A DNA stretch of 64,000 nucleotides from Candidatus Woesearchaeota archaeon. GTDB lineage: Archaea > Nanobdellota > Nanobdellia > SCGC-AAA011-G17 > JACPNG01. Shown piece by piece: positions 1 through 64,000 of the stretch. The translations under genes were made by a program, and so were the position numbers. The stretch covers positions 5,253 through 69,252 of the forward strand of contig JACPNE010000002.1 in assembly GCA_016185615.1 (NCBI GenBank), in the 5' to 3' direction. The first letter of the stretch is position 1. Each line of letters begins with the position of its first letter. The notes below the pieces were generated by a model. It was given only the letters and a program-made list of their open reading frames with translations, did not search any database and had not been told where the DNA came from.

Positions 1-1809
1 CTAATACCCTTCTCATCAGCTGATATAGATGGAGACAAGGCGCTTAACTGGCTTTTATCCCAACAAATTCAGGGAAGTTATAATAATGATATAATAGCTA
101 CCTCTTCTGCCATATTGGCATTAAAAAATGCAGGATACTCTTCACAGATAGAAGAATCAGTTGAATATTTATTATCACAAAAAAATTCTGCTAATTGTTG
201 GCCAAAATTAAATTGCAGGGTTAAAGATACTGCCTTTGCTTTGCTTGCATTGAGTGCAGCTGGAGAGCCAGTTGATGATGTAATTGAATGGCTGGAAAAT
301 GCTCAATCCTCAAGCACAACAAAGGGAAAATGGTTATTACAAATAGCTAATGCTGAAAATGGGCAATGCAGCATAAAATATAATAAAGGACAAACAGAGA
401 TAACAAAACAAGTTGTTATTGAAGATGGAAAATTTCAAAGCTGCAATAATAACAATTGGCTTGATTTGAATTCATGTTTAGAACCGAATTTATTAAGCAA
501 ATATCCTTTAATAACATTTGATATAGACTGTAATAATCTGGATTCTAATGCAATTATTGTTTTATTGTTTAATGTAGGAAACACCTATACATTTGTAGAA
601 AATATTGAAAGTTCGTCTGGCAGTGTAACTGTCGATAACAATTGTTATGGAACAAGCTTCAAAGGAATATGTAATCTAGACTCTACATTATACACTAGCT
701 ATGCTTTGTCAAAGGTTGATAAGCCCTCATCAATATTCTTCCTTAAATCAAATTATGATTCAAATAATCCGGAACATCTGTCCATTATAAGCTTAATAAC
801 ACAAGACCAAGGTTTTATTGATGATCTAGAGAGTAGACAAAGAAATGACGGAAGCTTTGATAATAGTGTAATAAAAACTTCATTAGCTTTAATGACTCTT
901 AATAATAATCAAGAAGCTATTGATTGGCTTGAATCAAAACAGGATCCAGATGGCTCATTTGGAGATATTTTTGAAACCTCTTTTGCTTTATTGGCTTTAT
1001 CCCCAACAACTTTGGTTCCAACTTGCTCTGATAATATAAGAAACCAAGGAGAAGAAGGGGTAGATTGTGGAGGACCATGTAGCAAAGAATGTGGAATATG
1101 TAATTTAAATGATGTGTGTGATGAAGAGTTAGGGGAAGATTCTGATAATTGTCCAAGCGATTGCATTGGTGCTGGTGCATCTAATTTATGTAAAAATGGT
1201 AAACAAGATAATAATGAGGAGGGAATAGACTGTGGTGGGTCATGCTCAGCAAAATGTCCAAGTTGTAATAATGATGGAATATGCGAATTTGACACTTTCG
1301 GAGAGACAGCATTGCAATGCCAGAATGACTGTAGTTGCGGGGACAAAGTGTGTGACTCAACAGAAAATGATGAATTATCAAACACTTACTGCCCACAGGA
1401 TTGTAAAAGAGCAGTATGTAATGACAATGGACTATGTGAACTGGGAGAAAATGAAGACAACTGTCCAAATGATTGTACTATTTCGGGTGGTTCTGAAATA
1501 GAAGAGACAGAAGAAGAAAGTTCATTTCCATTTGTTTCTATCATAATAATTATTGTAATCGGATTAATAATTGTATTTTCAATATATTATTTTACAAAGA
1601 AAAAAGGTAAGAAGCCCGAGTTTAATTTATTCGGAAAATTTGGGAAAGGAAAAGAAACAAAAGAAAATTCAAGAAAAGGGGAGCCTTTTTTTAAGCCCGA
1701 GATTCCAAAATTCCCGGGCAGCAAACCATCGCTGAAATCCCAATCAAAACTTGATGAGGAGCTTGAGAAATCATTAGAGGAAGCTAGGAAACTAATTAAA
1801 AAGAAATAA
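1..1809 (+). CDS. Cell-surface protein (5' end outside window): prenyltransferase/terpene-cyclase-like alpha-alpha toroid repeats, Cys-rich modules, C-terminal TM anchor with Lys-rich tail
   Basis: Frame 1 is open from base 1, so the TTG at 115 is probably internal. Repeated 'DGSF..TS(F/L)AL(L/M)(A/T)L' and 'ALNWLLSQQ' motifs. 'EEG(V/I)DCGG(P/S)CS' occurs twice and C-x4-C-x(8-14)-C-x2-DC four times. Hydrophobic 'FVSIIIIIVIGLIIVFSIYYF' is followed by a K-rich tail. Confidence 0.6.
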   Translation, partial: LIPFSSADIDGDKALNWLLSQQIQGSYNNDIIATSSAILALKNAGYSSQIEESVEYLLSQKNSANCWPKLNCRVKDTAFALLALSAAGEPVDDVIEWLENAQSSSTTKGKWLLQIANAENGQCSIKYNKGQTEITKQVVIEDGKFQSCNNNNWLDLNSCLEPNLLSKYPLITFDIDCNNLDSNAIIVLLFNVGNTYTFVENIESSSGSVTVDNNCYGTSFKGICNLDSTLYTSYALSKVDKPSSIFFLKSNYDSNNPEHLSIISLITQDQGFIDDLESRQRNDGSFDNSVIKTSLALMTLNNNQEAIDWLESKQDPDGSFGDIFETSFALLALSPTTLVPTCSDNIRNQGEEGVDCGGPCSKECGICNLNDVCDEELGEDSDNCPSDCIGAGASNLCKNGKQDNNEEGIDCGGSCSAKCPSCNNDGICEFDTFGETALQCQNDCSCGDKVCDSTENDELSNTYCPQDCKRAVCNDNGLCELGENEDNCPNDCTISGGSEIEETEEESSFPFVSIIIIIVIGLIIVFSIYYFTKKKGKKPEFNLFGKFGKGKETKENSRKGEPFFKPEIPKFPGSKPSLKSQSKLDEELEKSLEEARKLIKKK

Positions 1810-1815
1810 TGATAA

Positions 1816-3063
1816 ATGAAAATAAAAATATTACTTTTGGTTTTTTTATTTAATGTATCTATAGCATTTGCACAGATAGATATAAATATATTGAGGGAAA
1901 ATTATTCGAATTTTGAAACAATACAAGCAGAGATTACATTAGAAAATCCTTTGAAAAATCTGTCAGCAAATGACATAAAAATAGATAACATTAAGGTTGC
2001 GCCATTAATCTTTTCTTTAGAAGAAAATAAGTATTTTATATACTTTAATCTTCCAAATTTACAAAATGGTACACACAACATTTCAATAAGCTCAAGATTT
2101 CTAATAAATAATGCGTTAACAGACATTGTATCTGAGAAGGAATTTAATATAATTGAATCAAATTCTTCCTTATCAATAAAACCCGGAATATTATTCATAA
2201 ACAAAAATAGCTTGCAGGGACATTATATAATTATTTTAAAGAATAATAATCAGCCATTAGATGTTTCTGTAGATTTAGACTCAGATTTTCTTTATCCAGT
2301 AAGAACAAATATTTTTTTAGAAAATAATGAAGAAAAAAATCTTTTTATTATCCCAAAAGAAGGATCAATTCAGGATTCTAAATTAATATTGAATTATGAG
2401 AATACCTATGAAATCCCAATAATAATCTTAGATTATAAAATGGAAAATGATTCAAATACAGATTTAGAAGAATCAGAAAAAAAAGTTTCATTTATAGTTT
2501 CACAGTCATCATTAACAAGGGCATTAAATACAGACCAATCAATTTCAGGACCAATAGAATTCAAAAATAACCTTAATAGGGATATAAATGTAAAATTTTA
2601 TTTGACTGGAGATTTGGATAAAATTATTAAGATTAATATTACGCAGATGAAATTAAAACCAAATGAAGTAAACTCACAATATCTATTCATTAACGAGGAT
2701 AAAAATGCAAAAGGAGTTTATCTGGGAGAGTTAGTTTTAGAAGCGGAAGGGTATAAAGAAGAGTTTACAATAGAGCTTGATTTTATTGAAAAAGTTAATA
2801 ACATAGAAACAACAGATATAGAAGAAGTAGAAGAAGATTCATTGGGAAATATACAAAATGAAGATTTTTCCTCAGAATTGGGAATAGGCATTATCAACTT
2901 ATCTTCTCCTCAAACACAACCAGAAAAAAATAAGAGTTCATATTTATTTTCCATACTACTAATTATTGTAATATTAGTTTTATTATTAGTCATATTTTAT
3001 CTGTCAAAAGTAAAGAGACCACCAAAGACGTTTAAGGATTATACATCATCTATAAAAAGATAA
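1816..3063 (+). CDS. Hypothetical surface protein (signal peptide, C-terminal TM anchor)
   Basis: N-terminal 'MKIKILLLVFLFNVSIAFAQ' looks like a signal peptide. C-terminal 'YLFSILLIIVILVLLLVIFYL' is followed by basic residues. Starts 7 nt after the upstream stop. Confidence 0.5.
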   Translation: MKIKILLLVFLFNVSIAFAQIDINILRENYSNFETIQAEITLENPLKNLSANDIKIDNIKVAPLIFSLEENKYFIYFNLPNLQNGTHNISISSRFLINNALTDIVSEKEFNIIESNSSLSIKPGILFINKNSLQGHYIIILKNNNQPLDVSVDLDSDFLYPVRTNIFLENNEEKNLFIIPKEGSIQDSKLILNYENTYEIPIIILDYKMENDSNTDLEESEKKVSFIVSQSSLTRALNTDQSISGPIEFKNNLNRDINVKFYLTGDLDKIIKINITQMKLKPNEVNSQYLFINEDKNAKGVYLGELVLEAEGYKEEFTIELDFIEKVNNIETTDIEEVEEDSLGNIQNEDFSSELGIGIINLSSPQTQPEKNKSSYLFSILLIIVILVLLLVIFYLSKVKRPPKTFKDYTSSIKR

Positions 3064-3079
3064 TAAATCATATATAATT

Positions 3080-3895
3080 ATGAAAAGAGGCCAAATAACT
3101 TTGTTTATTATAATGGGAATTATGATATTATTGGCTTTTGGAGTTGTTAATTATGGTAAGAACGTAGCTAAATTACTTAATCTACAAATGGATATAGAAT
3201 CTGGAAGTGAGTTGTCATACACCTCATTAGACATAAAAAATTATATTCAGGAATGTGTGGAACAGACCGCAATACAATCTATAACTTCATTAGGTTTACA
3301 TGGAGGTACATTAAAAGAAAGAGACAAGGGTGAAAGAATTGGATTATCTTTTGTAAATTATGGATATTTTATAGGAGAGAATACCCTCCCACCAATTAAA
3401 ATGATGGAAGATGAATTATCAAACTATATGAATGAAGCATTAGACATATGCCTAAATGATTTTTTTAAATTTGAAGATAAAATAAAAATAAGCTCACAGA
3501 AAACGGACACAAGAGTTGAAATAAGAGAAAATGTTTTATTTAATGTTAACAAAACATTTAAGGTTATAGACAAAGAAACTACAATTACATCAAATGAATT
3601 TTATGTTGAAATTCCTGTCAGGCTTGAGTACATGCATAATCTGTCTAATATAATAATAGATGAAGAAATAAGGGATGCTGGTTGGTTACCATATGATTTA
3701 ATGACAAAATTTGATGTAAATATAGCAGTTTACCCTTATAAGGAAGACGTTATTATTTTCTCTCTGATTGATAATAAATCCATTTTGAATGGACAATATT
3801 TTGAATTCCAATTTGCTAATAAATTTGATCCAAACTATCAAGATCCTTTACTGGATAAGGCAGAAAAATTATTGCCTAAAATTATAAGGGGCTGA
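3080..3895 (+). CDS. Hypothetical protein with archaeal class III (type IV pilin-like) signal peptide
   Basis: N-terminus 'MKRGQITLFIIMGIMILLAFG' has basic residues, G, then Q plus a hydrophobic stretch, resembling the prepilin-peptidase motif. Lies in the operon with flanking surface proteins. Confidence 0.45.
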   Translation: MKRGQITLFIIMGIMILLAFGVVNYGKNVAKLLNLQMDIESGSELSYTSLDIKNYIQECVEQTAIQSITSLGLHGGTLKERDKGERIGLSFVNYGYFIGENTLPPIKMMEDELSNYMNEALDICLNDFFKFEDKIKISSQKTDTRVEIRENVLFNVNKTFKVIDKETTITSNEFYVEIPVRLEYMHNLSNIIIDEEIRDAGWLPYDLMTKFDVNIAVYPYKEDVIIFSLIDNKSILNGQYFEFQFANKFDPNYQDPLLDKAEKLLPKIIRG

Positions 3896-3896
3896 A

Positions 3897-5630
3897 ATGA
3901 GATATAAATTATTAATCATAGTATTATACTTAGTGTCTTTGCCTATAATCATCCATGCTCAAGCCGAGTTTGCAGCTTTACCTTTAGCAGAAAAGATTAC
4001 ATGGCTTGAAAAACCTGCCAACTTCAATCATCCGGAATATACCAATAGGCTTTTGCAATATGCTCCACTTAAAGATTATAAAGAACTGTGGTTTGAATAT
4101 TTAAATAAAATTGATATTAACAGTGAGAATGAAAATATTTTCTTTAGATATTTAAATGAAATAGATGATACATCTTCATCAAATCAGAACATTGCAGACA
4201 AATTTTTGACACATAAAAAAACTATAAAAGGGGATAGTATTAATATAGCAAATAGATTTCTCAGCTCTAAAATTAATGGTAATTTTGACATTAGTTCAAG
4301 TAATTCTGAATATTTGGGGGATTGGAAGCTAAAAAATGGAAACATTGAATTAAATCTTAATGACAATCAGTTTTCTGGTGCAAGAATAAAATCATTGTCA
4401 GAAGGAGGTTTCGAGATATCGCCAAAGCAGGCAATTAAAATAGGAGAGAATGTTTACAAAGTTCCTTTATCTTCACAATTTAAACTTAATAATGATTTTT
4501 CTGTTAATGTTCCGAAAGACTCGGAAATATTGCCTAATCAGGGTGGAAAAATAATAGTAAGGGATCTTGATGAATCTATTATAAAAATAAATAATGAGAT
4601 ACAAGTAAGAAATGGCTATATTGACTATATCAATGATAATAAAGTATTGAGTGGCCGGGATTTTAATATTTATTTTAAAAATAGCAGATATTCCGGAAAT
4701 TATATCGCTTTTGAAGGGGATGCTTTCACATTGCAGGGAGAAGCAAGCATCTCAATAAGGAATAGAGATGGACTATATAACACATTTATAGGAAATGATC
4801 AAAAATATGGGTGGGAAAGTCAAGATAGTATAACAATAAAACCATTTGGTCCATCAGAAAAAGATAATACACCATATCTATTTTCGGAGCACGATATAAC
4901 AATAAATGATAAAAAACAAACTATAAAATACAAGTATATTAGTGATGGAAAAGACTTTTATGTCAGACCGGGAACTTCAATAGGTAAACTTGGTGAAATA
5001 GCTGATAGTTTTAAGCTGAATGATGTAAAGCTCCCAGGAATTATAGTAGATACTAAAAATCAATTAAGATTAGATAGTGATGGCCTTTTTATCAAACAAG
5101 TCAACCATTTCTTGGGAAATGAACCAAAGTATGTTCATCATAAGTTTATTTTGGATGATATTACAAAACTTAAAACAATTCAAATGAGGGGAACACAGCT
5201 TACAAATGGTGGGGTAATGACCCTAAACACAGACATAACTTTTACTGAAAACGGGTTTATTCCCTCTGATTTAGATCTTGAGTTACAAAGGGGAAGAAAT
5301 ATAATGACTGTGCCATCTAGCATTCAAGATAAAATAATTAGCGATGCTATAAGAAATAATGCACTGAAGATAGAAATGAAATTTGATCTGGAAAATCTAT
5401 TTGCTAGATTTGGCGATGGAAGATTAAGAAGCAGTTTGCTTGGACTTATAAATGAAATGAGAATAAGTGAAACTGATTTATCTGTTTTTAAAAAAGCACT
5501 TGAGGAATTTGGATTTGGAAAGACATTAAGAATAGAGGGCATGGAAATATTTATAGATAATAAGAAAGTCGGAGTATTAAGTGATACTGAGTCTTTTAAA
5601 AGATTAGTTATTGACTCATTAAACAGATAG
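3897..5630 (+). CDS. Hypothetical secreted protein
   Basis: Signal peptide 'MRYKLLIIVLYLVSLPIIIHAQA'. Starts 2 nt after the previous stop. No family recognised. Confidence 0.5.
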   Translation: MRYKLLIIVLYLVSLPIIIHAQAEFAALPLAEKITWLEKPANFNHPEYTNRLLQYAPLKDYKELWFEYLNKIDINSENENIFFRYLNEIDDTSSSNQNIADKFLTHKKTIKGDSINIANRFLSSKINGNFDISSSNSEYLGDWKLKNGNIELNLNDNQFSGARIKSLSEGGFEISPKQAIKIGENVYKVPLSSQFKLNNDFSVNVPKDSEILPNQGGKIIVRDLDESIIKINNEIQVRNGYIDYINDNKVLSGRDFNIYFKNSRYSGNYIAFEGDAFTLQGEASISIRNRDGLYNTFIGNDQKYGWESQDSITIKPFGPSEKDNTPYLFSEHDITINDKKQTIKYKYISDGKDFYVRPGTSIGKLGEIADSFKLNDVKLPGIIVDTKNQLRLDSDGLFIKQVNHFLGNEPKYVHHKFILDDITKLKTIQMRGTQLTNGGVMTLNTDITFTENGFIPSDLDLELQRGRNIMTVPSSIQDKIISDAIRNNALKIEMKFDLENLFARFGDGRLRSSLLGLINEMRISETDLSVFKKALEEFGFGKTLRIEGMEIFIDNKKVGVLSDTESFKRLVIDSLNR

Positions 5631-5645
5631 CAAAATAATATCTCT

Positions 5646-6269
5646 TTAATATAATCTTTCTTTTAAGAAATTTTCAATGTAATTTTTTAATTTGTACTCA
5701 GCACCCTTACACAATTTTACATATAATATTAATCCAATTTTTGATTGTTTTTGGATTTCAGTAGGCCAACCATCCCGAAGATGTTGTTCGTTAAGACGAA
5801 GTAACCTAATATCGTGGAATAAATCTTCTACTACATCTATTCTGTCATGCCTTATATTTGAGATGTCTTTAACTTCAATAACCTTTCCGTTGAGGTATAA
5901 TGCAACTATAAACCTACCGCGAGGAGAACTTTCAACTTTTCCATCTTTATCAATTGTATTATGATAATCAATCTTAACATATGTCTCAAGATATATTTTT
6001 GTATTCCTAATCTCCTCATAATCCCCTTTTGAATTATTCCATTCAAATTTTTCTTTGTATTTTGCACCAAAATCTTCTATATTTAAACAATTAGCTGAAG
6101 ATTTTCCTGGCCATTTTGTCACATCTTCATTTCTATAAATTTCTTCTTTTTTTAAATCACCTTGAACTGGTGTTATAAAAAGTAAAGTAGATGCTAAAAC
6201 GCCAGCTAATCCTTTCCTAACTTTAGACCAATTTAATACATTATTCTCTAAATTGTTCATTTTAACCAA
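5646..6269 (-). CDS. Hypothetical protein with N-terminal signal/anchor
   Basis: 207-aa ORF with a hydrophobic segment 'GLAGVLASTLLFITPVQG' near the N-terminus. No family recognised. Confidence 0.45.
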   Translation of the reverse strand: MVKMNNLENNVLNWSKVRKGLAGVLASTLLFITPVQGDLKKEEIYRNEDVTKWPGKSSANCLNIEDFGAKYKEKFEWNNSKGDYEEIRNTKIYLETYVKIDYHNTIDKDGKVESSPRGRFIVALYLNGKVIEVKDISNIRHDRIDVVEDLFHDIRLLRLNEQHLRDGWPTEIQKQSKIGLILYVKLCKGAEYKLKNYIENFLKERLY

Positions 6270-6298
6270 TATTAGAAAGGATTATTAGCTTATAAATT

Positions 6299-6724
6299 TT
6301 ATGCCTTATTAGTGGTAAACTTATTTAATTCCCTTCTTAGAACTATATTATTTGCATTTATATTTTTCATTTTCATATCCATATCGTGCAACTTAGCCAT
6401 CAAATCATTGAACATATCCATTATATCTTGAGCCTCTACAGTAGACTTATCGGGCTTTATGATATCTATTGAGCTTGGCATGTAATCAAAGCACATTTTT
6501 GTTATTTCTTTGAAATCTTTAAATTCAATTTCTAAATCAACAAAACTGCTGAACATTCCCTTATACTTCTCATTGCTAAGTTTTTCAGCATCATAAAGAA
6601 CATGACTCTTTACATCAAAAGTATCTTTTATATTATTGATATATTTCCTAATGGTGACTTCAACGTGTTCTTTTGGACTTCCCACTATCTCTACTACTAC
6701 TTTAGCTAATATCTTTCCGTTCAT
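6299..6724 (-). CDS. Hypothetical cytoplasmic protein
   Basis: 141-aa ORF overlapping the 3' end of the upstream LTD gene by 23 nt, so likely co-transcribed. No family recognised. Confidence 0.45.
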   Translation of the reverse strand: MNGKILAKVVVEIVGSPKEHVEVTIRKYINNIKDTFDVKSHVLYDAEKLSNEKYKGMFSSFVDLEIEFKDFKEITKMCFDYMPSSIDIIKPDKSTVEAQDIMDMFNDLMAKLHDMDMKMKNINANNIVLRRELNKFTTNKA

Positions 6725-8207
6725 TTATCAACACCGAAATTAATATGATCAATAGTGCTATAAATAAAAACACACCCAATCTTGAAGCCTCTTTTGAGCT
6801 GTTTTCATATACTATTCTATTGTTTATATTCGCTACTTTTTTGGTTGTTTCTTGAGTTATATTATTCTCTTTAGTATCTTCTTTTTTAATACTTTCCTTT
6901 TTGGAAATATCATCTTTTATAATGCCTTTAGTATAACATTCTTTGCTAATTCCTGATATTTCTATATCTTCCTTATCTTCAGTATTTAAACCCTCTACAA
7001 TTATATTATAAGTTCCGTCTTTATACTTTTCATCACAATTAAGTCCTAATTGTATTGGGAATGTTATCTCATTATTGCTGAACTTTTCATAGACATTTGC
7101 CTTTGAGATCTTTGTTATTCTTTCATCACCCGAAATATAAGATTCTATTACTTCTTTTTCTGTATCTCCCTTATAAACAGAAATCTTTACTCTTATACTT
7201 GATCCCCACTCTGCTTTTTTATTGCTTCCTAGATCATATATCCTGTCTATTTCTATTTTTGAATCAGTAACTTGTTCTATAGTTGAATTATCTTTGTTTT
7301 CTTCATTTGGAGTTGACTCTGTCATTTGCCACATACTGTTTATTTTACTCCAACTTAATCCCTCTTTGCTGTCGCTATAGCTGATCTCATCTATTAAATT
7401 ATCATTAAGATCATATAACATTATCTTTTCAAAACCATTATTATTCAGAAATCCAGAAATCCCATTTGCATAAACAACCAAATAATTCTTTGATTTTATT
7501 CTTGTACTTTCTTCAATATGGACATTATCGATTAATAACTCTTTTTCACTGTCATCTTTTAATTTAAAGCCAAGTAAATCTAAATCTTCATTTCCAGTAT
7601 TATAAAGCTCAACCCACTCGCCATCAGGCATACTTGAATCATCATCTCCAAGAGGATTTGCCATAAACTCATTAATTTTGATTTTTGAATAATCATTAGA
7701 ATTCGTTTGATTATTCTCATTTGATCTTCCTGGGGTTGGTTCTGATTCAACAAATTCTCCATTAATTAATGCAAATGAATTTCCTTCTAAAGTTACATTA
7801 TTGTCATAATATAATACATCAATTAAATTCATATTGTTATCATACAATGTAATGCTTTCATTATTGCTTAAACCATCACCAATGGAATCATCTCCGGTAT
7901 ACAACCATAAAACATTATCATCTATCTCAAAATCATTATACACCCTTGTATCATCATCCACAATTATGGCATAGCCATGGCCTTGAAGTATAATATTATT
8001 ATAACCTTCCAAACTATCATTCTTATTATTGTCCTTTATAGTCCATCCAGTCATATTTATGGAAGTCTCATTATTATTGTACAGTTCAATCCATTCACAA
8101 TGTTTATCGAAAGAACACATTGGATTATACATCACTTCATTTATCACAACATCCGCTAAGGCCAATTGAGTGAACATTAGTAAAATTATAAACATTAGCT
8201 TTAGCAT
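6702..8207 (-). CDS. Surface protein with two lamin-tail domains (LTD), signal peptide and C-terminal TM anchor
   Basis: First LTD signature is 'VVINEVMYNP...EWIELYNNN..TGWTIKD'. Second is 'IKINEFMANP...GEWVELYNTG..LLGFKLKDD'. C-terminal hydrophobic 'LGVFLFIALLIILISVLI'. Confidence 0.7.
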   Translation of the reverse strand: MLKLMFIILLMFTQLALADVVINEVMYNPMCSFDKHCEWIELYNNNETSINMTGWTIKDNNKNDSLEGYNNIILQGHGYAIIVDDDTRVYNDFEIDDNVLWLYTGDDSIGDGLSNNESITLYDNNMNLIDVLYYDNNVTLEGNSFALINGEFVESEPTPGRSNENNQTNSNDYSKIKINEFMANPLGDDDSSMPDGEWVELYNTGNEDLDLLGFKLKDDSEKELLIDNVHIEESTRIKSKNYLVVYANGISGFLNNNGFEKIMLYDLNDNLIDEISYSDSKEGLSWSKINSMWQMTESTPNEENKDNSTIEQVTDSKIEIDRIYDLGSNKKAEWGSSIRVKISVYKGDTEKEVIESYISGDERITKISKANVYEKFSNNEITFPIQLGLNCDEKYKDGTYNIIVEGLNTEDKEDIEISGISKECYTKGIIKDDISKKESIKKEDTKENNITQETTKKVANINNRIVYENSSKEASRLGVFLFIALLIILISVLINERKDIS

Positions 8208-8269
8208 ATCAAATAATAAAAAGACAAATATTTAAATAATTTTATAAGTTTTGTAACTATACTTCAAAT

Positions 8270-9373
8270 ATGAAAGAAAAAATTCAAGATATTCTAAATA
8301 TAGCTGGAATCAAAATTAATGGAAATAATCCTTATGATATCAAAGTTTACAATGAAAAATTATATCAAAGAGTTTTATCCGGAGGCTCTTTGGCTTTAGG
8401 AGAGTCTTATATGGATGGCTGGTGGGATTGTGACAGATTAGACCAATTCTTCTATAGGATACTAAAATCAAAGCTAAATCATAGAGTTATAAATTGGAAG
8501 CAATTAATTATCCAATTTTTGAAAAGTAAACTAACAAATGAATCTAAAAGAAAAAAATATGAAATTGGGAAAAAGCATTATGATATTGGAAATGAATTAT
8601 ACAAAATCATGCTTGATAAAAGATTAGTTTATAGCTGTGCATACTGGAAAAATGCAAAAAATCTTGATCAAGCACAAGCGGCAAAACTGGATTTAATCTG
8701 TAGAAAAATAGGCTTAAAAAAAGGACAGAAAATTCTGGATATTGGTTGTGGGTGGGGAAGTTTCGCAAGATATGCAGCAGAAAAATATAAAGTAAGAGTT
8801 GTTGGAATCACAGTTTCTAAAGAACAAGTAAAGTTAGCAAAAGAATTTTGCAAAAATTTTCCAATTGAGATAAGATTGCAAGATTACAGATCATTAAACG
8901 AAAAATTCGATCATATAGTCTCAGTAGGAATGTTTGAGCATGTGGGTTATAAAAATTATAATGAATATATGAATATTGTAAGAAAATGCCTAAAGCCAAA
9001 TGGATTATTTTTATTACAGACAATAGGAAAAAATACTTCAACGGCTTTGACTGATCCATGGATATCAAAATATATTTTTCCAAATTCTATGTTGCCATCA
9101 GCGAAGAAAATCACTTCAGCATGCGAAAACCTACTTATGATCGAAGATTGGCATAGTTTTGGCAATGATTATGATAAGACTTTGATGGCTTGGCATAAAA
9201 ATTTTGTCAAGAATTGGCAACTCATAAAGCATGATTATGACAATAAGTTTTATAGGATGTGGAATTATTATCTACTTAGTTCAGCTGGAGCTTTTAGGGC
9301 AAATAATATAAGACTATGGCAAATTGTTTTTTCTAGAGATGGTTTAGAAGATGGATACATAAGTATACGTTAA
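8270..9373 (+). CDS. cfa: Cyclopropane-fatty-acyl-phospholipid synthase (bacterial type, SAM-dependent)
   Basis: Collinear with E. coli Cfa as I recall it: 'GESYMDGWWDCDRLDQFF', 'GKKHYDIGNEL', 'YSCAYW', 'ILDIGCGWG', 'VGITVSKEQ', 'LQDYRSLNEKFDHIVSVGMFEHVGYKNY', 'DPWISKYIFPNSMLPS', 'EDWHSFGNDYDKTLMAWH', 'LWQIVFSR'. Confidence 0.9.
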   Translation: MKEKIQDILNIAGIKINGNNPYDIKVYNEKLYQRVLSGGSLALGESYMDGWWDCDRLDQFFYRILKSKLNHRVINWKQLIIQFLKSKLTNESKRKKYEIGKKHYDIGNELYKIMLDKRLVYSCAYWKNAKNLDQAQAAKLDLICRKIGLKKGQKILDIGCGWGSFARYAAEKYKVRVVGITVSKEQVKLAKEFCKNFPIEIRLQDYRSLNEKFDHIVSVGMFEHVGYKNYNEYMNIVRKCLKPNGLFLLQTIGKNTSTALTDPWISKYIFPNSMLPSAKKITSACENLLMIEDWHSFGNDYDKTLMAWHKNFVKNWQLIKHDYDNKFYRMWNYYLLSSAGAFRANNIRLWQIVFSRDGLEDGYISIR

Positions 9374-9376
9374 TAA

Positions 9377-9772
9377 CTACTTTTCTAAATCTAAAATAAG
9401 GTTATCAAAATTTACACCTTTTCTTTTAGCTATGTCATGACTGATTATATAATTGCTGCCTTTGCTTTTTTCCACTTTATCAAGGGGAAGAAAAAACCAG
9501 CCCTTATTCATCACTTTTATTCCAAACCAAGGTTCCGCTCCAAATTTTTCTGAGAATTCTCTTAATTCATTTATTCTTTCTTCTTTTATGTAAATACTAT
9601 TTTTTATGAACTTACATTCAACCGCCAATGTTTTTCCATTCTTTCCAGCCAATAAATCACATGATGGAATTGTTATTGAGCCACTGCCGGCTGTTCTTGT
9701 GACAGCAAATCCATTGTCCCAAAACAAATGTAGAAGTTCTCTCTCCGCACGAGTCCCCTTTTTCTTGCTCAT
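9377..9772 (-). CDS. hjc: Holliday junction resolvase Hjc
   Basis: 'KGTRAERELLHLFWDNGFAVTRTAGSG...DLLAGKNGKTLAVECK' matches the archaeal Hjc catalytic core. Confidence 0.85.
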   Translation of the reverse strand: MSKKKGTRAERELLHLFWDNGFAVTRTAGSGSITIPSCDLLAGKNGKTLAVECKFIKNSIYIKEERINELREFSEKFGAEPWFGIKVMNKGWFFLPLDKVEKSKGSNYIISHDIAKRKGVNFDNLILDLEK

Positions 9773-9821
9773 AAAATTTTTAGAATATTAGAATTTATAA
9801 AGATTAATAGGATGAAAGAGA

Positions 9822-9992
9822 TTATAAGTCTCTTTCTTTTAATGTATTCCTGTTATTTGCTTTGGCTCTTCTTGCAGCATCTTTTATCAAATCTTCAACC
9901 TTTTTGCTAAGAGCTTCTGCGAAATCAGATCCCACGTTGCATCCTTGCGAGAAATTTTTTATTTTACTTCTTACCACTAACATTTCAGCCAT
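9822..9992 (-). CDS. Small histone-fold-like protein (DUF1931-like), absent from ORF track
   Basis: 56-aa ORF 'MAEMLVVRSKIKNFSQGCNVGSDFAEALSKKVEDLIKDAARRAKANNRNTLKERDL' preceded by AAAGGAGGAATTAAA. The pattern resembles DUF1931 family members as I recall them. Confidence 0.55.
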   Translation of the reverse strand: MAEMLVVRSKIKNFSQGCNVGSDFAEALSKKVEDLIKDAARRAKANNRNTLKERDL

Positions 9993-10086
9993 TTTAATTC
10001 CTCCTTTGCTATTTTTTATTTAGAATTTGGATAAAGTGGGTTTATAAAGATTTTGCTAAAACCCCAAATTTTTTACTGTACAGAGG

Positions 10087-11025
10087 CTAAATCCCAAAAA
10101 TATATAATTCCATATCATTGTCACCAATCTTTATCTTATACTTTTTCAACAGCTTGAATTTTCCTTTATATTTGCTCAAATTTGTATTACTTAAGATTGT
10201 TAGACTATCTTTTAACATGATATCACATTGATAAAAAAGTTCTTTTATTCTTTTTATTGATTCATTTTTATTTCTTTGATGAACAAAAATTTTTGTTATA
10301 ATCTTATCAACTTCTTTCTTCTTGAAAGTTTTATCTAATTTCTCTATTTCTTCTTTTACTAAATTTATTTTAATCTTAGCCAGCTTGGAATTGACTTCTG
10401 CATTCTTTAGATTATATAAATTATTATCAAATCCAAATATTTTATCCCCACCAATAAATCCAGCCTCTATCAACAATGTTCCATCTCCGCAAAATGGATC
10501 AACTAATAAATCATTTTTATTATAATTAGATAATATTAAAATAGAATAAGCCAAGCATCCATTCATACTACCTTGACTGGTTCTTAACCTGTAAAATCTT
10601 TTGCATAAATCTTTCTTTATTAATTTTCCAACAAAGCAATATTCATCAATAATATCGATGTAAATTATATTATCGCTCTTTAAATTTACTTTATTACCTT
10701 TTTCATAGATTATCTCTCCAATCTCCTTTTCTAGTTCTAAAGAACTAAAGTTATGAATTCCATCCCTATTGCACCTTACAAGAAAGTCATTTTCTATACT
10801 GAATTTTATCTTTTTAATATTATTTATTAAATCTTTTTTATCCTTAAATTTAAATTTAGAAATTAACTCATAAATTGCATTAATGCTTCTTAATTCTTTT
10901 ATATCATCAGATTCAAAATAAACAATCCCTTTTGTAATTTTTTTAGAATTAATTTTATATTTTTCTTTTATCTCTTTTATAGCTGCTTCTTCCAGTCCTT
11001 TTATTGTTTTAACTATTATTTTCAT
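10087..11025 (-). CDS. THUMP-domain RNA (tRNA guanine-N2-type) methyltransferase
   Basis: N-terminal THUMP-like region followed by the SAM-binding motif 'LVDPFCGDGTLLIEAG'. Confidence 0.7.
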   Translation of the reverse strand: MKIIVKTIKGLEEAAIKEIKEKYKINSKKITKGIVYFESDDIKELRSINAIYELISKFKFKDKKDLINNIKKIKFSIENDFLVRCNRDGIHNFSSLELEKEIGEIIYEKGNKVNLKSDNIIYIDIIDEYCFVGKLIKKDLCKRFYRLRTSQGSMNGCLAYSILILSNYNKNDLLVDPFCGDGTLLIEAGFIGGDKIFGFDNNLYNLKNAEVNSKLAKIKINLVKEEIEKLDKTFKKKEVDKIITKIFVHQRNKNESIKRIKELFYQCDIMLKDSLTILSNTNLSKYKGKFKLLKKYKIKIGDNDMELYIFGI

Positions 11026-11080
11026 AATATATCTTATAATATAATAACAATTAATAAGGATAACTATTCACTTAAAAAGC

Positions 11081-11929
11081 ATGAAGAATTTTAATAAAAA
11101 AGAATTTATTGATTTTGCTTTAGAGAATAGAGTAGTTGGTTTTAAAGCTCCTCCGTTTGAACTTAACTCCGGAAGAATATCAAGTTGGTATGTAAATTGG
11201 AGAAATATTTTGAAAGATGTATACAAATCAGATATATTAACTGATTATATTATTGCATTTACTGATAGCTTAGAACTGAATCCGGATACTTTCCATGGTG
11301 TTAGAGAAGGAGCTTCTTTATTAGGTGCACTTACACAATATAAATGGGCAAAACAATCTAAAAATTATGGTCCTGAAAGTCATTCTTTTTCTATGGGCAG
11401 AGGAAAATCTAAAGATCATGGTGACCCAAAAGATAAAGACTTTGTTGGATACCCTAAGGGTAAAATAATAGTCTTAGAAGATGTAACAACTACTGCACTA
11501 TCATTATTGGAAGAAATTGTTAAAATAAGAGAAGCCGGAGAAGCTGAAATAATAGCAGTATATGGTCTTACAAATAGGATGGAAAGTACCCCGTCTATTG
11601 CAGATGGTTATCTAAAAAAAGGAGTTTATACAAGATTTGTAGATGCTTTTGAGAAAATAACTGGAAAATTTAATAGTTATGATGGAAATATGAGTGTTCA
11701 ACAAGCTTTTGAAAAACTTGGAATTCTATTTTATGCTTTGAGTGATGCTCGTGAATTATTGCCAGAAGCATTTAGAAGATTCAAACCAAATGATAAAATT
11801 TTATCGGAGTTGAAAAAACAGTTAGATAATCCTTTCGTTTCTCTTGTTTCATATTCTGAACTAATTGGACAAGATGATCTTATCAAAGATGAAAGAATTT
11901 ACAAACCAACTGTGTTTGGAAGCTCATAA
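11081..11929 (+). CDS. pyrE: Orotate phosphoribosyltransferase-like type I PRTase (long form)
   Basis: 'FELNSGRISSWYVNWR' and the PRPP loop 'KIIVLEDVTTTALS'. Immediately upstream of pyrF. Longer than typical PyrE. Confidence 0.6.
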   Translation: MKNFNKKEFIDFALENRVVGFKAPPFELNSGRISSWYVNWRNILKDVYKSDILTDYIIAFTDSLELNPDTFHGVREGASLLGALTQYKWAKQSKNYGPESHSFSMGRGKSKDHGDPKDKDFVGYPKGKIIVLEDVTTTALSLLEEIVKIREAGEAEIIAVYGLTNRMESTPSIADGYLKKGVYTRFVDAFEKITGKFNSYDGNMSVQQAFEKLGILFYALSDARELLPEAFRRFKPNDKILSELKKQLDNPFVSLVSYSELIGQDDLIKDERIYKPTVFGSS

Positions 11930-11930
11930 A

Positions 11931-12695
11931 ATGACGATTATTGAATTAACAGAAAAAGAATTATTAGCGAAAGAGAGATTATGTTTAGCTTTAGATAATC
12001 TATCAACAATAGAAGAGTTTGAAAATAGAATAAAAGAATTAAGTCCAGTTGTTGGTTTGTTTAAGATTGGAAAGGGATCATTTACAAGATTTGGCCCAGA
12101 AGCAGTTGAAATAGCTAAGAGATATACCAATGTATTTCTAGATTTAAAAGATTATGACACCCCAAATACTGTTGAAGATGTAGCATATGCTACCGCGAAA
12201 TTGGGAGTGTATATGTTTAGTGTTCATGCCCTTGGTGGGGTTGAAATGATGAAAGCAGCAGTTAAAGGAGCTAGAAAAGCTGCCGAGAATTATAAAGTAG
12301 ATATGCCGAAGATAATTGGAGTTACTATACTAACCAGCATTGATAAAGAGACAATGAATGATGAATTAAAAATAAGAGGAAGTGTTGAAGACCAAGTATT
12401 AAACTTAGCCATATATTCAGAAGAAGCAGGTTTAGATGGAGTGGTTTGTTCTGCTCTAGACTTGAGATACATTAAGGGTGCTTTAAAGAAGAATTTTATG
12501 TATGTTACTCCTGGGCTTGAATTTTATAATGAGAAAAAAAATCCTGATCAAAAAAGAGTTTTTACCCCTGGAAATGCCATTAAGGATGGTTCAACAATCT
12601 TAGTTGCTGGTAGGATTATAACTAGCTATGAAACCCCTCAAGAGAGAATAATAGCAGGACATAGAGTACTAAAAGAGATGACAGAATATTTATAA
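11931..12695 (+). CDS. pyrF: Orotidine 5'-phosphate decarboxylase
   Basis: 'LCLALD', 'FKIG', 'VFLDLKDYDTPNTV' and 'VAGRIIT' motifs. The ATG at 11931 sits 2 nt after the pyrE stop, so the track start at 11865 is probably an overlap artefact. Confidence 0.85.
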   Translation: MTIIELTEKELLAKERLCLALDNLSTIEEFENRIKELSPVVGLFKIGKGSFTRFGPEAVEIAKRYTNVFLDLKDYDTPNTVEDVAYATAKLGVYMFSVHALGGVEMMKAAVKGARKAAENYKVDMPKIIGVTILTSIDKETMNDELKIRGSVEDQVLNLAIYSEEAGLDGVVCSALDLRYIKGALKKNFMYVTPGLEFYNEKKNPDQKRVFTPGNAIKDGSTILVAGRIITSYETPQERIIAGHRVLKEMTEYL

Positions 12696-12968
12696 TTAAA
12701 TCTTAATCTCAAATTTTCTAAATTCGTTTTTATATTCTTCTTTTTTCATATCAAAATTTTTAACCTCAGCAGATATCGGACCTTTTCTGCAATACTCTAA
12801 AATAATTTTAACATTATTTTCTTCGCCTTCAAATACAGCTTCAATTCTTCCATCATCTAAATTTCTAATCCATCCTTTAATCTCTAGTTCATCAGCTTTC
12901 TTCTTGATATATGACCTAAATCCAACTAATTGAACTTTTCCAGAAATAAATACATTATATCTTATCAT
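12696..12968 (-). CDS. acyP: Acylphosphatase
   Basis: 'VFISGKVQLVGFRSYIKKKADELEIKGWIRNLDDGRIEAVFEG' is the acylphosphatase signature. 90 aa. Confidence 0.85.
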   Translation of the reverse strand: MIRYNVFISGKVQLVGFRSYIKKKADELEIKGWIRNLDDGRIEAVFEGEENNVKIILEYCRKGPISAEVKNFDMKKEEYKNEFRKFEIKI

Positions 12969-12993
12969 AAAAAAATAAAATAAAAAAAGGAAA

Positions 12994-13323
12994 TTACCTG
13001 TTTCCAGCTAATTCCCATACAGACTTAACTGCAACAACGATTGCTGCTGGTGCCATTAAAACAACAAAGTTGTTTACGACAGCCTGTAGTAAATTTCCCA
13101 AAGCTGCTGGTGGCACTAATGTCAAGTCTGCAGTACCTGCCATTACTAATGCTACTGCTGCAATTAAAAAAGAATTAACTTCCTTCTCAGTTATGTTTAG
13201 GAAACCTATTACAAGTCCCAATACAACCAAGACAGGAGCAACCCATGCGGCAGCAGGTAAGAATCCAAATATTATTGCTAATACGATTCCTACAACGAAA
13301 GCCCATGATCCGAGTTTCTCCAT
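12994..13323 (-). CDS. Small integral membrane protein (3 TM)
   Basis: Hydrophobic, Ala/Val/Leu-rich 109-aa ORF. No family recognised. Confidence 0.5.
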   Translation of the reverse strand: MEKLGSWAFVVGIVLAIIFGFLPAAAWVAPVLVVLGLVIGFLNITEKEVNSFLIAAVALVMAGTADLTLVPPAALGNLLQAVVNNFVVLMAPAAIVVAVKSVWELAGNR

Positions 13324-13420
13324 CTTTTACCTCCTTTAGGTTTTAATTATATTTGATAAACAGGAAAAAAATATTATATAAACGTTATTAACTACTAACC
13401 AGGTAGAATTATGCTTAATT

Positions 13421-13987
13421 TTATTTACCAAGACCTTTATTTGAATTTAAACTTGGTCTTATCTTCTCATAACCAAATCCTTTCCCCCTTAATCCACGGG
13501 ATTTTCTTCCAGCGCTAGTCAATCCTTTATATACTCTTCCTCTAGAATTCTCCAACCAAGACATTCCAGGATATGTTTTGACAATTTCTCTGTCTAATAA
13601 TATAATCTCATACCAATAATATCTTCCATCTTTGGCTACAAAATAAGAATTTAATACCTCACAATTTGGATACTTTTTATTTGCTCTCTCTTCAGCTACC
13701 CATTGATAACTTTTCTTTACAACCTTTTGTCTCCTCATTTTTCTTGGCTTTCTTCCGCCATGAAATCTAACTCTTTTTCTTCCACCCCTTAGTAATTTGA
13801 CTCTTACTACAACATACCCTTTTTTTGCTTTATATCCAAGATTTCTTGCTCTGTCTAATCTTGTGGGATAATCTACTTTTGTAACTGATTCTTGTCTTCT
13901 CCATTCTATCAATCTTTGTTTCCATAAATCTCCTAAATTTTTCTTAGGTTGTTTCCAGATTTCCCTTATAGACTGATACATTCCCAT
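13421..13987 (-). CDS. rpl15e: 50S ribosomal protein L15e
   Basis: '[16 protein letters not shown]...RLIEWRRQ...[23 protein letters not shown]' is the eL15 signature. Confidence 0.95.
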
Positions 13988-14104
13988 TTCATTATCCTTA
14001 AAAATTTAGTTTAAAAGCTTTTCTAATACAACTTATTTGTATTAAATTTTATAATCAACCATTTCTAGAAACTTTTATAAAACAATCTTTTCTTTAATCT
14101 TTCA

Positions 14105-14497
14105 ATGGCAGAGACAAGACAAGATTCAGCGGGTTCATTAAAACCGGGAAAATATGTAATATTTGACGGAGTCGCTTATGTTGTTAAGAGTATTGATATC
14201 TCAAAGACAGGAAAACACGGCTCTACAAAATGCAGGATTGAAGCAAGTAGTTTGATTGATAATAGGAAAGTTGTAAAAATAATTCCAAGTTCAGATAATA
14301 TTGAAATTCCAATGATAGAAAAGAAGTCTGCACAAGTATTATCCATTAGCGGAGATACAGCAAATGTCATGGATATGGAAACTTATGAAACATTTGATTT
14401 AAAAATACCAGATGATTTAAAGAATGATGTTAAAGAAGGTTCAGAAATATTATACTGGACAATATTGGATGATAAAGTTATGAAACAGGTGAAATAA
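14105..14497 (+). CDS. eif5a: Translation initiation factor 5A (aIF5A)
   Basis: Hypusination loop 'SKTGKHGSTK'. 130 aa with typical SH3 plus OB layout. Confidence 0.9.
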   Translation: MAETRQDSAGSLKPGKYVIFDGVAYVVKSIDISKTGKHGSTKCRIEASSLIDNRKVVKIIPSSDNIEIPMIEKKSAQVLSISGDTANVMDMETYETFDLKIPDDLKNDVKEGSEILYWTILDDKVMKQVK

Positions 14498-14499
14498 AA

Positions 14500-14664
14500 A
14501 TGGCAAAATTTCCAGAAGCATCTGCTAGACTCCACCAAAATATTTTTGTGTGTAAAAGATGCAAGACTAAAATAAGGTCTAACATTCAGAAGATTATGCA
14601 GAGAAAGATAACATGCAGGAGATGTAACTCAAAAGCATTTAGACCAATTAAAAAGGGTAAATAA
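14500..14664 (+). CDS. rpl40e: 50S ribosomal protein L40e (absent from ORF track)
   Basis: 54-aa ORF 'MAKFPEASARLHQNIFVCKRCKTKIRSNIQKIMQRKITCRRCNSKAFRPIKKGK' with a CxxC...CxxC zinc ribbon typical of eL40. Confidence 0.8.
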   Translation: MAKFPEASARLHQNIFVCKRCKTKIRSNIQKIMQRKITCRRCNSKAFRPIKKGK

Positions 14665-15881
14665 TGGCTTTGAATATTGATTATATTTTGTTGATAATTT
14701 TTGGATTAATTCTAATACTAGTTATGTATCTGAACAGGCATAGATTAAAGATAGAAAAATTTCTTTTCCCTTTGTTCTATATAGTTATGTATAGAACTAA
14801 AGTTGGATTGAATGCAATGGACAAATATGCCAAGAGATATCCAAGGTCTCTGGAATTTTTTGGATCATTGTCAATAATAGTTGGTTTTGTGGGGATGGTA
14901 TTTGTATTTTACGAGATACTTCTCTCTTCATATGTTATACTTTTGAATCCGACAACAGCTAATGAAGGGGCAAAATTATTACTTCCCGGAGTCCAGATTC
15001 CCGGATTGCCAAGATTATCTTTCTTTCATTGGATTATTACAATATTTGTTTTAGCTGTTGTTCATGAATTTAGCCACGGTGTTGTTGCAAGATTGTATAA
15101 TGTAAAAATAAAGTCATCTGGATTTGCTGTTCTTGGAATACTGCTTCCATTATTTCCTGCTGCTTTTGTAGAGCCTGATGAAAAACAATTATCAAAGAAA
15201 TCAAGGAAAGCACAATTAAGTGTTGCAGCGGCCGGACCATTTTCTAATTTGCTGTTGGCTGGATTTATCTTTATTGTATTACAATTTTTATTAAATCCAT
15301 TTACTGCTTCATTGGTAGAATCAAATGGAATTGTTATAACAAATCTGGACAATGAGTATCCAAGTTTTAATGCAGGAGTAAGTGTAGGAGAGAAAATAGA
15401 GGAGATTAATGGGGTTATTGTGTCTGATGTTGACGGATTTATAAATGAAGTTGAGAAGATCAATCCGGGAGAAGAAGTTGTAATAAAAACCAATAATAGT
15501 TTTTATAATTTAGTGGCGGCACAACATCCTAAAGAAAATGACAGGGGTTACCTTGGGGTCTCAGTCGCTCCAGAAAACGTCGGTTATAAAGAAGCAGCTG
15601 TAGAAAAATTCGGATTGACTTTAATAAAAGTATTCTTCTGGTTTGATTTGCTGATATATTGGCTATTCTTTATAAATCTAGTTGTAGGGTTAATCAATTT
15701 GTTTCCTATAATGATTACAGACGGTGCAAGGATGGCTTATATAGGATTATCCTTCTTTATTGAAGATGAACTAAAATTGAAAAAAGTCTGGGGATTGTTA
15801 AATATATTTTGTATCTTCTTGTTATTAGTGAATTTTTTACCATCAGTTATTAAATATTTCTTGCCAATCTTATCAGTTTAA
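14664..15881 (+). CDS. Site-2 protease family (M50) membrane metalloprotease with PDZ domain
   Basis: 'HEFSHGVVA' HExxH inside a TM helix, a central PDZ-like segment, multiple TM helices. TAATG overlap with rpl40e. Confidence 0.8.
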   Translation: MALNIDYILLIIFGLILILVMYLNRHRLKIEKFLFPLFYIVMYRTKVGLNAMDKYAKRYPRSLEFFGSLSIIVGFVGMVFVFYEILLSSYVILLNPTTANEGAKLLLPGVQIPGLPRLSFFHWIITIFVLAVVHEFSHGVVARLYNVKIKSSGFAVLGILLPLFPAAFVEPDEKQLSKKSRKAQLSVAAAGPFSNLLLAGFIFIVLQFLLNPFTASLVESNGIVITNLDNEYPSFNAGVSVGEKIEEINGVIVSDVDGFINEVEKINPGEEVVIKTNNSFYNLVAAQHPKENDRGYLGVSVAPENVGYKEAAVEKFGLTLIKVFFWFDLLIYWLFFINLVVGLINLFPIMITDGARMAYIGLSFFIEDELKLKKVWGLLNIFCIFLLLVNFLPSVIKYFLPILSV

Positions 15882-15924
15882 TCTAACCATAAAGTCTATA
15901 AATAAATACATGAACTATCAATAA

Positions 15925-16677
15925 ATGTTAGTTGATGTTCATGCACACATATACAAAGAGTATTTTAATGGAGATATCAATGAAATTATTGAAAAGGCAG
16001 AAAAAAATAATGTTGTTTCTATAATAAATGCCGGAATAAATCATGAGACGAATAAGGAAGTAATAGAATTATCAAAGAAATTCTCAATATTGAAATCTTC
16101 ATTAGGATTATATCCTTTAGAAGGAATAAAATTAGAAGAAGATCAGATAAATGAAACAATAAATTTTATTGATAAAAATAGAAATAAGATCATTGCCATT
16201 GGTGAAGTTGGTTTAGATTATCATTATATAAAAAACAAGAATAAGGAACAAAAGGACATTTTTCAAAAAATAATTAATATCGCCGAGAAATTAGATCTTC
16301 CAATTGTTGTACATTCTAGAGGAGCGGAATCAGATTGTGTTGAAATGTTAGAGTCTTCTAAAATAAAAAAAATAATTATGCATTCTTTCTCTGGAAATAT
16401 GAAATTAATAAAAAGAATCGGAGATAACGGATGGACTTTTTCTATTCCAACAAACGTTGTTTATTCTACACAATTTCAAAATATCGTCGACAAGACATCA
16501 ATATCACAAATTTTGACTGAAACCGATTCTCCATACTTATCTCCTAAAAAAAATGAACGCAATGAACCTTCAAATATAGTTCATTCAATAAAAAAGATTT
16601 CCGATATAAAAAAATTAGAAAAAGAAGAAATTGAAAAATTAATTTTTTTAAATTTTCAAAAAATTTTCATTAAATAG
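15925..16677 (+). CDS. tatD: TatD-family metal-dependent hydrolase/DNase
   Basis: 'MLVDVHAHI', 'IGEVGLDY', 'VVHSR' and 'ETDSPYL' motifs. Confidence 0.85.
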   Translation: MLVDVHAHIYKEYFNGDINEIIEKAEKNNVVSIINAGINHETNKEVIELSKKFSILKSSLGLYPLEGIKLEEDQINETINFIDKNRNKIIAIGEVGLDYHYIKNKNKEQKDIFQKIINIAEKLDLPIVVHSRGAESDCVEMLESSKIKKIIMHSFSGNMKLIKRIGDNGWTFSIPTNVVYSTQFQNIVDKTSISQILTETDSPYLSPKKNERNEPSNIVHSIKKISDIKKLEKEEIEKLIFLNFQKIFIK

Positions 16678-16748
16678 AAACCTTTTTATAGTTAAAATAC
16701 AGTAATAGTTATAGAAAATTTTTTTAAAAAACTAAGGGGTGATATTAT

Positions 16749-16817
16749 ATGGCTGCAAGAAGAAAAGCTTCAACAAAAAGAAAAGCTAAAAAGACAACAA
16801 AAAGGAAGAGGAGATAA
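16749..16817 (+). CDS. Micro-ORF encoding a 22-aa Lys/Arg-rich peptide
   Basis: 'MAARRKASTKRKAKKTTKRKRR' preceded by AAGGGGTGAT (SD) 7 nt upstream. Similar to the peptide at 50252-50299. Confidence 0.3.
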   Translation: MAARRKASTKRKAKKTTKRKRR

Positions 16818-16924
16818 TCCTCTTCTCATATATTTTTTTCTTATAATTTCTATTTAAAAATTATTTATTATTCAAATTAACGACGGGAAATCAAAATTAT
16901 ATAATCAATTTGAATTAATAACAT

Positions 16925-17509
16925 CTATATAAATAATACTTTTCCTTCATTTCCTGGATTAATGATCTTTGTTTGATTTATTTTATCGACGACACCGAAA
17001 TTTTCATGGAAATGTCCACATATAACTAATTTTGGATTTATCCTATTTATGAATTTTCTTATTGACAAATTGCCTGCATGCCCTATTCCTTTTAAAAAAT
17101 CTAATTTTGTATTATACACCGGAGCATGAGTTACTAAAACAATAATTTCATTTTTTTCTTTTTTTATATTTTTACTCCAATTTTCAAATTCCAAGTCAAT
17201 CTTTGAGAAACCACCACCACCGAATCCAATAAATGAATAATTATCTACTCTATAAATTCCTTTATGTATATAGATGAAACCATATTTTTTACATAATTTT
17301 TTTAATTCTGAACCCATCTCATGATTACCATGTATGATTAATAATGGTTTTTTAATTGCTTTTAGTTGATTAAGAACAACATCTAGATCAATGCTGAAAT
17401 TTGACAAATCACCAGCACATACAACAATATCAACTTCTTTTGATTTTTCTATAATCCTTTTTATAGAGCTTTTATTTCCATGAGAATCAGTGAAAACTAA
17501 AATTTTCAT
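16925..17509 (-). CDS. Metallophosphoesterase (MJ0936/YfcE-like)
   Basis: 'ILVFTDSHGN', 'GDL', 'GNHE' and 'CGHFH' motifs. Confidence 0.8.
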   Translation of the reverse strand: MKILVFTDSHGNKSSIKRIIEKSKEVDIVVCAGDLSNFSIDLDVVLNQLKAIKKPLLIIHGNHEMGSELKKLCKKYGFIYIHKGIYRVDNYSFIGFGGGGFSKIDLEFENWSKNIKKEKNEIIVLVTHAPVYNTKLDFLKGIGHAGNLSIRKFINRINPKLVICGHFHENFGVVDKINQTKIINPGNEGKVLFI

Positions 17510-17556
17510 AAGTTTTTTAAACTAATCCTCTTTTAATAATTAACGTTTAATGGGGG

Positions 17557-18699
17557 GTGAAGAGAGACACTCAAAAATTGAAGAAATTATTAATTTTAGG
17601 TATAGACCCAGGAACAACAACAGCTTATGCCATTCTGGATATTGATGGAAATGTTCTTGATGTAAAAAGCAAAAAACATTATAGTCCTAGTTCTTTAATA
17701 ATGGATACAGTGAAACATGGTAGGGTATTATTAGTTGGAACTGATGTTAAGAATACTCCCTTTTTTGTCAAAAAAACAGCTACCCGACTGGGAGCTAAAG
17801 TAATCTCCCCAGATTATGATCTTAAGATTAATGATAAAAAAGAACTTACAAAAGATTATAAAAATATGAATGATCATGAAAGAGATGCCTTATCTTCAGC
17901 TATTTTCGCTTTCAAAAGAAAAAAGGGCTTGTTAAATAAGGTTAATTTGTATCTTGAAAAAAACAATAGAACTGATTTAAAAAATGAAATGATGGAACTG
18001 TTAATGCTGACCCCAATAACATTAACAGAAGCATTCAATAGTCTAATCCAAGTTGATAATGAAATTAAAGTTAAAAGGAAGAGGAACAAAACAGGAATTA
18101 ATATTGAATTTAAGAAAAATGAGATTGAGCTATTGAAACAACAAAATTATAATCTAATGAAAGAAATAAATATCTTAAGAGGAAGATTAGTAAAAAAAGA
18201 ATCCGAGATAGATAATAAAATAAAAGAATCATTAAAATTTAAAGAAAAAAGAATTTCTCAATTAAGTGAAGAATCAAAAAAGTATTTAATGGAAATAAAG
18301 AAATTGAATAATCGGATATCAAAGCTCAATTCTTATCTAAGATTAACAGAGAGCCATATATTAGTGAATAAAGTTGGGAATCTAAGCAGAGATATAAACT
18401 TTAATGTTAGCAAAATTTTATTTGTAGAAAATCCAAATATTTTTAGCGAAAAATTATTTAGTAAAATGAAAGATGAGATTAGTGTAATAATTTACAAAAT
18501 AAAACCAAATGAGATCATTAATGATAGATTAAGTCAAGTATTGATAGATGTATCAAAACTTAAAATAGAAGAAGATAATGATTTTATCCTTATTGATAAA
18601 GAGTCATTGAATAATGAAATAAAAAAAACCAATCTCTTAGATAATGTTATCAAAAATTATAAAAAAGAAAGAGCTAAGCTTCAATATAGCCAAGCATAA
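17557..18699 (+). CDS. DUF460/COG2433-like protein: RNase H-fold (RuvC/YqgF-like) nuclease domain plus coiled coil
   Basis: 'ILGIDPGTTTAYAILDIDGNVLD' N-terminal motif, then a long K/E-rich coiled-coil region. GTG start is uncertain. Confidence 0.6.
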   Translation: MKRDTQKLKKLLILGIDPGTTTAYAILDIDGNVLDVKSKKHYSPSSLIMDTVKHGRVLLVGTDVKNTPFFVKKTATRLGAKVISPDYDLKINDKKELTKDYKNMNDHERDALSSAIFAFKRKKGLLNKVNLYLEKNNRTDLKNEMMELLMLTPITLTEAFNSLIQVDNEIKVKRKRNKTGINIEFKKNEIELLKQQNYNLMKEINILRGRLVKKESEIDNKIKESLKFKEKRISQLSEESKKYLMEIKKLNNRISKLNSYLRLTESHILVNKVGNLSRDINFNVSKILFVENPNIFSEKLFSKMKDEISVIIYKIKPNEIINDRLSQVLIDVSKLKIEEDNDFILIDKESLNNEIKKTNLLDNVIKNYKKERAKLQYSQA

Positions 18700-18772
18700 A
18701 TCCTTCTTCTATTTCATCTATTATATCTCCCTCTAATTGTTCTTCTATTTCTTTAGTTTCGTAGATATCCAT
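18674..18772 (-). CDS. Micro-ORF, 32-aa acidic peptide
   Basis: 'MDIYETKEIEEQLEGDIIDEIEEGFMLGYIEA' preceded by GGAGAGGTGATAAAA. Overlaps the 3' end of the convergent 17557 gene. Confidence 0.3.
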   Translation of the reverse strand: MDIYETKEIEEQLEGDIIDEIEEGFMLGYIEA

Positions 18773-18872
18773 TTTTATCACCTCTCCTTTTTTTTATGAT
18801 GCTATCATCAATCTTTAGTCTTCTTAGCTGTTCACTAAATATGTCTTCAATATATCTTGTATCAAAATTCAT
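18753..18872 (-). CDS. Micro-ORF, 39 aa
   Basis: 'MNFDTRYIEDIFSEQLRRLKIDDSIIKKRRGDKNGYLRN' preceded by AAAGGGGTGAGGAAA. Confidence 0.3.
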   Translation of the reverse strand: MNFDTRYIEDIFSEQLRRLKIDDSIIKKRRGDKNGYLRN

Positions 18873-18915
18873 TTTCCTCACCCCTTTCCAGCGTTGAGCT
18901 CATTATAACTATAAA

Positions 18916-18990
18916 TCAATAAATAGTAAGATCTCTGATTCTATATTCATCAAAATTAATATAGTTCTTACTATTTAGGATAAATTCCAT
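18916..18990 (-). CDS. Micro-ORF, 24 aa
   Basis: 'MEFILNSKNYINFDEYRIRDLTIY' preceded by TTGAGGTGAAATT. Confidence 0.25.
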   Translation of the reverse strand: MEFILNSKNYINFDEYRIRDLTIY

Positions 18991-19102
18991 AATTTCACCT
19001 CAACGATTTTATATTACTATTAAGAGAATTTTATTTATATAGCTCACGCGGGTGGTTGTCCGCTGTCCGCTAGACATATACTAGAAAATATAGATTAAAC
19101 TA

Positions 19103-19372
19103 CTAGATTAATTTTTCACCAGTTTCTTTATCTATTATGTGTATAACAGTTACAGGACATGCTTTTGCCGCCTCCATATGCTGTTCTAGTTGATCTTCTG
19201 TTATCTCTAACTCAAACATTTGGTCGCCTTTATCATTACTAGTCTTTAGAATTGCTTTTCCTTCTTCGTCCATTTCCCATGCTTCTGGCAATGCAGCAAC
19301 ACAGGCAGCTGCGCCTATACATCCTATCCTGTCATACTGAACTATATATCTTTTTTCTCCCATATTAATCAC
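19103..19372 (-). CDS. Small ferredoxin (COG1141-type, probably 3Fe-4S)
   Basis: 'CIGAAAC...CP' spacing resembles single-cluster archaeal ferredoxins, with Ala at the fourth-ligand position. 89 aa, acidic. Confidence 0.7.
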   Translation of the reverse strand: MINMGEKRYIVQYDRIGCIGAAACVAALPEAWEMDEEGKAILKTSNDKGDQMFELEITEDQLEQHMEAAKACPVTVIHIIDKETGEKLI

Positions 19373-19426
19373 AAAAACTTAACTCAATATTACCCTTTTT
19401 ATACTTTTCCAATTATAACAATATAT

Positions 19427-20491
19427 TCAGAATTCATCAAGTTTCTTGATTGAGCTATAGTTTAATACAAGCGTTTTACCACCTTTATCCGAAATTGCAT
19501 TTTCTGCTGTTATAATATTATCTTCAACTAATTTGCTTATTTTTCTCTTAAATGTCTTATAAGAAATTTCATTGTCTTTTTTATAAATATCATAAATCTC
19601 AGTTATTGTTTTTCCAGAGTTTGATTTTATTAGTTTAAGTATATCATTAACATCATCTTCAAAATCATTTGTATTTTTAGTTTTATAATCATCTAATTTC
19701 TTAATTGCATTTTCTGAATGTTCCAAAATTATTTTTTTAGAAGACCCATCTTCAGCAATGTTTCCAGCTTCCCTTAATAAAAATAATCCAGCCCTTATAT
19801 CTCCTAATTCATAAGCTTTCTTGGCTATTAACTCAAATGCTTTTTGTTCCCATACATCTTTTACAAAACCATACTCAATTCTTTTTCTTAGTATTCCTTT
19901 TGTTTGCTCTAAATTATATGATTTAAACCCCAACTCTTCTAAGGTTAATCTTGATCTTAGTCTTGAATCTAAATTAATCAGCCAATCTTTATCGTTTGTT
20001 ATAAAAAAAACTGTTTTCTTATAAATATCTTCTAATATATAATAAATTCCATCTATTTCAGTTAATTTATCCGCTTCATCCATAACAAATACAGCTGTTT
20101 TTTTGTTTAGGATATTTTTTATTTCTTTGAAAAGCTCATCTGTTGTCTTGTTATGCACCCATTTGTAATCAATCTGCTCACAAATGCTTAAAGCCATTTT
20201 ATGTGTAGTGTCCTTTTTCCAGCAGTTTATGTATATTTTGTAAACTTCGTCATACTCCTCTAATTCATTCAAGACATGTTTCAAACAAACTGTTTTTCCA
20301 ACCCCTGGATTTCCGAATATAAGCAAATTCTTTCCATTCCTGTTTTGTAGTAATGGCCTAATACAAGAGGCAATATACCCTTGTTCTGACTCCCTATATG
20401 GAACCAATTTTGGCTGGAAATCAAAATCTAGTTGTTCTGGATTAAGAAATAATGACTCAGAATCCTTTAACATATCATCAAATAGTCCCAT
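19427..20491 (-). CDS. cdc6: Orc1/Cdc6 replication initiator
   Basis: Walker A 'GNPGVGKT', Walker B 'VFVMDEADKL', AAA+ lid and a C-terminal winged helix. Confidence 0.9.
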   Translation of the reverse strand: MGLFDDMLKDSESLFLNPEQLDFDFQPKLVPYRESEQGYIASCIRPLLQNRNGKNLLIFGNPGVGKTVCLKHVLNELEEYDEVYKIYINCWKKDTTHKMALSICEQIDYKWVHNKTTDELFKEIKNILNKKTAVFVMDEADKLTEIDGIYYILEDIYKKTVFFITNDKDWLINLDSRLRSRLTLEELGFKSYNLEQTKGILRKRIEYGFVKDVWEQKAFELIAKKAYELGDIRAGLFLLREAGNIAEDGSSKKIILEHSENAIKKLDDYKTKNTNDFEDDVNDILKLIKSNSGKTITEIYDIYKKDNEISYKTFKRKISKLVEDNIITAENAISDKGGKTLVLNYSSIKKLDEF

Positions 20492-20573
20492 AACAATAGG
20501 ATAAACATTTAGTTTTTTAATTATTTGGTTCTACTGACTATATGTTTTTATACTAAATATTTATTTTAATACT

Positions 20574-21110
20574 ATGGAAAACATAGAAGTTGAAATTAAG
20601 AGTTTTATAACAAAAGAAGAATATAATGAACTAATTAAATTCTTCAGAAAAAATGCTGAATTTATAAACGAGGACAATCAAACAACATATTATTTTGATT
20701 GTGAACAAGATTTAAGAATACAAAAAAATGATTTTTTCTCTAAAATATGCCTGAAAAAAGGCAAACTACATGATCAATATAGGGAAGAAATAGAAGTCAA
20801 ATTTGATAAGGAAGACTTTGAATATTTAGAAAGACTGTTTTTGAATTTAGGATATAATATTCAGATAAAATGGTTTAGGAAAAGGCATTCCTTTAAATGG
20901 GCTGATATTGATGTTATGCTTGATTATACAAATAGTTATGGACACATAATAGAATTAGAAAGCAAATCATCTGAAGAAAATAAAGGGATCATTTTAAAAA
21001 AACTTAAAGAAAGATTAGATAGTTTAAATATTAAATTAACACCAAGAGAAGAATTTGAGAAAAAATTTGAATATTATAAAAATAACTGGAAAGAATTAAT
21101 AAAAGAATAA
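20574..21110 (+). CDS. CYTH-domain protein (triphosphate tunnel metalloenzyme / CyaB-like)
   Basis: N-terminal 'EVEIK' (ExExK) motif and alternating beta-strand pattern. 178 aa. Confidence 0.75.
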   Translation: MENIEVEIKSFITKEEYNELIKFFRKNAEFINEDNQTTYYFDCEQDLRIQKNDFFSKICLKKGKLHDQYREEIEVKFDKEDFEYLERLFLNLGYNIQIKWFRKRHSFKWADIDVMLDYTNSYGHIIELESKSSEENKGIILKKLKERLDSLNIKLTPREEFEKKFEYYKNNWKELIKE

Positions 21111-21419
21111 TTATTTATTTTCTACTAAAACCACATCATTTTCTATCTTGACATCATATTTTTCAACCTTAAGATTCGAATTAAACACAGTTGAACCATC
21201 CCGGACATTATATTCCCAGCCATGCCAGGGACACATTACAACATCACTACTTAATTTGCCTTCACCCAATGGTCCTCCTGCATGCAGGCATATGTTACTA
21301 ATGGCGAAAATCTCTCCTTTAACATTAAATAAAGCCACTTCTTTGCCATTTACCCTTACTATCATATTCTTTCCTTGTGGTAAATCATCTAAATTACAAA
21401 CCTTAACAAATTCAGTCAT
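21111..21419 (-). CDS. Rieske [2Fe-2S] domain protein (NirD-like small ferredoxin)
   Basis: 'CLHAGGPL' and 'CPWHGWEY' Rieske cluster motifs. Confidence 0.85.
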   Translation of the reverse strand: MTEFVKVCNLDDLPQGKNMIVRVNGKEVALFNVKGEIFAISNICLHAGGPLGEGKLSSDVVMCPWHGWEYNVRDGSTVFNSNLKVEKYDVKIENDVVLVENK

Positions 21420-21475
21420 TTTATCTCTCTCCGAATTAGGTTTTTTATTCTAGAAGTATTATATAAACTTATTCT

Positions 21476-22378
21476 TTAAGTAATAAATTTAAAATTATTG
21501 GCTTGTTCTAAACTGAATAATTCTTTTCCTATTCCCCTTCCTATGAAATAGAAAGAATGAGCACTTATTCTTGACAATAAATCAATTAATCTTGTCTTTT
21601 CTTCATAAGTTATTAGATCAGCATCTTCTATTCCAGCCAATTCTTTAGTTATATTAATAGCTAATTCTTTATCCCCCAACTCATCTATTAATCCTAATTC
21701 TTTGGCTTCCTTTCCGAAATAAAAGAAACCATCAGCCATTTTTTTAACCTCTTCTCTTTTAAGATTCCTGTTTTTAGAGACTTCATCTATAAATGCTTCA
21801 TGAACTATATCTAATTTGTTTTGTAATAATCTTCTTTCCTCAGGAGTTAACTCTCTGAAAGGGCTTCCTGCGTCTTTATATCTCCCGGCAACCAATCTTT
21901 CATAATTAACCCCATAATATTCCATTAATCCAGAAAACTCTAAATAAGAGCTTGTTACTCCGATTGATCCTGTAATAGATAATGGATCAGCAACAATTTT
22001 GTCAGAGTTTGTAGCTATCCAGTAAGCACCAGAAGCCCCAACTTCTCTTATTAAAGCCACTACTGGTTTATCAGTTCTTTTAATTTCATTTGATATCTCT
22101 TCAGATGCAACAACGGTTCCACCGGGACTATTAATCTCTAAGATTATACCTTTTACACTATCATCAGAATTTGCTTGTTTTATCCATTTTGTAATGGTTG
22201 CCGAAGAAGTACTTCCGCTTATAAACAAATCTTCTGAACCTTCTCCTGTTATTGTTCCCTTTATTGGAATTACTGCTATCTTATCGCCAAAATCTTCAAT
22301 CCAAAATAATCCTGAGATCGAATAACTAATTAAAAGTAATCCTATTACTACCATTATAAAAAACCAAAATTTTTTCAT
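21476..22378 (-). CDS. sppA: Signal peptide peptidase SppA (36K type)
   Basis: N-terminal TM, 'GASGAYWIA', 'GSIGV' and a ClpP/crotonase-like fold pattern. Confidence 0.85.
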   Translation of the reverse strand: MKKFWFFIMVVIGLLLISYSISGLFWIEDFGDKIAVIPIKGTITGEGSEDLFISGSTSSATITKWIKQANSDDSVKGIILEINSPGGTVVASEEISNEIKRTDKPVVALIREVGASGAYWIATNSDKIVADPLSITGSIGVTSSYLEFSGLMEYYGVNYERLVAGRYKDAGSPFRELTPEERRLLQNKLDIVHEAFIDEVSKNRNLKREEVKKMADGFFYFGKEAKELGLIDELGDKELAINITKELAGIEDADLITYEEKTRLIDLLSRISAHSFYFIGRGIGKELFSLEQANNFKFIT

Positions 22379-22833
22379 TTTTCCATTACCCTTGTATTTG
22401 ATAGTCTTTCAGTATATCTCTGTCCATTGCTGTTGAACATGAATATTGTGTCTATTATTAATAAAGGTAGTGAAATTTTTGTTATATTCCTTATTAATAT
22501 TTGTAGAAAATCAAAATTTCTTGTAGTTGAGACAACCTCAAGATTCATAATATACTTTCCGACAGTTTGTCTCATCTTATATTCTAATGATGCCCAATAT
22601 ATTAAAGAGATGACGGAAACCATCATACTTACTAATAAAATAGATCTTAAATCATTAAATGCCATGCTAAAAACATTTTCTGCATAAAAAATATTTAATT
22701 TATTTCTAAAAGGAGAAATTATTAACATTATAACAAATGAGTCAATTATATATGCTGCTAATCTTTTCCAAAAAGAAGCAACATTGTTCTTTCCTAATAG
22801 CTTATTTAATTCACTTTTTTTGAGGCGCATCAT
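22375..22833 (-). CDS. RDD-family membrane protein
   Basis: 'WKRLAAYIIDSFVI' start of the RDD domain and 3 TM segments. 4-nt overlap with sppA. Confidence 0.55.
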   Translation of the reverse strand: MMRLKKSELNKLLGKNNVASFWKRLAAYIIDSFVIMLIISPFRNKLNIFYAENVFSMAFNDLRSILLVSMMVSVISLIYWASLEYKMRQTVGKYIMNLEVVSTTRNFDFLQILIRNITKISLPLLIIDTIFMFNSNGQRYTERLSNTRVMEK

Positions 22834-22891
22834 TTTATTAAAAAATTATCATATATAAAAACTATTATTTTTATTCAAACTAATTTTATGC

Positions 22892-22936
22892 AATAAAAGC
22901 ATATATGCATATTGAATAAAAGCATATATGCATATT
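22892..22936. repeat. Tandem 22-bp direct repeat, each unit containing the perfect palindrome GCATATATGC
   Basis: AATAAAAGCATATATGCATATT occurs at 22892-22913 and 22915-22936, 1 nt apart. Lies in the divergent intergenic region between the RDD gene and the wHTH membrane-protein gene. Confidence 0.85.
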
Positions 22937-23052
22937 AGTAATATTATATGTATAAAAACGAAATTCTTTTAAATAAAACAGCTATAATATTCTAATGTTT
23001 TTTAGGAGGAACTGTTTTCACACACTATATTATATTAGCATTAATTATATTT

Positions 23053-23946
23053 TTGCCTATAACAATGGGCAATGTAGAAGGAGCTACGTTAGATATAGAA
23101 TTTATCTTGAATAGTAATAAAGCACATCAAACATTATCTTATAATTTTTCAAAGCCAATAATCGATAATTCATTAGAATATACAATTGCTAGTGATATTG
23201 ATAGTGTCAACGTATTAGCTAATGGAAAAGAAGCTGATTTTGAAATAAGCCAAAATGAGGAAGTAAATACAATAAAAATAAATTCTTCAGAACCAATTAA
23301 CGATTTACAAATGTCTTTTAATGTAAATGATGTTATATTTAAGAATGGTAATACAAATCATTTTTTTACTGAATTATCTTTAAATAAAACAATTGTTTCT
23401 GACATTTCAGTAAAGGCAGTAATTCCCGCTGGCTATGGTTTATATGATAATTCATTTAAGCCGGAATCTGGAGCAATAACTAGTGATGGACAAAATGTTG
23501 TTGTTGAATGGGACGACGTAGATACAAGTAAACCATTACTTTTTTCTGTTAAATACAGAAAAGTAACTTTTCCAAGTTGGATTTTATGGACTTTAATAGT
23601 TTCATCTTTGACTATCTTAATAATATTGTTATATTTTCAATATCAACAAAAAACAGAGAAAGCAATGTTATACGGTTTTAGGGAAGATGAAAAGAAAGCC
23701 CTTGTATTCATTAAAACACATAAAAATATCTTACAAAAAGAGCTTCAAAATGAGTTTAAATTTTCACGTGCTAAATCTACAAGAATTGTAAAAAGATTAG
23801 AAGAAAAAGGATTGATAAAAAAAGAAGAATTTGGTAGAACAAATAAAATTATGTGGAGGGGGGAATTTTCTGAAAAAAAAGAGGATATAAAAGATCTTAA
23901 TGAAAAATTAAATCAAACATTCAATTTCTGGGAAAAATTAAAATAA
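23053..23946 (+). CDS. Membrane-tethered transcription regulator candidate: extracytoplasmic N-domain, one TM, cytoplasmic winged helix-turn-helix (COG2512-like architecture)
   Basis: TM 'WILWTLIVSSLTILIILLYF' followed by 'EDEKKALVFIKTHKNILQKELQNEFKFSRAKSTRIVKRLEEKGLIKKEEFGRTNKI' (MarR/wHTH-like). The start codon is uncertain (TTG 23053 or ATG 23065). Confidence 0.6.
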   Translation: MPITMGNVEGATLDIEFILNSNKAHQTLSYNFSKPIIDNSLEYTIASDIDSVNVLANGKEADFEISQNEEVNTIKINSSEPINDLQMSFNVNDVIFKNGNTNHFFTELSLNKTIVSDISVKAVIPAGYGLYDNSFKPESGAITSDGQNVVVEWDDVDTSKPLLFSVKYRKVTFPSWILWTLIVSSLTILIILLYFQYQQKTEKAMLYGFREDEKKALVFIKTHKNILQKELQNEFKFSRAKSTRIVKRLEEKGLIKKEEFGRTNKIMWRGEFSEKKEDIKDLNEKLNQTFNFWEKLK

Positions 23947-23982
23947 ATCAGCATTTAATCTGTTTTACTATTTGTTTTTGTT

Positions 23983-24046
23983 ATTGTTTCAAATTGTTTC
24001 AAAGCTGTTTCACATTGTTTCAAGAACAAATTAAGTATCTGAAACA
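23983..24046 (+). promoter_or_regulatory. Phased TGTTTCA x4 array, TATA-like AACAAATTAAGTA, then inverted TGAAACA; candidate operator/promoter of the 24137 gene
   Basis: TGTTTCA at 23985, 23995, 24006 and 24016 (10/11/10-bp spacing). TGAAACA at 24040-24046. The 3' 42 bp are repeated exactly at 26800-26841. Confidence 0.5.
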
Positions 24047-24136
24047 CTTTCTATTTTTGTCATAATGTTAGTGCGCACAATGTATCCTAGGCACATTGGT
24101 TGCACTAGATAGATAAGTATATTTGGGGGTGAAAGA

Positions 24137-26182
24137 ATGAAAAATGAAAAATATAAGCAAATAGCTGGTGCGCTGGTTGTTGTCTTTTTATTGTTAGCAG
24201 CACCTTTTGCTTTTGCTAATGGTTCTGGTGTAGATACATCTAGCATAAATGTAGATGTAAACACAGAATCGCAGTCAGAAGCAAGTGCTGAAGCAACTGG
24301 AGATGATTCTAGTGCGGAAGCAGACGCTAGTTCTGAATCGGGGGTTGAAGTAGATGCCAGTATTTCCGATGGTGATGAATCTAGTGTTGATGTAAAAGCA
24401 GATGCTAAATCTGAAGCAAATGCACAAGCAACTTCTGAAGTAGATGAAGATGATGATTGTGACACTGGATGCGATGATGAAGATACATCAAGTGAAGCTG
24501 AAGCAGAAGCAAGTGCTGAAGCAGAAGCAGAAGTAAGTGTTGAAACATCTTCCGGAACAAGTGATAACTGTGGTAACAAATGTAAACCTAAATGCGACAG
24601 TGATTGTGATGAAAACACATCTAATATAGAAGTAGAAGCAACAGCTGAAGCTGAGTCTGAAGCACAAGCAAGTACAACCTCATCAGGAGGATCTGGTGGT
24701 GGAAGCTGTAATGATTGTGACGAATGTGACACTGGATGCGATGATGAAGATACATCAAGTGCAGAAGCAGAAGCTAGCGCAGAAGCTGAAGCAGAGGTTG
24801 AAGTAGATAATAATAATGACTGTGGTAGTGAATGTGACGAAGATTCAACAATAAAAGCAGAAGCTAGCGCAGATGCAGAAGCTGAAGCAGAAGCAACTGG
24901 AGAAGGTAGTTCAGCATTTTCTAGTGCTGTAGCAAAAGCTGAAGCAACTGTTAATGTAGTCATTTCTGCATGTAATGAGATGATAGATGCAATAGTCAAA
25001 GCCGTTGCAGAAGCCCAAGCAAATGCACAAGCAACTTCTGAAGTAGATGAAGATGATGATTGTGACACTGGATGCGATGATGAAGATACATCAAGTGAAG
25101 CTGAAGCAGAAGCAAGTGCTGAAGCAAGTGCTGGATCATCATCTAATACAAATGACCACTGCGGAAGTAGATGCAAACCTAAGCCTAAATGTGGTACTGA
25201 ATGTAATAATACAGAAGACACATTAGGCGAGGCAAATGCTGAAGCAGAAGCTGAATCAGATGCTGAAGCAGAAGCAAAAGCTGAGTCTGAAGATGAGGGT
25301 GGTGCAGAAGCATTAGCTAATGCCGACGCAGAAGCTGAAGCTGAGGTTGAAGCTGAATTAGACAAAGCTTGTAATGAAGCTAAGGCTTACGCTAAATCTG
25401 TAGCTGAAGGTAGATCTGAGGCTATAACAAAAGTGTATGAACTTATAACTTCATTTGTAGAAGCTATGACTAAAGTATTCACTTCTGCTGAAGTAGATGG
25501 AGATGAATTAGGCATTGCTGTAGCAGAGGCTATGGCTAAAGCTTATGCAGAAGTTAATGTATTTGCTGACGCAGAAGCTGAAGCTTACGCTAAGGCTTTG
25601 AGTGAGGCTAGAGCAGAAGCTGAAGCAAAATGTGGGGAAGCTTCAGAAGCTAAGGCAAAAACTAACGCTAAAGCTAGTGCAGAAGCAAGAGCAGAAGCAG
25701 AAGCAAGAGCAGAAGCAAGTGCAGAAGCTCATGCCGAAGCTGAAGCTCATGCAGAAGCATGCATTGGATCAGATGAGTTATCTGATGCCGAAGCTCATGC
25801 AAAAGCTAGTGCTGAAGCTTCAGCTAGAGCATACGCACATGCAGTAGCATCTGCATTTGCTAGTGCAAGAGCAGAAGCATACGCTAAAGCAGTAGCTAGC
25901 AGTTCTGCTGGAGATGCAAGTGCTAAAGCAACAGCTGAGGCAAATGCTAAAGCCGCTGCAGAAGCTGCCGACAAAGCAGAAGCTGAAGCAGAAGCAAGTG
26001 CAGAAGCTGCCGCTAAAGCAAAAGCGCATGTAGAAGGACTTGGAAAAGCAGAAGCAGATGCTGAAGGTATTGCTCATGCTGAATCAGATGGTGAGGATGA
26101 AGCAAGCGTTGATTCAAACACATTAGCTGAAGACAATGGTGAAGCAGAAGCAGAAACTTTAGCAGAGGCTAGCTCAGAATAA
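24137..26182 (+). CDS. Secreted hyperacidic Ala/Glu-rich protein with Cys-cluster modules and (Ala-X)n tracts; function unknown
   Basis: GGGGGTGA SD 6 nt before the ATG. Signal peptide 'ALVVVFLLLAAPFAFANG'. 681-aa uninterrupted ORF with three 'CDTGCDDEDTSS' modules and C-x3-C clusters. Hairpin plus T-tract after the stop. Confidence 0.75.
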   Translation: MKNEKYKQIAGALVVVFLLLAAPFAFANGSGVDTSSINVDVNTESQSEASAEATGDDSSAEADASSESGVEVDASISDGDESSVDVKADAKSEANAQATSEVDEDDDCDTGCDDEDTSSEAEAEASAEAEAEVSVETSSGTSDNCGNKCKPKCDSDCDENTSNIEVEATAEAESEAQASTTSSGGSGGGSCNDCDECDTGCDDEDTSSAEAEASAEAEAEVEVDNNNDCGSECDEDSTIKAEASADAEAEAEATGEGSSAFSSAVAKAEATVNVVISACNEMIDAIVKAVAEAQANAQATSEVDEDDDCDTGCDDEDTSSEAEAEASAEASAGSSSNTNDHCGSRCKPKPKCGTECNNTEDTLGEANAEAEAESDAEAEAKAESEDEGGAEALANADAEAEAEVEAELDKACNEAKAYAKSVAEGRSEAITKVYELITSFVEAMTKVFTSAEVDGDELGIAVAEAMAKAYAEVNVFADAEAEAYAKALSEARAEAEAKCGEASEAKAKTNAKASAEARAEAEARAEASAEAHAEAEAHAEACIGSDELSDAEAHAKASAEASARAYAHAVASAFASARAEAYAKAVASSSAGDASAKATAEANAKAAAEAADKAEAEAEASAEAAAKAKAHVEGLGKAEADAEGIAHAESDGEDEASVDSNTLAEDNGEAEAETLAEASSE

Positions 26183-26210
26183 GCCCTTCTGGGCTTTCTT
26201 TTTTTATTTT
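26182..26210 (+). terminator. Hairpin (AGCCC-TTCT-GGGCT) followed by T-rich tract
   Basis: 5-bp GC-rich stem at 26182-26195, then TTTCTTTTTTTATTTT. Oligo-T is the usual archaeal termination signal. Confidence 0.5.
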
Positions 26211-26265
26211 TAAAAATTGATTTAGTAATATATTCAGATGATAAAAAAGAATCTATCGAGGAAAA

Positions 26266-26571
26266 ATGGGATCAAAATTAAAGTTCATGCTAATTACAAT
26301 ATTTGGATTAACTTCAGTACTAGGAGTTATATTTACGAGCTTATTGATCCATGAAGGAATTCATATCTTACAATTAGGAGAAGCAGAAAGCATTTGTTAT
26401 GACATGCAACAGGATACATTTATGCATGTCTCTCATGATTTAAACAAAGTATACAATGGAAAAATAATTTATAATGAGAATATAGGTTACTGGGAAAAAC
26501 AGGCAGTTATAGGGGAAAATATCTTTTTAGTGTTATTAAGTATGTTGATGGGTTTTATTTTAAGAAGATAA
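26266..26571 (+). CDS. Small two-TM membrane protein with HExxH motif
   Basis: 'LLIHEGIHILQ' lies directly after the first TM helix, and a second TM is at the C-terminus. 101 aa. Confidence 0.45.
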   Translation: MGSKLKFMLITIFGLTSVLGVIFTSLLIHEGIHILQLGEAESICYDMQQDTFMHVSHDLNKVYNGKIIYNENIGYWEKQAVIGENIFLVLLSMLMGFILRR

Positions 26572-26594
26572 AATAATGTGGGGGGGGTGTAACA

Positions 26595-26783
26595 ATGAAT
26601 AATCTAAGTAATTATTTAATCGAGATGAAGGGTGTTTCGAGTAGCTTGATAGAAGAGACAGATTTTTGTAGACAATATATACTTTCAAGAATTAGTAAAA
26701 TAATAACAAGTTCAACCCATACATCTATAGAAAAATTGAATCTTATCACACAATTTGAGGGGGGGTGTAGTTTTGCTAGATAA
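26595..26783 (+). CDS. Hypothetical 62-aa protein
   Basis: ATG preceded by a G8 tract plus TGTAACA (SD-like). No family recognised. Confidence 0.35.
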   Translation: MNNLSNYLIEMKGVSSSLIEETDFCRQYILSRISKIITSSTHTSIEKLNLITQFEGGCSFAR

Positions 26784-26799
26784 TATTACTAGAATATGA

Positions 26800-26841
26800 C
26801 TGTTTCACATTGTTTCAAGAACAAATTAAGTATCTGAAACA
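26800..26841 (+). promoter_or_regulatory. Second exact copy of the 42-bp TGTTTCA/TATA/TGAAACA element
   Basis: CTGTTTCACATTGTTTCAAGAACAAATTAAGTATCTGAAACA is identical to 24005-24046. In both copies ATAATG follows exactly 16 nt downstream. Confidence 0.55.
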
Positions 26842-26890
26842 GTCCTTATTCAAATTATAATGGGCACTATATCAACTGGGGGTGACAAAA

Positions 26891-28453
26891 ATGAAAATGA
26901 ACAAATTTAGTGCAATTATTTCAATATTAATTATTGTAGCTTTACCCTTAGTTATAGCACAAGGAGTAAATGATACAATAAATGATAGCTTGGGAAACAA
27001 CACAATGAATGAATTGAATAATATGAGCAACAATACACAGACATTAAATGATACAAGCACTTTAAACAATAATAGTAATGATACTTTCAACGATACCTTA
27101 GACGAAAGTGATGAAATATTGGAAGAAGATTTGATGAATGATTCGGAATTGGAAAATGATTCTGATAATGAAAGTGTACAAACTATGGATGAGGAAGTAA
27201 CTTCAACAAATTTAGGATTCCGTCAATTAGGAGAAGCATTAAATGATTTTATGTTTAATCTTCAATCAGCTTTTACATTTAGGGAAGAATCAAAATTGGA
27301 GTTACTTCAGGATAGGGTAGAAGAATTAAGAGTACGTCAACAAGAATGGGTTGAATTAAAACAACAAGCATTAATTAAATTTGATAGTGAGGAATCTGAC
27401 GCAGAGGAGAAACAGGATGTTTTAGATAGACTTAAAGAAAAACATAATGACATAATAAAAGATTATGTTGAAGTCATCTATGATTTAAATACAATTAAGG
27501 TTGAAGCAAGGGAAGATGGAGAAATAGATATAGAACAAAGAGCAAATAATTTCGCATTAGGAATAGAAGATTCTGATCTTTCACTTGGATTAAATACTAA
27601 TAGTGAAGCTGATTTAGCAGAAGAGATAGATAATGAATCAACAAGTGAAACTAGTGTTTCTGCTCAAGAGGCTATAGAAATTGCTGAAGATGAGTTTGAT
27701 TTTGATGCAACTAGCGTTACTGAAAGGGAGATGAATGGTCGATTAGTTTATCTCGTTGAAGGAACCAGAAGTGATACCTTTGGAACAACAGAATTAGATG
27801 GAATATATCAAGTATTAATTGATGCAAATACTGGAATTATCTCGTCTGTCAATATTAATATAGATATAGCATCAGGAGAGACTATAGAAAATGATTCATT
27901 AGGCATTGATAATCAAACAGCCAGTAATCAAACAACTAATCAAACAACTGGTAATCAGTCTATTGGTAATCAATCCAGAACAATGAATGAATCAAGAACA
28001 AATAGAACTGATAACAGAACTGAAGCTGGGGGGGAGGTAGAAGAAGACATTGAAATTAGAATTAATGGAAATATCAACTTTTCAGAAGAAGATGAAGAAA
28101 TGCTTAGGGATTTAGTTGAAGATTTTATAGAGTCAACTAATGAGGCAAAAATTGCAATAGAGGTTGATAAAGATGGGGGAGCAATTTCAATTGCAAGCAG
28201 TATAGCTGGAGATTTAACCTCTGAACAAGAGGGGAGATGGGATGAGATACAAGAAGAGATAAGATCATTAGTGAGTGAATTTTCAAGTGTCCAACTTAGG
28301 ATAGAAGCAGAGAGAGAATTTAGTGGAGAGTCTAACCAAACTAGTTCAAGCAGAGCAAGTGCTAGTGCCAGAAGTGAAAGTGAGAATGAAACTGCTAATG
28401 CTAGAGCAAGGAGTGAAGCTAGAAGTGAAAGCAGTTCAAGTAGTGACTATTAA
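26891..28453 (+). CDS. Secreted PepSY-domain protein with two N-glycosylation-sequon-rich linkers and a Ser/Ala/Arg/Glu low-complexity tail
   Basis: SD GGGGGTGA precedes the ATG at 26891, so the track GTG at 26882 is less likely. Signal peptide 'FSAIISILIIVALPLVIAQG'. PepSY-like 'SAQEAIEIAEDEF...MNGRLVYLVEG...YQVLIDANTGIISSV'. Confidence 0.65.
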   Translation: MKMNKFSAIISILIIVALPLVIAQGVNDTINDSLGNNTMNELNNMSNNTQTLNDTSTLNNNSNDTFNDTLDESDEILEEDLMNDSELENDSDNESVQTMDEEVTSTNLGFRQLGEALNDFMFNLQSAFTFREESKLELLQDRVEELRVRQQEWVELKQQALIKFDSEESDAEEKQDVLDRLKEKHNDIIKDYVEVIYDLNTIKVEAREDGEIDIEQRANNFALGIEDSDLSLGLNTNSEADLAEEIDNESTSETSVSAQEAIEIAEDEFDFDATSVTEREMNGRLVYLVEGTRSDTFGTTELDGIYQVLIDANTGIISSVNINIDIASGETIENDSLGIDNQTASNQTTNQTTGNQSIGNQSRTMNESRTNRTDNRTEAGGEVEEDIEIRINGNINFSEEDEEMLRDLVEDFIESTNEAKIAIEVDKDGGAISIASSIAGDLTSEQEGRWDEIQEEIRSLVSEFSSVQLRIEAEREFSGESNQTSSSRASASARSESENETANARARSEARSESSSSSDY

Positions 28454-28507
28454 ACTTTAACTCAATTAATTTATCTTTTCTTTTTTTATTTATCTTTGGA
28501 GGATAAA

Positions 28508-29236
28508 ATGAAGAAGAGGTTTTTAAAATGGAAACAAGAAATGAAACTATCTATTAAAAAAGAATTAAATAATGAGAAGTATATTCATAATATCGCACTT
28601 GGAGCAAGTGTTGGAACATTTATCTCTACAATTCCCACACCAGGAATTAATATTCTACTTGCATTATTAATATCATCCATACTTAAAATATTCGGAAAAT
28701 CAATGAGTTTATGGGCTGTTTTTGCATCTTTTGCTTTTTGGAATCCAATAGTGCAATTTCCCATTTATATAGGAAGTATGACTATTGGTTATCTTTTATT
28801 TCAGAGACCATTTCCACAGGATTTACTATCATTTGAGATGATAAAAAACTTTTCTATTCAATATTTTATTGGAGCATTTATATTAGCTTTAATTATATCT
28901 CCACTTTCTTATTTTTTAGTAATAAGAATTTTAAAATTGTATAATAAAAGATCAGATACAACTAACTATGATAAAAGTTTTAATACATTTACTATTTCAA
29001 AAATTAAATTATTACTTTTTATTATTGTTATAACCTCTTTACCATTAGTTTCCGCTTTGAATATAGGCTCACAGTCATCCCACAAGACTTATTCAGATGA
29101 TTCAGATATATTAACAACTAATAATAACATTAATACAAAGTTATCTGATGTTAAGAATTTACTTAGTTACTTAAATTATTTTAATACTACAAAAGAAAAA
29201 ATATCATCAATATTAAATCAGGATAATAATGAGTAG
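28508..29236 (+). CDS. Polytopic membrane protein, DUF2062-like
   Basis: 'NIALGASVGTFISTIPTPGINILLALLIS' resembles the DUF2062 core. GGAGG lies 5 nt before the ATG at 28508, so the track TTG at 28496 is less likely. Confidence 0.5.
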   Translation: MKKRFLKWKQEMKLSIKKELNNEKYIHNIALGASVGTFISTIPTPGINILLALLISSILKIFGKSMSLWAVFASFAFWNPIVQFPIYIGSMTIGYLLFQRPFPQDLLSFEMIKNFSIQYFIGAFILALIISPLSYFLVIRILKLYNKRSDTTNYDKSFNTFTISKIKLLLFIIVITSLPLVSALNIGSQSSHKTYSDDSDILTTNNNINTKLSDVKNLLSYLNYFNTTKEKISSILNQDNNE

Positions 29237-29293
29237 AATATTTACATCATATATAAAGTAAGAATATAGTAAAATCTATTTTGGGGTGAGTTT

Positions 29294-29422
29294 ATGGCAT
29301 CAAGCGTTACATTGGGAATAATAAGCATAATCTTTGGAATAGCAGTAATAGCATTTCCAAAATTTTTGAGATTTATCATTGGATTGTATTTTATACTCAG
29401 TGGAATACTCATTTTAGTATAA
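29294..29422 (+). CDS. 42-aa two-helix membrane peptide (absent from ORF track)
   Basis: 'MASSVTLGIISIIFGIAVIAFPKFLRFIIGLYFILSGILILV' preceded by TTGGGGTGAGTTT. Confidence 0.4.
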   Translation: MASSVTLGIISIIFGIAVIAFPKFLRFIIGLYFILSGILILV

Positions 29423-29469
29423 TCTATGATTAAAAACCTTTATATATTTAATAATATAATTAAAATTCA

Positions 29470-29910
29470 ATGGATAACGACAATAAGATGCTTATATTGG
29501 CTGTTGTAGTTGTTGTAGCATTGGGATTCTTAGGGTTTGTATTTGGTGATTTGACTGGATATGCTACTAGAGATAGCAATGAAAAAATATTAACAAGATT
29601 TTATATATCATCTAATCCAGATATTATTGAAGAGTTTAATCCTACAATTGGAGCAAGTGATTTTGTTTATTTTACAGTTGAAGTTGGAAGTGCAGGAGTA
29701 AATGATCAGATTTCTTTTTATGAAGTAGACGGATTGAATGAAAGAAGAAGATCCCAAACATATATTGGATGTACTGGATATATATGCAGGCCAAACAGAG
29801 TTGAAGTAAAGAAATATAAAATTCCATCTTCATGGGAAGGAGAATACTGTGCTAAGGTTTATGACAGGGAATTTGCTGAAGATGTTAAAACTTGTTTCTT
29901 TGTAGAATAA
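29470..29910 (+). CDS. TM-anchored small extracytoplasmic 4-Cys domain protein (paralog of 52185-52655)
   Basis: N-terminus 'MDNDNKMLILAVVVVVALGFLGFVF' and C-terminus 'GC.GYICR...CAKVYDREFAEDVKTCFFVE' align with the 52185 ORF. Confidence 0.5.
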   Translation: MDNDNKMLILAVVVVVALGFLGFVFGDLTGYATRDSNEKILTRFYISSNPDIIEEFNPTIGASDFVYFTVEVGSAGVNDQISFYEVDGLNERRRSQTYIGCTGYICRPNRVEVKKYKIPSSWEGEYCAKVYDREFAEDVKTCFFVE

Positions 29911-29912
29911 AT

Positions 29913-31085
29913 TTAATATTTGATTCTATTAGCGTTGAAGTACAAAAGAGTAACTAATGCTGCTATCACAAAACTGATACTAAAGAATTGTTCTATCTTC
30001 ATTAAGTATGAGATTAACATAAGTAACGGTAGGAAGAAAATACGTGAAAAATTATATAAGAAGTCCTGACTGATTATAAATAAGCTTTTACTTTTAGTTT
30101 TTCTTGATATGTCATAAAACTGGCTTGACCAAGAAACCATAAGTCCATTATTAACTATATTTCCTAGAATATGATTTCCTGATATGAGTAATATACCCAT
30201 TATAAAAGTTCTAGATAACCATATAACAGAAGAGATAATTGCTGTCAATGATAATAATCTTTCTCTAAATCCTGAATCACTCAAATAACCAACTAAGTAA
30301 GTAGTTATTAACCCAGCTAATAATCCTAATGAAATAATACCTCCAAAATTTCTAATATTCTCAATGTTAATGAATATGAATAGTGGCCATATTATTCTTC
30401 CAACCATTGTTACGGAAGCATATCCAATCGAAGATAATGAGTAGGGTAAAATTTTTTTATCTTTAAGAATGATGAATAAAGATTTTGTGCTCAATTCACC
30501 AACAATTTTTCTTTCTGGAAAGAATAACAATGGAATTATCATCAAAAATAAGATTAAAACACCAACATTGAATGTAAATTTAAAACCAAACAAACTTATT
30601 AATGTACCACCTATGAATGGAGCACTAAATTGGACTAATTGACCAACCATATTTCTAAATCCAACTTCTCTTCCAACATATTTTTTATCAAAAACACTGG
30701 AAAAATTAATATGATACCCTGAGTTGAAGAATATTCTATTTAGTGTTAAAAAAAGAGGAAGAATATAAAATAGAATTGGATATGAGTCTATATAATTTAG
30801 TCCAAGATAATATATAACTAAAAAAGGAATACTAAGAATAATCATTTTCTTGTCAGTAAGTCTTTTTATTAATGGGAGTAGTAATAATAAGAATGATACA
30901 AAGTATAATGCATCTATAAAATAAAAATATAAAATTCTATGAATTTCAAATCCCAATTCCCAGAAATAAATTGGAACAAATATACTAATTAATCCCTGTG
31001 CTAGATTAGAGAGTGCGAGAATAATATAAAGAGAATCTATTTCTCTGTTTCTGAAAAAATGAAAATGTTCTCTATCAAAAAACAT
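29913..31085 (-). CDS. Major facilitator superfamily-like transporter
   Basis: 390 aa with about 10-12 hydrophobic helices in two halves. No specific subfamily recognised. Confidence 0.55.
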   Translation of the reverse strand: MFFDREHFHFFRNREIDSLYIILALSNLAQGLISIFVPIYFWELGFEIHRILYFYFIDALYFVSFLLLLLPLIKRLTDKKMIILSIPFLVIYYLGLNYIDSYPILFYILPLFLTLNRIFFNSGYHINFSSVFDKKYVGREVGFRNMVGQLVQFSAPFIGGTLISLFGFKFTFNVGVLILFLMIIPLLFFPERKIVGELSTKSLFIILKDKKILPYSLSSIGYASVTMVGRIIWPLFIFINIENIRNFGGIISLGLLAGLITTYLVGYLSDSGFRERLLSLTAIISSVIWLSRTFIMGILLISGNHILGNIVNNGLMVSWSSQFYDISRKTKSKSLFIISQDFLYNFSRIFFLPLLMLISYLMKIEQFFSISFVIAALVTLLYFNANRIKY

Positions 31086-31284
31086 AATACATAAATAATC
31101 TTATTATATTAAAATGTTTTTCTAAATTACTTGAATTATACACAGAATCTGATTATTTGCTGATATTTTCTATCTTATTTTTGAAACTAGATTAGTATTA
31201 TTAGTATAATCCCCATAAATTGAAAATTCAGTACAGAGAGTCTTAATAAGTTAATATTATAAATCCTTTTTTTCTGTTTAGATT

Positions 31285-32958
31285 ATGGAATTTTTGCAGC
31301 ATTTAGTTAGAGAAATAAAAGAAAGAAGAATAGAAGATGTAGATGGAATTCTGAAATTAAGAGACTCATTAGCTAAAGTGTATAAGCCAAGACACCTCCC
31401 ATCTTTGATTCAAATATTATTGAATTCTGATGATCATAATAAAACAAAATTTATCCAAACAAAGCCAGTAAGAACTATCTCTGGGGTTGCTCCAATAGCT
31501 ATAATGACTTATCCAAGAGCATGTGATCATGGAACATGCACATTTTGTCCTGGGGGTCCAAACTCATTTTTTGGTAGTGTTCCAAAAAGCTATACAGGAA
31601 ATGAGCCTGCATCAATGAGGGCTTTGAGGAACAAATTTGATGCTTATCTGCAAGTGTTTAATAGGTTAGAACAATATTCATTGTTAAATCAAGTTCCTGA
31701 GAAAGTTGAATTGATAATAATGGGAGGAACTTTCCCCTCTTATTCTTTAGAATACCAAGATGAATTTATAAAAGATGCATTAAAGGCCATGAATGATTTT
31801 AGTATAATATTCTTTAAAGATGATAAATTTAATTTTGAATATTTTAAGGAATTTTTTGAGTTGCCTTCTGATATTTATTCTAAAGAAAGAATTGAAAGAA
31901 TACATAATAAATTATTAAAATTAAAAGGTTCAACATCCCTAGAAGAAGAACAATTAAGGAATGAAAGAATAAAAATTAGATGTTGTGTCTTAAACATAGA
32001 GACTAAGCCTGATGTATGCAAAGAAAGTCATATCAACCAGTTATTAAACCTTGGAACAACAAGGGTTGAATTAGGAATACAGACACTAAATAATCATATA
32101 TTAAAAATTACTAATAGGGGGCATACTGTAGAAGACTCAATTAAAGCTACCCAATTATTAAAAGATTCTTTCTTAAAAACATGTTACCATATGATGCAAG
32201 GACTTCCAGACTCGACAAAGGAAGAAGACATAAATAATTTCAAAGAAATATTCTCAAATCAGGATTACAAGCCAGATGCACTAAAAGTTTATCCTTGTAT
32301 GGTCATGCCTGGCACCCCATTGTATGAACAATACAAAAAAGGATTGTTCAAACCAATTAATACTAAAGAAGCTGCTGAAATCATAATTGAAGGAAAAAAA
32401 TTTATTCCAAAATACTGCAGAGTTATGAGAATACAGAGAGATATTCCGACAAAAGTAACAATAGATGGAGTAAATATAACAAACTTCAGACAATATGTTC
32501 ATGAGATCATGCAAAGAAGAGGAATGCAATGTAATTGTATAAGATGCAGAGAGCCGAAGAATAGAGAAATTGATTTTGATAGCATAAAAATGATTAGAGA
32601 AAATTATGAAGCCTCTAATGGGAATGAAATTTTTATCTCAATGGAAGATACTAAAAATGATATTTTACTTGGATTTATAAGATTAAGAATCCCCTATAAA
32701 CCATTCAGAAGAGAAATAACAAATAATTCAGCAGGAATAAGAGAGTTACATGTTTATGGGAAAGCGATTCCTTTGGGAGAACAAGGCAAAATACAACACA
32801 AGGGCATTGGAAAACAATTGTTAAATGAAGCAGAAAAAATAGCTATAGAAGAATTTGACATTAATAAAATGCTAGTTATTTCCGGAATTGGCGTAAAAGA
32901 ATATTTCTCAAGATTTAATTATAATAAAGATGGCCCATACATGTCAAAACTTCTATAG
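31285..32958 (+). CDS. elp3: Elp3-type radical SAM/GNAT tRNA-modifying enzyme
   Basis: Radical-SAM Cys cluster 'CDHGTCTFCPGG', 'ELGIQT', and a C-terminal GNAT 'QHKGIGKQLLNEAEKIA'. Confidence 0.9.
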   Translation: MEFLQHLVREIKERRIEDVDGILKLRDSLAKVYKPRHLPSLIQILLNSDDHNKTKFIQTKPVRTISGVAPIAIMTYPRACDHGTCTFCPGGPNSFFGSVPKSYTGNEPASMRALRNKFDAYLQVFNRLEQYSLLNQVPEKVELIIMGGTFPSYSLEYQDEFIKDALKAMNDFSIIFFKDDKFNFEYFKEFFELPSDIYSKERIERIHNKLLKLKGSTSLEEEQLRNERIKIRCCVLNIETKPDVCKESHINQLLNLGTTRVELGIQTLNNHILKITNRGHTVEDSIKATQLLKDSFLKTCYHMMQGLPDSTKEEDINNFKEIFSNQDYKPDALKVYPCMVMPGTPLYEQYKKGLFKPINTKEAAEIIIEGKKFIPKYCRVMRIQRDIPTKVTIDGVNITNFRQYVHEIMQRRGMQCNCIRCREPKNREIDFDSIKMIRENYEASNGNEIFISMEDTKNDILLGFIRLRIPYKPFRREITNNSAGIRELHVYGKAIPLGEQGKIQHKGIGKQLLNEAEKIAIEEFDINKMLVISGIGVKEYFSRFNYNKDGPYMSKLL

Positions 32959-32993
32959 AAATCTATTTATACTAAAAATCTATTAGTCATCTA

Positions 32994-33263
32994 ATGGTAG
33001 AGTTGGGTGGAAGTATAAAATTAGAGGGTTTTGATTCAGTAGATTCTGGTTCTTTAATTATAGTTAAGAAGATAGTTGGAAATTATACAAAAAAGGTAAT
33101 GAATAATAATGCTGACTATAAAGGATTAACTATATCGTTAAATAATTCTGAAGCTTATGAAATAAAAGCAGAACTAATGTTGGGGGATAAAACCCATAAT
33201 TCAGAGTCTAAAGGTAGTAATATATTCATGGCTCTAAATGATGTCCTTACTAATCTCCCTTAA
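32994..33263 (+). CDS. Hypothetical protein; weak resemblance to RaiA/HPF-type ribosome-associated factor
   Basis: 89 aa with a beta-alpha-beta-beta-beta-alpha-like pattern, and 'NIFMALNDVLTNL' recalls the HPF C-terminal helix. Weak. Confidence 0.3.
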   Translation: MVELGGSIKLEGFDSVDSGSLIIVKKIVGNYTKKVMNNNADYKGLTISLNNSEAYEIKAELMLGDKTHNSESKGSNIFMALNDVLTNLP

Positions 33264-33366
33264 TATAGGCTTTGTATAAAAAAGCTCAATGACCTATGCG
33301 AAGGACTTTATTAATAAAGGGATTTAGTATAATAATCTATAAATAATAAGCATTATTTCTTTCAAA

Positions 33367-34158
33367 ATGAAAGGTTTAGATCTCAAAAAACCTTTGGTCG
33401 TTATTGATCTTGAAACGACTGGTTTGAACAAACAAGAAGATAGAATTGTAGATATATTTATTATAAAAATTCATCCTAATGGAAAACAAGAAACATTAAA
33501 ATCTCTTATTAATCCAACCATTCCTATTCTTCTTGAATCTACACAAATTCATGGAATAAAAGATGAAGATGTTAAGGATAAACCCACGTTTAAGGAGTTT
33601 TCTAATAAGATAGTTGATTTTATAGCCGATTGTGATTTATGTGGATATGAATTGAGATTTGATTTAGAAATTCTTGAATTGGAGTTTAAAAGGATAGGGG
33701 TTGATTATTCAAAAGAAGGAAGAGTTATACTGGATGTAAAACAAATTTATTTTAAATTAGAGCCAAGAGATTTAAGTTCCGCATATCGAAAATACTGTGG
33801 GAAAGAACTAGAAAAGAACCATAGAGCAGAGAATGATGTTAAAGCCACAATTGAAGTACTTGAAGCCCAATTAAAAAAATATAATGAATTACCTCGTGAT
33901 ATAAATGCATTACAAAATTTTGTAGCCCCTAGAAATCCATCATATATTGATGAAGAAGGGAAATTTATATGGTATAATGGGAAAGCAACTATAAATTTTG
34001 GAACACATCAAGGAAAAACACTTGAATTCTTATCGAATAATGAACAGGATTATTTAAGATGGCTTACGACTGCAGATTTTTCTTCTGAAGTTAAACTTAT
34101 TGTGAATGAAGCTATTGATGGGAAATTTCCGAAACCTGACTTAAATGAAAATGACTGA
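33367..34158 (+). CDS. DEDDh 3'-5' exonuclease (DnaQ/ExoX-like) with ExoX-like C-terminal domain
   Basis: ExoI 'VVIDLETTGL', ExoII 'DFIADCDLCGYELRFD', ExoIII 'HRAENDVKAT'. C-terminal 'FGTHQGKTLEFL...YLRWL'. Confidence 0.8.
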   Translation: MKGLDLKKPLVVIDLETTGLNKQEDRIVDIFIIKIHPNGKQETLKSLINPTIPILLESTQIHGIKDEDVKDKPTFKEFSNKIVDFIADCDLCGYELRFDLEILELEFKRIGVDYSKEGRVILDVKQIYFKLEPRDLSSAYRKYCGKELEKNHRAENDVKATIEVLEAQLKKYNELPRDINALQNFVAPRNPSYIDEEGKFIWYNGKATINFGTHQGKTLEFLSNNEQDYLRWLTTADFSSEVKLIVNEAIDGKFPKPDLNEND

Positions 34159-34786
34159 AAAACCTACTATTAAAGCGTCATGGCTTGGTTCTCATGAATA
34201 TTGTGAGTATAAATGGTATCTAGAAAATGTCCTAAAAGAAGATATCCCAATAGTTAGAGCAATGATTATTGGTAAAGAAGTTCATAAAATAAAAGAGGAT
34301 GAATTCAAAAAAGTTGCAAAACCCACAACACCAAAGGAGTTTCTAAAAAGTAAATTATATACAATAACTAAAGAAATTACATTGGAGAAAGAATTTAATA
34401 ATTTTATTTTAGTCGGAAAAATAGATGAGTTGGGGGTGGATGTGGATCATCTATATGTTATTGATGATAAACCAAGAGCAAAACCCTATCTAGGGACCAA
34501 GAGACAAATTTGGGCTTACTGTATTCTAGTTAAGGAGTTTATTAGAGAAGATTATCCTGAATATTTGAATAAAAAGATATTTGCTGTTTTAAGGGATAGA
34601 GATTCGGATAACGAAGTTTGGAAAGAAGAATTTAGTAAAAATAATGCAATAGATGTTTTAAATATAATTAGTAGAATGTTATTCTTGATTAAGGGAAAAT
34701 CAGAACCAATTCCAAACGATATTCCTGGAAAATGTAGGGCTTGTGTTTTGCATAAACAGGAAAAATGTAGTTTTAGTTGTGGATGA
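34145..34786 (+). CDS. Cas4-like PD-(D/E)XK nuclease with 4-Cys Fe-S motif (stand-alone)
   Basis: N-terminal 'YCEYKWYLE', 'GKIDEL...VIDDKP' (D...DxK), 'QIWAY' (QxxxY), C-terminal 'CRACVLHKQEKC'. Overlaps the exonuclease gene by 14 nt. Confidence 0.75.
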   Translation: MKMTEKPTIKASWLGSHEYCEYKWYLENVLKEDIPIVRAMIIGKEVHKIKEDEFKKVAKPTTPKEFLKSKLYTITKEITLEKEFNNFILVGKIDELGVDVDHLYVIDDKPRAKPYLGTKRQIWAYCILVKEFIREDYPEYLNKKIFAVLRDRDSDNEVWKEEFSKNNAIDVLNIISRMLFLIKGKSEPIPNDIPGKCRACVLHKQEKCSFSCG

Positions 34787-34868
34787 TATCTTTTCTTTTA
34801 TATTTTTCCCATTTTATTATCCCCATCAAAATAATAAGGTTTATAAATTAAGTTTAAGTCTCCTAATC

Positions 34869-35159
34869 ATGGTTAAGCGTTCAGGTGGATTTAGAAGAAA
34901 AACTAGACATAAGTTAAGCAAAAATAAAGTCCTAAGGGGTTTTATAAGGATTAGAGACTACTTTCAAAGATTTAATGAAGGAGACAAAGTCTACCTTAAA
35001 GCTGAACCAGGTATACAAAAAGGAATGTATTTTCCAAGATTTCATAGCAAGGTTGGAAAAATAATAGCAAAACAAGGCAGATGTTACAAAGTTGAGATAA
35101 AAGATGGCTCAAAGACTAAAACACTAATAGTCCATCCAGTTCACTTAAGGAGTGTATAA
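34869..35159 (+). CDS. rpl21e: 50S ribosomal protein L21e
   Basis: 'MVKRSGGFRRKTRHKL...GDKVYLKAEPGIQKGMYFPRFHSKVGKI' is the eL21 signature. The track start at 34743 overlaps the upstream gene. Confidence 0.9.
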   Translation: MVKRSGGFRRKTRHKLSKNKVLRGFIRIRDYFQRFNEGDKVYLKAEPGIQKGMYFPRFHSKVGKIIAKQGRCYKVEIKDGSKTKTLIVHPVHLRSV

Positions 35160-35160
35160 A

Positions 35161-35496
35161 ATGGCTGAAATCGAAGTTGTTAATGAAGTTCCAATAACAA
35201 TGGCACAGATGAAGAAGAAGTTAGAAGAAATTAAGAAAAGAGACAAGGAACTAAACTTCAGAGCAAAGAAAGTTGAAGAATACTTAGACCAGTTCCTTAC
35301 AAAAGATAAGAAACAAGAGGACTTAAGAAAAAAAATAACAGATTTAAATATCTCAAGATTAAGAGACAGACAAATCACAAAAATATTAGATTTAATGCCA
35401 AAAGATATAGAAAGCTTAAAGATAATATTTAGTGGTGATAATGTAACAATAAAACAAGAAGATTTAGAGAAGATATTACAAGCAGTTAAAGAATGA
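35161..35496 (+). CDS. rpoF: RNA polymerase subunit Rpo4 (RpoF)
   Basis: Conserved position after L21e. 'ITMAQMKKKLEEIKKRDKELNFRAKKVEEYL' is typical of Rpo4. Confidence 0.8.
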   Translation: MAEIEVVNEVPITMAQMKKKLEEIKKRDKELNFRAKKVEEYLDQFLTKDKKQEDLRKKITDLNISRLRDRQITKILDLMPKDIESLKIIFSGDNVTIKQEDLEKILQAVKE

Positions 35497-35514
35497 TAAC
35501 CATAAACAAGGAAG

Positions 35515-36063
35515 ATGGCAAAAGAAGAACACGCAATCATTTTAGATTATCTGCCAAACGGCTATCCGTTGGATACAAGACCAGTACACAAGAAGACTGC
35601 AATAGCTCAAGCTATAGGGAAAGAGCATTTTGTATTGCTGGAATTGGTTCCAAAGAAGGGAATTTCTTTACAAACTAATCAAGAGGTTTATTTAGGAGAG
35701 GGTAAAAGGGAAGAAATCCATCATATTCTTGGAAGAATACCCCTTAGTAAATTAACACAAACAGCAAGAGCAGAGCTTGAAATAGTTTTAGATAAGTTGA
35801 TAGATACACATGAAAAAAGATTTGTTGATTTTTTCTCTACAGCTGGTCCGATAAATGCAAGAAGACATTATCTTGAGTTAATTCCTGGAATCGGGAAAAA
35901 GCATATGTGGGAGATAATAGAAGCAAGGAAGGAAAAGCCATTTGAAAGTTTTGATGACATAAAGGAGAGAGTAAAGCTTTTACCAGACCCAAAACATTCT
36001 GTATTAAAGAGAATATTAATGGAAATAGACAATGAGGACAAGCATAAAATATTCACAGGATAA
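35515..36063 (+). CDS. DUF655 (COG1491) predicted RNA-binding protein
   Basis: 'EEHAIILDYLPNGY' N-terminus and a HhH region. Canonical L21e-RpoF-DUF655 gene order. Confidence 0.75.
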   Translation: MAKEEHAIILDYLPNGYPLDTRPVHKKTAIAQAIGKEHFVLLELVPKKGISLQTNQEVYLGEGKREEIHHILGRIPLSKLTQTARAELEIVLDKLIDTHEKRFVDFFSTAGPINARRHYLELIPGIGKKHMWEIIEARKEKPFESFDDIKERVKLLPDPKHSVLKRILMEIDNEDKHKIFTG

Positions 36064-36095
36064 GCTTTATAAATACTAAATTAGCTATTTCTAAA

Positions 36096-36557
36096 ATGCC
36101 TGAATTTAAACAATTAATAAGGTTAGTAGACGCTGATTTAGACGGAAATAGGCGAATTTATCATGCTTTAAGAAAAATAAAGGGAGTCAGTTATAGTTTT
36201 GCTAATGTTGTGTGTAGTGTGGCAAATATTGAAAGAACATCAAAGATAGGAAATCTTGAAGATGATAAATTAAAATTAATCGAGGATATTATAAGAAACC
36301 CATTAAAATATAAAATTCCTTCATGGATGTTGAACAGAAGGAAAGATTTTGACACTAATGAAGACAAACATTTATTGTCATCTGACTTAAAGCTTACAAA
36401 AGACTTTGATATAAGAAGGATGAAAGAAATTAAGAGTTATAAGGGAATAAGACATGGAATTGGACAGCCAGTAAGGGGACAAAGAACAAGGTCTCACTTC
36501 AGAAAGGGAAGGGCTGTCGGAGTAAAAAAATCAAAAGGAAAGAAAGGTAAAGTATAA
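36096..36557 (+). CDS. rps13: 30S ribosomal protein S13
   Basis: 'LIRLVDADLDGNRRIYHALRKIKGV' and 'YKGIRHGIGQPVRGQRT'. Confidence 0.9.
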   Translation: MPEFKQLIRLVDADLDGNRRIYHALRKIKGVSYSFANVVCSVANIERTSKIGNLEDDKLKLIEDIIRNPLKYKIPSWMLNRRKDFDTNEDKHLLSSDLKLTKDFDIRRMKEIKSYKGIRHGIGQPVRGQRTRSHFRKGRAVGVKKSKGKKGKV

Positions 36558-36559
36558 AG

Positions 36560-36916
36560 ATGGAAACTTATAAATGTTTTAAATGTGGAAAAGAAACAAA
36601 ATATGAGTTAGCGATTATGGAGCATATAGTTTTTGGTCTTTCAGTTGGTGGGATTTGTATTGACCATATGAATAATATTGGAACACTAAGAGATGGATAT
36701 GAATTAGTTAAGAAGAGAGAACCAAATTTAAGAGAGATGAATGATGTTTTACCTCAAATTAATAGAACAATGACTAATGAGGAATTAAATAGAGAAGAGA
36801 ATATCTTTCAATATGGTCAAAAAGTAACTGATGTTAAACCATTTTGTACTGGTTTTGTTGATTTAGAATTAAGTACTAAAGTAGAAAAATTGTGGAGAGA
36901 GCACGTATTTAAGTAA
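36560..36916 (+). CDS. Hypothetical 118-aa protein inserted between rps13 and rps4
   Basis: Starts 3 nt after the rps13 stop and ends 1 nt before the rps4 ATG. 'YKCFKCGKE' half zinc-ribbon. No family recognised. Confidence 0.5.
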   Translation: METYKCFKCGKETKYELAIMEHIVFGLSVGGICIDHMNNIGTLRDGYELVKKREPNLREMNDVLPQINRTMTNEELNREENIFQYGQKVTDVKPFCTGFVDLELSTKVEKLWREHVFK

Positions 36917-36917
36917 A

Positions 36918-37499
36918 ATGGGAGATCCAAAAAAACAAAGAAGAAAGTATAGTACTCCACTAAGTCCTTGGCAAGGTCAAAGGATAGAAGAAGAGAAAGT
37001 AATTCTTAATGAGTATGGATTAAGAAATAAGAAAGAAATCTGGAGATTAGACTCATTATTAAGAAAATTCAGATCTCAAGCCAAGCATTTAATAGCAACA
37101 AGAACAGACCAAGCAAGGAAAGAAGAGCAATTATTAATTAATAAACTGACAAAATTGGGATTATTAAATAAAGATGCCCATCTAGATGATATACTTGGTT
37201 TAAATCTAAAGAGTTTATTGGAAAGAAGATTACAAACTTTAGTATATAGAAAAAATTTATCAAGATCAATGAACCAGGCAAGACAGTTTATACTTCATGG
37301 ACACATAACATTAAACAATAAAAAAATATCAGTTCCATCTTATTTAGTCAAGAAAGATGAAGAGAATGAAATAAATTTCATACAAAGTTCATCTTTAGCT
37401 GATGTAAATCATCCTGAAAGGGTTATAGAAAAAAAAGAAGAGATTAAGGAAATAAAGGAATTGGGAGAAGTTTCAAATGGACAGACAACAGCAGCTTAG
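36918..37499 (+). CDS. rps4: 30S ribosomal protein S4
   Basis: '[18 protein letters not shown]' N-terminus and S4 domain '[24 protein letters not shown]'. Confidence 0.9.
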
Positions 37500-37878
37500 A
37501 TGGGGATTAGCACACATTTATGCTAGTTACAATAATACAATAATTCATATTACAGACTTGTCTGGATCTGAGACAATCTCAAAAGGATCTGGTGGAATGA
37601 TGGTTAAAGCCCATAGATTAGAATCATCACCAACAGCAGCCATGGGTGCTGCAAAAAGAGCAGCAGAGGGGGCTTTAGAAAAAGGAATTAATGCGGTTCA
37701 CATAAGAATAAGGGCTCCTGGAGGACATGAAGGTCCAACCCAACCAGGACCTGGAGCACAGGCAGCAGTAAGATCATTATCAAGGGCTGGATTAAGAATT
37801 GGAGTAATAGAGGACGTTACTAAACTCCCACATGGCGGATGCAGAAAATCTCACGCTAGGAGAGGAAGAAGGGTATAA
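37477..37878 (+). CDS. rps11: 30S ribosomal protein S11
   Basis: '[19 protein letters not shown]', 'IRIRAPGG' and '[13 protein letters not shown]'. Confidence 0.9.
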
Positions 37879-38664
37879 ATGGATATTAAACTTTTAAATA
37901 AAGAAAAAGAAAAAGTAAGTTTTGTTATAAAAGATACAGACACAGTTTTCGTTAACACATTAAGAAGAAGTATATCAAGCAATGTTCCAACATTAGCTAT
38001 TGATACTGTTAAATTCATAAAAAATAATTCTGCGTTATATGATGAGATATTAGCACATAGACTAGGATTAGTTGTACTAAAAACAGATTTAAAATCATAT
38101 TCTTTAAAATCAGAATCAAAAGCAAAAAAATCCCCCACAACAGAATTATTATTAACATTAGATTGTAAAGGCCCATGTACAGTTTATGCTGAGAATTTAA
38201 TATCTAAAGATCCAAAAGTAAAGCCAGTATATCCAAAAACTGTTATAGTAAAATTAGACAAAGGCCAGGAATTAAAAATAGAAGCAACAGCTGTTTTAGG
38301 AATAGGAAAAGAACATGCAAAATTCTCTCCAGGATTAGCATATTATCAAGGCTATCCTCAAATTAAAATATTAAAGCCAACTGCACAGGGTGCAACAGAG
38401 GCTGTCAAAATATGTCCAACAAAAGTTTTCAGAGCGGAGAATAAACAGCTAAAAGTTCATGATTTAGAAAAATGTGTTTTATGTAATGCATGTGTTGATT
38501 TATTGGGAGATGGAGTAATAGAAGTTAAGGGAAGCAATAATGATTTTATATTCCATTTAGAACCTTGGGGTCAGCTTAAATCTGATGAAATATTAGAAAA
38601 AGCGATAGATGTAATTGATGAGAAATTGGATGATTTTGCTGCCGAAATTAAGAAAATCAAATAG
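37879..38664 (+). CDS. rpoD: RNA polymerase subunit Rpo3 (RpoD) with ferredoxin-like Cys motif
   Basis: 'FVNTLRRSISSNVPTLAID' and 'DEILAHRLGLV'. Insert with 'CPTKVF...CVLCNACVD'. Confidence 0.9.
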   Translation: MDIKLLNKEKEKVSFVIKDTDTVFVNTLRRSISSNVPTLAIDTVKFIKNNSALYDEILAHRLGLVVLKTDLKSYSLKSESKAKKSPTTELLLTLDCKGPCTVYAENLISKDPKVKPVYPKTVIVKLDKGQELKIEATAVLGIGKEHAKFSPGLAYYQGYPQIKILKPTAQGATEAVKICPTKVFRAENKQLKVHDLEKCVLCNACVDLLGDGVIEVKGSNNDFIFHLEPWGQLKSDEILEKAIDVIDEKLDDFAAEIKKIK

Positions 38665-38666
38665 TT

Positions 38667-38674
38667 TTTAAATA
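38667..38674 (+). promoter_or_regulatory. TATA box for tRNA-Leu
   Basis: TTTAAATA is centred about 27 bp upstream of the mature tRNA 5' end. Confidence 0.4.
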
Positions 38675-38696
38675 AACTCTTGCACTTCTGCAATAT

Positions 38697-38780
38697 GCGG
38701 GAGTGTCAGAGCGGTCAAATGAGCTAGCCTAAGGAGCTAGTGGCTTAGTGCCTACGCAGGTTCGAATCCTGTCTCCCGCA
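38697..38780 (+). tRNA. tRNA-Leu (class II, long variable arm); anticodon reads AAG by hand folding
   Basis: Acceptor GCGGGAG/CTCCCGC. Anticodon stem CTAGC/GCTAG with loop C-T-A-A-G-G-A. Variable-arm stem GGC/GCC. T arm GCAGG-TTCGAAT-CCTGT. No encoded CCA. Confidence 0.85.
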
Positions 38781-38788
38781 ATAAGAAA

Positions 38789-39148
38789 ATGAACAGAGAA
38801 AAAACAAACCCACAATTAATAAGTTTGATTCAAGAATTAAGAGTTTTATCTAATAAGGAGAATGTTAAATTGTGGAAGAGATTGGCAAAAGACTTGGGAA
38901 AATCAACAAGAAGTTATCCTTCTATTAATGTATGGAAAATTAATAAGAATATTAGAGAGAATGAGATAGCATTAATTCCCGGAAAAGTATTATCAAAAGG
39001 AGAATTAACAAAGAAAATTACTATAGCAGCTTTGAATTTTTCAAAAGAAGCAAGAGAAAAAATAAACAAAAAAGGAAAAGCAATCACAATAAAAGAATTA
39101 ATAAAAGAAAATCCAAAAGGATCCAAAGTTAGGATAATAGGAAATTAA
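38789..39148 (+). CDS. rpl18e: 50S ribosomal protein L18e
   Basis: Conserved position. 'TNPQLISLIQELR' and 'KGSKVRIIG' are typical of eL18. Confidence 0.85.
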   Translation: MNREKTNPQLISLIQELRVLSNKENVKLWKRLAKDLGKSTRSYPSINVWKINKNIRENEIALIPGKVLSKGELTKKITIAALNFSKEAREKINKKGKAITIKELIKENPKGSKVRIIGN

Positions 39149-39149
39149 A

Positions 39150-39407
39150 ATGGCACAATCACAATCTGAATTAGATTTAATGGAAATGGGTAGAAGAGAA
39201 ATTAAACTTAGATCTTTAGATTCTAAATTAGAAGGAATTAGAAAAAAAATGAGATACCACCTTGATAGAAGTTATAAAGATAATGGCATTCATTCATTCA
39301 TTCATGAAGCAGCATTATCTCTTTATGAAGTTAAATACTTTAAAATAAAATCTAAACAAGCCGGTTTAATTGGCCAGGGAATTGCGGAGGCACTTTTTTA
39401 CCCTTAA
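39150..39407 (+). CDS. Hypothetical 85-aa protein inserted between rpl18e and rpl13
   Basis: Starts 2 nt after the rpl18e stop and ends 1 nt before the rpl13 ATG. No family recognised. Confidence 0.45.
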   Translation: MAQSQSELDLMEMGRREIKLRSLDSKLEGIRKKMRYHLDRSYKDNGIHSFIHEAALSLYEVKYFKIKSKQAGLIGQGIAEALFYP

Positions 39408-39408
39408 A

Positions 39409-39831
39409 ATGATAATAAATGCAGAAAATTTGATATTAGGAAGATTATCTACAGTAGTAGCTAAGAAAGCGTTAATGGGAGAAACTATTAATGTAGTTAA
39501 TGTTGAAAAAGCAATTATAGTTGGAAGTAAAGACGATATTCTTCATAGATATGAAACAAAAAGAAGAAGGGGAGAGACATTACATGGTCCTTATTTTCCA
39601 AGGACTCCGGAAAGAATAGTAAGGAGAACTATTAGGGGAATGCTTCCACATAAGCAAGAAAAAGGGAAATCAGCATATAAAAGAATAAAATGTTATGTAG
39701 GAATTCCACAAGATTTAAAAGACAAGAAAATTGAAACAATAGACATTGCAAAATTGTCTTCAAGACATATGAAATATATGACTATAAAAGATTTAACAAG
39801 ATATTTGGGTGCAAAAGATTATGGTAACTAA
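39409..39831 (+). CDS. rpl13: 50S ribosomal protein L13
   Basis: 'IINAENLILGRLSTVVAKKAL' and 'RRTIRGMLPHK'. The ATG at 39409 is preferred over the track start at 39370. Confidence 0.9.
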   Translation: MIINAENLILGRLSTVVAKKALMGETINVVNVEKAIIVGSKDDILHRYETKRRRGETLHGPYFPRTPERIVRRTIRGMLPHKQEKGKSAYKRIKCYVGIPQDLKDKKIETIDIAKLSSRHMKYMTIKDLTRYLGAKDYGN

Positions 39832-40225
39832 AGTTGTGCATGCATCAGGAACAAGAAAGAGAGCAGTAGCAAGAGCAACTTTAAAACCAGGAAAAGGATT
39901 GATAAGAATAAACAAAATGTTGCTTGATGTTTATAAGCCGGTATTGGCTAAGAACAGAATTATGGAGCCATTACAATTGGCTGGAGACATTGTTTCTAAA
40001 GTTGATATTAATGTTAATGTTAATGGGGGTGGATGGCAAGCCCAAAGTGAAGCCACAAGATTAGCTATTGCCAGGGGATTATTAGAATTTTCCGGCAGCA
40101 AAGATTTAAAGCAAACATTTTTAGATTATGACAGGCATTTGATTGTAGCTGATATAAGGACTACAGAGCCATCAAAGCCAAACGATTCAAAACCAAGAGC
40201 AAAGAGGCAAAAATCATACAGATAA
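39821..40225 (+). CDS. rps9: 30S ribosomal protein S9
   Basis: 'ASGTRKRAVARATLKPGKG', 'GGGWQAQSEATRLAIARGL' and a C-terminal 'KSYR'. Confidence 0.9.
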   Translation: MVTKVVHASGTRKRAVARATLKPGKGLIRINKMLLDVYKPVLAKNRIMEPLQLAGDIVSKVDINVNVNGGGWQAQSEATRLAIARGLLEFSGSKDLKQTFLDYDRHLIVADIRTTEPSKPNDSKPRAKRQKSYR

Positions 40226-40226
40226 A

Positions 40227-40421
40227 ATGATAATTCCAGTAAGATGTTTCAGTTGTGGAAAGCCCATTGGCCATTTATGGGAAGAATTCCAAGAGAGATC
40301 TAAATCAGAAGAAAAGAAAAAAGTTCTCGATGATTTGGGATTAAATAGATACTGTTGCAGGGCAATATTTATGGGACATGTTGACTTAATTGACACAACA
40401 ATGAAATTCAAGAAAAGCTAA
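40227..40421 (+). CDS. rpoN: RNA polymerase subunit Rpo10 (RpoN)
   Basis: 'MIIPVRCFSCGKPIGHLWEEF...YCCR' zinc-binding signature. Confidence 0.9.
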   Translation: MIIPVRCFSCGKPIGHLWEEFQERSKSEEKKKVLDDLGLNRYCCRAIFMGHVDLIDTTMKFKKS

Positions 40422-40502
40422 TTATACAATGTTATTTAAATTAATTTCTATATTATATTATTATATCTAAATATTTTTATACCTTTTACTAATTTTATTT
40501 TT

Positions 40503-40919
40503 ATGAATGAAGAAAGAGATGATCAATGGCTCATAGAAAAAATGAATAATGTATGGAATTCTTTATTTCCTGAAGTGGAGAGAAAGAATAATGTTGTAAT
40601 AAGATTTAAAGGAAAATGGAAGAATAAATTTGGTCATATAAAAAGGATGAAGAATAAGGATACAGAGATAGTAATTAACTCTTTATTTAAGGATTTAAAT
40701 GTTCCTGCTTACATAATCAATCTTACGATTGCACATGAATTAGTTCATTATATGCATGGATTTAATAGTCCCCATAAACAATTGTACAAACATCCCCATA
40801 AAGGGGGAATTGTCAATAAAGAATTAAGGAAAAGAGGATATTCTGGATTATTGAAACTGGAAAGAAAATGGATCAAAGAGGAATGGCCAGAGATTCATAA
40901 CATAATAAAAGAATTCTAA
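40503..40919 (+). CDS. SprT-like zinc metallopeptidase
   Basis: 'RFKGKWKNKFGHI...IVINSLF...LTIAHELVHYMHG' (HExxH) arrangement resembles SprT-like domains. Confidence 0.5.
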   Translation: MNEERDDQWLIEKMNNVWNSLFPEVERKNNVVIRFKGKWKNKFGHIKRMKNKDTEIVINSLFKDLNVPAYIINLTIAHELVHYMHGFNSPHKQLYKHPHKGGIVNKELRKRGYSGLLKLERKWIKEEWPEIHNIIKEF

Positions 40920-41398
40920 TTTGCTTTGGTTATCTCTACATACTCTGCCTTTGTTGTTATTTTTGCTTTTTCTCCATTCTTAAAGCATGATGGATTTTGT
41001 AAGCCAGGTTTTAGATTGTTTATGCCATATATTGTTCTTTGATAAGCATCTGTTGGAAGGAAAAATAGATTATTATCATTATTTTCAAGTATAAAATCAA
41101 ATCCCGGATAACCATTTATAATGGCCTGATTATTAAATGAATTATCCCCTTTAATACATATGAAATCTATTTTCGATGGCAGCCTAATATTTATTATTTT
41201 GCTGCTTCCTTCATCTAAATAATAAAATGACTCAACATCTTTTCTCAATTTTGATACAAAACTTGTCAACTCAACGGATTCTCCAACCTCATTTAGTTTA
41301 ATGACATAATTAGTGCCCCATATTAATATCATGGCGCCGACAATTAATGCAAACACAAACACAAACGGTTCAGATAATAATTGCCCTTTTTTTTGCAT
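40916..41398 (-). CDS. Hypothetical protein with class III (pilin-like) signal peptide
   Basis: 'MQKKGQLLSEPFVFVFALIVGAMILIWG' has a KG-Q junction followed by a hydrophobic helix. Confidence 0.45.
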   Translation of the reverse strand: MQKKGQLLSEPFVFVFALIVGAMILIWGTNYVIKLNEVGESVELTSFVSKLRKDVESFYYLDEGSSKIINIRLPSKIDFICIKGDNSFNNQAIINGYPGFDFILENNDNNLFFLPTDAYQRTIYGINNLKPGLQNPSCFKNGEKAKITTKAEYVEITKAN

Positions 41399-41423
41399 GC
41401 TAAATAAATTGATATTACTTTAA

Positions 41424-41726
41424 TTAATGTTTCGTTATTGGAAATTTCATATATTTTTTGCAGTTAATGCAGTAATAAACAACTTTTTTGTCTTTTGTTC
41501 TTACTCTGCAATTTATTCCCGGCTTTAAATAAGAATAACAATGCTTGCAGAATTTTCTTTTCAGCTCTTTTGGAATTCTTATTCTGGCTTTCATTGATAT
41601 TCTTCTTGCTAAACTAATGTATTTATCTGACAATTTCGAGTCTTTCTTAAAAATCCCATCAGCTTGATCAAATAAAATAATTATTCTTTCTTTTGCTATG
41701 TTTTTATATTTTTTATCTTGTTTCAT
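41424..41726 (-). CDS. rnp4: RNase P protein component 4 (Rpp21/Rpr2)
   Basis: 'YISLARRISMKARIRIPKELKRKFCKHCYSYLKPG...YYCINCKKY' is the zinc-ribbon Rpr2 signature. Confidence 0.8.
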   Translation of the reverse strand: MKQDKKYKNIAKERIIILFDQADGIFKKDSKLSDKYISLARRISMKARIRIPKELKRKFCKHCYSYLKPGINCRVRTKDKKVVYYCINCKKYMKFPITKH

Positions 41727-42811
41727 CTTAAAAATTTAGTTAACTCTTTTATCTTTTTATAAGGATTTATAAATTTGAAGAAATTTAATAATAGTCTTGG
41801 TGGAATCAATACGATATTACTTATTCCTTTGATATTTTCTATATCTATTATCTCGGCATTCAATGGAATGAAATCTTTTTTGCCCTCAAAATGCATTATA
41901 GACAGTATTTTATCTCCTTTGTCAACTTTATCATTCATTCTTACAGAGAAAATAAATCCGGGATGTTTTGATTTTATCTCTTTTGTAATGTTATTTAAAG
42001 GATCATAAACTGTTGCTAACAATTGTCCTTTTTTTACATTCTCTCCAAGGCTGACTTTCAAGTCCAATACTCCCTCTATTTTTGAAATATAACCTTGTCT
42101 GTCATCAAGGAAAAACTGCCTTAATGGAATCCTTATTACCCCACCCATCATATCAGTATATATCAAGATATTTTTTATCCCAATTATTGTCTCTTCAATA
42201 TAATCTTCATATAATCGCATTGCTCCACCAACCTCAATGGTAATAACATGAATGTTATATTTTCTGAATGATTCTAAAGCTAAAGTTCCTATTTTCGCTT
42301 CTCTTTCCATAACTATTTCTGTTCCAAAAATCTTTCCAAGATCAAAACAAAACTCTTCCCTGTTATTTTTTGGTACTCTTGGATGGGGCAATAAAACATT
42401 ATATTGTCCATCATGTATATCCATTCCAAAATCACATTTACTTACAATCTCTTCCATAAACTTATCAGCAATTATGTTAGAAAAAGTTTTTTTCCCTTTT
42501 CTGTTAAAACTCCTGTTCAGATCTTTATTATCAAAAGGTATGTATCTTATTCTTTCTTTGAAACCATATGGATTTAATAAGGGAGCAAAGATTATTGTTC
42601 CCCTAAGCTTTTTAACATCTAATTTTTTTATTAATCTGTTAATGGTTTCTATTCCATTTATCTCGTTACCATGCATTCCTGAGCATATGAAAATAATCTT
42701 GCCTTCTTTATTTCCTTGTGCAATCATAATAGGGATAACATAACCTTTTGCTAATTCTAAATTTCCTCTTGTTACTTTTCCTTTTATAGATTTACAATTT
42801 CCTATTTTCAT
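41723..42811 (-). CDS. Succinylglutamate desuccinylase/aspartoacylase (AstE/AspA) family zinc hydrolase
   Basis: 'FICSGMHGNEINGIE' (HxxE) plus a downstream H. A C-terminal barrel-like region has 'GQLLATV'. Confidence 0.7.
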   Translation of the reverse strand: MKIGNCKSIKGKVTRGNLELAKGYVIPIMIAQGNKEGKIIFICSGMHGNEINGIETINRLIKKLDVKKLRGTIIFAPLLNPYGFKERIRYIPFDNKDLNRSFNRKGKKTFSNIIADKFMEEIVSKCDFGMDIHDGQYNVLLPHPRVPKNNREEFCFDLGKIFGTEIVMEREAKIGTLALESFRKYNIHVITIEVGGAMRLYEDYIEETIIGIKNILIYTDMMGGVIRIPLRQFFLDDRQGYISKIEGVLDLKVSLGENVKKGQLLATVYDPLNNITKEIKSKHPGFIFSVRMNDKVDKGDKILSIMHFEGKKDFIPLNAEIIDIENIKGISNIVLIPPRLLLNFFKFINPYKKIKELTKFLR

Positions 42812-42844
42812 AAGACTAAAGAATTATAATAATTAATAAATATG

Positions 42845-42964
42845 GTGATGAACAGCATCCCAGATTTCCCGCTCAAAGAGTAGTACAGTCTGAAACGTTG
42901 ACCCGTTTTACTGCCGAGTTCGGAATGGGATCGGGTAGTTCCAGGTCACTATGACCGTCCATCA
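42845..42964 (-). rRNA. rrf: 5S rRNA (orphan, not linked to 16S/23S in this window)
   Basis: Reverse complement reads GATGGACGGTCATAGTGACCTGGAACTACCCGATCCCATTCCGAACTCGGCAGTAAAACGGG...CTGTTCATC. Helix I closes, with two G-U pairs. GC-rich patch in an AT-rich context. Confidence 0.85.
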
Positions 42965-42984
42965 ATAATTTTGTAGAAATAACT

Positions 42985-42994
42985 ATTTATAAAT
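42985..42994 (-). promoter_or_regulatory. TATA box for 5S rRNA
   Basis: TTTATAAATA (minus strand) is centred about 26 bp upstream of the 5S 5' end. Confidence 0.45.
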
Positions 42995-43357
42995 CTAACT
43001 ATGAATTCCAATCATTCTTTTAACTTGTTCCCATGAATTGGATACTATCAATTTTTGACCTTCGCTTGAAACAAATAATTTTCTTTTCTTGAGTTTATTT
43101 TCTAATACTTTAAGTTGTGATTCAATACATTCATCTATTCCTTCTTTATCTCCTCTATCAATTGTCACTTCACCTAAATCTAACTCATGAATTCCATTAT
43201 TTTGGAAACTGGCTTTAATCATATATCTATTTTCAGAAGATGCGCCAGAAAGAGGAGTATAACTAATATTAATCCGAATATCTTCTTGGGACTTTCTTTT
43301 CATAGCTATAGATATTACTTTATCCATAAATCCTTTTTCATCAGGATAATCTATCAT
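42995..43357 (-). CDS. Hypothetical protein
   Basis: 120-aa ORF. No family recognised. Confidence 0.45.
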   Translation of the reverse strand: MIDYPDEKGFMDKVISIAMKRKSQEDIRINISYTPLSGASSENRYMIKASFQNNGIHELDLGEVTIDRGDKEGIDECIESQLKVLENKLKKRKLFVSSEGQKLIVSNSWEQVKRMIGIHS

Positions 43358-43415
43358 ACTATTTCAAAGAAACAATGATTTATAAGCTTTACTATTTTTC
43401 ACTACTAAATAATGG

Positions 43416-43760
43416 TTAATTTATCATCTTCAAATCTTTAGTTATCTTATCTATCTTATCTTCTTTATCTGGACCTATTCCAAGACACGTTAATGTAGCT
43501 TTATTAAAGAAAGTTCTTCCGGCATCCTTGATCAAAGCAGTAATTAACTTTTCTTTTTTAGCTAATCTCTCAAACTTCAATAATTCTTGATCATCTTCAA
43601 CAGCTAAAACAACTTTTTTCCCATTTGATTTATTCAACCATTCATTTACTTTTCTTTTATCTGACTTCAAAACAGCTTCAACAGCAGCATGAGCACATTG
43701 TGCGGAAGCCTTTCCTGTTGGCATCTTAATATCTTTTCTCAATAATATAACTAATTTCAT
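43416..43760 (-). CDS. pth: Peptidyl-tRNA hydrolase, archaeal type (Pth2)
   Basis: 'MPTGKASAQCAHAAVEA' and 'LIKDAGRTFFNKATLTCLGIGP'. Confidence 0.9.
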   Translation of the reverse strand: MKLVILLRKDIKMPTGKASAQCAHAAVEAVLKSDKRKVNEWLNKSNGKKVVLAVEDDQELLKFERLAKKEKLITALIKDAGRTFFNKATLTCLGIGPDKEDKIDKITKDLKMIN

Positions 43761-43780
43761 ACATAACTTATGGATAACTT

Positions 43781-43789
43781 TTATAAATA
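43781..43789 (+). promoter_or_regulatory. TATA box for tRNA-Pro
   Basis: TTATAAATA is centred about 30 bp upstream of the tRNA 5' end. Confidence 0.45.
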
Positions 43790-43815
43790 GTTTATGTTAT
43801 AGGGAATATTAAAAA

Positions 43816-43890
43816 GGGGCTGTGGTGTAGCTTGGTCTATCATCTCGGGTTTGGGACCCGAGGACCTCGGTTCGAATCCGGGCAGCCCCA
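43816..43890 (+). tRNA. tRNA-Pro (anticodon TGG)
   Basis: Acceptor GGGGCTG/CAGCCCC. Anticodon stem TCGGG/CCCGA with loop TTTGGGA. T loop TTCGAAT. Confidence 0.85.
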
Positions 43891-43899
43891 AATTTTAAT

Positions 43900-44283
43900 A
43901 TGAAATACCCACAATTAATATTAAGGATTGGTTTAGGAGCAGTATTTTTTTATTTTGGAATAATGAAATTTTTTAATCCAGTATTCTGGGCAAGTTTTAT
44001 TCCAGTATATATTGAAAATTTACTGCCAATAAGCATTAATTTATTTTTATATATACAAGGATTAGTTGAAGCAATCATTGGATTAGCATTGATATTCGGA
44101 TTTTATACAAGATTATTTTCATTTTTGACAGCCTCAATCCTTTTTGTGATTATGGTTTCGCTTGGATTTAATGATGTTACTGTAAGAGACTTTGGATTGT
44201 TCATGATGGCAGTATCATTGATAATAAGTGGGGCTGGAGAACTAAGTTTGGACAATAAAATAAAACCAAAAAAAAGTTTATAG
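43900..44283 (+). CDS. DoxX-family membrane protein
   Basis: 'LRIGLGAVFFYFGIMKF' and 4 TM helices. Confidence 0.65.
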   Translation: MKYPQLILRIGLGAVFFYFGIMKFFNPVFWASFIPVYIENLLPISINLFLYIQGLVEAIIGLALIFGFYTRLFSFLTASILFVIMVSLGFNDVTVRDFGLFMMAVSLIISGAGELSLDNKIKPKKSL

Positions 44284-44317
44284 AAAGATTTTTAAAACAA
44301 CCTAAAATAGGATTAAT

Positions 44318-44527
44318 ATGAAAACTAAGAAAGTAGGTTCAGCCGGCAGATTTGGTGCAAGATACGGTAGAAAGGTAAGGCAAAGGGTTATTGATATTGA
44401 AGTAAAACAAAGACAATGGCACAAATGTCCTTATTGTTTAAAATCAAGAGTCAGAAGATTAGCTGTAGGAATATGGAAATGCAAATCATGCGATTCTGAA
44501 TTTACTGGAAGAGCTTATGAGGTATAA
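44318..44527 (+). CDS. rpl37ae: 50S ribosomal protein L37Ae (eL43)
   Basis: 'KKVGSAGRFGARYGRKVR' and a 'CPYC...CKSC' zinc ribbon. Confidence 0.9.
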   Translation: MKTKKVGSAGRFGARYGRKVRQRVIDIEVKQRQWHKCPYCLKSRVRRLAVGIWKCKSCDSEFTGRAYEV

Positions 44528-44529
44528 AA

Positions 44530-44667
44530 ATGAAATCATACAAATGTGTGCATTGTGAAAATATGGTAAAGTTAGAATATATAAGAAAAAAAATAAGATG
44601 TCCTTATTGTGGTGGAAAAATTTTATATAAAGTTAGAAATGTTCCAACAGAAGTAAAAGCAGTATAA
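44530..44667 (+). CDS. rpoP: RNA polymerase subunit Rpo12 (RpoP), absent from ORF track
   Basis: 45-aa 'MKSYKCVHCENMVKLEYIRKKIRCPYCGGKILYKVRNVPTEVKAV'. Canonical position after L37Ae. Confidence 0.8.
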   Translation: MKSYKCVHCENMVKLEYIRKKIRCPYCGGKILYKVRNVPTEVKAV

Positions 44668-44668
44668 A

Positions 44669-45001
44669 ATGAAATTATCTAAAGAAACTGAACAAAATAT
44701 CTCCCAATTACAGTTATTAGAACAAAACTTACAGAATTTCTTGGCGCAAAAGCAGACTTTTCAAGCCCAATTAATGGAAGTGGAAAATGCATTAAAAGAA
44801 CTTGATTCTGCAAAAGATGATACTTATAAGATAGTTGGTAATGTAATGATAAAAGAAAAAAAAGAAGAATTAATAAAGGACTTAAATTCAAGAAAAGAGA
44901 TAGCTGAATTAAGATTAAAAACAATAGAGAAACAAGAAACAAAAATAAAAGAAAGAGCTGAAGAATTACAAAAAAAAGTAATGAAAGAACTAGAAAAATA
45001 A
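44669..45001 (+). CDS. pfdB: Prefoldin beta subunit
   Basis: Coiled-coil/beta-hairpin/coiled-coil pattern ('YKIVGNVMIK' hairpin). Canonical L37Ae-RpoP-PfdB order. Confidence 0.8.
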   Translation: MKLSKETEQNISQLQLLEQNLQNFLAQKQTFQAQLMEVENALKELDSAKDDTYKIVGNVMIKEKKEELIKDLNSRKEIAELRLKTIEKQETKIKERAEELQKKVMKELEK

Positions 45002-45023
45002 AAAAAAGAGCGAGAGTGACAAT

Positions 45024-45257
45024 ATGGAAGAGATAATTAGTTTATTAGCCCAGTTAGAACAGGAAGGAGCCCTTCCTAAAAATATAAAATCAAAGATAAA
45101 AAACACAGTAATCATGCTGGATAATAATCTGGATATTGCAATAAAGATAGACAAATCATTACAAGAGCTGGATGAGATAGCAGAAGACCCTAATGTTCCT
45201 AGCTATATAAGGACCCAAATATGGAATGTTATGAGTCTATTAGAGAGTAGAAAATAA
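45024..45257 (+). CDS. UPF0147-family small helical protein
   Basis: 'LPKNIKSKIKNTVIMLDN...DPNVPSYIRTQIWNVMSLLE' matches the UPF0147 pattern as I recall it. Confidence 0.6.
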   Translation: MEEIISLLAQLEQEGALPKNIKSKIKNTVIMLDNNLDIAIKIDKSLQELDEIAEDPNVPSYIRTQIWNVMSLLESRK

Positions 45258-45317
45258 ATTGTAGTTTATAGAAATATTTAAATATAGAGATAATAATAAT
45301 CATTTAGGAGGAACATC

Positions 45318-45719
45318 ATGAGGAGAACTTTAGCAAAGATTAAAGGTATGACAGATAAGCTTATGGGTAGTACCTCTTATTCTGATGACGAGTTTGATGA
45401 AGATTACTTATCAATTGATACTGAGAAGCATACTGGCGAGAAAGCAAAAATACTTGTTAAGCCTTTTACAATAGAAACTTTTGATGATATCAAACCAGCA
45501 TTAGATGCATTAAGAGAGGGTTATACAATAGCTTTAATCAACATAAGAATACTAAAAGATAAAGATATTGTAGAGCTTAAGAGAGCTATTAATAAGATAA
45601 AGAAGACTTGTGATGCTATCGAGGGAGATATAGCTGGATTTGGAGAGGACTGGATTGTAGTTACCCCAAGTTTCGCAAAAGTTGACAGGAATAAAGAGAC
45701 AGCAGAAGTAAAAGAATAA
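45318..45719 (+). CDS. sepF: Cell-division protein SepF homolog
   Basis: C-terminal DUF552-like core 'VKPFTIETFDDIKPALDALREGYTIALINI...RAINKIKKTCDAIEGDIAGFGEDWIVVTP'. Confidence 0.75.
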   Translation: MRRTLAKIKGMTDKLMGSTSYSDDEFDEDYLSIDTEKHTGEKAKILVKPFTIETFDDIKPALDALREGYTIALINIRILKDKDIVELKRAINKIKKTCDAIEGDIAGFGEDWIVVTPSFAKVDRNKETAEVKE

Positions 45720-45771
45720 TTTTTTCTTATTTATAGTAATATTTTTATAATTATCAATTAGAATTATCATT

Positions 45772-46482
45772 GTGAAAGCTATAATAAAATTAGAAGATGT
45801 ATGGAAAATTTATGAGTTGGGTGATGTTAAGGTAGAGGCTTTAAGGGGATTAAACTTAGAAGTCTATCAAGGAGAGTTCTTAACAGTTTTCGGCAAATCT
45901 GGCTCAGGAAAAAGCACTTCATTGAACATGATCGGGGCTTTGGATATCCCTACAAAAGGAAGAATATTTTTAGATGGAAAAAACATCTCAAAATTGGATG
46001 AGTCTGATCTAGCTCAGTTAAGAGGAAAAAAAATAGGTTTTGTTTTTCAGACATTTAATCTAATTCCTAGCTTGACAGCATTGGAAAATGTAATGCTCCC
46101 AATGATGTTTCAGGATATTAATAGGGATGAAAGAATCAACCGAGCTAGAAAGTTATTAGAAGATGTACAACTTGAACATAGAATTAACCATAAGCCAAAT
46201 GAATTAAGCGGTGGAGAGCGTCAAAGGGTTGCTATCGCAAGGGCATTAGCAAATGATCCAGAGGTTGTATTAGCTGATGAGCCAACTGGAAATCTTGATT
46301 CCAAAACAGGAGAGGAAATAATGAACTTATTCAAGGGATTACATAAAAAATTCAAGAAAACAATCATAATGGTTACCCATGATTTGGGATTGACAAAATA
46401 TTCTGAAAGAACATACATTTTAAAGGATGGGAAAGTTATAAAAACTGTAAAAGGTGCTATAACAAAGGAGATGATAACTTGA
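45772..46482 (+). CDS. ABC transporter ATP-binding protein (MacB/LolD-type)
   Basis: Walker A 'GKSGSGKST', signature 'LSGGERQRVAIARAL', Walker B 'VLADEPTGNLD'. GTG start. Confidence 0.9.
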   Translation: MKAIIKLEDVWKIYELGDVKVEALRGLNLEVYQGEFLTVFGKSGSGKSTSLNMIGALDIPTKGRIFLDGKNISKLDESDLAQLRGKKIGFVFQTFNLIPSLTALENVMLPMMFQDINRDERINRARKLLEDVQLEHRINHKPNELSGGERQRVAIARALANDPEVVLADEPTGNLDSKTGEEIMNLFKGLHKKFKKTIIMVTHDLGLTKYSERTYILKDGKVIKTVKGAITKEMIT

Positions 46483-47843
46483 AAAAAGTAATATTTCTAA
46501 CTTTTACATTTTTATTTTTAATTCCATTTGTTAATGCAATTACAATAGATTATGACAGCACTTCATTGAATAAGACAGGAGGCATTGGAGAGTATCCGGT
46601 CTTGGCCATTTCTCAGCTTAAATATGAGCCATATCCTGTTGAACCAGGAGAAAGATTTAGTTTGTGGATTAAAGTAAAAAATATTGGAAGTGATCCTGCT
46701 GACAATGTTTATGTATCTTTGGTTGAGACAAAAACATTTTCCATAGATACAGACAATACAAGAATTATAGGAGAATTGCAGCCAGCCCAGGAAGCATTAT
46801 TAAAATTCGAAAATATAAAAGTAGCAGATGATATTGCTGATGGAATAAATGAAATTGAATTCTTATTAAGCCCGGGCGGTGGTTATTCAAAAAATATTCT
46901 TTCCAGAAAATTAGATATAGAGATAAGGTCTGTTGATCCTATATTAAATATATACGTTGAAACATATCCGGAAATTCTATCTCAGGGATCTCCTGCTAAA
47001 TTAAATCTTACACTAGAAAATGCTGATAATTCTATAATAAGAGATATAAACATTAAACTCCAGCTTCCGGATGAAATAGCTCCGATAGGAACTTCTATTG
47101 AGAAAAAAATAGATAGGCTGTTGCCAAAGCAGAGGGCATCTTTAATTTATGATATAATTCCATTAGGGGATGCTTTGTCAAACGCATATAAAATTCCAAT
47201 AAATTTAACTTATAGAGATGAAACTGGAGATACAATCTCAAAAGATGAGGTTATAGGATTATTAATTGGTGGTGTTATAGACTTTGATTTGGGAATAAAA
47301 GAAACAGACATAGTCAGGAAAAATCAAAAAGGAGAAGTAACATTGGGGGTTTCAAATGTTGGACCTTCTGATATAAAATTCTTAATACTTGAGGTGCTTC
47401 CATCCGAAAAATATGAAATATTATCCAATCCAAGAGAGTATATAGGAAATCTGGAAAGTGACGATTTTCAGACAGTAGAATTTAATCTTTATATAAAAGA
47501 AGACAATCCCGAAATAAAAGTATCCTTAAAATATAAAGACAACTTTAACCAAGATAAAGAAGAGATAATTGATGTTCCATTAAATACATACTCATATAAT
47601 GAAGCAAGAAAGTATGGTCTTGTAGAAAGTGGAAATCAATTAATGTATCTTTTTTATATAGTAATAATTATTATACTACTTTTAACATGGGGCGAATGGA
47701 GAAAAACAAAAAATGTAAAAGAATCAATAAAGAATGCTTTTGAAAGATTCTTTAGAGGATTAATCAGAATAATAAAATCGTTTAGTTGGAGAAATATAAA
47801 GAGACTCCCAAGAAGAATAAAGAACTTTTTTGATTCATCATAA
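46479..47843 (+). CDS. Secreted COG1361/CARDB-like repeat protein with C-terminal TM anchor
   Basis: Signal peptide. 'LKYEPYPVEPGERFSLWIKVKNIGSDPADNVYVSL' has a CARDB-like pattern. Its position between the ABC ATPase and FtsX permeases is a recurrent archaeal arrangement. Confidence 0.6.
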   Translation: MKKVIFLTFTFLFLIPFVNAITIDYDSTSLNKTGGIGEYPVLAISQLKYEPYPVEPGERFSLWIKVKNIGSDPADNVYVSLVETKTFSIDTDNTRIIGELQPAQEALLKFENIKVADDIADGINEIEFLLSPGGGYSKNILSRKLDIEIRSVDPILNIYVETYPEILSQGSPAKLNLTLENADNSIIRDINIKLQLPDEIAPIGTSIEKKIDRLLPKQRASLIYDIIPLGDALSNAYKIPINLTYRDETGDTISKDEVIGLLIGGVIDFDLGIKETDIVRKNQKGEVTLGVSNVGPSDIKFLILEVLPSEKYEILSNPREYIGNLESDDFQTVEFNLYIKEDNPEIKVSLKYKDNFNQDKEEIIDVPLNTYSYNEARKYGLVESGNQLMYLFYIVIIIILLLTWGEWRKTKNVKESIKNAFERFFRGLIRIIKSFSWRNIKRLPRRIKNFFDSS

Positions 47844-49030
47844 TGATACACGATTATCTTAGAATAGCTCTTATTAATATAATGCATAGAAAACTGAGGG
47901 CCTGGCTTACAGTTATAGGAATAGTAATTGGGGTAGGTGCAGTAATAACATTATTTTTGGTTTCTAGTGGACTAGAAAATGCAATTGTCGAGCAATTCAA
48001 TCAGCTTGGTGCAGGAAGAATATATGTTTTCCCAAAAACACAAATAGCAGGCTCATTTGAGTCAGCATTGACTGAACAAGATTTAGATACAATAAGCTCT
48101 GTTCCAGGGGTAGAGTGGACACTAGGTTACAGAGTAACAGGTTCAGGAATAGAATTCGGAAGAGAAAAAGATTTTACTCCCTATTTAATATCAATACAAA
48201 CAGATAATCTCAAGGAAAAAGTAGAAGGCATTACTTATTTTACTCCAGCAGAAGGAAGGTTGTTTGAGAACAATGAAAGGGGATCTGCTTATATAGGCCA
48301 TAATATTGCCTACGAAGTTTTTGAAAAAGACATGAGCATTGGGAATAATTTATTAATAAACAATGGAAAGTTTAAGGTTATAGGAATAGCCCCAAAAATA
48401 GGAACTCCGGATGATAACAATATATTCATGTCTGATGATGATTTTGTTGAATTGTTTCCGAATTTTGGAGATGAGGTTTCATTCATAGAATTGAAAGTAA
48501 CTGATGGTAGTGATATAGATGAAATCTCAAATAGAATTCAAAATGAATTGGAAAATGCAAGGGATGATGAGAATTTTAATATACAAACCCCTGAAAGTTT
48601 TTTGGAATCATTACAAGTAATCCTAACAGTCATACAAGTAGTTCTTGGTGGAATAGCAGCTATATCACTTGTAGTCGGAGGGATAGGAATAGCAAACTCA
48701 ATGTTCACTTCTGTATTGGAAAGAACAAGGGAAATAGGGGTAATGAAAGCAATCGGAGCAAGGAATTCAAGTATACTTTTGTTATTTCTAGTTGAATCAG
48801 CTATGATAGGATTAATCGGAGGAATAATTGGATTATTATTAGGAATAGGAGCCTCTCTGCTAATAGAGAGAATAGTAATTAATTCAGGATTTGGATTACT
48901 AAAAATAATTGTAACACCATGGATAATAATATTTGGGTTATTTTTTGCTTCAGCTGTAGGCATAATTTCCGGATTAATTCCAGCTTATAGGGCATCAAAG
49001 CAAAAACCAATTGATGCGTTGAGGTCATAA
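47843..49030 (+). CDS. FtsX/MacB-like ABC permease (paralog 1)
   Basis: N-terminal TM, large extracytoplasmic domain, C-terminal FtsX 3-TM bundle 'GGIGIANSMFTSVLERTREIGVMKAIGA'. Confidence 0.85.
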   Translation: MIHDYLRIALINIMHRKLRAWLTVIGIVIGVGAVITLFLVSSGLENAIVEQFNQLGAGRIYVFPKTQIAGSFESALTEQDLDTISSVPGVEWTLGYRVTGSGIEFGREKDFTPYLISIQTDNLKEKVEGITYFTPAEGRLFENNERGSAYIGHNIAYEVFEKDMSIGNNLLINNGKFKVIGIAPKIGTPDDNNIFMSDDDFVELFPNFGDEVSFIELKVTDGSDIDEISNRIQNELENARDDENFNIQTPESFLESLQVILTVIQVVLGGIAAISLVVGGIGIANSMFTSVLERTREIGVMKAIGARNSSILLLFLVESAMIGLIGGIIGLLLGIGASLLIERIVINSGFGLLKIIVTPWIIIFGLFFASAVGIISGLIPAYRASKQKPIDALRS

Positions 49031-50217
49031 TGGAAATAAATGAAATAATTAGGTTGTCATTTAGGAATTTAATAAGAAGAAAACTGAGATCAGGGTTGAC
49101 AGTTATAGGAATAATTATTGGAATCACGTCTATTATCTCATTAATCTCATTATCACAGGGATTAGAGGAGTCAATAACAGGAGAATTTGCAAGACTAGGC
49201 TCAAATAATATAATAATTACACAAAAAGGATTATCCGGGCCACCGATAGGAACAAAAGCATTAACTGAAAAAGACCTGGAATTTCTGGAAAAATTTAATG
49301 AATTTGAATTTGTCCTTCCTGGCTATATTAAATCTGCTGAAGTTGAATTTAATAATCAAAAAGTTGTAACCTTAGTTTCTGCAACAGCACAGAATTTAGC
49401 TGACGAAAGGGCGGAAGTTTTCGGATTTGAATTTGCAGAAGGTAGAAATCTTAATGATAATTCACGAGGGGATGTGTTTATCGGAGATGTACTTGCAAAA
49501 GATACATTCGATAAGGAGATTTTTATTAATTCAAATATAGAGATAAACAATAAAAGATTTAGGGTTATTGGGATTCTTAAGAGAGAAGGTTCTCAGGAGG
49601 TTGATAGGATTATAGGAATGTCCGAAGAGGATATTAAAGAATTATTTGATTTGGAAGATACAGTAAATGCGATTAATGCGCAGGTTAAAGAAGGAGTTGA
49701 TCTTGATAGCTTAGTTGAGGAAGTCAAAAGAGAATTGGAGGACTTTAGAGATTCAGAGGATATAGATGTTCAGACACCAGCACAACTCCAGGAGCAATTT
49801 AGTAATATAATCGGAATTGTAAGCATTGTTGTCGTGGGAATAGCAGCTATATCACTTGTAGTCGGAGGGATAGGAATAGCAAACTCAATGTTCACTTCTG
49901 TATTGGAAAGAACAAGGGAAATAGGGGTAATGAAAGCAATCGGAGCAAGGAATTCTGAAATTCTTGGTATATTCATCTGGGAAGCAGCAACAATAGGATT
50001 AATCGGAGGAATAATTGGTGTATTTCTTGGATTATTGGTTTCATATTTAATAAAATTAGGAGCATCTCTTGGAGGCATTGAAATTAATATAATCTATAAT
50101 CTAAATGTAATAATCTTTGCATTGGTTTTCTCGATGGTAATTGGGATAGTTTCGGGATTATGGCCTGCTGTACAAGCATCAAGACAGAAGCCAGTTGATT
50201 CGTTAAGATATGAATAA
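49030..50217 (+). CDS. FtsX/MacB-like ABC permease (paralog 2)
   Basis: Same architecture and same length (395 aa) as paralog 1. ATG overlaps the upstream stop. Confidence 0.85.
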   Translation: MEINEIIRLSFRNLIRRKLRSGLTVIGIIIGITSIISLISLSQGLEESITGEFARLGSNNIIITQKGLSGPPIGTKALTEKDLEFLEKFNEFEFVLPGYIKSAEVEFNNQKVVTLVSATAQNLADERAEVFGFEFAEGRNLNDNSRGDVFIGDVLAKDTFDKEIFINSNIEINNKRFRVIGILKREGSQEVDRIIGMSEEDIKELFDLEDTVNAINAQVKEGVDLDSLVEEVKRELEDFRDSEDIDVQTPAQLQEQFSNIIGIVSIVVVGIAAISLVVGGIGIANSMFTSVLERTREIGVMKAIGARNSEILGIFIWEAATIGLIGGIIGVFLGLLVSYLIKLGASLGGIEINIIYNLNVIIFALVFSMVIGIVSGLWPAVQASRQKPVDSLRYE

Positions 50218-50251
50218 AAAAATAAAAAAAGAAATTTTATATGAGAATTAT

Positions 50252-50299
50252 TTATCTCTTCCTCTTTTTTGATGCAGAAGCTTTTCTCTTCTTTGCCAC
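50252..50299 (-). CDS. Micro-ORF encoding a 15-aa Lys/Arg-rich peptide
   Basis: GTG-start 'MAKKRKASASKKRKR' preceded by GAGGTGATAAAG. Shares 'RKAS' with the 16749 peptide. Confidence 0.25.
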   Translation of the reverse strand: MAKKRKASASKKRKR

Positions 50300-50360
50300 C
50301 TTTATCACCTCACAATTATTATTAGTTAAATCGATAAGTCAATCTAGTTTAAAAATATTA

Positions 50361-50906
50361 TTATTTTTTTAGTTTGATGACTTCGTTTTTAGTCAACATA
50401 GAATTAGGAATGTAAACAATATCTTTCTTTTTTGTCTTTATTCTTGTCTCGACAAGATTGACATGTATGACTTCTCCCTCTATATCTTTTACCCTTATTT
50501 TATCCCCTGGTTGGATTTTTTCTTTCTGGTGGATCATAAATCCGGCCACAATATTTGGGATAAAATCTTTGAATGCCAATATGATAAATCCGACCAATAT
50601 AGCGAGTATTATTATCAGCAAGATTGACAATAAAGTTGTTGTTAATCCAAGCTGGTTAAGCGCCATTATTACAGCTATGAAATATATAAGATATTTTACT
50701 AATGATGCTATAAATTCCTCTACTTGTATCTTTACTCCGGCTTGCTCCTTGAGAATCCTGTTTGTTTCCAGCTCTTGAAGCAGCTTCTTTGTAAGATTAC
50801 TTAATATTCTTGCTATTACAAACCCTATCAACAAGATTATAATTGCTGTTATTAATCTGATGACTATATTCTGAGAATCTATATTAAATATACTCAAATC
50901 AACCAT
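50361..50906 (-). CDS. mscS: Small-conductance mechanosensitive channel (MscS family, short form)
   Basis: Three TM helices followed by the beta-domain 'GDKIRVKDIEGEVIHVNLVETRIKT'. Confidence 0.7.
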   Translation of the reverse strand: MVDLSIFNIDSQNIVIRLITAIIILLIGFVIARILSNLTKKLLQELETNRILKEQAGVKIQVEEFIASLVKYLIYFIAVIMALNQLGLTTTLLSILLIIILAILVGFIILAFKDFIPNIVAGFMIHQKEKIQPGDKIRVKDIEGEVIHVNLVETRIKTKKKDIVYIPNSMLTKNEVIKLKK

Positions 50907-51014
50907 AAATTACCTCTTTTTATGAAGTTTAAAAATTTGTTGTTTACAATATTAATATACTAAAAGAAAGTTATCTATCGGAAAGTTTATAACTAATCAA
51001 CCTGTAATTTTAAT

Positions 51015-51284
51015 ATGAATGAAAGGAAAGAAGCATTATTCAAAATAATTGTTCTTATTGTATCAGGCATTATATTGGGCGTGTGGGGATATTTAATTGG
51101 AATATTATCTCTTGTGCATTGGATTATAGTAATCTTCTCAAATAAAAGAAACAAATCCATTGCAGAATTTTTGGAATACTGGAATACAGAATCTTATAAA
51201 TTTTATAAGTATATAACCGGTGTAACTAATGACAGGCCATTTCCATTTTCAGAGATGTCAAGAATTAGTAAATTTAAGAGATGA
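51015..51284 (+). CDS. Small membrane protein (DUF4389-like)
   Basis: Two TM helices and a 'NDRPFPF' tail. Weak family resemblance. Confidence 0.4.
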   Translation: MNERKEALFKIIVLIVSGIILGVWGYLIGILSLVHWIIVIFSNKRNKSIAEFLEYWNTESYKFYKYITGVTNDRPFPFSEMSRISKFKR

Positions 51285-51358
51285 TTCTTTATAAAATTCA
51301 GATAATAGAGTAAATTTAAATATAATTGTTATTCCTAAACTATATCTTGTGAACAAAA

Positions 51359-52192
51359 ATGGCAACAAATCCAGGTTATGAATATGCTAATGCTCTTAAG
51401 AAGTATCATGAAGCTAAGACAGTAAATGAAAAACTAAAGGCATTGCATGAGATGTTGCAGACTGCTCCAAAACATAAGTCTGCAGAAAATCTTTTAGCAG
51501 ATATAAAAGCCAAGATAGCAAAATACAAAAAGATGGTTGAGAAGGAGGCATCCCAAAAAAGGGGAAAAACCAAATTCTCGATAAAAAAGGAAGGCTCAGC
51601 TACAATATGCATTGTCGGAACAACTAATTCTGGAAAATCTACATTATTAAAAGATTTGACAAATGCCAAGCCGGAGATAGCACCCTATCCATTTACAACC
51701 AAGAAACCAGAGGTTGGAACATTGGATTATAATGGAATAAAACTGCAAGTTATAGAAATTCCCCCAATAGTAAAAAATTTTAGGGATACAAAAAATGGAT
51801 TGGCATTTCTTAGTATAATAAGAATGTCTGATCTTGTTATCTTGATGTTTAATAATGATAAAGAAAAAAAGTTATTGGAGGATGAATTGTATGACATAGA
51901 TATCCCAATATTAACTTACACCAATCAGTCTAATCTAAATGATAAAATTTGGAATAAGCTTGGATTGATAAAAGTATATACAAAACAGCCTGGAAAAGAA
52001 AAAGATTATCCTCCTGTTGCATTGAAGAAAGGCTCAATTGTAAGGGAATTAGCTGAACATGTTCATAAAGACTTTGTAAAAAAATTCAAGTTTGCAAGAG
52101 TATGGGGAAAATCTGTAAAATTTAATTCTCAAAGGGTTGGCATGGATCATATAATGCAGGATAATGATATTGTAGAATTACACATTAAATAA
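51359..52192 (+). CDS. Obg/DRG-family GTPase with C-terminal TGS domain
   Basis: G1 'GTTNSGKST', G2 'YPFTT', and TGS 'IKVYTKQPGKE...ARVWGKSVKFNSQRVGMDHIMQDNDIVELH'. Confidence 0.8.
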   Translation: MATNPGYEYANALKKYHEAKTVNEKLKALHEMLQTAPKHKSAENLLADIKAKIAKYKKMVEKEASQKRGKTKFSIKKEGSATICIVGTTNSGKSTLLKDLTNAKPEIAPYPFTTKKPEVGTLDYNGIKLQVIEIPPIVKNFRDTKNGLAFLSIIRMSDLVILMFNNDKEKKLLEDELYDIDIPILTYTNQSNLNDKIWNKLGLIKVYTKQPGKEKDYPPVALKKGSIVRELAEHVHKDFVKKFKFARVWGKSVKFNSQRVGMDHIMQDNDIVELHIK

Positions 52193-52655
52193 CATTGAAA
52201 CAAAGTTTAATCTCTTCTTCAAATCCTCTGTCATAGAATACGGCACAGTTTAATCCTCTTTCTAATCCTAATGTTAAATGTTTAAGTTCCCTATCAAATC
52301 CGCCCCTGCAATATGGCTTTCCGCAACCCTCTATATAATCTCCACCCTTATACAACTCATTGCTTTTTATTCCTGTTGTTTCATCAGGATACCAAAAGAA
52401 CTTTACTAATGAATTTGTACCAAAAGGATATCCAGTATTAATTTTAAAGTAAACATGTTTTCCATATTTAACATCAAGTAATTCATCATCATAATAATTG
52501 ATGTCATCATTAGATATCATTACAGTTGTCATCTGTCTTTCTTCATAGCCCCTTGACTTCTGTTTGATTATATTTCCAGTAAATGCAAAGCTTAGAAATC
52601 CTAAAGCTAACAACACAACAACCGCTATAGCCAGTATCTTGGTGTCATTCTCCAT
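52185..52655 (-). CDS. TM-anchored small extracytoplasmic 4-Cys domain protein (paralog of 29470-29910)
   Basis: 'MENDTKILAIAVVVLLALGFLSFAF' and 'GCGKPYCR...CAVFYDRGFEEEIKLCFNVI' align with the 29470 ORF. Confidence 0.5.
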   Translation of the reverse strand: MENDTKILAIAVVVLLALGFLSFAFTGNIIKQKSRGYEERQMTTVMISNDDINYYDDELLDVKYGKHVYFKINTGYPFGTNSLVKFFWYPDETTGIKSNELYKGGDYIEGCGKPYCRGGFDRELKHLTLGLERGLNCAVFYDRGFEEEIKLCFNVI

Positions 52656-52686
52656 AAACTAAATATAATTTACTTATATTTAAAGG

Positions 52687-53289
52687 TTATTTAAACACTT
52701 CTCCTGCTTCCATGCTCCAGAATAATAAGTCAAGCTCATCCATATGTATCTTTATATTATCTGAGAATTCCTTAAACTTCTCTTCTATCTCAAAATATTT
52801 ATTCTTTGTCAATGATTTTGGTATATCATCTATTATATTATACTTTTTGAGATTTTTTAGTATATGCCTGTCTAGAATTGCGAGATTTCTATATCCTATA
52901 TTCCTAAGAAAATGCGCTGCTTCTTTATATCCATATCCTTTTACGTTCTTAACTAAAAATTCTCTAAGTTCCCTTGAATCTCTTCCTTTATTTATCTCAT
53001 TAAATAAAAAATCATATTTTTCTTTTGCTTCCATAATATATTTTGATTTATTATTGCTGAATCTTATGTTTTTTAGGAGCTTTACAGGATTAAAATTATA
53101 AGAGTTCTTGAAATCATGTTTTTTTAATTCCTGAATACATTTATCCGCTGCTCTTGCACTTGTTTGCGGAGTTAATAAACAAAAGCACATCTCATAAAAT
53201 ATCTCCTCTTTCTTTATGTTCTTGAAATCATTTAATCTTGATTTTATTATCTCTTTTTTCTTGTTATATTCATCTATCAGCTCTTTCAT
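52687..53289 (-). CDS. ogg: Archaeal-type 8-oxoguanine DNA glycosylase/AP lyase (Ogg2, HhH-GPD)
   Basis: 'CFCLLTPQTSA', HhH 'GYGYKEAAHFLRNIGY' and catalytic 'AILDRHI'. Confidence 0.75.
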   Translation of the reverse strand: MKELIDEYNKKKEIIKSRLNDFKNIKKEEIFYEMCFCLLTPQTSARAADKCIQELKKHDFKNSYNFNPVKLLKNIRFSNNKSKYIMEAKEKYDFLFNEINKGRDSRELREFLVKNVKGYGYKEAAHFLRNIGYRNLAILDRHILKNLKKYNIIDDIPKSLTKNKYFEIEEKFKEFSDNIKIHMDELDLLFWSMEAGEVFK

Positions 53290-53366
53290 TTTAGAATTAT
53301 CCTATATTATTATCCTGAAACAATAAGTATTTAAATCTTATTAGCCATATAACCTAAAATTCTAAT

Positions 53367-55967
53367 ATGATAACCCATAAAGAGAAGCCTAATGAAGAGA
53401 AAGAGCTATTTGAAGTATTACATCCCATAGTAAAAACATGGTTCAATAACAAATTTAAGAATTTTTCATTGCCGCAATTATATGGTGTGATGGAAGTTCA
53501 TTCAAGAAATAATGTTCTTATATCCGCTCCAACAGGTGCTACTAAAACATTAACAGGATTCATGGCTATAATCAATGAGCTTATTGATTCTTCAATAAAG
53601 GGAATAATTGAAGATAAAGTATATTGTGTATACATTTCTCCTCTTAAAGCACTCAATTCTGATATTGCTGTAAATTTATTACAACCATTAGAGGAGATGG
53701 AAAAATTGTATGATAGGATGAATATTGACAAAGTAGCAAAGAAAAATCTAGGCATTAGGGTTGCTGTAAGAACCGGAGATACAACACAAAAAGAAAAATC
53801 AGCTATGCTAAAAAATGCCCCACATATCCTTATAACAACTCCCGAGTCTTTGGCTATTTTGTTGAATTCTCCAAAGTTTAAGGAATATCTTAATGATGTC
53901 CAATGGTGCATTACAGATGAGATACATGCATTAGCTGATAATAAAAGGGGGGTTCATTTATCCATTAGCTTAGAAAGATTGCAAAAATTAAGCCCGGGGA
54001 TGACAAGGGTTGGATTAAGCGCTACAATCTCTCCTTTAGAGGATATTGCCAAGTTTTTAGTCGGGAATGAAAGAAAATGTAAAATAATAAATGTCCAATT
54101 TCTAAAAGAATTGGATTTGAAAGTTTTATCTCCTGTTGAGGATTTAATTGATACATCACATTCATATATGCATCATGAAATGTATAAATTATTGGATAAT
54201 CTAATACAGGAGCATAAAACAACATTAATCTTTACAAATACAAGATCAGGGACAGAAAGGGTAGTTCATTATCTAAAAGATAAGTTTCCGAAAAGTTATA
54301 CAGAGAATATTGGAGCCCATCACGGCTCATTATCTAAAGAACACAGACTAAAATTAGAAGAAAGATTAAGAAAAGGATTACTAAAAGTTGTAGTCTCTTC
54401 AACTTCATTGGAATTAGGAATTGATATTGGTTATATTGACTTAGTTATCTTATTGGGAAGCCCAAAATCTGTCGCTCGTTGCTTACAAAGAATTGGTAGG
54501 AGTGGACATCAATTACATTCTGTTACAAAAGGAAGAATAGTTGTTCTTGATAGGGATGATTTAATTGAATGCAGTTTATTATTGAAATCTGCTGTTGAGA
54601 AAAAGATTGATAGAATTCATATTCCTACAAATGCATTGGATGTGTTATCCCAACAAATATTTGGGATTGCTATTTCAGAGCAAATTCACATTAATGACTT
54701 GTTTGAGTTAGTAAGAAAGGCATATTGTTACAAAACATTATCAAGAAAAGATTTTAATGAGGTTATAGATTATTTAGCTGGAAAATATATTTCTTTGGAA
54801 GACAGACATATTTACGCTAAGATTTGGTATGATGAAGAAACTGGAATTATTGGAAAGAAAGGAAGATTAGCAAGGGTTTTGTACATGACAAATATAGGCA
54901 CTATTCCAGATGAAACTCATGTAAAAGTAAAAATAGGAGAGCAAATAGTTGGAACAATAGATGAGGCATTTTTGGAAAGATTAAGAAGGGGAGATATCTT
55001 TGTTCTTGGAGGAAACACTTATGAATTTAAATTCTCCAGAGGAATGGTTGCACAAGTACAATCTTCTGTTAACAGGCCACCAACAGTTCCATCTTGGTTT
55101 TCTGATATGCTTCCATTAAGTTTTGATCTTGCTTTAGAGATACAAAGATTTAGAAAATTAATGGAGCAGAGATTTAACTTAAAACAATCAAAGAAAGATA
55201 TTATAAAATTCATAAATGAGTATTTATATGTTGATGATAATGCGGCAAATGCAATCTATAACTATTTTGAAGAGCAGTTTAAATTTTCTGAGATTCCTCA
55301 TGAAAACAAAATAATAATTGAAAATTATACAGATGAGCACGACAGAAAATATGTAATATTCCATACATTATTTGGAAGAAGGGTAAATGATGTCTTGTCA
55401 AGGGCATTAGCTTATGCTATCTACAAAACACAGCATAGAGATGTAGAAATTGGAATAAATGATAATGGATTTTATTTATCTTATGACAAGAACATTAATG
55501 TCATTAAAGCATTCTCATTATTGAATTCAAAGGATCTTAGGAGAATACTGGAATTAGCAATAGATCAGACTGAAGTTTTGAAAAGAAGATTCAGGCACTG
55601 TGCAACAAGGGCATTAATGATCTTGAGAACTTATAAAGGAAAGACAAAGAAAGTAGGAAGACAACAAGTAAGCTCAATGATATTGTTGAATGCTGTAAAA
55701 AGAATCTCCGAGCAGTTTATTATTTTAAAGGAAGCAAGAAGAGAAGTTTTAGAGGATTTGATGGATATTGACAATGCTATTAATCTAATTAAAATGATAG
55801 AAGACAAAAAAATAGAAATGAAAGAGGTGCAAACAAGAATTCCAAGCCCTTTTGCCCTTAATCTAGTTATGCAGGGTTATGCTGATATCCTAAAAGCAGA
55901 TGATAAAGTTGAATTCCTCAAGAAGATGCATCAGCAAATTTTAGCTAAAATTAGTTTGAAACATTGA
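53367..55967 (+). CDS. lhr: Lhr-like DEAD/DEAH-box ATP-dependent helicase
   Basis: Motif I 'APTGATKT', motif II 'DEIH', 'SAT' and 'QRIGRSGH'. C-terminal Lhr WH/DEAD-associated region 'GGNTYEF'. Confidence 0.85.
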   Translation: MITHKEKPNEEKELFEVLHPIVKTWFNNKFKNFSLPQLYGVMEVHSRNNVLISAPTGATKTLTGFMAIINELIDSSIKGIIEDKVYCVYISPLKALNSDIAVNLLQPLEEMEKLYDRMNIDKVAKKNLGIRVAVRTGDTTQKEKSAMLKNAPHILITTPESLAILLNSPKFKEYLNDVQWCITDEIHALADNKRGVHLSISLERLQKLSPGMTRVGLSATISPLEDIAKFLVGNERKCKIINVQFLKELDLKVLSPVEDLIDTSHSYMHHEMYKLLDNLIQEHKTTLIFTNTRSGTERVVHYLKDKFPKSYTENIGAHHGSLSKEHRLKLEERLRKGLLKVVVSSTSLELGIDIGYIDLVILLGSPKSVARCLQRIGRSGHQLHSVTKGRIVVLDRDDLIECSLLLKSAVEKKIDRIHIPTNALDVLSQQIFGIAISEQIHINDLFELVRKAYCYKTLSRKDFNEVIDYLAGKYISLEDRHIYAKIWYDEETGIIGKKGRLARVLYMTNIGTIPDETHVKVKIGEQIVGTIDEAFLERLRRGDIFVLGGNTYEFKFSRGMVAQVQSSVNRPPTVPSWFSDMLPLSFDLALEIQRFRKLMEQRFNLKQSKKDIIKFINEYLYVDDNAANAIYNYFEEQFKFSEIPHENKIIIENYTDEHDRKYVIFHTLFGRRVNDVLSRALAYAIYKTQHRDVEIGINDNGFYLSYDKNINVIKAFSLLNSKDLRRILELAIDQTEVLKRRFRHCATRALMILRTYKGKTKKVGRQQVSSMILLNAVKRISEQFIILKEARREVLEDLMDIDNAINLIKMIEDKKIEMKEVQTRIPSPFALNLVMQGYADILKADDKVEFLKKMHQQILAKISLKH

Positions 55968-56001
55968 AAACCTATATATACTAGTTTTACATGATAATTT
56001 A

Positions 56002-56307
56002 ATGTATAATCTATATGGAATGATGTATCCATTTTCACCTTACTTTTTAAACTCTCCATTTTTTCTGCTTTTTGTAATGCTTGCGGTATGGAGTTTGATA
56101 TGGAAAGGGTTAGCATTATGGAGGGCCGGAAGAAATAATCAAATGTACTGGTTTATTGCATTATTAATAATTAATACAGCAGGAATATTGGAAATTATTT
56201 ATATAGCATTCTTCCAGAAAAATATGAATCCAAGAATGACATCACATCCAAATGCTGTTCCAAAAAAGACTTCTAAATCTGTAAGAACAAGAAGAAAAAG
56301 AAGATAA
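56002..56307 (+). CDS. Small membrane protein (DUF5652-like)
   Basis: 'WSLIWKGLALWRAGRNNQMYWFIALLIINTAGILEIIY' with a basic tail. Confidence 0.5.
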   Translation: MYNLYGMMYPFSPYFLNSPFFLLFVMLAVWSLIWKGLALWRAGRNNQMYWFIALLIINTAGILEIIYIAFFQKNMNPRMTSHPNAVPKKTSKSVRTRRKRR

Positions 56308-56316
56308 TTATTAATC

Positions 56317-56634
56317 ATGTTTTCATATCTGATAGAAAAATTCGGAAGATTTAAGCAACACATACCATACAAAATGTACTGTCAGAATTGCGGATTAGAA
56401 TTAACAAATAAAGGAGGGGATGTTTCTGTTTCTGGCGGGATTTATTGTGATAACAAAATAGAATGTGTGGTTGCAAGGATGAAAGATTCTCCTAAATCAA
56501 TAAATTCTAATAAAATTAATGTAGGATCACATTTTAAATATCTTTTTTTAGATCCAACTAGATTGCAAAAATTAGTTAATAAAGGGAAAATAACAAAATA
56601 TGGACCTTTAGAGAAAGCTGTTTCTAACACTTAA
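56317..56634 (+). CDS. Hypothetical protein
   Basis: 105-aa ORF with 'CQNCG...C' Cys residues. No family recognised. Confidence 0.4.
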   Translation: MFSYLIEKFGRFKQHIPYKMYCQNCGLELTNKGGDVSVSGGIYCDNKIECVVARMKDSPKSINSNKINVGSHFKYLFLDPTRLQKLVNKGKITKYGPLEKAVSNT

Positions 56635-57381
56635 TTATTCTAATAATAATAAAGCCAGCATAACTAATATTCCGGAAATTATTGCTATTAATTGCAAAAA
56701 TGATCTCCCTGGACTTGTTTCTTTATGTAACTCTGGAAGTAAATCCGAGCCAGCTATGTAAATAAAACCGCCAGCTGTGAATGGAATTAAAAAGTCACCA
56801 AATCCTTGTATACTTGAACCCAAAACTATAGATAATACTGCACCCAAAATAGCTAATGACGCTGAAGCAAAATTATACATTAATGCCTTTGTTTTAGTTA
56901 ATCCTGCGTGAAGCAAAACCCCAAAATCACTTATCTCTTGTGGAATCTCATGGAATATCACAGCCAAAGTAGTTGCAATTCCTAAAGGGATATTAACCAA
57001 ATAACTCCCGCCAATAATTAATCCATCTACAAAATTATGCAATCCATCTCCAACTAAATTTGTAAATGCTAAAGGATGAGGATGATTTTTTGATGTTGGT
57101 ACATGACAGTGTCTCCAGTGTACAAATTTTTCTAATACAAAAAATGAGATTATTCCGGATAATATATATACTGGGATTTTAACTCCCAATCCCAGCCCAA
57201 ATGATTCTGGAATTAAATGAATAAAAGCGTCCCCAAATAAAGCCCCTGCTGAAAAGCTTACAAGGAATAATAATGAGTTTTTTATATACCCATTATTAAG
57301 GACTACAAAGAATATTCCTATCAATGAGATTAATGAAACTATTATTACGCTTATTATTGAATATAGCCATACATTTAACAT
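56635..57381 (-). CDS. ZIP-family divalent metal transporter
   Basis: 'HNFVDGL' and 'HEIPQEISDFGVL' ZIP motifs, with about 8 TM helices. Confidence 0.85.
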   Translation of the reverse strand: MLNVWLYSIISVIIVSLISLIGIFFVVLNNGYIKNSLLFLVSFSAGALFGDAFIHLIPESFGLGLGVKIPVYILSGIISFFVLEKFVHWRHCHVPTSKNHPHPLAFTNLVGDGLHNFVDGLIIGGSYLVNIPLGIATTLAVIFHEIPQEISDFGVLLHAGLTKTKALMYNFASASLAILGAVLSIVLGSSIQGFGDFLIPFTAGGFIYIAGSDLLPELHKETSPGRSFLQLIAIISGILVMLALLLLE

Positions 57382-57433
57382 ATTTCTAATTTAGAATAGC
57401 TCAATTTTTAAATCTTTTTAATTTAATTTCCTT

Positions 57434-57697
57434 ATGACATTTGGAATTGTTGTATACAGAAGACACGGAAATTATAACTCCATTATAATAGCAGGCAGCA
57501 CTAGTTATGATAATTTTTTGAGAGAGCTAAAGAAAGACAGTGTAGAAATTATTGCCGGAAGAAAAGATATTTCTAAAGATGAGACCATTAAAATAAGTTG
57601 TGAGATAAATGATTTATTTTCCAGATTGGATGATGGAGAAAAATTAGACGGGAAAAAAGAATTAGAGACTATTTTAAAGGATCCATCTACTGATTAG
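57434..57697 (+). CDS. Hypothetical protein
   Basis: 87-aa ORF. No family recognised. Confidence 0.35.
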   Translation: MTFGIVVYRRHGNYNSIIIAGSTSYDNFLRELKKDSVEIIAGRKDISKDETIKISCEINDLFSRLDDGEKLDGKKELETILKDPSTD

Positions 57698-57986
57698 GCC
57701 GGATTATTCCAAGCCTTATTGTTGCTGTCTGTCCGTCTTCTGTTGGTACGGTTAATGTTACAAATCCTTGGGAGTTTAATTGCTGGATCATCTGCTGCAA
57801 TATAAGATTATTGGCATCCTGAACCCCTTGTCTGTAAGATTCTAATAATTTCTGCTGCTCTTCAGCTGTCTTTTGCTGCTGTTTTTCATCATAAAGGTCA
57901 AACCCAATGTAAATAACAGAAATTATAAGAAGTATAAGGAGGACAAAGCTTTTTTTGTCTTTTAATATACTAGTTAAAAAATTCAT
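57687..57986 (-). CDS. Hypothetical N-terminally anchored protein
   Basis: TM 'FVLLILLIISVIYIGF' followed by a Q-rich segment. Confidence 0.4.
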   Translation of the reverse strand: MNFLTSILKDKKSFVLLILLIISVIYIGFDLYDEKQQQKTAEEQQKLLESYRQGVQDANNLILQQMIQQLNSQGFVTLTVPTEDGQTATIRLGIIRPNQ

Positions 57987-58025
57987 AATTATGCCTTTAT
58001 CCTTTATTTTATAAACTTTATTATG

Positions 58026-58319
58026 CTATTGACCAACAAAAATTCTTTCTTTTTCTGGCAACAATTTTGCTAATCCATTCTCATCTGATTTATGTGAATA
58101 TATTCCTTTACCATCAAATTCAGGATTTTCTGTTCTTATGTATGCTAATGGTGGAAATCTTATCTTTTCTCCTGTGTCAGAATATCCCATCCTTTCTTGT
58201 CTTCCGCATTCAGGATAATCACACCACCAAGCTTGACCAGTAATTCCAAAATCTATATAGAATACCCTGTCATGTTTACATTCAGGATTGCCTTCATAAG
58301 CTACTTGATTTTCTGCCAT
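58026..58319 (-). CDS. Hypothetical protein
   Basis: 97-aa ORF with possible metal ligands 'CKHD...WWCDYPEC'. No family recognised. Confidence 0.4.
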   Translation of the reverse strand: MAENQVAYEGNPECKHDRVFYIDFGITGQAWWCDYPECGRQERMGYSDTGEKIRFPPLAYIRTENPEFDGKGIYSHKSDENGLAKLLPEKERIFVGQ

Positions 58320-58366
58320 AATTTTAATTGAAACAGATAGATTATAAATCTTGTTGTTGTATAATA

Positions 58367-58864
58367 TTATAATGATAAAAACATTTCAAAATACTCTTCC
58401 ATTTCTGGAATAAATTCTTCAGGATGCTCTTGAAGTTGTTTTTTCAATTTATCTTTAGAGAACCATTTAATCTCTTCAACCTCATCTTCTTGTATCTTAA
58501 GTTCACTAATATTTTTGTCAATATTTAATGTATACCATTGAACAAAATAGTTATATTCATTATCAACTTTCATTTTTATATTAAGTTTAGGTTTAATACT
58601 TTTGAGCCCGAGTTCTTCTTCTGCTTCTTTGATTATGTTTTCTTTGTAAGTTTCTCCTTTCTCAACAGTTCCAGCAACTGCCGGTCCCCATTTTCTTGGA
58701 TTATGTGATTTTGTACGATGCCTTCTTGCAAGAAGAATCTCATTATGAGAATTAGTAATCCATAATGCAGAAACACGATAAATATCTCCTTTCTTTAAGT
58801 TATCTCTATATTTATAATCGATAATATTGTCGTTTTCATCTACAACAACTATTTTTAATTTCAT
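58367..58864 (-). CDS. NUDIX hydrolase
   Basis: Nudix box 'GTVEKGETYKENIIKEAEEELGL'. Confidence 0.8.
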   Translation of the reverse strand: MKLKIVVVDENDNIIDYKYRDNLKKGDIYRVSALWITNSHNEILLARRHRTKSHNPRKWGPAVAGTVEKGETYKENIIKEAEEELGLKSIKPKLNIKMKVDNEYNYFVQWYTLNIDKNISELKIQEDEVEEIKWFSKDKLKKQLQEHPEEFIPEMEEYFEMFLSL

Positions 58865-58922
58865 CTTAAAACTGAATCAGATAAATCATATATATTATAA
58901 ATCTTATTATCCTAAAAATTTT

Positions 58923-59633
58923 ATGAAGATTAATGACAATTTAGAGATAATTGATTTAGCTTTATATTTAAAAAAAGAAAAAGCTTTGATTATCTCAGAT
59001 ATGCATATTGGATATGAAGAATCTTTGAATAAACAGGGAATATTAATCCCAAAATTCCAGTTCAAGGAAACTTTGGAGAGATTAACCAAAATATTTTCAA
59101 AAGTAAATCCGAAAACAATAATATTAAACGGAGATTTTAAGCATGAATTTGGAACTATCTCTGATTCTGAATGGAGAGATACATTAAAAATCCTGGATTT
59201 TTTGATAAGCAAATCTGAAGAGTTGATATTGATAAAAGGAAATCATGATACTATTTTAGAACCAATAGCCAGGAGAAGAAATTTAATTGTTAAGCCATAT
59301 TATAAAATAAATGATTATTACATTTGTCATGGGGAAGAGATTTCTTCTAATCTTGATTTTACTTACTCTAAGACTATTATTATAGGACATGAGCATCCTG
59401 CTGTCTCAATTAAATCCAATACAAGAAGTGAATTGTATAAATGCTTTTTAGTTGGAAAATTCAAGAATAAAACTTTGATTGTTATTCCATCCTTTAATCT
59501 AGTTACAGAAGGAACAGATGTTCTTAAAGAAAGATTATTAAGCCCTTTTTTACAGGAAGATCTAGATGATTTTGAGGTTTATGTTGTTTCTGATAAGATT
59601 TATAAGTTTGGAAAGTTGAAGAATTTGAGATGA
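58923..59633 (+). CDS. Metallophosphoesterase (COG1407-like)
   Basis: 'LIISDMHIGYE', 'LNGDFKH', 'IKGNHD' and 'GHEHP'. The ATG at 58923 is preferred because the track start at 58827 overlaps the divergent NUDIX gene. Confidence 0.7.
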   Translation: MKINDNLEIIDLALYLKKEKALIISDMHIGYEESLNKQGILIPKFQFKETLERLTKIFSKVNPKTIILNGDFKHEFGTISDSEWRDTLKILDFLISKSEELILIKGNHDTILEPIARRRNLIVKPYYKINDYYICHGEEISSNLDFTYSKTIIIGHEHPAVSIKSNTRSELYKCFLVGKFKNKTLIVIPSFNLVTEGTDVLKERLLSPFLQEDLDDFEVYVVSDKIYKFGKLKNLR

Positions 59634-60001
59634 GAACAATATATATCATCCATTCCAGAGATTTCGATTTCAAGAATGAACTATATAGTACAATTAGAAA
59701 AAGCCAGTTAAATAAACAATATAATTTTGTTCTACCTCATGAGAAAAGTGATAAATTATTTGATTCAAAAGAGTTGTTCAAGAGTGGATGCGATATTGTT
59801 ATTGTAGAATCATCATATCCAAAGATAGGGGTAGGAATAGAAGTCGGATGGGCTGACGCTTATAACATTCCAATCATAGCTATTTATAAAAAAGGCTTTA
59901 AGATATCAAGTTCTATAAAATTCATAAGCGAAGCAGTAATAGAATATAATTCTTCAGATGATATGGTATCTAAATTAAGAAAAGTGCTTGAAAGAATTTA
60001 A
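59630..60001 (+). CDS. Nucleoside 2-deoxyribosyltransferase-like protein
   Basis: Flavodoxin-like layout: 'IYIIHS', 'GVGIEVGWADAYNIPIIAIY'. Moderate resemblance. Confidence 0.45.
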   Translation: MRTIYIIHSRDFDFKNELYSTIRKSQLNKQYNFVLPHEKSDKLFDSKELFKSGCDIVIVESSYPKIGVGIEVGWADAYNIPIIAIYKKGFKISSSIKFISEAVIEYNSSDDMVSKLRKVLERI

Positions 60002-60041
60002 GATAAATAAATTTATATAAAAAAGAAAGAGAAGATTAAGT

Positions 60042-60464
60042 ATGAATTGGTTAATTTATGGTATTTTGGCCATGATTGCTTATGCCTTATTTAATTTCTT
60101 TGTTAAATTATCATCAAATAAAATAAATGTGCCGTTAGCAGTTGGAATCATTAGTCTTACTGCTGCAATAGTTGGGTTTATAATTTTCGGATATCTAAAA
60201 ATAACAAATCAAAATATCATCTATTCAACGGATGGATTAAAATTTGTAATTCTAGCTGGAATTTTTGTTAGTTTAGCAGAACTCTTCTATTATTTTATGT
60301 TTATGGAAAAAGTTAATCTTTCAATAGGGCTTCCATTAGTTGTAGGTGGAACCATAGCTATAGGTTCAATATTGGGAGTAATATTCTTATCTGAATCTTT
60401 AACTGCTTATCAGATATTTGGTATTATATTTACATTAATGGGAATTATTCTACTTTCTATATAA
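60042..60464 (+). CDS. EamA/DMT-superfamily small membrane protein
   Basis: 140 aa with 4-5 TM helices in a single EamA-like half. Confidence 0.55.
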   Translation: MNWLIYGILAMIAYALFNFFVKLSSNKINVPLAVGIISLTAAIVGFIIFGYLKITNQNIIYSTDGLKFVILAGIFVSLAELFYYFMFMEKVNLSIGLPLVVGGTIAIGSILGVIFLSESLTAYQIFGIIFTLMGIILLSI

Positions 60465-60503
60465 TTTTAGAAAGTTATAAAAATATATCCAAAACTAAAT
60501 TTT

Positions 60504-61190
60504 ATGCCTAAATTAGTATATATCTCTCATGAAATAAGTGGAGATGTAAAAGGTAATATAAGAAAAATTCTTGGAATATGTAAAATAGTCCATACTAAAG
60601 ATACAATACCTTTTACTCCTTATCTATCTTTATTACAATATCTTGATGATGAATCTATTGAAGAAAGATTATTGGGAATGGAAGCAAATGCTGAACATTT
60701 TAGAAGAGGAAGTTTTGATGAGCTCTGGGTTTATGGGACAAAGGTTTCTAAAGGGGTTTTTGAAGAATTGGAATTATCTGTACAATTTAATATTCCTGTA
60801 AAAGTTTGTGATAAAAGGGTTAAAGTTGAAACAAATTATGCTTTTAAGGGGATAAGAAGAGGAATGGCTCTTCCAAGATATTTAATGGCTGAAAGAAAAT
60901 TACCAAATAGAAATACATTATTTTTTAGAAGGGATTCAACTAATGATATTGTTCTATTTGAATCAGATACTTTTCTTGATCCAAAAACAGGAAAAGATGT
61001 CTCAAGATTTATTCCAACTGTTATTTCATGGGATGAAATTCTGGATGGTTGGATTGCATTAGAAAATAAATGTAAAAATTATGGAAGAGCCAAACAAAGA
61101 AGTTTTAAGGAAAGATTTTATGATCATCTGGCTGGATTATATGGGAATCACAGATCTTTAGATAATGCTTTTAGTGCTTCATTAGCATAA
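60504..61190 (+). CDS. Hypothetical protein
   Basis: 228-aa ORF. The N-terminal about 100 aa look flavodoxin-like (DUF4406/NDT-like?). Not confidently assigned. Confidence 0.4.
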   Translation: MPKLVYISHEISGDVKGNIRKILGICKIVHTKDTIPFTPYLSLLQYLDDESIEERLLGMEANAEHFRRGSFDELWVYGTKVSKGVFEELELSVQFNIPVKVCDKRVKVETNYAFKGIRRGMALPRYLMAERKLPNRNTLFFRRDSTNDIVLFESDTFLDPKTGKDVSRFIPTVISWDEILDGWIALENKCKNYGRAKQRSFKERFYDHLAGLYGNHRSLDNAFSASLA

Positions 61191-61615
61191 AATCTTACAT
61201 TATCTTTTAGTTCTTCATTATCCAATTCTTCTTTAGAAAACCATTTACAATCTTCTGTTATCTCTTTATCTGAAAGTTTTAATTTATCTGAATTTGATTT
61301 GGCGAAATAAACAAGAGTTACATGCTCATGGTTATCATTAATTCTATGCCTGTTTAGATAAAATGGAGGAATTAGCTCTTTATAGTTCTTATCAGAGGGA
61401 TTTGGAATATCTATAGGAGAGTATAATTCTATATCTAATCCCACTTCTTCTTTAACTTCTCTAATTGCAGCTTCATTTGGGTCATCTTCTAGTTCTATAT
61501 GTCCTCCAATACTGAGCCATATTTTATATTTGTCATGCTTTCTTAGTAGAACTTTGTTGTTATATACAATAAATACTTCTACAGTAAAATCAATCTTATC
61601 ATGAATATGTGGCAT
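61148..61615 (-). CDS. NUDIX hydrolase
   Basis: Nudix box 'GGHIELEDDPNEAAIREVKEEVGLD'. Confidence 0.8.
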   Translation of the reverse strand: MPHIHDKIDFTVEVFIVYNNKVLLRKHDKYKIWLSIGGHIELEDDPNEAAIREVKEEVGLDIELYSPIDIPNPSDKNYKELIPPFYLNRHRINDNHEHVTLVYFAKSNSDKLKLSDKEITEDCKWFSKEELDNEELKDNVRFYANEALKALSKDL

Positions 61616-61714
61616 TTTTTATAATAATAAATATTTACTTAAAAGAATAACCATTTAAGAAAATAATAGTTTAATAATATTAAAGCTTTTAAATTAATTG
61701 AATTCTATCAAAAT

Positions 61715-62407
61715 ATGACAGAATTGAAAAGGCCTAAAAGTCTTGTAATAGTGCGTCATGGTCAATCTACCCATAATGTAATCCTTGATTTATTACAGCC
61801 TGATTTGGAAGAAATAGCAAAGCATAAAAAAATAAGAGAATCTGACATTGAACTTACTAAAGAAGGATTCAGACAAGCTAGAGAAACAGGAATATATCTA
61901 TCAAAAAGAGAAAGATTTGATATCTGTATTGCTTCCCCTTATGTAAGAACATGGAATACAGCCAATACAATTGTAGATAATATTGGTTATAAATTAAAAT
62001 TATTTCCAGATTACAGGATTCGTGAGAAAGGATTTGGAAATATGCATGGCCTTACAACAGAAGAGATTAGAGAAAAATATCTTGATGAGTATGAAAGAAG
62101 GGAAAGAGAAGGAAAATTCTATTATAAGCCGTTAGGTGGAGAGAATTATCTGGATGTCAGTGATAGAGTTCGTGAATTTATGGGTAAACTAGTTAGAGAT
62201 CACTCTGGAGAGAATGTTTTGGTTGTAACTCATCAAGTTACCTGTAAAGCATTTGTAATGTCTTATATGCATCTTCTTGAGAAAGAAGTTCTTGCTTTGA
62301 AAGATGTTCCAAATTGTGGCATTGTTGAATTTGAAGTTGATACAAGTAGAAAAGAAGAAGGAAGAATGAAATTAGTTAGATATGGTTATGTTGCTTATGA
62401 AAGGTGA
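61715..62407 (+). CDS. Histidine phosphatase family (phosphoglycerate mutase-like)
   Basis: 'LVIVRHGQSTHN' catalytic RHG motif and a downstream 'VVTHQV'. Confidence 0.8.
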   Translation: MTELKRPKSLVIVRHGQSTHNVILDLLQPDLEEIAKHKKIRESDIELTKEGFRQARETGIYLSKRERFDICIASPYVRTWNTANTIVDNIGYKLKLFPDYRIREKGFGNMHGLTTEEIREKYLDEYERREREGKFYYKPLGGENYLDVSDRVREFMGKLVRDHSGENVLVVTHQVTCKAFVMSYMHLLEKEVLALKDVPNCGIVEFEVDTSRKEEGRMKLVRYGYVAYER

Positions 62408-62452
62408 ATTTATGATTAGAAAGTTATTTAAATTTATGAAACACAATAAATT

Positions 62453-62581
62453 ATGCCAAATTTTTTAGCTAAATATAGAACAAAAACAAAAAGACCCATA
62501 AGTTTTAAGACAAAAAGTGGAAAGAGAGTTCGTTTTAAAGGAAAAAGAACTTCAATGAGAAGGAAAAGAGTAGTGTTTTAA
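62453..62581 (+). CDS. Micro-ORF encoding a 42-aa highly basic protein
   Basis: 'MPNFLAKYRTKTKRPISFKTKSGKRVRFKGKRTSMRRKRVVF'. No clear SD. Absent from ORF track. Confidence 0.3.
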   Translation: MPNFLAKYRTKTKRPISFKTKSGKRVRFKGKRTSMRRKRVVF

Positions 62582-62673
62582 TATATTAATAAAATAATTT
62601 TTGTTTCATAAATTTTACTAATTATTTCTCTCTCATTAATAAAGTTTTTATATATAGAATATAGTCATCCGTT

Positions 62674-63996
62674 ATGAAAGAAAAATTGTTGACATTAGAT
62701 GGTTTGGATGGTTATCAATTCGAAGAACTTATAGCTAAGATTATGAAGAAGAAGGGAATGAGTAATATAAAAATTACTAAAAAGTCTCGTGATGTTGGTA
62801 AAGATATAATTATGGAAGATAGTGAAGATAATCTTGTTCTTGTTGAATGTAAACATCAGAACTTTGTTGGTAGACCAATTATACAGAAGTTACAAGGGGC
62901 TATAAATCATGAAGAGCAAAGGAATCAAAACAGGAATGTTAGGGGGATTATTGTAACATCTGGAAATTTCTCAAAAGAAGCATTAGAATACAATGAAGAA
63001 ATAGGACAAAATATAGAACTTATTGATGGTACTAAATTAAAAGAGATATGTAAAGAACTTAAACTAGTTATACTAAATGGTAAAGTTCAAGTGTTGATTA
63101 ATGAATCTTTTAAGAATATATCTAAGAATCAATCGAAAGACTTAATAAATAAGAATTATTCAAAGATTTATTGGAGTAAAGAACATAAACCTAATATTAA
63201 ATCAAATTTTGAATTTATTCCAGTTTGTTATATAAAATATTTAGTCAAGTTTGATACTAATACTTCTGTGGGTTGTATTGATAGTTATTCTAGCTCCGGA
63301 GAAATTGCAGTTGATGGAGTAACTGGTAATGAATTAAATAATGAAGTTAAAGATTTCTTCTTCTCTAGTAAGATTGATATTGAGCAAATAAAAGATGAGT
63401 ATGGTGATAAGAAAATACCGTTTGAATTTACTGAGAATGATATTGAAGAGAGAGCTATAAATTCAATTATAGAAGAACATACACATAGTATAGGGTATAC
63501 TGGAAATAATAATGTTTCTTATGTAAAAGAATGTATCCCTAAAAGAAGGGATATAGACATAAAAAAATTTGTTCCGATCTACTTGCCTTATTGGGATAAT
63601 AATCTCATTATTAAGAAAATGAGATATAATCAAAAATTTTATGTTAAAGGAAGTAACCAATTTTATACGAATGATCATTTATTAATATGTAAAATTTGTG
63701 AGAAGGAGAAGAGTGAATATGAAGATATGAATGTATGCCCAGATTGTGGAAGGATTGTTTGTAATCGTCATAGGAAAATTGATTATTTTGATAAAGAAAC
63801 ACCAATATGTACACTCCATGCAAAACCGTTTAAGCTATGGTTACAAAATAGATATTTTGCTAAAATTGAGAATAGAAATGAATATAAGAGATTATGGGAA
63901 TCTAAAAATCTTTTAGAGAGGTTATATGAAGATAAAATAGTATTAACACTAATAGTTATATTTATTATATTATCAATAATTTTAATTTCTTCATAA
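62674..63996 (+). CDS. Mrr-cat-type restriction-endonuclease-fold domain fused to Cys-rich region and C-terminal TM anchor
   Basis: 'LDGYQFEELIAKIMKKKGM...RDVGKDIIME...LVLVECKH...GRPIIQKLQGAI' (D...ExK core). 'CKICEKE...CPDCGRIVCNRH'. C-terminal 'IVLTLIVIFIILSIILISS'. Confidence 0.65.
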   Translation: MKEKLLTLDGLDGYQFEELIAKIMKKKGMSNIKITKKSRDVGKDIIMEDSEDNLVLVECKHQNFVGRPIIQKLQGAINHEEQRNQNRNVRGIIVTSGNFSKEALEYNEEIGQNIELIDGTKLKEICKELKLVILNGKVQVLINESFKNISKNQSKDLINKNYSKIYWSKEHKPNIKSNFEFIPVCYIKYLVKFDTNTSVGCIDSYSSSGEIAVDGVTGNELNNEVKDFFFSSKIDIEQIKDEYGDKKIPFEFTENDIEERAINSIIEEHTHSIGYTGNNNVSYVKECIPKRRDIDIKKFVPIYLPYWDNNLIIKKMRYNQKFYVKGSNQFYTNDHLLICKICEKEKSEYEDMNVCPDCGRIVCNRHRKIDYFDKETPICTLHAKPFKLWLQNRYFAKIENRNEYKRLWESKNLLERLYEDKIVLTLIVIFIILSIILISS

Positions 63997-64000
63997 TCAT

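Follow-up and report, generated by a model that had tools for sequence, protein, structure and literature searches.

A membrane-tethered winged-helix regulator with a putative GTTTCA operator and predicted secreted-protein targets in DPANN archaea

Transmembrane transcription regulators (TTRs) unite an extracytoplasmic domain, a transmembrane (TM) helix and a DNA-binding domain in one polypeptide. A census of TTRs found them to be common in archaea, with approximately four per genome (PMC10269533). Described members include ToxR, TcpP and CadC in bacteria and ArnR/ArnR1 in Sulfolobus, the latter controlling surface structures. In ToxR and CadC, an N-terminal cytoplasmic winged helix-turn-helix (wHTH) domain of the OmpR/PhoB type is followed by the TM helix and a C-terminal sensor, and ToxR-type sites consist of direct repeats phased by one helical turn. 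Proteins of the MarR family are soluble homodimers of approximately 140-150 aa in which dimerisation helices flank the wHTH core, and the usual binding sites of MarR-type domains are compact palindromes, occupied by dimers. Most DPANN archaea are uncultured; their genomes are tiny, and they rely on hosts that they contact at the cell surface. No described pair of transcription regulator and operator was found for them in the literature searched.

Here we describe a locus in a 64,000-nt window (the whole stretch of DNA analysed, from a Candidatus Woesearchaeota archaeon) that probably encodes a DPANN-specific one-component TTR with a GTTTCA operator and a regulon of secreted proteins. An earlier note on this DNA had read a run of approximately 7 kb, with all genes on the + strand, as an envelope or attachment module. 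Every ORF in its list is present at the coordinates given in Table 1, its wHTH, PepSY and DUF2062 calls are backed by Pfam scores, and a recount agreed with its remarks on composition (the acidity of AE681, the sequons, HExxH and the four Cys).

Table 1. Features of the regulator locus, in window coordinates.
Feature	Position	Strand	Basis or remarks
Tandem 23-nt repeat AATAAAAGCATATATGCATATT, two copies, each with palindrome GCATATATGC	22892..22940	+	exact; unique in the window
5' extension of the regulator gene	22995..23052	+	sequence reading
Transmembrane transcription regulator	23053..23946	+	Pfam, family alignment, AF2, Foldseek
Six phased direct repeats	23961..24022	+	TGTTTTA (23961), TGTTTTT (23973), TGTTTCA (23985, 23995, 24006, 24016)
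Putative promoter/operator element, copy 1	24005..24046	+	CTGTTTCACATTGTTTCAAGAACAAATTAAGTATCTGAAACA; exact duplicate, conserved across loci
AE681, hyperacidic Ala/Glu-rich secreted protein; its acidic modules are rich in Cys (CxxxC type)	24137..26182	+	composition, signal peptide
Hairpin and T-run	26181..26206	+	directly after AE681
ORF101, two-TM protein with HExxH at residue 29	26266..26571	+	two hydrophobic segments; coding signal (8 synonymous/3 nonsynonymous)
ORF62	26595..26783	+	1 synonymous/4 nonsynonymous; no frame preference; no Pfam match
Putative promoter/operator element, copy 2	26800..26841	+	same sequence and layout as copy 1 (pair of direct repeats, 17-nt spacer, inverted repeat)
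Secreted sequon-rich PepSY protein (family A)	26891..28453	+	Pfam PepSY, DUF5667-like N-terminus
DUF2062 polytopic membrane protein	28496..29236	+	PF09835, 61.1 bits (cut-off 27.4), aa 31-153
42-aa DUF3096 membrane peptide	29294..29422	+	Pfam, 25.3 bits
p146, TM-anchored (N-terminal anchor), 4 Cys	29470..29910	+	ORF and hydropathy

The regulator has a type-I layout, in which a β-sandwich ectodomain of approximately 165 aa is followed by one TM helix and a cytoplasmic MarR/Lrs14-like winged helix. Two Pfam families match at aa 212-267, namely PF24034 (DUF7343; 34.8 bits, cut-off 27.6) and PF01047 (MarR; 29.2 bits, cut-off 24.6), the latter over only profile positions 8-50 of 59, and none of the 14 Pfam matches is to Trans_reg_C/OmpR. 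The AF2 model (pLDDT 92.4) places the wHTH at 207-264 and the TM helix at 171-202. Hydropathy gives a segment at 171-198, and this TM segment is kept in all 31 of the 31 family members, with Lys/Arg after it. The membrane-tethered wHTH regulator proposed in the earlier note is borne out by the Pfam matches, the alignment and the model. By sequence, the closest matches of solved structure are SlyA (1lj9, E = 0.0016) and an Lrs14-like protein (6cmv). The ectodomain is an M1-peptidase-N/ribophorin-like β-sandwich, a fold through which M1 peptidases and OST1 contact peptides or proteins.

Like other TTRs, the protein carries its DNA-binding domain and at least one TM region in the same polypeptide, and it would act on a nearby promoter upon an external cue. 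However, its topology is inverted relative to ToxR, CadC and ArnR, as the signal peptide and ectodomain come first and the DNA-binding domain is C-terminal; this domain is of the MarR/Lrs14/DUF7343 type, in contrast to the OmpR/PhoB type of ToxR and CadC. The wHTH core is shared with MarR/SlyA and Lrs14 proteins, whereas the regulator is a membrane-tethered, single-pass protein of 297 aa that has neither the flanking dimerisation helices nor a ligand pocket. The family comprises at least 164 representatives (50%-identity clusters) at E ≤ 1e-30 and, within the material analysed, is confined to DPANN-type archaea. Its members are only approximately 30-45% identical to the window regulator, yet the reading head FSRAKxTRI...GRTNK (S234, R235, T239, R240 and G257-N260, in the recognition helix and wing) and the DNA half-site are invariant. 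Between the window and a sister strain from another metagenome (L129), the gene shows 23 synonymous and 18 nonsynonymous changes. Neither the family nor its putative operator was found in the literature searched.

Both large secreted-protein genes are preceded by an identical 42-bp element, as the earlier note had claimed. In copy 1, two direct repeats (DR1, 24006-24012; DR2, 24016-24022) are followed by 17 nt with a BRE/TATA-like core AGAACAAATTAAGTATC and by an inverted TGAAACA (24040-24046), which begins 24 bp from the start of DR2. Similarity around the two copies extends over 63 nt at 86%, and promoter, leader and first codons look duplicated. A 31-nt sub-pattern, with up to three mismatches allowed, occurs in the window only at these two sites (0 in 100 shuffles), and all three occurrences of TGTTTCA-N3-TGTTTCA in the window lie here (0.06 expected). 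Both copies are also present in the sister strain. The motif arrayed after the regulator gene, also remarked upon earlier, comprises four perfect TGTTTCA copies after the stop codon with a period of 10-11 nt; with two degenerate units the array has spacings of 12, 12, 10, 11 and 10 nt, and one degenerate unit is absent in the sister strain (12 gap columns). The six repeats, which lie upstream of the BRE/TATA, would be binding sites. The phasing at one helical turn recalls ToxR-type sites. The putative operator differs from those of the described TTRs in that it brackets the TATA box, its direct repeats lying upstream of the box and its inverted copy beyond it; direct repeats with an inverted copy 24 bp away would also be atypical for a MarR-type domain.

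The earlier note had suggested checking whether gene order and element are kept in relatives, and the outcome was positive, with the element accompanying regulator orthologs across DPANN archaea. Regulator loci (n = 59) were fetched by protein similarity alone, independently of the motif, and 54 had enough flanking DNA. The comparative form of the element, TGTTTCA-N3/4-TGTTTCA-N17-TGAAAC, was found in 51 of these 54 with no more than three mismatches at 20 specified positions, where approximately 0.4 would be expected (background 1.2/Mb), and was absent in three. In 40 of the element-bearing loci it lies just downstream of the regulator on the same strand, abutting the stop codon in 15 (often 1-2 nt past it) and at 11-700 nt in 25. 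The first five orthologs fetched by protein identity, one of them in a GC-rich genome, all carry it directly after the stop (5/5). When species-representative genomes were searched in reverse with the DNA pattern, approximately 27 of approximately 33 archaeal matches adjoined a regulator homolog. Bacterial matches (Nostoc, Mucilaginibacter and others) had no regulator homolog beside any of them; these and the matches in Thor- and Heimdallarchaeota, also without a regulator homolog, were set aside as chance or unrelated repeats. Each of the large contigs (275-918 kb) holds a single strict copy, in keeping with a regulator that is local and dedicated.

Spacer length is invariably 17 nt; the 5' end of the spacer is GC/purine-rich, whereas its core is AT-rich (98-100% A/T at positions 11-12). 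It contains BRE/TATA-like and PPE-like features, an AT-rich stretch follows the inverted repeat, and the short leaders fit a start site approximately 13 nt past this repeat. The BRE/TATA-like and PPE-like features would suit a conserved strong core promoter of the secreted-protein gene, or the site of some other soluble factor, that hitchhikes by synteny with a regulator whose action lies elsewhere, if it involves DNA at all. Recognition-helix residues that covary with variants of the half-site could have linked protein and DNA, but no covariation was demonstrable, because reading head and half-site are both almost invariant. Adjacency alone would also be compatible with another factor, so the role of the regulator as the reader of the element is inferred rather than proven. 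However, we consider the core-promoter explanation unlikely. The GTTTCA half-sites lie outside the BRE/TATA and are the best conserved positions, whereas the TATA region varies, and the element occurs rarely or only once in a genome, as a general promoter feature would not. Furthermore, the half-sites persist while the downstream gene switches among three unrelated families and the regulator turns divergent, which makes the regulator, and not the target, the constant partner of the element.

The first gene after the element nearly always encodes a protein with a signal peptide. Where the first gene could be classified (59 element copies), it belongs in 50 cases to one of three recurrent secreted families, namely PepSY proteins with a DUF5667-like N-terminus (family A; 15/59), true DUF5667 proteins and a Cys-rich family. 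In many loci a true DUF5667 protein is encoded by the first target or by the next gene. The core partner that is widespread across loci is a secreted protein of the DUF5667 type; its likeness in the N-terminus of the PepSY protein had escaped the earlier note. Because the element is conserved beside the regulator, the order recurs and the targets carry signal peptides, we infer with good support that the membrane-tethered regulator controls secreted proteins through the element.

The gene order of the window recurs in two further Woesearchaeota loci (L064 and L133), where regulator, element, hyperacidic protein and PepSY protein are followed by DUF2062 and/or the DUF3096 peptide. A second element before the PepSY gene was not found in either locus; co-regulation of the two large proteins would thus be confined to the lineage of the window. 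The DUF2062 gene follows the PepSY gene here and in L064, with 33% identity between the two, and homologs of the DUF3096 peptide adjoin a PepSY-family gene in L133 (52% identity, tblastn; immediately past the PepSY gene) and L032. The 7-kb module proposed earlier survives in part; the conserved core is smaller than the block and differs from it. Three presumed members fall away. ORF101 is a real gene rather than a conserved module member, with tblastn matches only in L129 and L143 and none seen in the other loci; ORF62 lacks a coding signature and is probably not a gene; and the link of p146 to the module is unsupported, as no homolog occurs in any other regulator locus (the sister-strain sequence ends before p146). 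The accompanying idea of an S-layer, attachment or self-assembling matrix gained no support either; neither AE681, the PepSY protein nor their same-slot relatives match S-layer or adhesin Pfam families.

AE681 has a pI of approximately 4.05, with 25% Ala, 17% Glu and 22 Cys, and shows a strong alternation, with a period of two residues, between small (A/S/T/V) residues and acidic or polar ones (score 0.23; 95th percentile 0.04). In this alternation it resembles acidic surface or matrix proteins of low complexity, such as the EAK16 type of self-assembling alternating Ala/charged peptides, and additionally has a signal peptide. No Pfam match and no homology to a characterised protein were found. 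The gene is under purifying selection, with 25 synonymous and 15 nonsynonymous changes relative to the sister strain in its own frame and 4/39 and 6/37 in the others. The proteins in the same slot of L064 and L133 are likely orthologs (z = 9.0 and 7.4). The hairpin and T-run after AE681 are likely to mark a transcript end, which would make the gene a monocistronic unit, and an analogous hairpin and T-run follow the acidic gene of L064. A bacterial sigma-70 promoter scan, a model not apt for an archaeon, gave nothing above shuffles. A protein in locus L116 was considered as a PepSY-family protein fused to an acidic, Cys-rich tail, which would have linked the two large proteins of the window; this tail is only compositionally similar (z ~0.9), and the case was downgraded to a weak hint.

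The PepSY protein comprises a signal peptide, an Asn-rich low-complexity region, a DUF5667-like helical region, the PepSY domain (PF03413, 32.4 bits, cut-off 24; aa 259-318), a linker and a small C-terminal α/β domain. Its gene probably starts at ATG 26891 (or GTG 26882), and the protein holds 25 N-x-S/T sequons where 9 would be expected. Family A was assembled from ORFs in the fetched regulator loci (21 members); the PepSY profile matched 6 of 17 family members, and the family profile aligned with a loci-derived DUF5667 profile over 40 columns (hhalign, 94% probability, E = 9e-8). The window protein shares with DUF5667/PepSY secreted proteins the Pfam PepSY domain, has an N-terminal motif that can be aligned with the DUF5667 core, and differs in its long Asn-rich sequon tracts, the extra C-terminal domain and the lack of a Pfam match to DUF5667 (PF18915) at E ≤ 1. 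It is 34% identical to the L064 protein over 400 aa. The matches listed for aa 95-523 were only the protein itself and that of the sister strain, with none for aa 106-325, and the family profile matched no PDB sequence. A single-sequence model (pLDDT 48.8) was used for secondary-structure layout only. A search of the literature on DUF5667, DUF7343 and COG2512 found nothing relevant.

In the mechanism we favour, the winged helix would bind GTTTCA half-sites, with at least two phased direct repeats just upstream of the neighbouring BRE/TATA and one inverted copy between TATA and start. The regulator would couple an extracellular cue to the transcription of secreted-protein genes. The two promoter cassettes of the window would co-regulate two such proteins, the hyperacidic Ala/Glu/Cys protein as a monocistronic unit with its own terminator and the sequon-bearing DUF5667-like/PepSY protein followed by DUF2062 and the DUF3096 peptide. 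More tentatively, the occupied inverted site may repress while the upstream repeats recruit TBP/TFB. The cassette would then be a concrete regulatory unit, consisting of a protein family, an operator of approximately 40 bp with fixed geometry around the BRE/TATA, and a small secreted regulon of DUF5667, PepSY-linked, Cys-rich and hyperacidic alternating Ala/Glu families. It would add a MarR-like member of type-I topology to the TTRs and points to secreted proteins that these archaea regulate upon outside cues.

The same single-pass topology with a cytoplasmic DNA-binding domain would also suit regulated proteolysis of the anti-sigma/RIP type, in which the ectodomain would perceive a cue or a partner that is itself secreted; cleavage would then release a soluble wHTH fragment, and this fragment, rather than the membrane-bound protein, would bind the element. 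The co-encoded secreted PepSY/DUF5667 proteins could be extracellular modulators; PepSY-like folds modulate membrane sensors, as YycH/YycI do with WalK. ORF101 is a small HExxH membrane protein inside the module of the window. However, ORF101 is not conserved outside the sister strain, and no site-2-protease-type gene is linked in other loci. Action from the membrane is plausible in cells this small and is established for other TTRs (PMC10269533). Cleavage therefore seems improbable. That the block was acquired recently as a mobile or hypervariable island of surface antigens, with the 42-bp repeat as a recombination or duplication scar of no regulatory meaning, is very improbable: a local GC content of up to 42% at 24-26 kb, low-complexity, repeat-rich and fast-evolving proteins (22 synonymous against 35 nonsynonymous changes between the PepSY protein and its sister-strain counterpart) and the apparent duplication would agree with it, but the GC rise is explained by GCx/GAA codons in the Ala/Glu-rich ORF, flanks and order are collinear with the sister strain at 96% identity, no integrase or transposase was seen inside or beside the block, AE681 is under purifying selection, and the element is conserved far beyond the lineage at a fixed place relative to regulator and start codons.

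At the 5' end of the regulator gene, the ORF given in the earlier note exists, but counted from 23053 it is without the signal peptide present in 30 of 30 homologs. Upstream and in frame, a signal-peptide-like segment (..THYIILALIIFLPITMGNVEGA) is encoded but lacks a canonical start codon, and the ATG at 22995, approximately 24 nt past a TATA-like TTTTAAATAAAA (22966-22977), is shifted by one base relative to the frame of the main ORF. Topology or expression of the regulator is uncertain here, since no in-frame canonical start precedes this segment. The extension is identical in three other assemblies, and the sister strain has the same arrangement, with 3/3 substitutions synonymous in the main frame. 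A more far-reaching joint reading, to which we give a low probability, takes the cassette as a widespread, apparently DPANN-specific surface-feedback or contact sensor: the ectodomain would monitor the cell's own acidic/PepSY/DUF5667 matrix or the host surface, the operator would clamp the TATA box and so switch matrix genes from the membrane, and in this species expression of the sensor may additionally depend on +1 recoding at the start of a leaderless mRNA. Further upstream, the tandem 23-nt repeat is present only in same-species loci and is a candidate operator of another factor, outside the conserved TGTTTCA system.

The block lies in DNA of ~29% G+C, bounded on one side by a minus-strand S49 peptidase/RDD pair and on the other by a polytopic membrane protein gene and then a radical-SAM gene. 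All the ORFs listed in an earlier note are found in the window, and its PepSY and DUF2062 assignments are borne out by Pfam, which also places the 42-aa membrane peptide in DUF3096. The regulator, which is identical to an NCBI 'MarR family transcriptional regulator [Candidatus Woesearchaeota archaeon]' and so marks the source as a DPANN archaeon, is a single-pass membrane protein with a C-terminal winged helix (wHTH), as that note had described; Pfam assigns the winged helix to DUF7343/MarR. Its account of the other products was equally accurate: the secreted protein AE681 is acidic (pI ~4, 25% Ala, 17% Glu, 22 Cys residues), the PepSY protein carries 25 sequons where 9 are expected, ORF101 has an HExxH motif, and p146 has four Cys.

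The 42-bp sequence CTGTTTCACATTGTTTCAAGAACAAATTAAGTATCTGAAACA, said to lie upstream of both large secreted genes, occurs there letter for letter. The likeness runs on to 63 nt and resumes at the Shine-Dalgarno sequence and the opening codons; shuffled sequence gave 0 such matches. The motif array reported directly behind the regulator stop codon consists of six phased repeats (start-to-start spacing 12, 12, 10, 11 and 10 nt) with a 17-nt spacer and an inverted repeat behind them; in the second copy of the element, an identical spacer and inverted repeat follow two direct repeats. In the sister strain L129, which comes from a different metagenome and shares 96% nucleotide identity, both copies are unchanged and their flanks differ. 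The degenerate units ahead of the four perfect repeats differ between the strains by a 12-nt indel, indicating that the array grows or shrinks by whole repeat units. Three independent short-read (Logan) assemblies of the organism (L001-L003) all end within ~90 nt past the regulator gene, inside the array and just 5' of the repetitive AE681 gene. Repeats at this locus thus break up assemblies, and MAGs probably under-represent the module.

Features of the block and of related loci (window coordinates unless a fetched locus, L-number, is named; substitutions are synonymous/nonsynonymous against L129)
Feature	Position	Remark
Tandem repeat	22892-22940	2 x AATAAAAGCATATATGCATATT, palindrome GCATATATGC in each copy
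Regulator start region	22966-23065	
Apparent regulator start	22995	ATG
Regulator	23053-23946 (+)	
Degenerate repeats	23961, 23973	TGTTTTA, TGTTTTT
Perfect repeats	23985, 23995, 24006, 24016	TGTTTCA
Inverted repeat	24040	TGAAACA
Degenerate units compared	23961-23984; L129 5882-5930	
Element copies	24005-24046, 26800-26841	
AE681	24137-26182	25/15; other frames 4/39, 6/37
ORF101	26266-26571	8/3; coding
ORF62	26595-26783	1/4; no frame preference, no coding signal
Shine-Dalgarno-like run	26758-26766	GGGGGGGTG, inside ORF62
PepSY protein	26891-28453	22/35 plus sequon-tract indels; fast-evolving
p146	29470-29910	
Family B genes	L013:688-1506, L010:6906-7706, L034:4123-4989(-)	about 25 further loci
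Composite protein	L116:2401-4599	732 aa, Aenigmatarchaeota
Gap behind element	L006 8065-8457	~390 nt
Acidic same-slot proteins	L064:4195-6036(-), L133:2991-4718	1-3 Cys/His modules each

The element is conserved in related genomes, where it accompanies homologs of the regulator. Full-length homologs share 30-46% identity, and in 5/5 homolog contigs fetched, one of them from a GC-rich genome, TGTTTCA-N3/4-TGTTTCA-N17-T(G/A)AAAC begins 1-2 nt past the stop codon. A motif-first scan of one genome per species yielded ~33 archaeal loci, ~27 of them adjoined by a regulator homolog, together with many bacterial chance or repeat matches, of which 0 had a regulator homolog beside them. The archaeal loci are labelled Aenigmatarchaeota, Woesearchaeota, Iainarchaeum, Nanoarchaeia or 'archaeon'; a few carry other names, 'Methanosarcinales' for one, probably through mis-binning of contigs. 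To avoid circularity, metagenome regulator loci were also chosen by protein similarity alone, giving 59 orthologous loci, 54 of which extend 120 nt or more downstream. With a tolerance of 3 mismatches over 20 specified positions, the element was present in 51 of these 54, against a background in block-shuffled controls of 1.2 hits per Mb (~0.4 expected in the sampled bases). It abuts the regulator stop codon in 15 of the 51 and sits on the same strand 11-700 nt further downstream in 25; the remaining 11 have it at another place in the locus, often between genes transcribed divergently. Large contigs (275-918 kb) hold one strict copy each; the element is present twice in the window, in its sister strain, in L158 and in one Aenigmatarchaeota genome (L040 plus L094). 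An exhaustive profile search (E<=1e-30) placed 164 representatives of 50%-identity clusters in the regulator family, nearly all of 270-330 aa and matching the whole profile length.

The anatomy of the element was derived from 42 non-redundant copies in protein-retrieved loci. The spacer is 17 nt in all 42; its 5' end is GC/purine-rich and BRE-like (consensus CGAAG), and positions 7-15 form an AT-rich core (AGAAAATTTTATAT in L010) in which positions 11-12 are 98-100% A/T. A second AT-rich stretch follows the inverted repeat. In short-leader loci the start codon lies 18-25 nt past the inverted repeat, which fits a TATA box within the spacer and a start site ~13 nt after the inverted repeat. A TATA box on the 3' side of the inverted repeat would not fit this distance. 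The predicted layout runs from the first direct repeat (~-55) through the second (~-44 to -38), BRE, TATA, the inverted repeat (~-20 to -14) and an AT-rich proximal element to +1.

The regulator family was aligned from 31 sequences. A cleavable-looking signal peptide was found in 30/30 homologs, followed by a variable ectodomain with few conserved motifs (HFFTE, LPxGY, SDG, FSVKF), a transmembrane (TM) helix and then Lys/Arg, and a nearly invariant reading head (FSRAKxTRI ... GRTNK). AlphaFold2 modelled the regulator from this alignment with a pLDDT of 92.4, giving 14 beta-strands (7-166), a helix (171-202), the wHTH (207-264) and a C-terminal helix. Foldseek matched the ectodomain to the N-terminal beta-sandwich of leukotriene-A4 hydrolase and M1 aminopeptidases and to yeast OST1/ribophorin I (E ~1e-5, TM-score 0.37-0.43 normalised to the query). 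In those proteins the sandwich touches peptides or proteins, and the likeness implies no catalysis. The wHTH is nearest in sequence to SlyA/MarR and an Lrs14-like protein. The regulator falls outside the canonical MarR proteins: the dimerisation helices are missing, the protein is tethered to the membrane, and the layout of the sites is atypical. It also differs from ToxR in topology and in type of DNA-binding domain. Transmembrane transcription regulators (TTRs) are an established class in bacteria and archaea (PMC10269533), to which the regulator belongs by definition given its DNA-binding domain and TM segment. A literature search returned nothing on DUF7343, DUF5667, the element or DPANN TTRs. 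The class is already known, and what is new and specific is the family topology, the TATA-bracketing operator, the DPANN restriction (as sampled) and the secreted-protein regulon.

The best-supported model, which we hold to be reasonably probable, is a one-component transmembrane regulator working on the adjacent promoter. Three alternatives are less probable: that the element is read by some other factor, that proteolysis sets the wHTH free, and that the block is a mobile island, the last being the least probable. Reading head and GTTTCA core are both invariant across ~55 distinct loci, a co-conservation that fits direct recognition but leaves too little variation to measure covariation. By the general organisation of archaeal promoters, the upstream phased repeats resemble activator-type sites and a site between TATA and +1 resembles a repressor-type one, so that regulation could take either sign.

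The start of the regulator gene is unusual. Its apparent ATG lies ~24 nt past a TATA-like box, a leaderless-mRNA geometry, and is one base out of frame relative to the main ORF, whose in-frame upstream part encodes the missing signal-peptide-like segment without an ATG, GTG or TTG. Three other assemblies share the arrangement (ATG TTT TTT AGG AGG ...) exactly, and the 96%-identical sister strain keeps it, with 3/3 substitutions synonymous in the main frame; a non-canonical start or +1 recoding on the T6 run might explain it. Upstream of this promoter, the tandem repeat occurs nowhere else in the window and, beyond it, in same-species loci only, and may be an operator through which a different factor controls the regulator gene.

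Of the 86 non-redundant copies of the element, 59 are followed within 600 nt by the start of a classifiable ORF of 120 aa or more, and nearly all the products of these first genes begin with a signal-peptide-like sequence. The uncharacterised secreted family B is commonest (23 copies; ~280 aa, 10-12 Cys, no Pfam), with a beta-rich N-terminal domain and C-terminal C-x2-NP-x-D-x2-C repeats; one relative (L153) has a weak YceI-like match. Family A, that of the window's PepSY protein, follows 15 copies, family C (genuine DUF5667) 12, and other genes, large acidic proteins among them, 9. The family A N-terminus aligns to the DUF5667 core motif (94% probability), which makes the common family A-to-family C gene pair paralogous at its N-terminal end.

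Gene order likewise recurs in the closest Woesearchaeota loci. L064 holds a regulator (44% identity), the element, a 613-aa Ala/Glu-rich secreted protein, a hairpin/T-run, a small Cys/acidic protein, a PepSY protein (34% over 400 aa), DUF2062 (33%) and DUF5667; L133 holds a regulator, the element, a 575-aa acidic protein, a PepSY protein and a DUF3096 peptide. AE681 aligns to the two acidic proteins with z = 9.0 (L064) and 7.4 (L133), using shuffles that preserve local composition and two-residue alternation, and the three are probably fast-diverging orthologs. Substitutions between strains establish that AE681 is truly coding in its + frame, and ORF62 is probably not a protein-coding gene. 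For two proposed members of the module, conservation is lacking: ORF101 has homologs only in sister-strain loci (L129, L143), and no regulator locus holds a p146 homolog, L129 stopping short of the p146 position. The idea of an envelope/attachment module forming a self-assembling matrix is compatible with the presence of signal peptides and sequons and with the alternation of small and acidic residues; no family assignment backs such a role.

A conserved Cys/His module (ICHxPPGxxxxxHTIxVGxSxxxxHxxHGDxxGxC) in the acidic same-slot proteins of L064 and L133 also occurs in the small 222-aa protein following the L064 acidic gene; AE681 lacks it and has CxxxC acidic modules instead. The L116 protein carries a PepSY-family module, a Cys-rich acidic segment and long SGDxGxS repeats in one chain, and so resembles the window's two large proteins joined, its tail being like AE681 in composition only (z ~0.9). 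At the GC-rich ortholog locus L006, the only ORFs in the gap between the element and a DUF5667-like gene are tiny, acidic and Cys-containing (MYDCSEDGWPN; MERKERKWDCEEDEMEMGMSGAMPCSLY), and each lies behind a Shine-Dalgarno-like sequence. They could encode small peptides, or the gap could be a long leader.

Follow-up and report, generated by a model that had tools for sequence, protein, structure and literature searches.

A phased array of TGTTTCA heptamers, downstream of a wHTH gene in a Candidatus Woesearchaeota archaeon, probably forms the cis-regulatory module of a membrane-anchored one-component regulator, set within the core promoters of two secreted-protein genes that follow. This reading comes from sequence comparison. 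The conserved unit is GTTTCA-N4/5-GTTTCA-N17-YGAAAC (hereafter the element), two direct copies and an inverted copy at a rigid N17 distance; it lies beside a homologous regulator gene in dozens of DPANN archaea, ahead of genes for secreted or cell-surface proteins. The stretch of DNA analyzed, referred to here as the window, spans 64 kb at about 30% G+C, and its gene content (Orc1/Cdc6, ELP3, DUF655, an S13-S4-S11-RpoD cluster, and a stand-alone 5S rRNA) identifies the host as archaeal. Loci from other genomes are given as L numbers. The regulator gene, the array, and the first promoter are laid out as follows.

23053..23946, + strand: candidate regulator gene with a C-terminal wHTH (DUF7343/MarR-like); the NCBI start is the ATG at 23065 (P0001, 293 aa).
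23961..23979, + strand: degenerate heptamers, TGTTTTA at 23961 (1 mismatch) and TGTTTTT at 23973 (2 mismatches); T-rich.
23985..24001, + strand: upstream pair of exact TGTTTCA copies starting at 23985 and 23995; extra direct repeats in helical phase, kept in L119 and L133.
24006-24012 and 24016-24022, + strand: core direct repeats DR1 and DR2; DR2 adjoins the BRE-like sequence (predicted at about -44 to -39).
24023-24039, + strand: 17-nt spacer between DR2 and the inverted copy, AGAACAAATTAAGTATC.
24023-24028, + strand: BRE-like AGAACA, inside the 17-nt spacer.
24029-24036, + strand: TATA-like AATTAAGT, inside the 17-nt spacer.
24040-24046, + strand: inverted TGAAACA; of 39 elements, 31 begin this copy with T and 8 with C.
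24047..24136, + strand: leader of the first promoter; the AT-rich block at 24048-24055 is predicted to melt first, and a Shine-Dalgarno sequence, GGGGGTGA, lies at 24125-24132.
24137..26182, + strand: target gene 1, encoding a 681-aa secreted, acidic, repetitive protein rich in A/E/S/D; it carries a signal peptide and three motifs of the DDDCDTGCDDEDTSS type.

A recount of the letters confirmed that four exact TGTTTCA copies start at 23985, 23995, 24006, and 24016, with spacings of 10, 11, and 10 bp, and that the inverted TGAAACA occupies 24040-24046, as the preliminary description of this DNA had stated. The heptamer is enriched in the window as a whole, with 32 exact occurrences on both strands versus 15.9 ± 3.6 in dinucleotide shuffles, and the largest same-strand cluster holds four copies per 40 bp. 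The maximum per 40 bp was one in 282 and two in 18 of 300 first-order Markov simulations, and the earlier judgment that the cluster is not a product of chance thus holds, at four same-strand copies per 40 bp against a simulated maximum of two. The two degenerate heptamers that had been counted as the beginning of the array are both present in the DNA, but they are not conserved as repeats: L119, a relative that is 94 to 97% identical, lacks a 12-bp unit at this place and keeps the T5 tract. The two copies thus probably lie outside the putative site, and instead of binding a protein, they may serve as the oligo-T terminator of the wHTH gene.

The core of the element recurs 2.8 kb farther on, ahead of a second secreted-protein gene.

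26800-26841, + strand: second core element, identical to 24005-24046 at 42 of 42 positions; kept in L119.
26801-26807, 26811-26817, 26818-26834, and 26835-26841, + strand: DR1, DR2, spacer, and inverted copy of the second element.
26891..28453, + strand: target gene 2, encoding a 520-aa secreted protein with a signal peptide and a PepSY match (32.4 bits); its Shine-Dalgarno sequence, GGGGGTGA, lies at 26878-26885.

This second core copy at 26800 is absent from the preliminary description. A search for GTTTCA-N17-YGAAAC, even with one mismatch allowed, identified only these two places in the 64-kb window. Since the second promoter and most relatives have two direct copies, the four-to-six-copy phased array at the first promoter appears to be a local, lineage-specific expansion of the core unit. 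The leaders of the two promoters share patchy similarity up to a common GGGGGTGA Shine-Dalgarno sequence and an ATGAAAA start. A strong aAAGnTTTATAAA box stands approximately 25 to 35 nt before the ATG of most genes in the window, which suggests that their mRNAs are leaderless or have short leaders; the two array-linked genes differ from them in having a Shine-Dalgarno sequence and no aAAGnTTTATAAA box.

Two identical 42-bp copies 2.8 kb apart might also be the ends of a mobile element or a recent duplicated repeat with no function, and the same heptamer pattern does mark repeated elements in some bacterial genomes. We consider this extremely improbable for the window, where no transposase or integrase is adjacent, and the element occupies an orthologous position beside one gene across several archaeal phyla, its flanks and spacer sequence having diverged while its geometry remained fixed.

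The surroundings of the array raise the separate possibility of a replication origin, with the repeats acting as an iteron array or as ORB-like elements near orc1/cdc6: an Orc1/Cdc6 gene lies 3.5 kb upstream (19427-20491), the cumulative GC skew is lowest at 22 to 24 kb, and phased direct repeats resemble iterons. The change in skew, however, coincides with a switch to genes on the + strand, and an AT-rich unwinding element between inverted ORBs is missing. The two copies, 2.8 kb apart and in direct orientation, stand at fixed distances from the Shine-Dalgarno sequence and ATG of two genes, and only two of the 74 related loci, L119 (same species) and L114, have cdc6 close by. With cdc6 unlinked in relatives and the element tracking gene starts, an origin or iteron array was rejected as very unlikely.

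The regulatory module that we favor predicts that the element should accompany the regulator gene elsewhere, and this was examined from both directions. Metagenome contigs were scanned with an alignment of 31 homologs of the regulator, giving 67 loci chosen by protein homology only. The exact composite was found in 36 of these, in 47 with at most one mismatch, and in 50 with at most two; five sets of block-shuffled controls contained no composites. Conversely, 185,579 species genomes were scanned for TGTTTCA-N3/4-TGTTTCA-N14-20-TGAAACA, which gave at least 118 loci, most of them bacterial. The bacterial loci among the matches listed are mostly arrays of other kinds. All seven archaeal loci among the matches listed encode a regulator homolog directly beside the array, and in these seven both the N-terminal domain and the wHTH match (tblastn, 1e-9 to 1e-30); they are labeled Woesearchaeota, Aenigmatarchaeota, a "Methanosarcinales" MAG, and uncultured archaeon. 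The element at L022 is identical to that of the window at 38 of 41 positions. Co-occurrence at 50 of the 67 protein-selected loci, together with the seven archaeal pattern-selected loci among the matches listed, supports the adjacent membrane-tethered wHTH protein as the candidate binder, which is the role that the preliminary description had proposed for it. A pattern scan of viral contigs gave 20 matches, none of them with a wHTH homolog nearby, and a link to viruses was rejected on this basis.

The element was absent from 17 of the 67 protein-selected loci. Some of these are too short (e.g., L121, L129, and L145), and the weakest matches cover the wHTH domain only (L178-L185). Several others are long and have full-length homologs (e.g., L122, L134, and L150), which shows that not every member of the regulator family has the element. 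Among more distant homologs, L191 retains the full element before a DUF5667 gene, and in L186 and L192 a strong BRE/TATA still has GTTTCA directly before it. In L186 the gene behind GTTTCA belongs to the S-layer family (S_layer_C, 65.7 bits); its truncated counterpart in L192 scores 18.7 bits for S_layer_C, below the 23.9 cutoff, and has an N terminus resembling that of the L186 protein, and it is probably an S-layer gene as well. The full element was not found at the MJ0538-linked loci of second-tier homologs (L189, L190, and L193).

The geometry of the element is rigid. In 47 of 47 instances, a spacer of 17 nt separates DR2 from the inverted copy, although 13 to 22 nt were allowed, and the period of the direct repeats is 10 or 11 across instances. 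Mismatches in the 50 element-bearing loci fall mostly in DR1 (11 loci), rarely in the inverted copy (3 loci) or DR2 (1 locus), which makes the pair flanking the spacer the conserved core. Of 52 elements, 47 run in the same direction as the wHTH gene. The distance to that gene is at most 175 nt for most elements and, counted from the stop codon to the start of the element, exactly 2 nt for 11. Where the target is divergent (e.g., L059, L130, and L163), the element stands ahead of the target instead of adjoining the wHTH 3′ end.

The position just past the stop codon in many loci, and the capacity of the inverted pair to form 6 to 7 bp, would also suit an element that acts as RNA, a GTTTCA...TGAAAC hairpin with a role in terminating or stabilizing the wHTH transcript or in controlling the downstream leader. 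Predicted folding is nonetheless no better than that of shuffled sequences (z of -0.02 for 23940-24060 and -0.3 for the leader), and the loop would be 17 nt. The only variable position (T in 31 and C in 8 elements) breaks the pair, with no compensating change in DR2; it is the sequence that is conserved, not the pairing. The divergent arrangements, moreover, place the element away from the wHTH 3′ end. A hairpin or terminator, given a fold no better than shuffles and no compensatory change, was rejected as highly improbable. An Rfam scan of the window identified only the 5S rRNA and two tRNAs, and no family at the array.

Read as DNA, the element is organized like a core promoter. We aligned 39 unique elements on DR2, which gave the consensus ATTGTTTCA(c) - aATTGTTTCA - CGAAa - TTTTAAaT - nnn - TGAAAC(a). 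The spacer contains a BRE-like CGAAa at fixed positions 6 to 11 and a TATA-like TTTTAAaT at positions 12 to 19; relatives richer in G+C still keep CTAAT, GATAT, or AATAT at the TATA-like block. These blocks match the pattern expected of an archaeal core promoter, in which an A/T-rich, TATA-like octamer some 26 bp from the start has a purine-rich BRE ahead of it. The TATA-like character of the sequence between the direct and inverted copies, pointed out earlier for the window, thus extends to a BRE/TATA-like consensus across the 39 elements, and the TATA of the window itself (AATTAAGT) is weak. Behind the inverted copy, at +31 to +38 from DR2, are eight positions almost free of G and C, and at +43/+44 is a Y-R step (pyrimidine in 33 and purine in 28 of 39 elements). 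A GGTGA-type Shine-Dalgarno sequence and an ATG typically follow 15 to 30 nt past the element.

Positions relative to transcription were predicted with the TATA center set at about -27. This placement would assign the direct copies to about -55 to -39, the inverted copy to about -21 to -16, and the AT-rich block to about -13 to -6. Together with the position-specific conservation, it puts the predicted transcription starts near 24059-24062 and 26854-26857. The BRE/TATA spacer, the AT block, the Y-R step, the Shine-Dalgarno sequence, and the ATG all argue for the layout that had been predicted from the window, an operator or activator site wrapped around an archaeal core promoter. The position signals are mixed in one respect: an inverted site between TATA and the start is typical of repressors, and sites upstream of BRE are typical of activators.

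The targets of the element are nearly all signal-peptide proteins, of several kinds. The 681-aa product of target gene 1 matched no Pfam or NCBIfam family, and neither did a 101-aa ORF in the window; a comparable acidic secreted protein is encoded behind the element in the Woesearchaeota locus L091. Homologs of target gene 2 adjoin the wHTH gene in at least nine other loci, namely L091, L114, L120, L123, L124, L131, L160, L164, and L176 (tblastn). Target gene 2 is related to the DUF5667-type secreted proteins that are found behind the element in other lineages, and DUF5667 was identified in the element targets of L059, L165, L135, and L191. The wHTH and DUF5667-type genes are syntenic, so any feature of that promoter would co-occur with the wHTH gene. 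The targets in Aenigmatarchaeota are secreted proteins of a Cys-rich family; those at a few loci are small zinc-ribbon proteins. No S-layer domain was matched in either target protein of the window.

The candidate regulator is 100% identical to an NCBI entry named [quoted passage not shown] Pfam searches placed three families on residues 207 to 267, each above its cutoff: PF24034 (34.8 bits; cutoff, 27.6), PF01047 (29.2; 24.6), and PF12802 (27.3; 27). PF24034 is present in 31 of 31 homologs. A search of every cluster representative gave a family size of 164 clusters at an E value of ≤1e-30 and 1,093 at ≤1e-10. The AF2 model of the protein (mean pLDDT, 92.4) comprises an all-beta domain (residues 7 to 166), a long helix (171 to 202), the wHTH (207 to 264), which starts four residues past the long helix, and a C-terminal helix. 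The wHTH is modeled as a three-helix bundle (helices 207 to 219, 224 to 231, and 235 to 247) with a beta-hairpin wing (strands 251 to 256 and 259 to 264). The homologs carry N-terminal signal peptides, and this, with the AF2 layout, points to a predicted topology in which an outer beta-rich domain is followed by one membrane helix and a cytoplasmic wHTH.

A sequence search against solved structures identified Lrs14-like and MarR/SlyA proteins as nearest, at weak E values of 0.009 to 0.02. For the outer domain, Foldseek returned loose matches to M1-aminopeptidase N-domains and to OST1, with TM-scores of 0.3 to 0.43, too weak to name a ligand. An alignment of the homologs showed an invariant recognition helix, FSRAKxTRI, and an invariant wing, GRTNK; the invariance of these segments parallels that of the half-site. 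In the wHTH ORF of the window, the signal-peptide-like segment is not preceded by a canonical start codon, and for this reason the local copy of the regulator could be impaired.

Binding by another, unlinked transcription factor, or by a TFB/TBP variant, would leave the wHTH gene as a bystander that accompanies the element through synteny with the secreted-protein gene. The wHTH-DUF5667/PepSY gene order is indeed widely conserved, and promoter features of the latter gene are therefore expected to track the wHTH gene. We regard such a factor as unlikely, however, because the element stays by the wHTH gene across target families (acidic repeat, Cys-rich, small Zn-ribbon, and distant S-layer-type proteins). 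A global factor should also have more sites than the two that the 64 kb contain, each of them next to the wHTH gene. The residues with which the wHTH would read DNA are, like the half-site, invariant.

If the linked protein is the binder, its wHTH domains, encoded within 23053-23946, would contact the GTTTCA half-sites. The direct copies, one helical turn apart and adjoining BRE, would recruit or stabilize TFB/TBP and so activate transcription, as the position rule of EarA/CsmR-type activators and of the GvpE UAS suggests. The inverted copy could complete a clamp across the TATA box, or high occupancy there could block RNA polymerase. The inverted half-site pair is 23 bp apart, center to center, which is too far for a compact MarR-type dimer. 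A tethered wHTH, held about four residues from the membrane, would need all of its sites on one face of the helix, and this fits the 10- to 11-bp phasing; the extra copies at the first promoter may raise occupancy or cooperativity. Given that the operator lies a few bases past the regulator's own stop codon and that the wHTH is C terminal, the last-made part of the nascent, membrane-inserting regulator might emerge beside the operator and meet it in cis.

As to the sign of the regulation, we lean toward activation, with modest confidence. It appears the likelier primary role because the TATA of the window is weak, because the BRE-proximal copy is the most conserved, and because S-layer-type promoters keep this copy and no other part of the element. 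Repression is a possible but less favored outcome.

The bacterial regulators ToxR, CadC, and TcpP are likewise single-pass proteins in which an extracytoplasmic domain is joined to a wHTH domain, an arrangement that helix 171 to 202 gives the window protein as well. They act at phased direct repeats near the promoters of adjacent envelope or secreted-protein genes. In ToxR and CadC, however, the wHTH is N terminal and of the OmpR/PhoB type, whereas the window regulator has an N-terminal outer domain and a C-terminal, MarR/DUF7343-like wHTH, with no match to Trans_reg_C (PF00486) in Pfam. The transcription partners also differ, TBP/TFB/RNAP in the archaeal host of the window versus a sigma-70 polymerase for ToxR/CadC/TcpP, and the window system has an inverted half-site downstream of TATA. 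The likeness to ToxR/CadC is functional only.

Within the archaea, ArnR and ArnR1 of Sulfolobus acidocaldarius are membrane-anchored transcription factors that control genes for cell-surface structures, with an HTH in the N-terminal region (PMC13286277). Their N-terminal HTH and C-terminal membrane anchor contrast with the C-terminal wHTH of the window protein, and the window system also differs in lineage and targets from these crenarchaeotal regulators of archaellum and pili. No sequence relationship of the window regulator to ArnR/ArnR1 was detected.

GvpE is a soluble leucine-zipper-like protein. Its UAS in haloarchaeal gas-vesicle promoters, TGAAACGG-n4-TGAACCAA, adjoins BRE and is required for activation (PMC2241852). 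Like the window array, it consists of two phased direct repeats directly upstream of BRE, with a half-site resembling TGAAAC; unlike the array, it has a period of 12 bp and no inverted copy downstream of TATA, and it belongs to an unrelated lineage and unrelated genes. The resemblance of the half-site sequences is probably coincidental.

Sites downstream of the TATA box block polymerase. Those upstream of BRE favor TFB/TBP recruitment, as for EarA and CsmR (PMC13286277). Positions in the window match both those of activators that bind upstream of BRE (EarA, Ptr2, TFB-RF1, and CsmR) and those of repressors that bind between TATA and the start (Phr, MDR1, and TrmB). The difference from EarA- and Phr-type cases is that one half-site is used in both positions of one promoter, with a fixed 17-bp gap that contains TATA, and that the presumed factor is membrane tethered.

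Regulators of the MarR/Lrs14 type are small and soluble; as dimers, they bind short palindromes whose half-sites lie about one turn apart. The window regulator resembles them in scoring above the cutoff for Pfam MarR and MarR_2, but it differs from them in its 170-residue outer domain, its TM helix, and its inverted half-sites 23 bp apart. With a MarR/DUF7343-like C-terminal wHTH and one half-site flanking TATA at a fixed 17-bp gap, the system is distinct from the ToxR/CadC, ArnR, and GvpE families. A literature search on DUF7343, related families, and the motif identified no description of it, and neither DUF7343 nor the motif is named in any paper of the library searched.

DPANN archaea cannot be grown alone, and, to our knowledge, almost nothing is known of how their genes are regulated; little is known, too, of how archaeal S-layer and other surface-protein genes are controlled. 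The array and its neighbor offer a precise, testable candidate pair, a 40-bp operator of fixed geometry and a small soluble domain that can be expressed for assays in vitro. They also represent a candidate case of a membrane-tethered factor at a TBP/TFB-type promoter, with one half-site on both sides of TATA, and give a simple rationale for the placement of a regulator gene directly upstream of its target. For annotators, the element provides a functional handle on at least 164 sequence clusters that are now labeled "MarR family" or "hypothetical."

The S-layer-type genes of the distant loci raise a possible link to S-layer gene control. Only tentatively, we suggest that DUF7343 proteins of this architecture may be envelope-spanning one-component regulators that sense the state of the cell surface via the outer beta-rich domain. 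Through a TATA-straddling GTTTCA operator, they would switch on the adjoining gene, which encodes the main surface protein or one of the S-layer type; the nascent regulator would find this operator in cis, right behind its own stop codon. If so, the window would hold the first cis-trans regulatory pair for DPANN archaea and the first candidate regulator of an archaeal S-layer gene.

The ORF of the wHTH gene, which encodes a membrane-anchored DUF7343/MarR-like candidate regulator, is preceded in frame by a signal-peptide-like segment (…FTHYIILALIIFLPITMGNVEG), ahead of which no ATG, GTG, or TTG was found (window positions 22995 to 23065). An ATG at 22995, beside a T6 run, lies in a different frame from the ORF, and an AGGAGG is located 5 nt 5′ of a GTT that is in frame with it. 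The same arrangement is present in L119, a 94 to 97% identical relative; because it recurs in this independent assembly, it is not an assembly error; the gene could be impaired, contain a frameshift, or use a non-canonical start. Other features of the window are as follows.

19427-20491, Orc1/Cdc6 gene, 3.5 kb from the element (GTTTCA repeats and an inverted YGAAAC around a TATA-like spacer)
22899-22908 and 22922-22931, perfect palindrome GCATATATGC, two copies 23 bp apart
24392-24523 and 24995-25126, 132-nt duplication in the acidic target gene, 94% identical
47843-49030 and 49030-50217, tandem paralogous genes, 395 aa each
60467-60514 and 62416-62463, 48-nt promoter-like repeat TTAGAAAGTTATAAAAATAT…ATGCC, before two genes

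Both palindromes lie in the divergent intergenic region between an RDD-family gene and the wHTH gene, each contained in a direct repeat, ATAAAAGCATATATGCATATT. Shuffles gave an expectation of 0.02 copies of GCATATATGC, against the 2 found, and the pair is conserved only in L119; it may serve as an operator through which a different factor controls the wHTH gene. Cumulative GC skew has a local minimum at 22 to 24 kb of the window, coinciding with a change to mostly + strand genes.

The leader of the first target, a secreted acidic protein (24137-26182), differs from the second promoter, before the PepSY gene, by insertions of 33 nt and 9 nt (24068-24122). These are G+C-rich relative to this genome and hold the palindromes GTGCGCAC and CCTAGG, plus the pair CAATGT/ACATTG; the hairpin predicted in this leader was no better than shuffles (z, -0.3). 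The protein itself is made of A/E/S-rich, 12-nt-periodic repeats of the GCAGAAGC type, and a nearly identical block, DDDCDTGCDDEDTSS(A)EAEA, appears in it three times, twice inside the 132-nt duplication. Elsewhere in the window, the 395-aa paralogues share repeats of 207 nt (86%) and 61 nt and are preceded by a gene for a CARDB/NPCBM-like secreted protein, and one of the two 48-nt repeat copies contains a single TGAAACA.

At the distant DUF7343 loci L186 (4040-4080) and L192 (about 2720-2760), GTTTCA abuts the upstream side of a canonical BRE/TATA (…GTTTCAcggaaggTTTATATA…, …GTTTCAagaagTTTATATATA…) before the neighboring gene, and the inverted half-site is replaced by CAAAAC, with a 20-nt gap. 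The gene that follows is of the S-layer family in L186 and probably S-layer in L192, where it is truncated. In some relatives (L124, L131, L132, L136, L137, and L164), the first gene past the element encodes not a secreted protein but a small cytoplasmic zinc-ribbon protein (66 to 96 aa, …KLLSKEE…CKECG…YYY), with a DUF5667/PepSY-type gene further downstream.

Bacterial repeat families were also among the matches listed from the DNA-only pattern scan. In Acidobacteriota MFD01916 bins (L003, L040, L052, L055, L086, L100, L102, and L115), a module of three TGTTTCA and three TGAAACA occupies many sites in two genomes, and in Bacteroidales RUG11857 (L006, L007, L017, L026, L030, and others), a sequence of roughly 60 nt (TGTTTCAAAATGTTTCATTTTGTCATACCCATGAAACATTTTTGCATATAACA) occurs on >15 contigs of one MAG. 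These bacterial repeats likely mark the end of a mobile element or a large regulon.

Follow-up and report, generated by a model that had tools for sequence, protein, structure and literature searches.

The locus studied here raises the question whether an extremely acidic, low-complexity open reading frame (ORF) can be a genuine archaeal gene and, if so, what its product might do outside the cell. It lies in a window (the whole stretch of DNA that was analysed) of 64,000 nucleotides, and comes from Candidatus Woesearchaeota, a DPANN archaeon of groundwater. The tiny genomes of DPANN archaea encode many secreted proteins without annotation that presumably serve a life on or close to host cells.

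24137..26182, + strand: ORF of the acidic protein, 681 aa, ATG start, 2046 nt in a 30% GC genome

Composition

An earlier description of this ORF, made from the sequence alone, as a 681-aa hyperacidic protein dominated by Ala, Glu, Asp and Ser agrees with the ORF and its residue counts, which amount to 25.3% Ala, 16.6% Glu, 11.5% Ser and 8.8% Asp, with 173 Asp plus Glu versus 41 Lys plus Arg. Neighbouring proteins mostly contain 2-6% Ala as compared with about 25% here, and the mature chain of ~65 kDa has a pI of ~4 and a net charge of ~-133. As stated before, the gene is also richer in GC than its surroundings (40-45% versus ~30%), the excess being entirely due to codon positions 1 and 2 (0.64/0.52 versus 0.38/0.29). 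The GC content at third positions is 0.14 versus 0.21, hence the synonymous codon usage is native, and the raised GC is compositional. Recent acquisition of the gene from a GC-rich source by horizontal transfer is ruled out by this native GC3 and the codon choice. A 444-aa ORF on the minus strand (24031..25365) was also discarded; it merely mirrors the GCN/GAR periodicity, lacks a start context and lies opposite a gene that is under selection.

Strain variation and selection

24392..24523, + strand: 132-nt internal direct repeat, copy 1
24995..25126, + strand: 132-nt internal direct repeat, copy 2, 94% identical to copy 1, 603 nt apart and in frame

The gene was found in five other assemblies, which stem from other samples. 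Indels of 3, 6 and 600 nt occur among the strains and every one is in frame, whereas the sequence-only reading had named frame-disrupting variation as one observation that would speak against a gene. The longest of them is an apparent, exact loss of 600 nt between the copies of the 132-nt repeat, which gives a 480-aa form in strain contigs L003 and L013. The overall dN/dS is 0.17, with values of 0.07-0.48 for neighbouring genes, and for residues 405-681 the comparison of the window with L002 revealed 9 synonymous and 0 non-synonymous changes. Furthermore, all 22 Cys are conserved among the full-length forms. The ORF is thus a real gene that encodes a protein, is specific to this lineage (an orphan) and is under purifying selection. 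Hence, the previous claim of a real, strongly expressed gene holds for its first part, because of the purifying selection, the in-frame-only variation and the occurrence in five other assemblies, while strong expression is unsupported. An extreme low-complexity ORF is in this case not annotation noise; purifying selection acts on it, and different groundwater populations have conserved it.

It could be argued that the ORF is young and largely function-less, arose from the expansion of a GCW-GAA hexanucleotide repeat together with internal duplications, and was kept because it is harmless. Hexamer and 12-42-nt tandem repeats do run throughout the gene, the 132-nt segment is duplicated internally, the length variants are repeat-bounded, assemblies break at the gene and only one species-level lineage carries it. 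Such an origin without function is nevertheless distinctly improbable in view of the dN/dS, the lack of any non-synonymous change in the most repetitive half, the 22 of 22 conserved Cys and the frame-preserving indels. Moreover, the retained Ala positions alternate with diverse X positions, A-A pairs are avoided (5 versus 42 expected), and the gene has its own Shine-Dalgarno (SD) sequence, signal peptide, operator copy and terminator.

Export and expression signals

24125..24132, + strand: Shine-Dalgarno-like GGGGGTGA, 4 nt 5' of the ATG
24137..24217, + strand: signal peptide of the Sec type (residues 1-27) with a cleavage site predicted between AFA and NG; AF2 helix 3-28
26181..26211, + strand: termination signal, a short GC hairpin (AAGCCC TTCT GGGCTT) at 26181-26196, then a T-run

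The signal peptide (MKNEKYKQIAGALVVVFLLLAAPFAFA, followed by NG) is identical in all strains, and its A-F-A/N site after the hydrophobic core agrees with signal peptidase I. Hydropathy in a 19-residue window reaches its maximum of 2.61 at residue 9. No later hydrophobic segment was detected, as no 19-residue window past residue 30 lies above 1.35, and therefore the protein has no C-terminal anchor; both the signal peptide and the missing membrane anchor had been proposed before. An S-layer or otherwise anchored surface protein (PGF-CTERM or C-terminal TM) was rejected, because the chain ends with ...GEAEAETLAEASSE, its hydropathy stays at <=1.35 and Pfam and NCBIfam gave no match. A type IV pilin-like protein with class III signal peptide was also rejected, because the N-terminus MKNEKYK-QIAGAL... 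is without a [KR][GAS] junction.

Regarding expression, the SD-like sequence and the hairpin with T-run of the earlier description were recovered, while the structured leader was not (folding z = -1.55; 14 of 200 shuffles fold equally well). An identical GGGGGTGA also precedes the PepSY gene described below. The fold of the terminator hairpin alone is not significant; what matters in an archaeal termination signal is the T-run.

An inserted block and a probable regulon

23053..23946, + strand: gene of a membrane-tethered regulator upstream of the acidic protein gene (Pfam DUF7343 1.5e-08, MarR 8.5e-07)
23984..24046, + strand: operator/promoter-like array, TTGTTTCAA twice (23984-24002), then the 42-nt element CTGTTTCACATTGTTTCAAGAACAAATTAAGTATCTGAAACA (24005-24046)
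26266..26571, + strand: co-inserted 101-aa ORF, two TM segments, HEGIH (HExxH) in a loop predicted to face outward
26595..26783, + strand: co-inserted ORF of 62 aa, predicted as a gene in every strain contig
26800..26841, + strand: second, identical copy of the 42-nt element, 5' of the PepSY gene
26891..28453, + strand: gene of a secreted acidic PepSY-domain protein (Pfam PepSY 1.2e-07)

The regulator consists of an N-terminal extracytoplasmic part, one TM and a C-terminal winged-helix domain (DUF7343/MarR; residues ~200-297), and is 100% identical to MBI2662975.1, a 'MarR family transcriptional regulator [Candidatus Woesearchaeota archaeon]'. Its homologs in Aenigmarchaeota and other DPANN MAGs are always situated beside the operator and the gene of a PepSY homolog; the PepSY protein of the window shows 33% identity (E 8e-39) to the gene directly after the regulator in the relative L011. 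Whereas the regulator and PepSY genes adjoin directly in other DPANN archaea, here they are separated by a lineage-specific 2.8-kb block, which comprises the acidic protein gene and the two small ORFs and has the identical 42-nt repeats at both ends. The 101-aa ORF (annotated as hypothetical protein HYX15_00395) has only same-species matches of 96-97%, a dN/dS of 0.07 and no counterpart at the locus of the relatives. It was also sought beside similar acidic proteins elsewhere and not found there, being restricted to the same species as the acidic protein.

Within the 42-nt element, the TATA-like AAATTAAG (24028-24035) is placed between inverted TGTTTCA/TGAAACA half-sites, and the conserved pattern reads TGTTTCA(C)-N-TGTTTCAA-N5-AAATTARG-N4-5-(T)GAAAC. 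This pattern has 8 matches at two sites in the window versus 0.07 expected, is conserved in the strains and follows the regulator gene in 5 of 5 distinct relatives (L007/L008, L011/L012, L022, L023, L024). The repeat is a conserved operator/TATA-like element belonging to the regulator-PepSY gene pair. Because the element is present in all five distinct relatives, the acidic protein gene has probably joined the regulon of the DUF7343 membrane-tethered winged-helix regulator, and the conserved element indeed stands 5' of this gene in a copy identical to that of the PepSY gene. A lineage-specific insertion with a captured copy of a conserved operator would be an example of the birth of an envelope gene and its wiring into an existing regulon. 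Beyond the acidic protein, the locus with operator, regulator, PepSY and DUF5667 is a candidate for an undescribed regulon common to DPANN lineages. The earlier sequence-only reading had missed this insertion with its operator copy, as well as the 132-nt duplication, the 480-aa variant, and the three-module six-Cys layout and period-2 Ala pattern described below.

Family tests

No match for the acidic protein was obtained with Pfam (full protein, E <= 0.1) and NCBIfam at default or permissive thresholds, neither with the whole protein nor per module. A HMMER search with residues 28-480 gave 0 matches at E <= 1e-3 against 1.84e9 representative proteins. The full-length search retrieved only AEAKAK-type low-complexity proteins (FtsY-like, SPOR-like), which were rejected as homologues since the likeness is compositional only and their Pfam domains are unrelated. 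The PDB sequence search yielded low-complexity or noise matches only, and Foldseek of the AF2 model against the PDB found nothing at E <= 0.001, with generic helical hairpins only. The exact sequence is absent from the protein collection although its neighbours are present, hence the lack of matches there is slightly weaker evidence. The initial assignment to no recognisable family was borne out by Pfam, NCBIfam, PDB sequences, Foldseek and the 1.84e9 representatives, and no clear match to a characterised family emerged from the profile and structure searches. When the GTDB representative genomes were scanned with the neighbouring SppA, one 34% match on an unrelated contig appeared and no close genome for a synteny comparison.

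Cysteine modules in the acidic N-terminal half

24218..25243, + strand: hyperacidic N-terminal half, residues 28-369, net charge ~-85, predicted mostly disordered
24413..24622, + strand: six-Cys module 1, residues 93-162, from the module alignment
24662..24856, + strand: six-Cys module 2, residues 176-240, from the module alignment
25016..25216, + strand: six-Cys module 3, residues 294-360, from the module alignment

Each of the three modules holds exactly six Cys, which are embedded among Asp/Glu around an AEAEASAEA spacer. The six compact Cys clusters noticed before were all located, at residues 108-112, 145-157, 191-201, 229-233, 309-313 and 342-356, and four further isolated Cys (residues 279, 412, 499 and 542) are new, bringing the total to 22 in 681 aa (3.2%). 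As to the reported C-x2-3-C spacing, C-x3-C prevails within the clusters (9 cases) over C-x2-C (2 cases), and one C-x5-C also occurs. The AF2 model, which was built from a single sequence and has low confidence (mean pLDDT 48.7), gives pLDDT <50 for residues 28-257 and 300-369, while Cys279 sits on a predicted helix (residues 258-299; 24908-25033). The N-terminal half has a dN/dS of ~0.25 and all its Cys are conserved.

Compact Cys clusters beside carboxylates, for example CNDCDECDTGCDDED, are shared with metallothioneins and phytochelatin-like (Glu-Cys)n chelators. Metallothioneins contain ~20-30% Cys in C-x-C, C-C or C-x2-C arrangements, and the classical ones are intracellular, whereas the acidic protein is secreted, poor in Cys (3.2%) and dominated by C-x3-C. 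Metallothionein Pfam families gave no match at E <= 0.1 for the full protein or at E <= 10 for the separate modules, hence the former label 'metallothionein-like' is reduced to a loose analogy. A 4Fe-4S ferredoxin reading of CNDCDECDTGC (C-x2-C-x2-C-x3-C, residues 191-201) was rejected, because Asp instead of Pro comes next and no Fer4 Pfam match exists; the region is predicted to be disordered. The C-x3-C-x3-C pattern of C_tripleX (PF02363) also occurs in CGNKCKPKCDSDC, a coincidence of pattern only, and with 10.6 bits (E 0.72) versus a cut-off of 22.9 bits this best per-module match was discarded as noise.

The three repeated Cys modules with acidic spacers between them would also fit a polyprotein precursor, in which the AEAEAS tracts are spacers or propeptides and each module is set free as a short Cys-rich peptide that acts as signal, antimicrobial or chelator, with the 101-aa HEGIH membrane protein as the possible protease. 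Yeast alpha-factor, a multi-copy peptide precursor, likewise has (Glu-Ala)n spacers, and the adjacent orphan two-TM HExxH ORF was co-inserted and is under purifying selection (dN/dS 0.07). However, this ORF is without a peptidase family match in Pfam and an HExxH alone often arises by chance, neither recognisable cleavage sites nor maturase genes nearby were found, and the most conserved part of the protein is the C-terminal half rather than the Cys modules, which makes the precursor highly improbable.

The alanine-periodic C-terminal half

25244..26182 (stop included), + strand: Ala-X dipeptide-periodic C-terminal half, residues 370-681, 35% Ala, net charge ~-49

The whole protein contains 119 A-x-A triplets as compared with 31.4 +/- 4.9 in shuffled sequences, while A-A dipeptides are found only 5 times versus 41.8 +/- 4.8, and the hydropathy period of the Ala-X half is 2.0. 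In the AF2 model the N-terminal half is without structure and long helices are predicted at residues 370-450, 457-542, 551-588 and 594-646; the Ala-X half may be helix or sheet. The lone Cys of this half are 412, 499 and 542.

The only sequence matches are the (Ala-Glu/Lys/Arg)n tracts of the TolA domain II, FtsY-like and SPOR-like type, in which Ala also occupies every second position. Ala/charged tracts of the TolA domain II type are generally regarded as helical, and AF2 likewise draws residues 370-646 as helical. In contrast to these tracts, the acidic protein is secreted, strongly net-negative and equipped with Cys modules, and it has no TolA or FtsY domain; an assignment to TolA domain II or the FtsY N-terminal acidic domain was rejected, because the Pfam search revealed no TolA TM/C-terminal domain or SRP54-type GTPase. 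The strict Ala/charged alternation of the peptides EAK16 and RADA16 (from yeast zuotin) is also present in the segments AEARAEAEARAEA and AEAKAESE. EAK16 and other peptides of this (Ala-charged)n kind form nanofibre scaffolds of beta-sheets by self-assembly (PMC7889856; PMC8216384). Different from these peptides, the acidic protein is a natural secreted protein of 650 residues; moreover, it has far more Glu/Asp than Lys/Arg and is thus not self-complementary without counter-cations.

The secreted acidic skeletal-matrix proteins of biomineralising animals such as corals and molluscs have a signal peptide, are extremely acidic and of low complexity, alternate acidic with small residues and lack a conserved fold. 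The acidic protein resembles them in all of these features, whereas it is archaeal, Glu/Ala-rich instead of Asp-rich, and has no sequence relationship to them. We know of no mineral for Woesearchaeota.

These features could also belong to a disulfide-cross-linked fibrous surface or adhesion protein, with the Ala-X half forming coiled-coil or silk-like fibres, the six-Cys units acting as knots or inter-chain cross-links and the acidic stretches as hydrated spacers, which would build an envelope layer or host contact zone and for which metal binding is not the purpose. DPANN archaea are commonly episymbionts, and the fibrous protein would be consistent with the secretion, the even Cys counts (6 per module, 22 in total), the strongest conservation in the Ala-X half (0 non-synonymous changes), and the long AF2 helices with generic helical hairpins as the only fold matches. 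The other secreted envelope proteins at the locus and the operator common to the acidic protein and PepSY genes point in the same direction. Against it, there is neither an anchor nor a known adhesion/S-layer domain nor a homolog (Pfam, NCBIfam, 1.84e9 representatives), disulfides are questionable in anoxic groundwater, and a net charge of -133 opposes self-assembly unless cations are bound, by which cation binding returns. We consider such a fibrous role rather unlikely.

Proposed function

The reading that we favour, tentatively and with a chance somewhat short of even, is that of a polyanionic cation sponge or matrix outside the cell, under the control of the regulator together with the PepSY protein. 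The joint regulation of the acidic protein and the PepSY envelope protein is suggested by position and the conserved motif. Once exported, the protein might act as cation sponge or matrix, in which the carboxylate-rich tracts would bind hard cations (Ca2+, Mg2+, Fe2+/3+), whereas the six-Cys modules could chelate softer metals via thiolate and carboxylate groups or form small disulfide knots. The Ala-X half may self-associate, either in long helical hairpins or in sheets of the kind formed by EAK16-type peptides, and thereby keep the polyanion at the cell surface. Binding of metals or other cations by the acidic protein, as already suggested from the sequence, would be plausible; the mineral nucleation and the cell-cell interface proposed alongside it are hypothetical roles. 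If the Cys/carboxylate modules do bind metals, they would represent a novel kind of chelator acting outside the cell, in an aquifer where metal cycling matters.

A much wider reading, which we regard as improbable, would make the protein the founder of a new class of polymers with which archaea handle metals outside the cell. Its repeated six-Cys thiolate/carboxylate modules on a polyanion would sequester metals of anoxic groundwater (Fe, Zn, Cu or contaminants), with a self-assembling (Ala-X)n tether and the membrane-tethered sensor-regulator as switch, and the recently born gene would provide a DPANN cell that depends on a host with an extracellular store of metal or a layer for detoxification.

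Homology points to no ligand, and two observations count against the metal-binding view, namely the Cys content, which is far under that of metallothioneins, and the C-x3-C spacing with even Cys numbers, which suits disulfides at least equally well. With respect to retention at the surface, a protein without an anchor could simply be released.

Composition and export

The ORF listing contains the gene as
24137..26182, + strand, target ORF, 681 aa, ATG start

Its product was described by the sequence-only reading as hyperacidic and dominated by Ala, Glu, Asp and Ser, which is confirmed by the counts (A 25.3%, E 16.6%, S 11.5%, D 8.8%; 173 acidic versus 41 basic residues; 22 Cys). Since Ala contributes 1-10%, mostly 2-6%, in almost every other ORF of this 64-kb window, the protein is an extreme outlier. 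Secretion, also claimed before, is predicted from MKNEKYKQIAGALVVVFLLLAAPFAFA followed by NG, which combines a charged n-region, a hydrophobic core and an A-x-A cleavage site. The mature chain was computed to have ~65 kDa, a pI of ~4.05 and a net charge of ~-133. A C-terminal TM anchor is lacking as stated, because all later 19-residue hydropathy windows stay at or below 1.35.

All six proposed Cys clusters were found (residues 108-112, 145-157, 191-201, 229-233, 309-313 and 342-356), and four isolated Cys occur at 279, 412, 499 and 542. The N-terminal half (residues 28-369) is built from three related modules (93-162, 176-240 and 294-360), in which an acidic run, C-D-T-G-C, DDEDTSS, an AEAEASAEA spacer, a Ser/Asn-rich turn and C-G-x-x-C(...) follow each other; each module has exactly six Cys, split 2+4, 4+2 and 2+4. 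Reading the protein as a multi-copy Cys-peptide precursor that is cut by the adjacent HExxH ORF appears very improbable. The modular half also harbors an internal repeat of 132 nt, the copies being 94% identical and 603 nt apart:
24392-24523, first copy
24995-25126, second copy

Exactly the 600 nt between these copies are missing in the assemblies L003 and L013, giving a 480-aa form otherwise identical to that of the assembly L002, which may represent a genuine allele created by recombination or a collapse introduced by the assembler. Short-read assemblies are evidently broken or mis-joined by the repeats. All three Logan contigs shown with the upstream regulator gene (L004-L006) end ~88 nt past it at the target 5' end, and of 14 contigs carrying the neighboring 101-aa ORF (among them L016-L021), 7 stay below 2 kb, several begin within the target 3' part, and one, L019, fuses residue ~325 to ~620 in frame.

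Gene reality and selection

The window is archaeal, as it encodes Orc1/Cdc6, an Elp3-like radical SAM protein, Lhr and DUF460, and the neighbor proteins of the target are identical to the Candidatus Woesearchaeota MAG entries MBI2662975.1 and MBI2662977.1. By eye, several ORFs around 36-40 kb resemble ribosomal proteins. A metagenome scan and a look-up via the neighboring 101-aa ORF found the target gene again in five further assemblies (L002, L003, L013, L014 and L015), and further groundwater samples yielded partial copies. Nei-Gojobori counting of the window against L002 gave 45 substitutions, 28 synonymous and 17 non-synonymous (dS 0.065, dN 0.011, dN/dS 0.17), inside the range of ten surrounding genes (0.07-0.48). 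Across residues 405-681, where the sequence is most repetitive, 9 synonymous changes face no non-synonymous one; all 22 Cys are kept in full-length forms. The indels among strains (3, 6 and 600 nt) are all multiples of three, hence the frame-disrupting variation of a minisatellite was not seen. The earlier view of a real gene is supported by this ratio, the in-frame indels and the recovery from five other assemblies, and the selection data speak against a young, essentially function-less repeat ORF, which is improbable. A minus-strand ORF of 444 aa was dismissed as a shadow of the GCN/GAR periodicity.

The GC content of the target (0.40-0.45 versus ~0.30 in the surroundings) is indeed raised through codon composition, because the excess lies wholly in codon positions 1 and 2, while GC3 is 0.14 versus a background of 0.21 and the synonymous preferences are those of the genome. 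Hence, the gene was probably not imported recently from a GC-rich donor. Among the proposed expression signals, an SD-like GGGGGTGA precedes the ATG and a short hairpin with a T-run follows the stop codon, whereas the structured leader did not hold up, its folding being no better than chance (z = -1.55).

Insertion behind a putative operator

The locus comprises the following features:
23053..23946, + strand, regulator of 297 aa, single TM segment, DUF7343/MarR winged helix at the C-terminus
24005-24046 and 26800-26841, identical 42-nt repeat CTGTTTCACATTGTTTCAAGAACAAATTAAGTATCTGAAACA bounding the inserted block
26891..28453, + strand, PepSY protein gene

Regulator homologs with 29-46% identity exist in Aenigmarchaeota and other DPANN MAGs, and the context of six was inspected. 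In five (L007/L008, L011/L012, L022, L023, L024), the gene for a secreted protein of 258-288 aa lies directly downstream, followed in four of these loci by a DUF5667 protein; the sixth (L009/L010) has a DUF5667-like gene ~435 nt beyond the regulator instead. The downstream protein of L011, which was compared directly, shares 33% identity with the PepSY protein of the window (E 8e-39). In the window, the target, the 101-aa two-TM ORF (HEGIH) and a 62-aa ORF stand between regulator and PepSY gene. The pattern TGTTTCA-N10-30-TGAAAC occurs in the 64 kb only at the two 42-nt sites (0.07 matches expected), and the same architecture immediately follows the regulator stop codon in all five relatives having the PepSY homolog, which include Woesearchaeota, Aenigmarchaeota and others:
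L007, 5810-5851, element
L011, 6878-6918, element
L022, 1022-1062, element
L023, 4824-4864, element
L024, 4851-4891, element

In it, two TGTTTCA units in direct orientation are followed by the A/T-rich box AAATTARG and by (T)GAAAC in inverted orientation, with the consensus TGTTTCAC-N2-3-TGTTTCAA-N5-AAATTARG-N4-5-(T)GAAAC. We infer a putative operator of the regulator around an archaeal TATA-like box. Judged from these comparisons, the target block is a lineage-specific insertion wired to this conserved putative operator. The target carries one element copy and two extra TTGTTTCAA units (23984-24002); having acquired such a copy, it probably shares its regulation with the PepSY envelope protein. 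Regulator, PepSY homolog and DUF5667 protein make up a candidate envelope regulon, either autoregulated or controlled by a sensor.

Alanine periodicity and predicted structure

Along nearly the whole mature chain Ala alternates with other residues. A-x-A triplets number 119 versus 31.4 +/- 4.9 in shuffles and A-A dipeptides only 5 versus 41.8 +/- 4.8, and the period-2.0 hydropathy power far exceeds the shuffles' 99th percentile in nearly every segment. The X positions vary (E, K, S, H, R, Y, N, T, D, V) while Ala is kept, which together with the zero non-synonymous change argues for a constraint on the Ala-X pattern itself, beyond a mere hexanucleotide-repeat origin. The single-sequence AF2 model (mean pLDDT 48.7) left residues 28-257 and 300-369 without structure and predicted helices at 258-299, 370-450, 457-542, 551-588 and 594-646 (pLDDT 50-76); a period-3.6 signal is limited to 258-299 and 370-450. 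By likeness to TolA-type AEAKAK tracts, which are thought to be helical, a helix is one candidate form of the Ala-X half, the alternative being a sheet as in the sheet-forming EAK16-type peptides (PMC7889856).

Relationship to known proteins and possible function

The claim that no family is recognisable was upheld by Pfam, NCBIfam, PDB, Foldseek and large protein collections. Pfam and NCBIfam gave only noise for the whole protein and single modules even at E <= 10, the PDB sequence search only Ala/Glu/Gln-rich low-complexity matches, and Foldseek of the model against PDB nothing at E <= 0.001. A full-length search of 5.8e9 proteins found only AEAKAKAEA-tract proteins with unrelated domains, and HMMER with residues 28-480 against 1.84e9 representatives had no match at E <= 1e-3; these collections are incomplete for the lineage, because the exact target and its 96-98% identical variants are themselves absent. 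The protein lacks every testable defining feature of metallothioneins and ferredoxins, of TolA/FtsY, and of anchored S-layer proteins or pilins, while it shares with the DUF7343-regulator locus the one testable feature, the putative operator. DPANN genomes often encode secreted low-complexity proteins that are orphans. The target is a secreted hyperacidic low-complexity protein of a broadly known kind, and its module organisation is unusual and, to date, unique. In the way it would work, it comes closest to acidic matrix proteins that are secreted and to Ala/charged low-complexity linkers, being a member of neither.

Our data describe a polyanion that is secreted without an anchor and kept by selection. 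It combines three six-Cys modules with an Ala-X domain, and its gene stands behind a conserved putative operator that has been duplicated. The best reading, though a tentative one, is an extracellular cation-binding matrix. The carboxylates would bind hard cations, the Cys/Asp/Glu modules might coordinate softer metals or fold into small disulfide knots, and the Ala-X domain could mediate self-association, possibly set off by cations neutralising Glu. A fibrous surface or adhesion protein, cross-linked by disulfides, is a rather unlikely alternative. With its signal of selection, its regular six-Cys modules and the apparent capture of an operator, the target is well defined for experiments.

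Other genes in the window

The 101-aa ORF (26266-26571) has two TM segments with HEGIH (HExxH) in a loop predicted to face outward, and may be a minimal membrane metallopeptidase; it is an orphan of this species only, co-inserted with the target (dN/dS 0.07). The PepSY protein (26891-28453) has 520 aa versus 258-288 in homologs, about twofold. Its extra length is acidic, Asn/Ser/Thr-rich low complexity, by eye rich in N-x-S/T sequons, and its C-terminal tail RASASARSESENETANARARSEARSES shows a period-2 alternation as in the target; such growth by low-complexity sequence seems characteristic of secreted proteins in this lineage. In the DUF2062 membrane ORF (28496-29236), the C-terminal part with SLPLVSALNIGSQSS resembles by eye the signal region at the N-terminus of the relatives' DUF5667 proteins (ALELGSQKF, ASHVGSQSF). 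This part may be left over from the DUF5667 gene normally following the PepSY homolog, or be a fusion of it.

The only rRNA gene in the 64 kb is a 5S (42847-42962), without 16S or 23S; two tRNA genes were listed:
38696-38781, tRNA-Leu(AAG)
43816-43890, tRNA-Pro(UGG)

Genes for envelope and secreted proteins abound in the window. Further secreted proteins are encoded at 6702-8207, 1816-3063 and 3897-5630, among them one with two lamin-tail domains and two of 415 and 577 aa with a signal-peptide-like hydrophobic start and no Pfam match. ORF 115-1809, possibly cut at its 5' end, has weak squalene-cyclase/prenyltransferase-like repeats, then about four Cys-rich repeats CGGxCxxxC...C...NCPxDC (24 Cys), and behind them a TM anchor and a cytoplasmic tail rich in Lys. 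Its product resembles the large surface proteins typical of DPANN archaea and is unrelated to the target.
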